Shown piece by piece: positions 1 through 64,000 of a stretch of DNA of 64,000 nucleotides. Numbering within the stretch: the first letter of the stretch is position 1; each line of letters opens with the position of its first letter. Made by a program: the position numbers and the translations under genes. Under the pieces are notes generated by a model. That model did no database searches, was not told the origin of the DNA, and worked only from the letters and a program-made list of their open reading frames with translations. Source of the DNA: Saccostrea cucullata (lineage: Eukaryota); contig NW_026930899.1 of NCBI RefSeq assembly GCF_032062105.1, positions 124,001 through 188,000 on the forward strand, given 5' to 3'.

Positions 1-28845: not shown

Positions 28846-30165
28846 CAGGTAAGATTCGGGGTATAGGATTTCAGTGCCATATGTCCGTCTGTCTGTCTAT
28901 CTAGCTGTCATACCTGTTTGTATGTTTGCCTGCATTGTCCTCTTTGATTCATCATTGGCTATTTTAAAGCTCTCATATTTCATTTGCGTATTCCTTTTGA
29001 TAAAGCTTTTTTCTTAAAGTTTTGCCCAATATTTTGCAAGAATACCCAACTTTAAAGTATTTCTGACAAACATGCAAACACCTATCTATAGACAGACAGA
29101 CGGACGCCCGGGACAGGGCAAACACTAAACAACCTCGAATCTTCAGTTACGGAGGGTGGGGTAAAAAATTATAGTTGCAAAAATGTAGCCCTCTCCCTCT
29201 TTTTTATTTTTTGAGGGGGGGGGGGCTACAGCTCCTTAGGATCTCTGTAATGGTGCAGCTGCGGAAGTGATTCGCTCCTACACGGATTTCGGCTCAAATT
29301 GTCAGTAAATGGCTTAACTGGACTCAAAAAATGCATAGTTATCCTGAACTTATCCAAGACATAAATTAATCCAAAATTATACAGAACGATCCATCTATCG
29401 GTTAATTTTCGTGTATGTCAACATCACAACTTGAATTTATTCTCCATGTTTACTGACCTTGTTAGATTGTATTTTGGGACAGCCAATGAGAATTTAGTTT
29501 CTATATGAGGATCCTTTAGGAATTGTCCTATTTTATTTTTAAAAGCATAAAAATATCTCTGTTTGCGTCAAAAAATAAATTGAATGAACAATTTATTTTA
29601 CCTGCAGTCGCCACTATTTTAAAAAAAAAAAATACTTGGACCATTATAGAGATGCTGTGGAATTGTAACCCTCTCCAGAAAACATCAGATTAAAAAAAAA
29701 TCGGAGAGGGCTACATTATTACGGTTCTTATGTACATACTTGACACAGATTTGAATTTGACAGTTTTTGGAAATCTCTGAACATCAGATCTAAAATATTC
29801 ATGTAAATTCAATATATTGAATTGAGTTTAATTTTTGAATGAAAAGAGAAATTCAAAATGTAAAACAATTTGCAACTCTGTCCGCGCCTGTCTGATCGGC
29901 TCCCGTCGTCAGTTTGACGGTTGTGAAAGGAACGAACGACAACTGTAGAACAATACACAAGCAAATAATCTACATAGATAATTGTATATCAGTTATAATG
30001 TATGTGAAACAAATATTTGTGGACATTGAAATTGTTGAATTTTTTAAGTCTTGTATTATTTTATCACTAAATTTAACAAAACGAAATTTTCAGGATCGAT
30101 ATGTTTTTCATAGAAAATAAGCGAACGACTTGTCATTTTCTGTTACTAAAAATAGTACAAACCAT

Positions 30166-30175
30166 GGAAATCCCC
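30166..30175 (-). promoter_or_regulatory. Candidate NF-kB site upstream of caspase-8
   Basis: GGAAATCCCC = GGGGATTTCC on the - strand, matching GGGRNWYYCC; a GTGAGT donor at 30241 and an acceptor at ~30925 suggest a 5'UTR exon here. Confidence 0.4.
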
Positions 30176-31028
30176 GATTATCAAACTGTGCATTGAAAAT
30201 TTTATATCTTTCAATAGATATGAATATGTTAGCGAAAATGGTGAGTTCTAGACTTAATTTTAAGTTCAATAGAGTAAATATTCATACTAAATGTTTGAAG
30301 TTCCAGGGATTTGATGCTGGTTAACGAATAAACTTCCGTCGAACTCGTATGATGATATTCTCAAATTCTGTATCGACAGAGACATATAAAATCATATTGT
30401 TTTATATGTCTCTGGTATCGATATTTCTTCAAATGTCTCTGATGAACTTCTGTAGCTATGAGTGGTTTGACAATCCTGAAAAAACTTTGTTTAGATTTTT
30501 TTTTCTCATATCTATGTATAGAAATAGAAAACTATTTTAAACTACTCTTCAGTTGAACCATACCTGTATTAGATAGAGAAAGGAAACGCACAACAGATAT
30601 ATTGTTGAATGCAGAAAAGAATAGATTTATTTCTGTCAAGCATGGCCTCACTGAATATACAATATGTATGTAGCTTATAGAGTATGAAATCCTGGTTCCT
30701 GGACTAGAGGCGCACAACTCAAATTTTGGCTCAGGCCTAAAAAATCAAGATCAGCTGTGACTTAGCTACCATTTACCTACATGTGGTTAATTCCTTTTTT
30801 TTAAATTATAGAATGATTAATATCTTAGATCTTTTATATTATGTTAGAAAATGAATACAAAAAATATTGTGAAGTGGAAAAGTCATAAGGATTAATTGCT
30901 GACGTTTTCACTGGGTTTTTTTCAGTAAACAGGAGAATCAACAGTTTCATATTGAGATGCATTACTTCTGAAGAAAATAACTAAACTGGGCACCCTTTGA
31001 AAAGAAAGTGATACAAGAAATTGTTACA

Positions 31029-34000
31029 ATGAATGACATAGAGACAGATCGCCCTGAACTGGTTCCAGATGCAGTTCCCCAGAAGGGCTTTGACTATGGG
31101 CAATTCCTAGTGACTGTGGACAATGGATTAGACACGAGTGATGTGGAAAACCTTAAATTCTTACTTAGAGGTGTAGTCCCCGACTCCAAGCTACAGAAGG
31201 CCCAGAGAGGTCTTGATTTATTTAATGAACTCCAGAACACAGGTGTGATCGACATGGAGGAAGGGGACCTGGAACTGTTAGAGGAGTGTTTGTATAGAAT
31301 TCATAGGAAGGATTTACTGAAGAAAATAGCAAGGGATACCATAATGGTGGAACAAAGATTGCGGAGACTACAAGAAGAAATATACAGAAAAGATGTCAAT
31401 TACATGGAATCCAACAAATTCTTGTCACCTTTCAGGTAACCATCCTGTAATAGGTGTTGATTTTGAAAGTGTTTTGCATGTACATGTTTATCATTTTCTT
31501 TCATTTGAATTATTTATAACTCTGATGGGATAATTTATAGAGATATCTCTCTATATTTGTTACATGTATCAGTGAAAATGATAACTGACCTAATTTTAAG
31601 AATTGTAGAATTTTTTTTATTTGAAACAAACAAACAATTTTGATATTGATAAAAATTATTTCAATGCTATAGATAAAAATTAATGTAACATTTTCATGAT
31701 TTTGGTAAAAATATGCATACTTTTATGAAAACAATTTCACCAGAAATACTTTTGTTAAAAACTTAATCGAAGATCTATTTTTTTATTACTTCAGAGTGCT
31801 GCTATTTGAGATTGGAGAGGACATTGACGATGAAGAATTTGGTTCAGTGATGTTTGCTCTTACATCGCTTGTTCCTAAAGGACAGCTTTCTAAAATGAAG
31901 TCCATATTTGATTTGTTTCTGTTTTTGGAGAAAAAAGATGAAATGTCCCATTTGAAAGTTGATGTTTTACTGAAAGTGCTTAAAGTCATTGACAGGGCTG
32001 ATCTTATACCAAAAGTCAACAAATACCTCTCCAGTCAAAGTAAGTATGAATAGAGCCAAAAAATTCTTTTTACACTAATGGTAAATTTCAATTTATTGTT
32101 TTATATCGTTACTTTAGGATTTGAAAATTCTTGCTCCAAGGCTTTGATAAAAATATTTTTTGTTCATAAATCTCCTTTAAATTCATTGAAATATTGCTAT
32201 TATTTATACTAGGTTTTCACAGTACAATTTTAAATGTGCATGCTTGTAGTTTAAGTATTCAATGTGTGCAGGTGTAATGTTTTTTATATAAACTTGATTA
32301 CCATGATAGGTAAGAGGAATAGCCCATCCCAGTTCACTGGCCCCACACAGATGGAAGTGGAGCCCTCAGAGGGACCACAACTTCACCCACCACCCCAGCT
32401 GCCTCCAATGGGACAAGGCACCACACTAGCCATGGGTAGGCTGAAGTTCTTTGAATTAACATAACATTTTATTGTTTCTTTAAAATTTTTGAATGACTTT
32501 GATACATTTGATTCTTTTAATTGTTTTAGCCGCTCCATTAGCAGATGGACTTTTAATAAGACTTGCTGATGTTATTTCCAAAAGTCCAGACTGGAAAGAC
32601 TTGGCCCCATTTCTGGGTTTGGAGGACATGACTATATTAGCTTTAGTTAATGATGATAACATGATGCCATCATTAAGGGTATATAAGATGCTTCAGCACT
32701 GGCAGAGAGACGTGATGCAGAACGACGAGACTTGCCGCGTGACTATGATAGGGGTCCTCCAGAAGTTTAGAATTACAGAGGGACTGCAGATACTGGGACA
32801 AACTGTGGAGGAAGACGAACACATTCCTAACCCAAGTAAGTACAATCCAGTAACTAAAATGGTAACAAAATTAGATAATGTTGATATCAGAAAGCGTTCC
32901 TGCTTTCAAAATAGCATTGCGATGATAATTTAAAACTGAAACACCTGACTCATTATCAAAAACAATATATGTTGAATATAAACTAAAGTTACATGAGAAA
33001 TCTTGAGAATAAGAAATGCTTTTACGAGTTGAATTATTTATAGCTCCAATGGACTTGCGTTCTTTGTATCAACCTCCGACTGGGGAAATTCCTTTGTCAT
33101 TGAGACACCCTGCCCCGGAGCCTCTTCCTGATATCCAGGCCCTGAGACCAAACATGTCTGAGATCGAGACACAAACTTCCATGTTGATTCTTCCTCATGG
33201 AAACCAGCCTATCAGAGACCACAACGAAGAAAATTTATCAGTATCAAACAGTAAGTGCAAATTTCTATCTAAGCTATAAACATTTGTGCATAACAACTAA
33301 ACAGGAAGTGCACATGTATGTCTTTACATGTAGATAATTAGGTAATTATCGTTAATATTTGAAGTAATAAGTAGCATCATTTTAAAAAAGTACAAGGATG
33401 TTGCATCACAGAAAGCTTGATACATTTAACTGTTATTTTGTTGAACCATTGTTAATTTCTGCTCCATAATGCAGTCCTTTTACTCTAATTAGCTTTAGAC
33501 TGCAGTGTTGATCTCTCTCTCTTTCTCTCTCCTTCTCTCTCTCTCTCAATGAGAAAAATATAAAATGTATATATAGCAATGGTTAAACATTTAATATAAC
33601 ATTTAATTATATGATAGCTGAGGCCAGGATACAGCTTGCAGAGTTACATCCCCCTCCCTCAGAAAACAACAATGCTCAGTCAGCGAGAAGTATAAGGGGT
33701 GTGTAAATTCTGTGTTCAATTTTATATGTTAATTACTTCATCAGATCTATGTTAAATAGTTATGTTGAATGTTACCCCTGGTAAATCGCGAAATAAATTT
33801 AAACCCTTGGTAAATAAAAATACAGTATATACTTCATCAGAGACATTTGTTATCTAATAGACAAGCTGCTTTCCAGAAACTGTTTATTTTCTTTCTACTT
33901 TTTTCCTTATCACTGTATGGCTGATGAGAAGTTTCTATAAATTGTTGGTTCTATATGTTTTAAGGTAATGTAATGGAGAATCTAGGCCAGATGATGAATA

Positions 34001-35498
34001 GAGCACACATTGATGATGAGATGGATCTGCCGTCATATCGTATGGACAGAAAACCAAGAGGTGAAGCCTGAAAATTCATCTTTATATCTCAAGAAAATCC
34101 TGGAAATTGTGCCCATCCATTTCTTAATAGAGTTGACCCCTCTTTTCTTTTAAAATTAAAGTAAATGCTACATATATCCAAAAGTAAATTAAGGGACTTT
34201 TTATCACAAAGAATGAATTTTATATACCGTTTCTGCAAGTGCACTTCCTATTTCTCTGTCTCTTCCTCTCTCTTTGGCAAAAACGCTATATCAGTACGTA
34301 ATACATTGTTATGTCTTACCTTTGTAGGCATTGCTTTGATAATCAACAACATGAAATTTTTCAAAGTGCCAAACGATCCAGAAAGCAAAGAGATGCCAGA
34401 CAGAACTGGCACAGACCTGGATGCAGGTGCATATTCTATCTGGTTTCTAAATTTCATGAAAGACCCTTTTTAATGAGCATTATAAGAAATTCCACTTGTA
34501 AATTTAAAATGGGAAAAATTTTATTGGCATTTATTGAAATTTTCATAATTTACAGATAAATTAACCTACATTTTCCGTAAACTTGACTTCCGTGTGAAAC
34601 GTTATGACAATCTAGAGGACTATGCAATGAACAGGAGACTTGTTGAGGTGTCCTTTGAAGACCATTCTCAGTTTGACTGTTTTGTGTGCTGTATTTTGTC
34701 CCATGGTGTCCTGCAGAACATTTATGGCACTAATGGTAGATTGGTCAGAATCTCCGAGTTAACGGGAATATTCCGATCTGGGAAGTGTCCAAGTCTGGCT
34801 GGAAAACCAAAGTTGTTTTTCATTCAGGCATGTCAAGGAAGGGAAAAACAAGGAGGTAAAAGTTCTTGTCTAAACATTTACAGACTATAATACATCAATA
34901 AAGAGGTAACTGTTAAGATTTTTTCTTATAATTAAAATCTTACAAATATTTGCAATTTCATAATTACCTGACAACCTGCTCGATAATTTTTCATTCAGGT
35001 ATTGACATTGAGATGGACAGTGATATTGAACCGGACAATGGCCGGACCTCTGAGATGATCCCCGATGAGGCGGACTTTGTACTGGGGTGTGCCACTGTAC
35101 CAGGGTACGTGTCCTACAGAAGTAGGTCACAGGGAAGCTGGTTTGTCAACAAACTGGTGGAGATGTTAGATAAATATGCCTACAGGTAGGTCTCATGATT
35201 TTTTATAGATCAAAATAAGGTAGAAAATTAGATTTGATGCAGAAAAAAGGATGATAAGATTTTTCACTCATTAATGATAAAAAACTGGAAGATTATACTA
35301 CTTGTACTGCTTTTCAGTTCTCTAGCATCTGTTGTTTTTAATAGTATACTTCCAATTTTCTTCAGATATGACCTGCTGAGTATCTTGGTCAAAGTGAATG
35401 AGGAGGTAGGGAGAGCCAATGCTCGTTTGGAGGGTGGAGTCTACAAACAAATCCCTGCCCCCCTGGTAACCCTTAGGAAGAAGCTGTTCTTTCGATAA
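31029..35498 (+). CDS. CASP8: Caspase-8-like initiator caspase, DED-DED-DD-caspase, 728 aa, 11 coding exons
   Basis: Exons 31029-31435, 31795-32039, 32310-32435, 32530-32835, 33044-33250, 33618-33698, 33965-34060, 34328-34426, 34556-34855, 34999-35185, 35366-35498; all GT-AG and phase-consistent (2187 nt). DED1 (LKFLL..RIHRKDLL), DED2 (LFEIGE..IDRADL), death-domain-like exon (WKDLAPFLGL..YKMLQHW), YRMDRKPRGIALIINN, ILSHG, QACQG, IEMD linker, DEADF, SYR..GSWF, LRKKLFF. Confidence 0.93.
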
Positions 35499-35745
35499 AC
35501 CTTACACTATGTGATTCATGTTTACACAATTTTTGAAACACAAAAAAATTATTTTTGTGATGTAAAATTTTGTTTAAAATCACTTTGATGAATATTTTTC
35601 AAAGAGGAATTTGCTTCAAACACCCAGTGTGCATGTTTTTTTTTACATAATTGTAAAAGTGCAGACATTGTTAATTATACATTATATGTTTTGTTCAAAG
35701 CATTGTGATTTATTAAATCTAATCATTTTTGATCATTGTTATGCA

Positions 35746-35751
35746 AATAAA
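35746..35751 (+). promoter_or_regulatory. Putative polyadenylation signal of caspase-8
   Basis: AATAAA ~250 nt after the stop codon. Confidence 0.45.
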
Positions 35752-36528
35752 TATATTTAAAATATATGCACATTATTGTTTTTTTTAATAACGTGTAAAT
35801 TTACATATGTAAAGCGTATCTTGATTATCAACATTTGAAAGCTTTATTTCTGATTATTTCCTGTTTTCAATCAAATTCTTTATTTTTACAGATTTTTAAA
35901 ATTAAGGAATGAAGCTTATTTTTGCAAAGCGGTTTATGAAAAAGCTTAAACTGCCACAAGTTATGTTATTTCCAAATTGTATATCATAGGTTAAAATAAG
36001 CTTCATTCCTTATAAATCATTTCCAGTGTGGACAATAAGACAATTTTTCCTCCAAAAATGGCTTCAAATTGAGCAAATTTTAGAAGTAACGTCGTGCAGA
36101 GTAATACGTTTTTGAGATAACTCATTGTTACGTAGTCATCTTATGTTATACGTATTAAATCTTTTATCCAATCAAATGACGTGTTACAACGAAAATTAAA
36201 TTATTCTTACAGATTATGAAATTATGGAAAATATATTTTTGTGGATATTGTTAGTATATAGGTCCTTGATGATATAAAAACTTTTATACATACTTTACTT
36301 CAGACATACTAAAGAGCGCTTGCTTTGCTACTACATGTAATTTGCATTGTTTAAATGGACTATGAGCTTGAATACGGATTGCCATCTCCATGTTTCATTT
36401 ATGTGTAGTAGGTCACTAGCAGGATGAAAAGTATACGTGCTTTTTAACAAAACACATGTACAAAATATCACGTGCTGGAGTGTGATGAGTTTGGTTTTGT
36501 GTCATTTTTATTAATTCAAAAAGCTTAC

Positions 36529-36573
36529 TTACTTATCCTCTCCGTGCCCCGGAGGACACATGAGGCCGTAGTT
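36529..36573 (-). mobile_element. 45-bp 5'-truncated retroposon (RTE-like 3' tail)
   Basis: Minus strand ends ..ggagaggataagtaa with a (TAAG)n tail; 11-bp TSD aaaaagcttac (36518-28, 36574-84). Confidence 0.65.
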
Positions 36574-36992
36574 AAAAAGCTTACGCCATGCTAAATGCCC
36601 CCTTTTGATCAGAAATTCATGAATGATACTTTTAGTATGAGTTCATTCTTATGTAGATATAAATCCTTTGCAACCAGACAGTTTTTCTTTGGAAGTACCA
36701 AAAACTGAAAATGTAAGGTTCACCTTCACAAACTGACATTGCCATCTACGGGTCCGATTTTTCTATTTTTGATTGACAGGAGAAACGTAATTACTAATTA
36801 CATGTAATAATTATTACGTTATATACCAGTAATTTTAACATTTTTGGCACTTTTTTCTCGATATTAATTTACACCCAGTCTACCTTAAGCCAGTCCTTCC
36901 TTTTTACTTCCCAATAAACGAAGTGAAATAGTAGAAACTGTCTTAATTCAGATTGATTCTAACCGAAAACCCCACCCTTTCTACTTTTGTTG

Positions 36993-37254
36993 GTCGCCCG
37001 CATGGCGCTGTGGGTAGAAAGTCTGCTAAAGAGTAGCGAAGTAAGGAGTCGGTTTCGAATCCAACTGTGGGACGTGGAGACCGATCATTTGGGACGTGGA
37101 GCTGAAGTAGGCACGAAAAAGATCCCACACTGCAAAATGGCCTTGAGTGCCGAGGATAGGAAAAAAAATGTAGCTTTCCACTGGCAAGTGGTGACGTCCC
37201 AATATGAATGAAAAAAAATTCTCGAGAAGGAAGTTAAACAACAATCAATCAATC
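36993..37254 (+). mobile_element. tRNA-derived SINE, diverged copy
   Basis: Homologous to 46109-46406; degenerate A/B boxes; (CAAT)n tail. Confidence 0.8.
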
Positions 37255-38459
37255 CCCTTTCGTTGAGGTATCGATGATAAAACGGAGTATATTAATGATA
37301 AAACGGAGTATATTAATGTAATGTTATCAACAGTTTCATGTCGGTAAGAGTAAGTTGAAATCCCCGCCACCACCAGATAGTTTCTGGAGTTAAACAAGTT
37401 CCTTTTTATTTGGAAGAGGTGATTTTTCAAATTTTTTTAGGTGTGTCATTTTTTGTTGTTGTTGTTACTCAACTCCCTTCAAAGTGATGCTACATTCCTG
37501 TTTAATAGCTCAGGTAACAAGATCTTGGCAAGGAAATACAAGAACAGGATTATAAATGAATTTAAAGTTCAAGTTTATATGTTTTCACATTAGAAACAAA
37601 TTTAGCGCGTGTCATTGTGTGCATAATTAACAGCTCTTTTAAGACAATGGACAGATTTCTTCTATCATAGTTATTGATGTGTCTACATTTCATTGCACCC
37701 CTCTCTTACATCCTATGTCACATTCGGACGACAGGACTGTTTACAAAATACAAAGAGAAGTATTTTTCACACCTGAAATAATTTATATGATATAGATAAA
37801 AAGAAACTTGATGACTGACTTGATATATATTCTTGGACCAATATTAATTCTGGTTGTAAATATAGTGCAAACAAATAAATTCCTAAAATATTTAAAAGAT
37901 TGTAGAATTTTCCAGCTGTTCAAAATTCAACCTCCTTTTTTCATACAAATGTATACAATTTTGTCGCTTTATAAAGCTCTTTATTGTTAAACTTTATATG
38001 AAGAGTTAACAACAAGCGGTTAAACTTATTCATTTTGCAATTCGATACTTAAGAGCATGTTTCAACTAAAGCTGTCATTTTCAAGATTTTGGATAAAAAT
38101 TGTATCACCTGTCCTTAAGTAAACTTCTGACATACGGTAGGTCAATGCCATTGTTTTAAAATCTGGATATGTTTTACATGTAGAATACAAAATGATTTTA
38201 CATTTTTTCTGTAATACAAATGCAACAAAACCTGTGACTTACTTTAAAAGGTGAAGATACCGATCAATCTCTCAAATTTTTTTAACAATACAGATATGTC
38301 AGTGAAGAGTTCATAAAACACAAAAACCTGGAAATGCTGTTGTCTAGGAGGAGTAAGTTTACCTTGATGAATGGTTACACCCCATGAGCGCTCTGTATTG
38401 TTTAGGTACATGGATGTTTCTTTAATCAAATTCAGTATTTAAACAAAGACCTAACAATT

Positions 38460-38840
38460 GGTATAACATTTCGTGTTTACAACGCAAAACTATGATTCGA
38501 CACCTAAGAGCATGTTTTGAGAAACATCAATTTATTAACTGATGCAGGTTACTGACAGATAAGTTGGGGTTACAATATAACAGAGATTTCAAGAACCTCG
38601 TTCAAAGTCTTTCTTTCGTAAATTCTAGGGTTGTTTGAAAGAACCTGTTAGCAAATATATTCATTGGATCGTATTTTGGCTGACTTTTTTCATGCCAATT
38701 TTTGAGCCTTTGTTTTTATACTGAATTTGACTGCGGTAAGTTCCCTCTAAATGATCAATATATGGGCTCACGGCGGATATGTTAGGTCAACAAGGGATGC
38801 TTACTCCTCGTAGGCACCCAATCCCAACTCTAGATTTTTC
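38460..38840 (+). mobile_element. Penelope-like RT C-terminus and 3' motif relic
   Basis: RSKSSFRKF-like remnant and the gggctcacggcggat..caacaagggatgcttactcctcgtaggcacccaatccca motif. Confidence 0.6.
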
Positions 38841-39086
38841 ATGACTATAAGTTTTTGTGTTCTATCTTTACTGAGTTGTATTGATTATATATTTTATAGA
38901 TCGCATGAGAAATATAACACAACCAACAAAGAAATCAATTTATTTTCATCTCAACATCATTTACAAAGCATATATAAAACTATTTACATAATAATGACAT
39001 GTACGTGTGTTCTATTGATTCATTATGAATAATAATGAGTTTATGAATATTTAAAATTATTAAATGGAAGGCATATGATATTTTTG

Positions 39087-39791
39087 TTATGGACAGGCCA
39101 TCCAAGACACCCCTAGACCAAACAGCTTACTGTCGTAGGCTGACGTCATGAAGATGGAGAATCTCTCTGGACGTACCCATTGTAAGTTGACCTTGATTCT
39201 GGTATTGGTGTTATATTGGGCGTCTATCATCTTAATGGCATACATTACGACTGGTCTCTCTATGAAAGGTTGTTCAAACTTTATCCTCTTTTCTTGTGGA
39301 AATGGCGATTTCGGGTAACTCATGAAATTAACCTCTCCTGCCTGACCTTTTGATTAAATTAAGAAAACATACACTGTTGTTCAAAAACAAAAATACACAA
39401 ACATACATGTATTTAATTTTTAGCAAAGAAGTGATCACAATTGTTCACATATAAATGTTTTTAAAGAACTTACATAAAGTTGATGTTGCACTACCTACAA
39501 AAAAGAACTGAGAATACACTACTGGATTATAACGTTATTTGATTTTGATGTTCTACGTCTCTTTATAAAAAATAAAAACACAATTTTTTATTTATTTTCT
39601 TTTGAAAAAATATGTTGTCAATTTCCCTTCAATTATATAATGGTTATGAAATGACAGACGGCTTAAATATTGGAAAACATGACCAGTATTAATATCATAT
39701 GTTAAGCATGAAAAATAAAACGATACATACCAATATAACAAATGACCATGAGTAGAGCAGCTATTCTGATATCGACAGAAAAGGGGCTCAT
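39087..39791 (-). CDS. Secreted H-type lectin domain protein A (113 aa)
   Basis: Exons 39791-39731 (signal MSPFSVDIRIAALLMVICYIG), 39494-39474 (21-nt microexon), 39346-39087; GT-AG and in frame (342 nt); H-lectin pattern IKFEQPF..PVVMYAIKMID....NTR.....F......DSKLFGLGVSWMAC. Confidence 0.88.
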
Positions 39792-42700
39792 CTACGAAAA
39801 AGAAAAAAAATAGGAATTAAGTTGATATTTTCCATAACTTCATCGGAAAACACCGAAGAGAGTTTAATGTTACCCGTATCAGAGTAGACAAGAGACTTTT
39901 TTTTTTCTTTTAGAATTGATTCTTCGTGTTAAATACCATCCACATAATCATAATATTTTTAATGTCTGCCATATTTTTCTAAGACTATTAAAGTTTCAGC
40001 ACTGAGACGCATGGGAAAGAGTCTAACGTTACTAGTATTATAGTAAAACAATAAAAAATGACGCTGATGATGATGATTATGATGATGATAAAGGGACTGT
40101 AATCTTTGAAACAGTACAAGAAGCCTTTTTTTTCTTGTTCATATTATTTATAGCATTGTCTAGTGACTTATAACTTTTGCATAATTATGATAGAAATAGT
40201 CCTTTGCTAAAACAACATAACATTATTTTTTTTTAAAATTTATTTAAAAGATAAATTACTTTTTAAACATAAAACATGATGTTAAAGCGTTTACCTTCAG
40301 TTTAGTTCCTATCACAAACAGTTTTCTGGAAAAAAAAATCACAAAAATAAAGCCATAAAAAGACATAAAAAGGCTGAAAAAGAAATTAAAAAGAATTGTG
40401 TTAACTTAATAAAGTATCTAGATTTCTATTGGTTGAATCTGAAACACACAATATTCAATGTAATTATGTTAAGCACGAAGTTTGCAGATTGTTCTTGTGT
40501 CTTTTTATAAAATTACTTCTTTTATAAGATTAATTAAATTCCTGTTCATTACATCACCATCTACAGGTCTGTATGCAAACTTTTATCTCACAGAAAACGT
40601 CAAGAAACGTTGAAATGAAGAACAATTATAATGTTTTGCAATTTTAGAGAGTTATGACAAAAATTTGATATAAAATATTACTGATAAACGTTTCTTTCTT
40701 TGTTTATCTGATATTTTTTTCTATTCTTTGGGTAACAAACGAAAATCAAAAAGGGCTTTTAATTAAAAAAAACGAAAAAAAAAAAAAACGTATGTTATAT
40801 TTTTTTCAAGAATTTACTTTCTTATTTATACAAATCAATACCCTGTATAATATATAAAATACCAACCTTATAAAAAATTTCCTTGCTTGCATATCTAGAG
40901 ATTTATTTAAAGATAACCAAAAAGTTGATTGAATGAGAGCTTATATACCAGATTTGTAATGTATTGAAAAAAGAGAAAATATGGGGATGAACTCGGTAAA
41001 CGGTAGACTTAGGTGCATGTAATTTTTCATTTGTGTGAACCAGTCTTTTGTTTTTCCACTAACTCCATATTTATCACACCTACAGAGCGGCATTTTAAAT
41101 TCCATATTCCTACCACACACGTGGAGAAAAAAAATTTTTTTACTTACCTGAAAAAGTTTTTAAAAGTTGCCCAAAGTCGAAAATCCTATTTTTTAGGGTA
41201 AACCTTTTCTCAGTGTCAACTAGTTTTAGTACCAATTCTAATACTACATTTTCTAAAAGTCTAAAGGTGAGGGGGCCAACCAAGCTTTCAATTAACATTT
41301 CCTATAGTATAAGTAAGGTTGGGGAAAAAATGTATTGGCCCCCCGGTTGCTAAGCCCCTGGACATTTAAACATGTGTTTTTTCTTCATTTATTCATCTAA
41401 AACAAACACAATTTCACTTTCGGCATTCTGATTTTATTTTTAATATATTCGATCAGTGCATACTATTAATGCAAGATATATTACTGTAGTCAGCGGCGGC
41501 TCACACAAATTGGTCCGACCAAAATAGTTCCATCATGATTCAGTAGATACAACATAATTGTTCATGATAAGAGTGAAGTTGTGTATGTCATACGTTAAAG
41601 AAATCAAAAACAACGTCAAAATATTATTAGAAAATCACTTTCCCCCCGAAATGCAAATAAAAAATATCAATATTCCTACGCTCGCTCCCTCCTCAGCCTT
41701 TTTTTCATGTTTGATAACAGAGAATATTTAGGTCATTCTTCGATTCATATCTTTTCACCGATGAATTGATAATACTATATCAACAACTGTATTAAGTACA
41801 TGTTTATAGTCCGTTAATTATCATACAATTTCTTCTTAAAGAAAAAATTAATCATTCTGTGTGTGTGTTTTATTAAATGATGGAATATTTAATCCCTGGC
41901 CGGATTCTGCTCGTGTGTACACTTGGTAAACTGTAGGGTATAAAATGTGTAGCAAAACATAATTCGTGTTGTTCAGCATACCATTTCATATAGAGCTTTT
42001 ATGTAAGTAATTTCTGCGACGATTACATTAGTATATTTCAGTAATTTTCAAAACAAAAAAAGGTTTTCAGTTTAGAAACCCTCCAGATTTTCCTAACCCG
42101 GCCATTTTAAACACAAGTTGTTGCAGATGCAAATGATAGAACAAACTATAGTTCAACCATGTCAACAGGGATTGTATAATTTTTATTAATCCATATGATC
42201 TAATTAAGAAAAGAAAAGTTTTGTCTGCCATCGTAACTTCTCGGCAAAACAAAACGTGTTTCTCCGAGCTCGCTGGATGCGTTTGACAACTCCATCGCAC
42301 GTGTGTAGACCTAGGCTAATGTTGGTCTTGCGGACACAGGTATGTGTACTGTTTGTTAGGAGACTGGGTGACCGTAATGCTACGGACTCACGAAATTTAC
42401 ACCAATTCCATAATTATACCGCAGTTTTTTTTAATTAAAGTCATTATAAACACTGTTAAACATATTAAATCTAAAAGTCGAATATCTTTGGATATGGGGT
42501 AACCCATATCTATTCTTGTTATATTTTGTTTTGGTAATTTTGGAGAAGTAAATAAGAAAAAAAAGAAATAAAGGCATACTTGATTGTAAATAATTAAAAG
42601 TAACGGTATATATTTTTTTTATTCTGACATATCTAAATATATATTAAACAAGGGAAAACATCTCAAATTTGCAATACATCTATTTAAGGAATTACTGTCT

Positions 42701-43195
42701 AGTTAGGAGAGTATGCCAGGGACATCAACAATAGTGGGAAACATGGGATAATTGTAGCATAACGGGCTTATATATATTCCTTATATTTCCATTTCTACTT
42801 GAAATAACAATCTTAAAATAAATCGAAATACCGTCTAATTTAGTAGATTTGAAATGCACGGGCCCCATGACGTCAAATTTTACTATAAAAAAAAATAGTC
42901 CCATAAAAACACGAAACAAATTTATTGATTATTTAGTTACTGTAGTCAAATATCAATATTTACAAAATAAACAACAAAAGAATTTTAAATTATGATCAAA
43001 GCAATCTTGTTAACTTTAATTATATATGTGACCTAGATTTAAGTTGTTGGAAGCACGAACACGTGTGTAGGCCCTATGTCACTTCTCCGCCGCCATATTG
43101 AATGCAGTGCAGTTGATGAGACGGGAGTGGTCAGCATAGTCTAGTCTCGTTTTCCCCAGACTCTCGCTCTCGAGACTTTGCCGAAGTCTCGAGAG

Positions 43196-44925
43196 GAATG
43201 CGGGTGGTTTCGCTCCCATTCCGTGTTCGCGCCGAGTGGGTTCGCTCCAATAACTTGTTCGCGCCGGGTGGTTTCGCCCCTCGTGGATTCGCGCCGCTGA
43301 ACTACTGAAGATACCGCTTATCGGGTAGTCATTTGATTATCGTTTGATCATTAACGACGAGCAGATTAATTATAAATAATGATGAGAGGCAAGTCGTGCG
43401 TTTTTCAAATATATACACAATATACACAATACTACAAAGAAAAGTTTCATTGAAAAACAATGACAACCTTCATTGAAAAGATGATATTTGTGAAAAAAAT
43501 ATTATATTTCAACAGAAATAATAATTATTTTTCAACAGAAATAATAATTATTTTTCAACAGAAATAAATATTATTTTCAACAGAAATAAATATTATATTT
43601 CAACAGAAATAAATAGTATATTTCAACAGAAATAAATAGTATATTTCAACAAAAATTATATTTTGACATCCAATCCTAAATTATTCCAAATTAAACGATC
43701 AAATTTGATCAAATAGTCATAATTTGGTTAAAAAAAAATAGACTCAATAAAGGAGTTACTTGTACTAGAAAATGGGATAATTACTCAACACAACATGACA
43801 TTAGCGCTTGGGGTTCATTAATAACAGGCTACTGGTTTATGTAATTACAGGTAATCGGGGGAAGCCATTCTGTATACTACCAATAATCGGGGGAAGCCAT
43901 GCATTCTGTATGGTAGACAGACTACTCGGCCCAACGACACCTCGGCCCGTGCTGGTTGACACCTCGGCCCTGACAGGTCGGCTCAAAATCATTGACACCT
44001 CGGCCCATACCGAAGACTGCTCGGCCCGTTAGGAATAAAATTAAATTTAGTTTGTTTAAATTAGTTTAATTTTTTTTTTACTTTCTATGCCACGGTATTG
44101 TAATGTACTATGTATATTTAATCACTATACGTATACTATAAATATACGATAATTTCAATATTTCAGTATTTAACTATTTTCTAACTAACCACAGCACAAC
44201 ATCAAATTACAATCCGTTGATTGGGAGGTACATGTAATAGGTCTACACAGAAGTTTATGCCCTGGTTTTCAAGATTTATTGATTTAAATTGTTTATTTTA
44301 TATATATATATATTACTGCTTAATTTTGAAAAATCATAGGCCTATTTTTTTCAAATCAATTTAATAAAATATCAACAAGGGTTTCTTAAAGAAACTTTTC
44401 ATTAACATAAGTCTCCAAATTATGGCTTCTCGTAATTAACTCCTCATAGTCACCACCCCATATGACACGCGCTCGAGACTCCAAAAGGAGGCACCGCGTC
44501 TTGTTTGTTTAATGATTAGCACTTATGAACAAGTTACTAATGGATTGTCTTTCTTTAATTACCGTCAATTTGCCGTCTTGGAAGATTGCAAATGTATCAA
44601 ATTAATTTTCTTTTGCATTTTATAGATATATAACAGCATAAATAATAAATATATTTAACTAAAATATTATATTTCTGTTTGGGCCGAGGTGTCTTTTATG
44701 TGAGCCGAGTTGTCTGCAAATTTGGGCCGAGCCGTCGGAGCCGAGGTGTCAATGGGCCGAGGTATCGTTGGGCCGAGGTGTCGTTGGGCCGAGCAGTCTG
44801 ACATTCTTCTGTATACTACCAATACCTAACCTTACCTGTATATACCTGTAGATAAACGGGGCGAAACCACCCGGCGCGATACCACTCGGCGCGAACACGT
44901 AATCGGCGCGAAACCACCCTACTCC
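43196..44925. mobile_element. Nested MITE level 2 (MuDR-like)
   Basis: Ends gaatgcgggtggtttcgc / gcgaaaccaccctactcc; TSD ctcgagag; internal ~22-bp tandem repeat (tttcaacagaaata..) at ~43500-43655. Confidence 0.75.
43912..44806. mobile_element. Nested MITE level 3 with gacacctcggccc subterminal repeats
   Basis: Ends cagactactcggcccaacgacacctcggccc / gggccgaggtgtcgttgggccgagcagtctg; TSD ttctgtat. Confidence 0.8.
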
Positions 44926-46108
44926 CTCGAGAGCGAGAGTCTGGGGAAAACGAGACTAAGCATAGTTAGGAAACAGATTTGTGTGGTTGTTAAAATAGCA
45001 GAGGAATTTGAGTTGCTTAAGAAGTCGGATGGTAATGACTGAGGGACGATGTCTGTATCAGATGATGGAGAGAAGATCTATGTGGCAATGCCGATTTCTC
45101 CACGTGGTAAGGCACCGTGGTTCAGATGGGGTGTTTACTATGTCTATGTTTACGGAAGTGGGGTTCTCGGTCTCGCGAGACCTCGGTGAAAGTGGACAGC
45201 GTTGCGTTAGTGACTTGCTTTTGATCCGAAGATGATTCATTATTTATTTTGTTTGTTAAAAGATATATCATATCTAATTACTTAGTAAACAATTAAAAAA
45301 AAAATATTTTTCTTTAGTGTATTTATACTCCAGTGATATATACATGCAGGTTGACGTTTGACCTTTCAGTAGTAATAGAGAAATTTACATGCCACAGGAA
45401 TCACGGAGAAATTAACAAAATTCACTTTCGTAGTGTTTTTCATAGGGAAAACAATTGGAAATGGAAATATATTAGATTATATCAATTATAACTACCTAAT
45501 ATACTTGAATGTTTTTAGGAAGTTTATTTTTTATGTTATCCCAAATATTCTCATTCCCATCTCTAACAGCACTCTTTAAAGATTCCTTTAGATTCATCAT
45601 AAATTCTCAAAGAATAGTTTCTTTAAGTGCATGTTGATTTTTTTTTTTAATTTTTAGTATTGCTTTTTAAATAATCAATGGTTGGAAATGTTAAATTGTT
45701 ACATTTGATCTTGTCTATTAGAACCATCATTAAATCTTTGTAAAATATAAACAATAATATGTAGACTTATTTCGTGTCTTGTTTTTTCAAATGATTTCAA
45801 TACTTTACGTCTTGAAGACTATGAATGATCAACATCTATCACGGTACTTTCTTTCACTTCATGTTTTTTTTTTTAACTTTTCATGTTGAGCCTAATTTAA
45901 GCAATCTTACTATTTGTTCTTAAGAAGAATTTCAATAAATTCATCAGTATGCAGAAAAACTACAGTAATTTGTGATGATAATTTGTTATTATCTGTTTTA
46001 TCTACGATTTATTTTTAAATAAACAGTTTGTTGGATTGTATTGTCTCCAAATACTACATACATGTTGTTAAAAAAACAAATGGTATCCTCTTAATATCAA
46101 CTTTAGAG

Positions 46109-46406
46109 GTCGCCCGCGTGGCGCAGTGGTTAGAGCGTCTGCTCTGGAGTTGCGAAGTAAGGAGTTAATCCTTACGTCGTGGGTTCGAATCCCACTGTGG
46201 GACGTGGAGACCGGTCCTTCAGATGAGACCATATAAACCTAGGTCCCGTGTCGAAGTAGGTACTGGTTGAAAAGGGTCCCTCCCTGCTCAATGGCCCTGA
46301 GTGCCGAGTATAGGACAAAATTTGCAGCTCTCCACCGGCAGGTGGTGGCGTCTCCATATGAGTGAAAAATTCTCGAGAGGGACGATAAACAATATACAAT
46401 CAATCA
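46109..46406 (+). mobile_element. Full-length tRNA-derived V-core SINE
   Basis: A box TGGCGCAGTGG (46119-29), B box GGTTCGAATCC (46182-92), V-domain-like gatgagacc..aaacctaggtcccgtgt, (CAAT)n tail, 13-bp TSD atcaactttagag. Confidence 0.9.
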
Positions 46407-46794
46407 ATCAACTTTAGAGTACTTGTTTGTACAGAGTGATTTTTAACAAAGTGATTTTGCTGAAGACCAGAAGAGCAATCAAATGATTTGAAAATGTTTC
46501 ATTCTTTTTTTTTTTCATTTCTTTTGGAGAAGCAATAGTCTATGAAATTAAAATTCCTATTTTTAGATTTATCGAGATGTTATTGACTTTTCAAAAAAAA
46601 ATATTAAGAATTTTCTAAAAAGTTATTTGAAGCTTAGGAGAATACTAGTATATGCTTCGATTTACCTCACTTCTAGAAAACGCTGTAGCACAGTACATCT
46701 GAAGTCTCTCCTTTTCAGCAAGCATTAATTTTGTGTTGAGTAAAGAAAGGGTTAGTAGGGCATTTGTTGGACAATGGTTTTTTTTTTCTTTTAA

Positions 46795-47431
46795 GGAACT
46801 CCGATCCTCAGTCAGGAAGGATAACTCTTTAATTTATAATTTAAATCAAAATGTCCCAAAATGAAGCTTGAAATTGAAATCTTTTCATGCAATAAATTTC
46901 ATTTTATGCCTCTCAATGTTCTTCAATGTTCTTTGAAGTTCTCAGAAAGGTCTTATAAAAAGTCGAAATGTTTAATCCATAATAGTATTTTATAATGGCA
47001 TATTTCAAAAAAATGAGTTTTTTTTAATCTAACCAAAATACCAATGTTATTAACTTAATATGAAATAAGAAGTGATTTATAGTGTTTTGTAATGATAGGA
47101 AAATCTTTATACACTATGCGTTGTAAAATGATCGAACTAAATAGAAGAAACTAAAGTACCTTATATGTATAAAAATTGTGCAATTTCTTCAAAAGCCTGG
47201 ATACCTTTGAATTTTATTTCTAAAATATGTTTATTGATCAAATTTAAACTGGAAAAGGCATAGTAGATGTTTTATTTCGCATTTACTAAAAATTCATTTG
47301 AAAATTCCATATTTTCCCTATATAATTTGATTTTGGAGAATTATCGAAAACTTTACTTCGAGAATTCAGAGACATTTTTGTGAATATTTTCAGTCATTGC
47401 CTGATTTTCAGAACCTGAGGATCGGCGTACC
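46795..47431. mobile_element. TTAA MITE (Kolobok-like), family also at 56011-56681
   Basis: TIR ggaactccgatcctcag / ctgaggatcggcgtacc; TTAA flanks. Confidence 0.8.
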
Positions 47432-47435
47432 TTAA

Positions 47436-48972
47436 GGTATGTCACTCGTGAAATTTGTTAAATCAAGGATTTATTGAGAAGTATATTTTGGATAAGTACT
47501 CATATAGAGTGACTCAAAATCGCAAAGAAAATAGAGGGTCAATTGTTCATCTTACTGATCTACGGTACAATGAAGTTGACCTTTTTGCACTTAAATTTTA
47601 ACTCTTTGGTTAATTACTTAAAACTTTATTATATTTTATCAGATGTAATCATGGCAAAAAATGTGATCTTATTTTACGTAAAATGTTTTGAATAATATTT
47701 ATCATTGAAAAAATCTTGCAAATTTATGCGCGTAAATTATTATGTGTCCTTTTGCACTAAAAAGTAACTACGACGGCGTATTCGTGCCATTTTAACAATG
47801 TAGAATTTTTTTTAAAATCGTTTGTACGATTTAAGAAAACGTTTGTACGATTTAATAAATCGTTTGTACAATTTAATAAATCGTTTGTACAATTTAATAA
47901 ATCGTTTGTACAATTTAATAAGTCGTTTGTACGATTTAATAAATTGTTTTTACAATTTAGTAAATCGTATGTACAATTTAATAAATCGCTTGTACAATTT
48001 GTTTGTTAAATCGTTTGTATAATTTATTAAATCGTTTGTACAATTTATTAAATCGTTTATACGATTTTTTAAAATAGTTTGTACGATTTTTATAAATCGT
48101 TTGAACAATTTAGGAAACCGTTTTTACGATTTAAGAAAACGTTTGTACGATTTAAAAAATTGTTTGTACGATTTAAAAAATTGTTTGTACGATTTAATAA
48201 ATTGTACAAACGATTTAACAAACAAATCGTACAAACGACTTATTAAATTGTACAAACGATTTATTAAATTGTACAAACGATTTATTAAATCGTAGAAACG
48301 TTTTCTTAAATCGTTCAAACGATTTTAAAAAAAATTTCTACATTGTTAAAATGGCACGAATACGCCGTCGTAAGTAAAACATTTTGGGGTATTAAAAAAC
48401 TAAATAGGCAATAAAACATTTTCTTAAATCAAGCCTTTTACGACTTAAGTGCTGATCAGTCACAAATATCGAGTACTTTAAAATAATGAAAGAAAAAGTT
48501 TGGGTCAGTGATGTTAATTTTGAAATATTGGTCAAAATATATGATTTTCAGGCAATAAATCGTGTAAATTTTATATTGACTTATTTGACATATCTTCATT
48601 TTTTGGCAAAGTTTGGTGAAGGAAGGTGTAAAACTTGTTCTAAAAATATAAATTAAGACCTATATTTAATATTCCTAGCAATATCATAATGGAAAATATT
48701 CTCCGAGTAAAAATATGTGAGGCTAAAGTTCCAAGATATTAAATTTAATAAATGTGCAGATTTGCAGAATTATCTGCTAAATATCCTTCCACCACAAAAA
48801 ATAGTCCCTCGCAAATCTTGCTCCTTTATAGCTTTTTGAGCAGTTTTTTCGTTGAATGTTAAAAGATTAACATTGTTGAAAGTAAATTAGTTATAAAAAT
48901 TGAATTTTGATAAATAGTTTTGAAGAAAGAGGTTCTGAGAGAACTTTTACAAATGCTGACGAGTGACCTACC
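47436..48972. mobile_element. Second TTAA MITE abutting the first at a shared TTAA
   Basis: TIR ggtatgtcactcgt / acgagtgacctacc; TTAA at 47432-35 and 48973-76. Confidence 0.8.
47769..48372. mobile_element. Foldback element with inverted 21-bp tandem arrays, nested in the TTAA MITE
   Basis: TIR tacgacggcgtattcgtgccattttaacaatgtagaa at both ends; internal (aaatcgtttgtacaatttaat)n arrays that switch orientation at ~48200. Confidence 0.88.
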
Positions 48973-49484
48973 TTAAGCGAATTTTATGAAGTAATGGATA
49001 CAGTGTTCGTAGTAACTGTTAAGAATTCCTTGGAAATTAAAAAAAATGTAATATCAAAAACAGTTATATCTATCTAAAGTTCATCTATATTAACATCCAT
49101 TCAATATTTTATTCCTTTGTTATGGGGAACATTGCCATTAATTGGTAAATGAACAACACTAGGCAAGCCATGTCTGTAGATTTCTTGAATAATGGCTGTT
49201 CCATCATATGCATACAATGATATATTCATCATAAATACAATATCTAACAAATTTAGTTTTACTTTCAATGATTTTAAATACAGGTGTATATAAAATGCTT
49301 TCTTTGTTACACGTAGAACGGGAATGAACGTCGCAGCTGTTGCTTAGGCGGGTTATGTATAATTTTTCGGCAACAGTTGCGATATTAACCCCCGTACTAA
49401 CAACCAAAGAAAGCATATTATTATATAAGCTAATCAATACAAATCTGTTAATACTTAACCTTAGAGATTCCAAATGTAGGATTA

Positions 49485-50010
49485 CGTGATGACTTTAACT
49501 TTTCTATTGTCAACTTCCTTTACTTATGCAGCAATAAACCTTCCTCACCTGCATACGGCGTATATATATACCAGTATCTCACTTGATTCGATACGCAAAA
49601 GCATGCTCTACGTATGAACAATTTCTAAAACGAGGTAAATTATTGACAAACAAGTTGATGAAACAAGAATATCAACAGTCTCGCTTAAAGTCATCATTTC
49701 GAAAGTTCTTTGGTCGATACAATGACCTTGTCAGCAAATACAATTTATCATTGAGTCAAATGCTGACTGACGTTTTTCATACTTATTGTTAGTCCATTAT
49801 CATCCCTGAATTGACGACGGATTTTTTCCGTTATTTCCAAATCATGACAAGGAGCACACGGCGAATGTGACCGGTCAGCAAGGGATGCTCACTCCTCCAT
49901 GGCACCTGATCCCACCTCCGATGTTTTGGAGGTCCGTGTTTGCTCTGCTCCTATATATTTTGTATTGTTTTATGGACTTTGATATTGAATACTGTTCGTT
50001 ATCTCCATAT
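49485..50010 (+). mobile_element. Penelope-like element RT C-terminus + 3' UTR (best-preserved copy)
   Basis: DDFNFSIVNFLYLCSNKPSSPAYGVY..SHLIRYAKACSTYEQFLKRGKLLTNKLMKQ...FHTYC*, then a structured 3' motif. Confidence 0.75.
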
Positions 50011-50163
50011 CCTTCATTAAGTGCTAAAAGTGAAAGGAAAAATTCTAAACATTATTAGATTTATTAGATTTATTAGATTTCCACATTTTAATATGAAAAA
50101 AGTAACCATAATTGATTTCAGAAAATATTTCAAGTGTAAAGAACTTGTCTCTTTCTTTTCATC

Positions 50164-50768
50164 TTAATCGCAAGCCATCCAGCGCATGCCTAGACCGAAC
50201 AGTTTCGTGTCATGCATCGTTCCCATCCACACGGTAAATTCCGTCTCATTGGATCCCAAAAGCTTTATCCTAGCTCGTTTATTCTCGGCGTAGTTTATAT
50301 CGATCATTGTTATTCCGTACATTACAGACGGTGTAGCTGAAAATGGTTCTTTGAATGTTATGGTCTTGTTGATTGGGAAAGGTGATTCTGGGTATTGATA
50401 CATGTCAACCTCCCCCGACTCACCTGTGAGAAAAAGACGGAATTAAGTATTCTTAATTCGCAAAGAGATTTCAATGAACATCTTTATAAAAAAAATATAG
50501 TGATATAAAAACTATCAACCAACTTACATTTTGCTGTAAGATTAATTAAAGAATATACTTACATTTTGCTGTTGCCAACTTAAAAACATCGTCTGGGGAA
50601 AAAAGCAAATTTTATACATTAATTTTAATTTGACATTATCATTCTAAGATTGAGATACGGATTTAAAAATCAAAATCAAAGGAAAACTACATATATGTAC
50701 ATTTGCTTACATATGGCAAGAACTAAAATCACACAACACAAACTTCTGTTAATGCTCTGAGTCCTCAT
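50164..50768 (-). CDS. Secreted H-type lectin domain protein B (115 aa)
   Basis: Exons 50768-50711 (MRTQSINRSLCCVILVLAI), 50592-50563 (30-nt microexon), 50423-50164; in frame (348 nt); ITFKEPFSATPSVMYGITMID...NKR...F..WMGTMHDTKLFGLGMRWMACD. Confidence 0.88.
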
Positions 50769-52054
50769 GTTTCTGAAAAAGAATTTTATGCTAAATAAAT
50801 TGTATTAGACTAGGCGATACATGCAGTTCAAAACTATTTAAAAGAAATATTTCATAATAGTTGCATATATTACATGTACGACAGTATTTTTGGCGGTGTG
50901 TGATACTGAAGTAATTAGATATAATTTATATAAAAATACTTTATTAAGAAAATTTTTACTAATTTCGGAACTTGTCGAAACTTGCTGAAACTTGCTGAAA
51001 CTTTCTAAGAATCCTACTTTTGGATATATTGTAAATAAATTTTTGTTAATATGTTCAAATTAACTTTTCTTTACTTTGTTTTGTATAATCCTTTAACGCA
51101 GATGTTGTATATGACTTGGACTTAGAACATCACCAATCTGCGTTAAAATAGAAAATTACTTAATTACCTTTTTTATTATTTATCACATTTTAAGAATTTA
51201 TATTTTACATACTGTAAAACACCAAAGTTTAAAAATCTTTGTCCTGTCTGCTAAGAACATTTCTCTATCTAAATCCAAGCAAAGTTGAGGGACATACCCA
51301 TTTTAGAAAAATTATCTTTCATTTCATTGAAATATCTTTAAAAAATTAAGTTGCAAAATTTAACACATTTGTTTTCTTCAGATTTATAAGAATTAACCTG
51401 TAATTTGCAATTCTTTTCAAGGAATGTTTGATAAAATCAGAATAGAAATATTTTTACCTTACCAAATATCGCTAGGACAACTGAAGTACTGAGAATTCTG
51501 CATGTTATGTACCATAAAGAAATGTCTTGGGGGACTGTTCTGTCAAATTTTACAATATGAATTGTTTGCTAATATTTTTCTAGACAATATCCGTTAATGG
51601 CTTCTCTTGACAGATTGTGTATAGCCCAATTTAAAGATGCTCTAGTTAGTAGGTGAAATGAACATCGATTCAATACTAATATGGTGCATTGACGCTTATA
51701 ATTATATCCTTTCCATTAATGTTCGTAGTTTCATGAGAGATGATGTGCTATATGCTCATAGATGGTTTTTCATGGCCCTTGGCATTTTTTTAATATTTCA
51801 TTCATGCATTCTATAGTAAGCTGCAAGAGGAAAATGACATTAAGCATACATCTTTTGAAGCAATAAATTATGTCCAACTGACGCCATTTTTAAAGCTAAT
51901 TTGTTCAAAAGATAAAAAAATATTAGGACTGGAACAACCTTTTTGAAAACAAAAACAAAAATAATTGTCAGATGATTCGACCCGGTTATTAAAAAAAATT
52001 GTTAAAGTAACGAGCAGAGATCGATATCATAAAAACAATACCCAATTCAAATCT

Positions 52055-52700
52055 GTGAACAAAGCATAAACACAGACCATCGGAAATTCAATAGCTGGGT
52101 TCACATTTCTGAATATGCATCCCCTGTTGACTAGTCACATCTGCCGTGAGCTCTTTGTATTGATCATGTGATGGAACATTCCGTCAAATTTAGCATAAAA
52201 ATACAGACCTAGCTTACTACGAAACAAAATACGACCAAATGATAAGTTACATTTGCTAACAATGTCAGAAAGAATTTACGAAATAGTGACTTGAAATGGA
52301 GTTGTTGCAATCCCTGTAATATCAATGTGTTTGTGCGTAGCCTGCATCGGTTTACAAGGTTTTCGTACTCAGAGCATGCTCTTGAGAAGCAAATGTGTTT
52401 GGAGACATAAAAAAAAACATATGCAAATGATAGCGGAATATTATTACATAAATACTGTAAGATAGAGAGCTGAATTGAAAACCTGAAGTCATCTTGTTTT
52501 TCATGCAGTTTACTTGGTAGTTGGCCTTTATAGCCTATAGTCAGTATAACATCCAGATATGAAAATGAGTTGGCAGGCTTTTTTGCTGTCTTTTATTTCA
52601 AGTCCTCTGGGATTAATCAAGTCAATATATGAATGGAAATAACTGTAGTTAATTTATAAAGCGTCATCAAATTATCTGAATGATGAGTTGAAAGCCACGA
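52055..52700 (-). mobile_element. Penelope-like relic with 3' motif (minus strand)
   Basis: gcatcccctgttgactagtcacatctgccgtgagctc is the reverse complement of the shared motif. Confidence 0.5.
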
Positions 52701-53689
52701 CAAGTGTTTTCTTTTTGTCATATACTAGTAGATTAAATTTTAAATAAATTTTGCTTCAAAATATAAAAACAGGTTGGAATTTACAGATTGAGAAGGACTA
52801 TTATTGCCCATCGGAATTCAAATACTTTGTTGGAAGGCTCCGAAGACTATATACAGTAAATATTGTCAAAGAGGAATTCCAGTTTTCTTTTAATATCAGA
52901 GTACATGTACTTATGTGCAGAATCAACGTGCTTTCTAGCAAAGTAATTTTTTTGTTCACCAAACACAAGACATGAATATTTTAAAATTCCGTTTTTTAAT
53001 GTAAAAGCCGAAGTTTATGATATTAAAAGCCTATTTTCATCTTTTCGTGATAAATGGTTGCTTAAAGTGTAAAAAGAAAAAGTCGTTCAAGTTATAATCT
53101 TTGATAAAAAAAAATTGTGAAATTGAATTTTCTAAAAGCTGTGCAAAGGTTTTTGAGGATCCGCATCTGATTTACACTACTTCTAGAATATGCTATAGCA
53201 TAGTTAAGTCTAAAGTTTTCCTTTTCAATTGGTCATATTTTGGTAAGGAGTAAAGATAAGCTTGGTTGAAAACTTGCTGGACCAGGCAATATCTTTTTTT
53301 TGTTAGGATGATTGTTAAGTTCATGAATTCAGAATACGAGTCAGCTTAGATGGAACCCACCAAGAATTCAAATCAATGCAGCTCATTGACAAACTAATAC
53401 ATAAAGAAAGCACAGTAGTACTGGCTAGCTTGAGAGGAAAATGAAGTTCAGCAAGATGCAGATTTATACCTACAAGGCCAAAAAAATGCACGGAAATATT
53501 GTCTTTCACTAACAAGTTTCAATTGCCAATGATTCCATGACTAATTGTACTCACTGGCATTTGAAAACCGTTAGTTAGTGTATCCACATCATTATGGTAA
53601 CTAAAACTGACGCAGAGATCAGTTTGAATGTTAAAATGGCTTTTTAATGTTCGTTTTAAACATACCCTTTATTATAATTATCAGATGGA

Positions 53690-54128
53690 TTTTCAAGAGC
53701 AGAGAAGAAAGTATTTTCGCTAAATGATTAACAAATACCTTAACATCAGAACCTCTTTTCCAGGAGCCAGAAGTTTTAAATTACAAAAATGAGGCTCTAT
53801 GCTAACAGAGTCATTTCAACAGTCTGAGTACTTGATTTCTCGGATCGAGTCAAAAAAAAAAGATTTTTGAAGACTGCATTAATTCTTATGGATTAAGCCC
53901 CACACCTTGGACTCCAGAGGTCAAAGACTATGAAATTCACACTTTTTGTATCCCTTTGTCCATAGGTGTTATACACCAAAATTAGTTTAAGAAAATCAGC
54001 GGTTCTCGCTTGAGGAAGCTAAAAATATATTGCCCAAAAGTTAAGCACGAGGCACGATGACAAAAGGATTGCACGGTGCTGAAACAACAGATACCAGAGG
54101 TCACCTAAGGGACTCGTGTGTCCTAAAA
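53690..54128 (+). mobile_element. HINE-like element with satellite-like monomers
   Basis: Oyster-type monomer remnants (agatttttgaag..tatgaaattcaca..caccaaaatt) and a 3' ggtcacctaagggactcgtgtgtcctaaaa palindromic end. Confidence 0.55.
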
Positions 54129-54436
54129 AGGTAGAATTGTTACATTATATATGAAAATCCATAAGCTTTGAAACGTAAAATTGTGGACGAACGCAGCTAT
54201 AGATCAAAGAGTATAGTTTTAATCAAATATAACTGTATTATATACATGTATATCTTTCTAAACAAAGATATCTAATCGGTAAGTATATGCATACTATATA
54301 AATAAACAAGTAAAGACTTCAATACAGAAAAAAATCATGACTCTATACATGTATATTGCAAAATATTACGTTACAACGTACAATGATTTCGTCTATTTTT
54401 GAGGTATGGTATTCTAAAACTTGGGTCAAGTCTAGG

Positions 54437-55248
54437 TTAAGGACAGGCCATCCAGGTCGCACCGAGTCCGTACATCTTTGTGTCGTGAAGGGTCTTCAAG
54501 ATTAGAGTAAACTGAGTCCTATTTAAGTGCTCCAGTTCCACTACGGCCCTAGTGTTCTCAGCAAAGTTGACATCCAACATTTTGATTCCGTACATAAAAG
54601 CAGGTCGCTCTGCAAAAGGTTTGTCAAACACAATTGTCTTTCTGATAGGAAAAGGAGAGACTGGATATCCCGCGTATTCCATTTCTCCAAACTGACCTGT
54701 AAAAACCAAACACTGTGTGTGAATGATGATTACTTCTTCTGATGTCCTGTCGATTCTTATCTCACCAAAAAAAAAAAAAAATTGCATGGAACTTTACTGT
54801 AAAAATGATGTAAATCCATATCTGTTTGTTATAATGGAAATAAAACAGTACAGCTAATGGCATACTCACATCCAGATTCTGCAAATTTGATTCCTGTGTG
54901 AAAAAAAGGTAAATAAATACAATGTATAGTGGTTAATTAGCAGACAGAAAATTGAAATAAATAATGAAAAAAAGTTAATAATACCTATATGTAAAGTATA
55001 CATGTTTTTACCTTTTTTAACACATTATTAATTTCTCATCACCAGGCATTTAAGAAGAAAGCATGAGAACCATATTTCTTATAACAGTTTCCTCCTTTGG
55101 TTAAAAAAGTGTATCCACACACAATGAACACAACTGAATTTTTAAAAAATAATAATAACTACAGCAAAAATGGCACTAAAATGATAATGATTTAAAATAA
55201 TAATGTCCACTCACCTAGTAGACAAAAGAACAAAAGGATCGGCTTCAT
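54437..55248 (-). CDS. Secreted H-type lectin domain protein C (105 aa)
   Basis: Exons 55248-55215 (MKPILLFFCLLG), 54893-54870 (24-nt microexon), 54696-54437; in frame (318 nt); IVFDKPFAERPAFMYGIKMLD...NTR...F.....LHDTKMYGLGATWMACP. Confidence 0.88.
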
Positions 55249-56010
55249 TCTATTTTCTTTTTCTGGAAAATTAAATAAATTACTGTTTTTCAAAGTACTT
55301 TCCTACTTTCAGTTATAATGCATTAAAATACAAATATCTTAAAAAGCGGAAATAACAATTTTACTATAGAACATATAGTCATACTTACAGTAAATTTTAT
55401 TTTGTTTCCTATTCCACGTAAAGAAATTTTAAAAACCCTTGTTTGAATTTTTGGACTTAAATTTCTTTTGTTAACATATTTAAAACGTTACTATTAGCAA
55501 TGATAAATTGAAATGGTTTGCGTACGTAAGTAAGGAATTTAGAGGCACAGAAAACGTGTTTCAAGTTGTTTTTCTCTGCAGTACTTTTTCGCTTCAAGAG
55601 ATAATTAATAACAGGCATGACAGTTGAAAAATGTCGATGTTATATGGCGTCAATTTTAAGTCAGAAACACATGTCACAACTTTATTAATTTTGTTGTGAA
55701 GACCTGTTCCGCTGTAGTGATTTATCTTTTTCAAGTCTGTCATACACCAATTGTGTTTCTATTCAACAAAGAAGGTTACAAGATCATATAAATTCTCGAC
55801 CAGAACCTGTATTTCCTACCTCATCAAGGGCAGTTCAGTGCTCATGTTTCCACACCCATTAATTTGATGGATTAAAAAAAATTAAAAAGGTCCAAGGATT
55901 CCAAGTGCAATTCAACACGAAGAATTTCTTGTCCTAAATATTAATTCACCTAAGCTTTTCGTACCAGTAAAGGGTACTCGTATTTTATACTAACATCCCT
56001 CACATCTTAA

Positions 56011-56681
56011 GGTAGTCCGATCCAGAGGTTATGAAAATCAGGCTTTGAGTAATTGAAAATGCTCACAAAGAAGTATCAGATTTCTCAAAGTAATGTGTAT
56101 TTACCCACGGTGTGGATCAAAACAGTATCTTCAAAGTTAATCATATTATGTAGGAAAAATAGTAAATCTCAAATAAATTTTCAGGAAATGCGAATAGAAC
56201 TACCTAAAGCTTATTTTCTTATTGAAAATCGATCAATTAATACATTTTAAAAATAAAAATCATAGGTATCCAGGCTTCTAAAGAAAATTTTTATGATATT
56301 CATGTTAATTCGATACTTTAGTTTCTCCTATTTACTTCGATAATTTTATAATACATAGTGTAGGAAGTATTCCCTATCACAGAAAACACCATAAATCATT
56401 TCTCATTTCATATCATGCTAATAAACATTGATAACGAAGGCTAGATTTAAAGATCTTCGATTTCATTTGATATGTAATTTTTACTTCTTTTTATGAGGTT
56501 CAAATATTTACTTTTTATATATCCTTTCTTAAAACTTCAAAGAACCTTGAATCACGTTATATTAAGAGGCATAAAATGAAAATTGTTGCATGAAAATATT
56601 TCATTTTCAAGCTTTATTTTGAGACTTTTTGAATTAAAATAAATAAAAGAGGTATTCTTCCTGGCTGAGGATCGGATATCC
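56011..56681 (-). mobile_element. TTAA MITE, inverted diverged copy of 46795-47431
   Basis: Ends ggtagtccgatcc / ggatcggatatcc with TTAA flanks; collinear reverse-complement similarity. Confidence 0.8.
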
Positions 56682-57771
56682 TTAATATATAAGACATATA
56701 AGCAAATATACTTTGAATTTTTCATGTAGTCAGAAACCAGACAAGAATCCCTCCTTAGGGAAATTGTAGAAAAAGTATTTTAATGGGAATAAATTTTGTA
56801 CAAGTGTAAATAAATATTTTGTGTTTCTAATTTCATTCATAGTCTAACAATAAAAAATTAAGATTTATTTTGAACTTATTTTATTCACAATCAAATGGAT
56901 CAACAACAAGTTCTAACAACTTTCTAATCCCTCTCCTTAAAATAACATAATAATTATGCAATGTAATAAAAATAAAAATCTTTATCTGAACTAGTATTTG
57001 CCTGCATTGATTACAGTATTCCATGGTATTTCAGCTTAAATTTTTCGGAGCCCATCTTAGAGGACTAATACTATTCGTTGCACAGAGTTGTCTTTTCGGT
57101 GTATATGCATCTACTTTTGAAGACTGGGTACTTGTATATTCATCATAACCATTCTAGAAGACATATTTGATACAACAAGCAAACTTTGGCTTTAAAACTT
57201 TATCAGCATGAGGCAAAACTTATTTCATTTTTCAAATGTGTATTTACATTTTCTTGTCTCTGATTATAGGTTGCATTGAAATTAAAGCACTGTGTACCCT
57301 CTACACTACGAAATAAAAACGTTATTTAAACTGAAAAGATTTTTCTTGAGTGGAGATTGAACAAATGATGTATCTTTAATTGAAAATCTCTGGGCATTGC
57401 TTCCATCATTGAAAAGTTAAAGACGTATTTGTGTTAAAGTCCTTAGTGTGATATTGAATATATTTTCTGTCGAACAATGAATTGGACTCATCGGTAAACA
57501 GAGACTACATTTACTGTAGAGTAATATTATGTGATTGGTTAACATTGACGTGAACTACATATGCTTCGCTGATCACCTTTCATATTTCCTTTTTGATTGA
57601 GAAATTTAATTCGAAACATGACAATTGAAAAACACAAATGATTTTTGTACTGTATTTGGTTAGAACTCGTCAATTTTTCACCACCTTCGCGTTTGAACTG
57701 ATCGGACTGAAACAACCTCAATACGGATAAGTAGCAAATAAATTAATAGAAAATTGGGAATACTTCAAGAT

Positions 57772-59453
57772 ATGGATGAGGAATTGTATCGGGAATTTAC
57801 TTGTCCGATTTGTGCCGACATCTTCACTAATCCCAAAGGCCTTCCCTGTCTGCACTCCTTCTGTAGAGAATGTCTGCGTGTATATATCACCAAACAGCAG
57901 GAAAATAAAACAAGGAACTGTGAGTTTTCGTGTCCAGTTTGCCGCCATAATGTTGTGCCGTCCGATGTTCGGAAACCCGTGGAAGACTGGGTGGATCAGT
58001 TCCCGAGCAACCATCAAATCATTAGCCTCATGGACATCATGGTGCCAAAGAGAAACGATAAACCCTGTAGACTTTGTTTGAAGCGAGAGATCAACACAAA
58101 AGCAGTGAATCTCTGTCGGACGTGCCAAGAGGAATACTGTGCCGACTGTTCAAGGTTTCATCAGCTTCTTAAGGCCACCAAAGGTCATAAGCTCTTCCCC
58201 CTAGAAAATATATCACCGCCATCTAGGTCTTCTACGGCGGTGACGACTCTGTCTCTTCCTGAAGACCATGGTAGCTTATTCGAGTACACAATCGAGTGCA
58301 CGGGCTGCAAACAGCTAAATGTTACCTCGGAGACGGATAATGCTGAGGTTTGGATAACGGGTGCAGTATTTTTGGAAGACGATAAAATACTAATGGCAGA
58401 CAACAGAAATTTGAAATTAAAACTGTTCTCTGCAGATTTTAAATTTATAACTGAAGATGATTCCTTCAAGCCTTACGATTTAACATTGATGGATAACGAA
58501 ACTGCCGCAGTTGGTGATTCGGGTTGTATCAGGTATTGTACTGTAGAAAATAATTCATTAAAATTGACAAAAACTTACAACAACGATTGGAAAATTTATG
58601 TGCCAAAAATGCTGTCATTGTCGGGTTACTGTAGAGGAATATGTTCCAGTCAAAGTAAATTAGCCGTGTGCTCTGGTAAAGACTTGGACAAACGAATCAT
58701 TCTCCAGGATATAGAAATTGTCCGCCATATTTGGCAAGACATTGATGGAAAGAGTCTGTTTAGAGAACCATGGTACTGTGTGATGAACGAAGCTGCGTCT
58801 TTGATCTTTGTGGCTGATGGAGTGGGAATGGAGGGACACGTGATCTGCGTCACCACACAGGGTCGGTTCCGGTGGAAACACAAATTTGAAATGCCGAGAG
58901 GTTTATGTATCTGTGGCGATCACCTTTTGGTTGCAGACATGAAAGACAATAGCATTAAGGTATGTGACCATGCCATCATAAAGCAGAGACTAGTTAGATA
59001 TTTCTTATCTTTAAAAATGAGGAAATTCACCATCAAGTACAATATTGCAGTGACACGTCTTCGGTAAAGAGGCAGTGCATCTCCGTCAGAAGCGAACAAA
59101 TTTGCTTATGAAAAAGTTTAAAACAACAGATTGTGGCTGAATCTTATTTAAAATACAGTTGAAATTTTATATTGGTTATGACCTGTTAATATACCATTTC
59201 ATTTCAGGTGATATCGTTTGATGGAGAAGAGGTAAAGACCCTCCTTACAAAGGAGGACGGTATTCAGCGCCCTCAGTGTGTGGCCATCAACAGGACGGGA
59301 GACAAGCTGCTGGTGTCATCGTGTCCCCCCTACAACAACGACTTTGTGTCTATATTTGATATGACCTACAAAAAGAAAGAGAAGAAGAGACCGGTGTCTG
59401 TAGGGTCTGCTGTTAGGAGAAACCGACAAAGTGAACTCTGTTCTATCTGCTGA
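57772..59453 (+). CDS. TRIM-NHL-like E3 ubiquitin ligase (RING, B-box1, NHL/beta-propeller, C-terminal CaaX), 477 aa
   Basis: Exons 57772-58959 and 59208-59453 (GT at 58960, AG at 59206-07, phase 0). C3HC4 RING CPIC..PCLHSFCREC..CPVC; B-box CRLC..CRTC..YCADC..H..GH; propeller repeats (ITG..ILMADN, PYDL, PWYC..IFVAD, PRGL..LLVAD, PQCVAIN); AATAAA at 59476. Confidence 0.9.
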
Positions 59454-59716
59454 GGCCATCATCTTTGGCTTTCTCAATAAAGAGATACAATATACACGGA
59501 GTTGAATTTTTTAACCTTATTATTTGCAGATGATTTTTTTCACTTAACATTTGACAGAAAATGTTAAAACTTTACAAATTAAATTTGTATTTGTTTATTT
59601 ATTGGGATCTTTCTTCACTCACTGCAGTATTCTCTGAGTCATTTCTCTCTGATCTTGATGACATGCCCTTAAGTGGAATTAAAATACTACTACATGTTTC
59701 TCTAATGATACTTCTA

Positions 59717-59995
59717 CACTGAAAAAAATAACTAGTGAAAGTCACGAAGAAGACTAGTAAATTGACTGTCCATACAATCACTACCTTGAAAGTAGTTTTA
59801 CTAGGCATTCGGTAGATTTACTAGATAATATTAGCAAATCTAAGAATTTATGAGTAACTTTCACTAGGTATTTAAGTATCTTTACGACCACTACTCCACT
59901 TTTCACTATCTTAGCTCGTAAACAGAGTGATTACTAATCATGAAGAATGCTTTACTAGGCATACTAGTTAAATCAACTAGGTATTTCTTTCAGTG
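59717..59995. mobile_element. CACTG-ended MITE with TA flanks
   Basis: TIR cactgaaaaaaataactagt / actaggtatttctttcagtg; internal tactag repeats. Confidence 0.65.
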
Positions 59996-61445
59996 TAATG
60001 ATAATGATGATTTTACAGGTAGGACAGGAGCCCCATCTTTCAGACTTTTTCTCTCATAAATTACTGTATATACTTTTATGACCAATACAAAACAATTTAC
60101 AAAAAAGATTACCCGGCTGTATATAGTGGGTAAAATTTCTTATATACATGCACATATGCTTTGTTTCTTTCGGGTAAATTTTCGATTTGATGGTATCTAT
60201 GGATTTGATAACAAATACATGTATGTCATTTGAAATAATTATGAGGGGAAAAATACAAACGGCCCGGCATTCATTGAGCTGTGGGTGGGGAAGGACCTGT
60301 TCACCTGTAATTTTCCTTGACAACATGTAAGAACTAAATTTAATATATTTAATTTATATAGGTTTATTATTTCAATGTAATTAACAACCGTTAAGGCACC
60401 CGACGATACATATTTTTCTGATATATAAAAAAGGATAACCCATACCTAATAATTTTAAGTATGGTAGTTTAATATTTTTATGAGAAAATATGTTACGCCG
60501 GGTGTCTGTGTCTAAAAGTCCGAAAAATTTAAAGACATGCGATTGTGACAGACAGATACACAAGCATCGCAAAACCAAATTTTCCCTCTCCCTCTTATAG
60601 AGCGTTATTAGAATACGATGCTTCTGCTATGGGAAGATGATGAAAAAATGGTCTTACTCCAATAAAACATGTATATTTCAAATCACAGGCACTTGTTTCT
60701 ATAATAAACTTTTAACCCATAGTATAATGATTTGTTATACCATGGGTTAAAAATAAATACATGCATGCCCGTGTTTCAAATATATACGTACGATGCGACC
60801 GGAAACATAACATAATGAGGCCTAGATTTCTGAGAAAAGGGAAGGAATCGAGAAAGAAAGACCGTTACTACTAAAATATTGACTGAGGGGCACAACATTT
60901 ATGAAAACTGCATTGATTCTTTAAAAGAATATATATCGATATTGTCAAGGTTTTTTTTAATGGGTTTTGTGGAATTAAAACTGGAAGTTGTGGTCAAATT
61001 TGTTTTAAGTCAGAGAAGACTTTTTCGACAAATTTGACGATGGAAAAAATAAATTGTTTATTTTTAACATTAACATTTTTATAAATTTTCATTCCAAGTG
61101 AAAAATTAAAAAAAAAAAAAAATCGACAGGGACGTAATAAATAAAGGGGGGTCCACACTTTTTTCCTCACATTAAATTTTACAACTGAAAATATTGATTG
61201 GTTTGCTTATCATTTTTTTTCCGTACAAGTTTTTTATTCCTCTGGCTACCCCCCCCCCCCCTCTTTTTCAAAGACTTTCAAAAAACTTGAATGGCTATGT
61301 GCCTTCAAGTACGTATTCTTATTTTCAAACACTGGATTTGGTGTAAAGTATGCCGAATTACATTGATATTCAACATCTAGTGTACGGGAAAATATTTAAC
61401 AAGGAATAAATTTCTTTTCAGAAATACACTCGGGATTTGAAAAAA

Positions 61446-61500
61446 CGGAAGTTTGGGAAGTGTGGCTTTATGGGAAATTTTAGAAAACTAAACACACGTG
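61446..61500 (+). promoter_or_regulatory. Fibrillarin proximal promoter/5'UTR: ETS motif and Myc-type E-box
   Basis: CGGAAG at 61446-51 and CACGTG at 61495-61500, 19 nt before the ATG. Confidence 0.5.
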
Positions 61501-61519
61501 GGTAGCATTTTTCGAAAAC

Positions 61520-63763
61520 ATGGGAAGACCAGGTACTATCTTTCATTACAACAACTTCAATTTGATAGTTTAATTCTCTTGATATACTTATAAAAGAGCA
61601 TGTATCAATTACAGTTTACTAGCTGTGGAGTGCCTTAAAATGAAAAAATATGCATATCATGATCATCCAAGCACACCAAAACAGTAATGAGTAAATGTTA
61701 TTGTTAGAAGCTTAGAAAAATGTGATCTTCTAATGTCATTATTTTTAGAAATAAATTTAGCTTCCACTATGAAGCACAATATTTACACCTTTCTTTGTGA
61801 CTGGGATACATTTTATTTGTCCCCGGTACCAAGAAGGCCGAAGTTCATCTTTTAATTTTCATGAAGAGATCACACATGTTCATCATCAATTCATCATGTC
61901 TGACAGTGATACAATTTTGGAAAGTTTTTTAACAGATTTGCAGTTTAATAAAATGTACCATAGGATTTGTGTCCAATGCAGGGAATCCTTTACTTATTCA
62001 TACTAAAAAGTGTCTACCACAATCACAGGAACCCCTAGTTACTGAGTTTATAGAATAATCTAACTGTGTCTTGGGATAATCCCTCACCACAGTAAGAATA
62101 CTTCCCATATACTCGCACTGTAGCAAAAAAATGCAGAATCGCTCCAAAACAATTTTGAAAAGTCCAAAAGTATTTGCACTGAAAATAACTTACAAATTAA
62201 TAATCACAAACATTTATGAGGTTGTGTATGCCTTTAAACCTAAGGTATAATCCACATAAAGACGAAAATTCAACTATTTTTATGAACGTTTTTTCTCGCT
62301 TCAAATTTACATGTCATCATGTTTTAACCATATGTCACTGTTACAATTTGCAATACCTTTTTCACTCTCAGTCTATGCGAAAGTCACCGGACCGTCGGTT
62401 TTTACCGGTAAAATTTAGGTCGGGTCGGTAAAAAATTTCAGTATACAGGACCAAATATAAAAAAATTAGGCCAAATAAATCTAAATTAAGAGGTACACAT
62501 GGTCAAATTCCCCACAAATATCCTTTATTTGACCAATTTAGTAGTAATACCTGATTAATTTTTATGTATTACAACCCTGTCATGGTTACAGACTACTAAT
62601 TTTACCCCTATTTCATTGACCACTCAAGTAGTTCCAGTTTAAAAATAGAGGTTTCTCCTTAAAAATTCTTTGGGGCGTTTATGGAGTAGAAAGCGGTTAT
62701 TTTTGGGCATAAATGGAAAGGAGAGGGTCTGAAAAAAATTATAAAAATGATATTAATGGGAAATTCTGCTTTTAAGCGCGTAGTAGGAAGGATGTAAAGA
62801 GGCCAATATTTACCCTTTCCTCGAAGAGAAAGTGAAAAAAGCAGGGTAGGGGTTATTTGCGATGCCATAAAAGGACTTGCAGACTATGAATGTTCCTGAG
62901 AACTTGGTAAATTTTTGGACTTGAAATGGTCTTACTCTGTGCCAAGTTTCAGGTAAGTTGAGCCGGTGTAATTTTTTAAAATATTTTTTATGTTATAAAG
63001 GAATGTATAGCAAAATAATTGGTAGTCTGTGTCCTCATGATCGTTTTTATTCTAATTTCGAATTTCCTCTGTCAATGATTAGAGATCTTTAGATAGCTCA
63101 TACGTAGGTTTGGTTGGGAAAATATTTAGATAGCTCATATGTAGATTCAATTGGGAAATTATTTTCAAATGATCATTGAACTTGAGTAACCATAATTAAT
63201 TGTTTCAGGAAAAAATAAATATGCATTGAAAGTGCATATTAAATTTCATAAAATCTTTGATACAGTGTTTGTTGTATAAGTCAAATATAAAGAAAAAAAT
63301 GCATGCAATTGTATAAATAGATACCTTTTACAAAGAAAAGTTATGTAATATTTAACTTGTCTATTTCACTCTGAATTTATTTAAGGTTAAATATCACAGT
63401 GTGAATTAACCCCATCCCACCCACCCTCTCAATATTAGTATCATAATGATGTATGGATTTTAAAGGGGAGAAAAATTCAACTATTTTAAAAAATGGTTTG
63501 GTCTGGTAAAAATTTTATTTTTACCAGATTGTCACTGTAAAAATTTTAAACTTTTAGACTGCACTCTCTTGAATTTTGATATTTAAATTTGTAATGGACA
63601 TTTTTTTCAGATTTCACACCGCGAGGCAGAGGAGGTGGTCGTGGTAGAGGAGGAGACAGAGGGGGGAGGGGAGGAAGAGGAGGCTTTGGGGGTCGAGGTG
63701 GTGGTGGCGGTAGAGGAGGCTTCGGAGGTCGAGGGGGTGGGGGCAGAGGCGGGAGAGGAGGAG
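61520..63763 (+). CDS. FBL: Fibrillarin (rRNA 2'-O-methyltransferase), first two exons; gene continues beyond the window
   Basis: Exon 1 61520-61532 (ATG GGA AGA CCA G|gt) and exon 2 63611-63763 give MGRPDFTPRGRGGGRGRGGDRGGRGGRGGFGGRGG...; this matches the M(G)KPGFSPRGG start, the tiny first exon and the GAR domain of metazoan fibrillarin. The methyltransferase domain is not in the window. Confidence 0.75.
62369..63561. mobile_element. hAT-like MITE with 6-bp TSD in fibrillarin intron 1
   Basis: Ends cagtcta / tagactg; TSD cactct (62363-68, 63562-67); subterminal ccggtaaaa/ttttaccag motifs. Confidence 0.65.
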
Positions 63764-64000
63764 GTATGTCTGTGATTGTGTAAAGTGTAATGATTTCTTT
63801 GTTATTCTTTACAATTTTGATATTTAGATATGTATATTTGAGGAGGAAAATGTGATGCAGGATGCAAAAAGATTTTCAATAAATATTTTAATTTTGTGGA
63901 TATGTTTTTTATGGGCATTCTCTTTGTTAAAACTGTTTTATTGCAAGAAGGCTCGTTTATTTAATTGAAAACTGTTATGATTTTTTAAATGTAAAATTAC

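Follow-up and report, generated by a model that had tools for sequence, protein, structure and literature searches.

Introduction

TRIM ligases are thought to need their coiled coil for positioning the RING, and to be activated by clustering. Can a TRIM-type protein do without the coiled coil, and could a lipid take its place? This question is raised by one gene of the oyster Saccostrea cucullata, lying on the forward strand of a stretch of 64,000 nucleotides (contig NW_026930899.1, positions 124,001 to 188,000; hereafter the window). The initial annotation, made from the DNA letters, read it as a TRIM-NHL protein without coiled coil, ending with a polybasic cluster and a CaaX box, and suggested that lipid anchoring had replaced oligomerisation. 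The reading we favour, with a probability of about 0.68, is that the gene is expressed and belongs to a subfamily of TRIM-derived proteins of bivalves, and that its product, judging from its sequence, is likely prenylated and likely acts as a membrane-tethered RING ubiquitin ligase.

Gene structure and expression

The gene is made of two coding exons (positions are those of the window):

57772..58959, forward strand: coding exon 1, residues 1-396 (open reading frame from the ATG at 57772; same as RefSeq protein P0001)
58960..59207, forward strand: intron of 248 nt, phase 0, GT..AG (splice sites and RNA)
59208..59453, forward strand: coding exon 2, residues 397-477 followed by the TGA stop codon (RNA junction; single match in its own genome)

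The spliced product (57772-58959 joined to 59208-59453) has 477 amino acids, is identical to RefSeq XP_062568287 (Saccostrea cucullata LOC134230474) and ends in KKKEKKRPVSVGSAVRRNRQSELCSIC at the stop codon. This splicing, on which the CaaX end depends and which had been deduced from the letters, is found in the RNA: six raw reads with four start places cross the 58959/59208 junction in run X23, and contigs of runs X3, X1, X2 and X19 contain it too, i.e. five of the five runs with coverage there (depth is too low in X22 and X24). Inside the intron (58960-59207) the RNA depth is zero. Another last exon, named by the initial annotation as a possible objection, was looked for together with intron retention, and neither was seen in the RNA runs, whose depth is low. 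Besides, a 711-nt contig of X3 spans 57663-58376 unbroken, over the RING, B-box1, the linker and the first blade, and shows no insertion in its coding part, so that the transcript has no coiled-coil exon between B-box and propeller.

Between the RNA runs and the assembly there is a sequence difference of a few percent. Of the 17 coding differences in exon 2, 12 are silent; the expressed allele carries I476V, which turns CSIC into CSVC and retains the CaaX motif, and R466G, by which one basic residue of the tail is lost. An AATAAA lies 3' of the stop codon, at 59476-59481; it reads ATTAAA, another common polyadenylation signal, in the expressed allele. Short dispersed repeats are present on either side of the gene (56560-56760 and 59700-59970), where most reads continue into unrelated sequence.

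Exon 2 has one match in its own genome, as against more than 100 for the canonical TRIM relatives, and no second family member was found there among the scored candidates, a count to be taken as a lower bound.

Domains of the protein

The 477 residues are organised as follows:

57775..57795, forward strand: N-terminal RING-flanking helix, residues 2-8, in the predicted RING dimer interface (structure model, dimer model)
57802..57942, forward strand: C3HC4 RING, C11-C57, then R58 (Pfam zf-RING_UBOX, residues 11-57, E 7.9e-11; conservation)
58012..58041, forward strand: C-terminal RING-flanking helix, residues 81-90, predicted dimer interface (structure model, dimer model)
58066..58188, forward strand: B-box type 1, the sole B-box, with C99 C102 C115 C118 C123 C126 H130 H139 (ligand pattern; Pfam ANCHR-like_BBOX E 3e-4, under the curated cut-off)
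58204..58278, forward strand: short disordered linker, residues 145-169, where B-box2 and coiled coil would be (pLDDT below 50 at 149-166, no helix)
58252-58269, forward strand: SLPEDH, unconserved, inside the linker (alignment)
58279..59381, forward strand: six-bladed NHL beta-propeller, residues 170-454, split by the intron (pLDDT mostly above 90; fold match)
59370..59390, forward strand: basic run KKKEKKR, residues 451-457, kept in oysters, weak or absent elsewhere (alignment)
59439..59450, forward strand: CaaX box C474-S-I-C, CSVC in the expressed allele (translation, RNA, 33 of 38 family records)

All eight zinc ligands of the RING are present. The Pfam match of the B-box (residues 99-140) is weak, and its spacing is that of type 1. 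No second ligand pattern was found in the protein, the canonical relatives giving two Pfam B-box stretches. The SLPEDH motif had been taken for a stub of B-box2; this idea has to be abandoned, as the closest orthologues have Q, P or S in place of the His (other oysters read SLPEDQ, FLPEEP and SLPEES) and the ligand pattern of a B-box2 was not found. By contrast, the claim that there is no room for a coiled coil holds: from H139, the end of B-box1, to the start of the propeller at about residue 170 in the model, there are about 30-33 residues, broken by prolines (the longest proline-free run is 12), which form no helix in the AlphaFold2 model and are encoded within the unbroken RNA contig. An assembly or annotation artefact as the cause of the absent coiled coil was considered; it is excluded by this contig and by the same spacer in all members of the clade described below.

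The AlphaFold2 model was built with an alignment of 100 sequences (mean pLDDT 89), the one with 8 sequences (pLDDT 58) not being used; in it the C-terminal tail is disordered. The Pfam NHL repeat scores 25.2 bits for a cut-off of 20, and by fold the propeller comes closest to the NHL domains of Lin41/TRIM71, Thin, TRIM3 and TRIM2, with Z of 28.5-29.7 and rmsd of 2.5-2.9 A over about 250 residues (Lin41: Z 29.7, 2.7 A, 251 residues; TRIM2, 3 and 71 are tied). The tree among canonical relatives and the PDB sequence and fold matches alike relate the RING/B-box and the propeller to TRIM-NHL proteins. On this sequence kinship the protein is TRIM-like as PMC3503706 uses the term, in the same way as malin, and apparently derived from subfamily C by loss of domains. 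It is not a TRIM in the strict (RBCC) sense, having neither B-box2 nor coiled coil.

A family of bivalve proteins with a CaaX end

Relatives were collected by word-indexed protein searches, a full HMMER search and cluster look-ups. The same short layout is found in S. echinata and C. virginica, both ending with CSVS. Mytilus has two paralogues adjoining by accession, one with CTLC or CTLY and the other with CTIS; the Pinctada member (CFVS) is represented by its C-terminal part only; Sinanodonta and Potamilus have two neighbouring paralogues each, with CSIL, one of them partial. Further member records are P0060 (CVII), P0062 (CTIL), P0073 (CVLL), P0081 (CEIL) and P0233 (CTIL). The named members thus belong to four bivalve orders, Ostreida, Mytilida, Pterioida and Unionida (Pteriomorphia and Heteroconchia). 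The word-indexed and full HMMER searches gave no named member in scallop, clam, gastropod or cephalopod, and in the ESM Atlas we found only clusters of canonical TRIMs of 620-840 aa from molluscs and echinoderms.

No member of the clade has a B-box2 or a coiled coil. Between B-box1 and propeller there are 25-36 residues in the family (88 in P0062) versus 218-411 in the canonical proteins, and a tail of 18-38 residues extends past the propeller, whereas the canonical proteins mostly stop only a few residues from the last strand. The expectation that bivalve orthologues would conserve the CaaX box is borne out, and the loss that would have spoken against it did not occur: a C-x-[I/V/L]-X end is present in 33 of the 38 family records reaching the last blade. 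The other 58 of the 96 family records stop before this blade and are not in the count (in 48 of them the IKV/IQV intron position falls within the last 45 residues, and the remaining 10 are fragments of other kinds). Eleven tetrapeptides are used (CSIC, CSVS, CTIS, CTIL, CTLC, CTLY, CFVS, CSIL, CVII, CVLL and CEIL), and their third letter is always I, V or L. The five records missing a terminal CaaX are faulty or partial gene calls. P0200 is a model fused to a glycine-rich neighbour; P0249 is annotated as partial and stops where its paralogue goes on into the CaaX; P0061, P0238 and P0239, which are oyster exon-2 records, have CSVS followed by W and read-through. This W is most likely a TGA taken as Trp by the gene caller, a stop-loss allele being a conceivable alternative.

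Among the rows prepared for the trees, the C-x-[IVL]-X end occurs in 14 of 16 short-spacer proteins versus 2 of 65 canonical ones, kin rows not being independent, and in these two canonical rows it is part of the last strand. The CaaX box is retained while the rest of the tail diverges, and selection on this box is supported. The protein keeps its standing as a candidate prenylated E3.

The CTIS paralogue of Mytilus (375 aa) has lost about 120 residues in the middle of the propeller; roughly three blades are left, and the CaaX is kept. It is nearly identical over five Mytilus species (records P0004, P0031-P0037, P0233, P0050 and P0224, from Mytilus and mussel-type sources). The short join is unlikely to be a missed exon since it is also seen in exon-1-only records, and the half-propeller is possibly completed by dimerising.

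Records P0060, P0062, P0073, P0081 and P0247 each come from a single gene call and are of full length, the contigs reaching up to 1.6 Mb; this branch may therefore be without the intron common to oysters and to both Mytilus paralogues. In the same records B-box1 gives a weak FYVE score, and a short conserved motif resembling a helix comes after it. The FYVE hits on B-box1 of the unionid-side group are under the Pfam cut-off and we took them as zinc-finger cross-matches.

Phylogeny and evolution

Of 86 rows selected for the trees, five (near-duplicates or a fused model) and two badly cut rows were removed, and 79 were used. With RING, B-box1 and propeller (spacer and tail removed), and read without a root, one branch, with bootstrap 100 and SH-aLRT 95, separates the 15 short rows from the 64 others. 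In the tree of the propeller by itself the clade is found again (95), joined by a single further row on a long branch, P0092, which has no B-box and stops before the last blade. With RING and B-box1 only, the clade is neither recovered nor rejected (p-AU 0.64).

Three short TRIM-like proteins without coiled coil and without CaaX tail, P0066, P0174 and P0057, fall outside the clade. Loss of the coiled coil must therefore have happened repeatedly among bivalve TRIMs, and it does not require a lipid anchor. Within the clade both features coincide, and from these sequences neither appears to require the other. The ancestor would have been a canonical RING-B1-B2-CC-NHL gene that lost B-box2 and coiled coil and acquired a tail of 20-38 residues. 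According to the sequences, the clade is without these two domains since before the pteriomorph/unionid split, with the putative prenylation signal retained throughout. Altogether the subfamily is real and conserved. Neither a CaaX-bearing TRIM nor these loci were found described in the open-access literature, as searched through titles and abstract openings; the subfamily is apparently undescribed.

The CaaX end and the charge of the tail

In the oyster protein the cysteine is four residues from the true C-terminus, a2 is aliphatic and the tail is disordered and accessible, as read from sequence, RNA and model. We consider the prenylation of this cysteine likely from its sequence context. For the nature of the lipid, the rule as given in PMC9141697 is that X = S directs farnesylation and X = L or I geranylgeranylation, X = C or Y being outside the rule. 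The CTIL motif is reported to be geranylgeranylated in FBXO10 (PMC11042265), and is present in two family records (P0062 and P0233). CEIL has an acidic a1, which, like an X of C or Y, counts against the prenylation reading.

The polybasic cluster is real: the 25 residues before C474 have a net charge of +7. On the other hand the main basic run lies 17-23 residues upstream of C474, the last strand of the propeller ending with K451-E454 in the model, the charge within the last 10 residues is +2 or less, and the expressed allele has lost R466. Across the family the idea of a K-Ras4B-type polybasic and CaaX signal is not supported. Over the same 25 residues oysters have a net charge of +6 or +7 and Pinctada one of +4; Mytilus-type members range from -1 to +2, the short Mytilus paralogue being at about 0, and unionid-side members from -4 to +5, the acidic tail of P0060 being at -4. 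Plasma-membrane targeting is not generalisable to the clade since this second signal is not conserved. The pattern of sequences is that expected of a prenyl signal whose accompanying second signals differ between lineages, more than of a single address of the K-Ras4B type.

RING dimer and working mechanism

The zinc ligands, I13 and P55 of the RING are kept, and R58, which we take to be the linchpin position, is kept in all aligned oyster and mussel rows. Unionid-side members have K, Q, R or G at the linchpin position, and their helix following the RING is more polar. For two copies of residues 1-150, a symmetric dimer is predicted through residues 4-8, 23-29 and 78-90. Its score of 0.34 is barely over the mark of 0.32; the best of three controls scored 0.00, contacts agree at 100% between runs and pLDDT is at least 78. 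In benchmarks the mark was passed, for microbes, by 21 of 30 pairs against 0 of 23 single chains, and for eukaryotes by 17 of 29 pairs (7 of 16 in animals), 0 of 30 single chains and 1 of 7 cases without an older solved relative. Because TRIM RING dimers are already solved, the pass may reflect what the predictor has learnt from them, and shows likeness only. In the TRIMs studied, RING dimerisation is described as needed for activity, being constitutive or obtained through clustering (PMC9732051).

Since the coiled coil is lost and the CaaX box kept in oysters, mussels and freshwater mussels, a lipid-tethered ubiquitin ligase is likely. In the mechanism that we propose, the cysteine equivalent to C474 would be farnesylated where X is S, and probably C (oysters, Pinctada, most Mytilus), and geranylgeranylated where X is L or I (the unionid-side group and one mussel-type record); in oysters the basic run would act as a second membrane signal. 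Prenylated C474 would hold the propeller at the membrane by a tether of about 20 residues, and the propeller, beside the anchor, could bind membrane-near substrates. Concentration in two dimensions would then allow weakly pairing RINGs to dimerise and to transfer ubiquitin without coiled coil. Such an activation by membrane clustering instead of the coiled coil is a tentative proposal, to which we give somewhat less than even odds. With the same reserve, an ancient bivalve TRIM lineage might have swapped its coiled-coil scaffold for a prenyl anchor and be active only where concentrated on a bilayer, farnesylated basic tails and geranylgeranylated ones addressing different membranes. The replacement of coiled-coil oligomerisation by a lipid, as initially suggested, should be put differently: the coiled coil is gone and the CaaX kept, but the RING-flanking helices are kept too, a RING dimer is predicted, and there are coiled-coil-less relatives without CaaX.

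Other explanations

Shunt-pathway CaaX proteins stay largely cytosolic. The protein might be prenylated, its lipid being a handle for protein binding or trafficking, or be mostly cytosolic like these, a partner bringing the RING to the substrate in the manner of malin. This is suggested by the lack of conservation of a second membrane signal across the clade, by FBXO10, whose delivery is reported to need PDE6-delta and HSP90 despite its lipid (PMC11042265), and by malin itself, described as a RING-NHL protein without B-box or coiled coil (PMC3503706). However the CaaL or CaaI end across the whole unionid-side group points to geranylgeranyl, the more hydrophobic lipid, and the +6/+7 tail is retained in oysters, so that we regard this explanation as unlikely, though worth keeping in mind. 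Doubt may also bear on the catalysis: an anchored adaptor or decoy, its propeller binding protein or RNA targets and its RING being weak without coiled coil, would recall TRIM3, whose RING looks intact yet can be monomeric and inactive (PMC9732051). The linchpin varies in the unionid-side group, and the closest propeller folds include those of TRIM71/Lin41 and Brat, which bind RNA; these NHL matches nevertheless do not show RNA binding, because RNA-binding and other members are tied at 15-20% identity. The conservation of the E2-binding positions and of R58 in the oyster/mussel group, across the divergence of four bivalve orders, and the dimer interface predicted by the model render a decoy rather improbable.

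The terminal cysteine itself could be kept without prenylation, for S-acylation, a disulfide, or metal or PDZ-type binding. Hydrophobic C-termini can serve as PDZ ligands, and CSIC and CTLC have a second cysteine. This second cysteine is however replaced by S, L, I or Y in other members, and throughout the 11 tetrapeptides the first one stays exactly four residues from the end and the third letter is aliphatic, while the length and sequence of the tail vary; it would be quite surprising if such a constraint were due to anything but a prenyl signal.

Neighbouring genes and an expression lead

Exons at 30981-34890 (forward strand) encode, in order, Pfam DED, DED, death domain and caspase; the gene is caspase-8-like, the death domain being additional. 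Upstream of the TRIM-like gene lie two exons for H-type lectin domains (50164-50442 and 54437-54793, reverse strand). An H-lectin-like protein of C. gigas, P0017, shares a cluster with the orthologue of that species, a hint of either a kept neighbourhood or a fused model in C. gigas. At the window end, an RGG-rich exon (63595-63783, forward strand) has no Pfam match; it presumably resembles the N-terminus of fibrillarin or GAR1.

In C. virginica the orthologue, XP_022320261.1, is up by a log2 fold of 3.0 (8-fold, adjusted p 0.002) in the tolerant family 89 over the sensitive family 90 under Perkinsus challenge, as given in PMC9892467. According to the same source it is not up in the other tolerant family and is one of 2,446 such transcripts, which makes it a lead only.

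Comparison with known systems

With the TRIM-NHL proteins (class VII or subfamily C: TRIM2, TRIM3, TRIM32, TRIM71, Brat) and the expanded mollusc genes called TRIM56/TRIM2-like (RING-B1-B2-CC-propeller), the oyster protein shares the RING with flanking helices, B-box1 and the six-bladed NHL propeller; it differs from TRIM-NHL in having no B-box2, coiled coil or filamin domain, in its CaaX tail and in being single copy. It is one conserved single-copy gene amid hundreds of fast-changing bivalve TRIMs, and its clade offers a compact natural system for testing whether membrane concentration alone activates a TRIM RING. If the exchange of coiled coil for prenyl anchor is true, no earlier case of a prenylated single-chain RING ligase of TRIM type was found in the open-access literature searched; this one would be the first, and a natural test of how clustering activates TRIM RINGs. 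Single-chain RING ligases anchored by myristoyl or palmitoyl groups are known (MGRN1, ZNRF1/2, NEURL1, RFFL/RNF34, plant RGLG); these are lipid-anchored E3s too, but by N-terminal acylation and with unrelated domains.

A lone B-box is said, in PMC2533329, to be always of type 2; the oyster clade, contrary to this statement, keeps B-box1 alone. Malin (NHLRC1), as described in PMC3503706, is likewise a TRIM-derived RING and NHL ligase without coiled coil, but it has no B-box, a separate vertebrate origin, and no CaaX reported in the available text. In C. elegans PAR-2, RING dimerisation is reported to give cooperative membrane binding (PMC11294563), a model for an anchor and a RING dimer acting jointly; PAR-2 is not a TRIM, and the available text of that source mentions no lipid anchor. 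K-Ras4B has basic residues upstream of its CaaX as a second signal (PMC11042265), whereas the main basic run of the oyster protein is 17-23 residues from the Cys, partly in the last strand, and strong in oysters only. In FBXL2 and FBXO10 likewise a CaaX lipid puts a ubiquitin-ligase subunit on the membrane, FBXO10 with CTIL (PMC11042265). These two are cullin adaptors, whereas the oyster protein has RING and substrate module on the predicted lipidated chain itself and, if prenylated, would bring a RING-bearing addition to the few prenylated ligase subunits such as these two.
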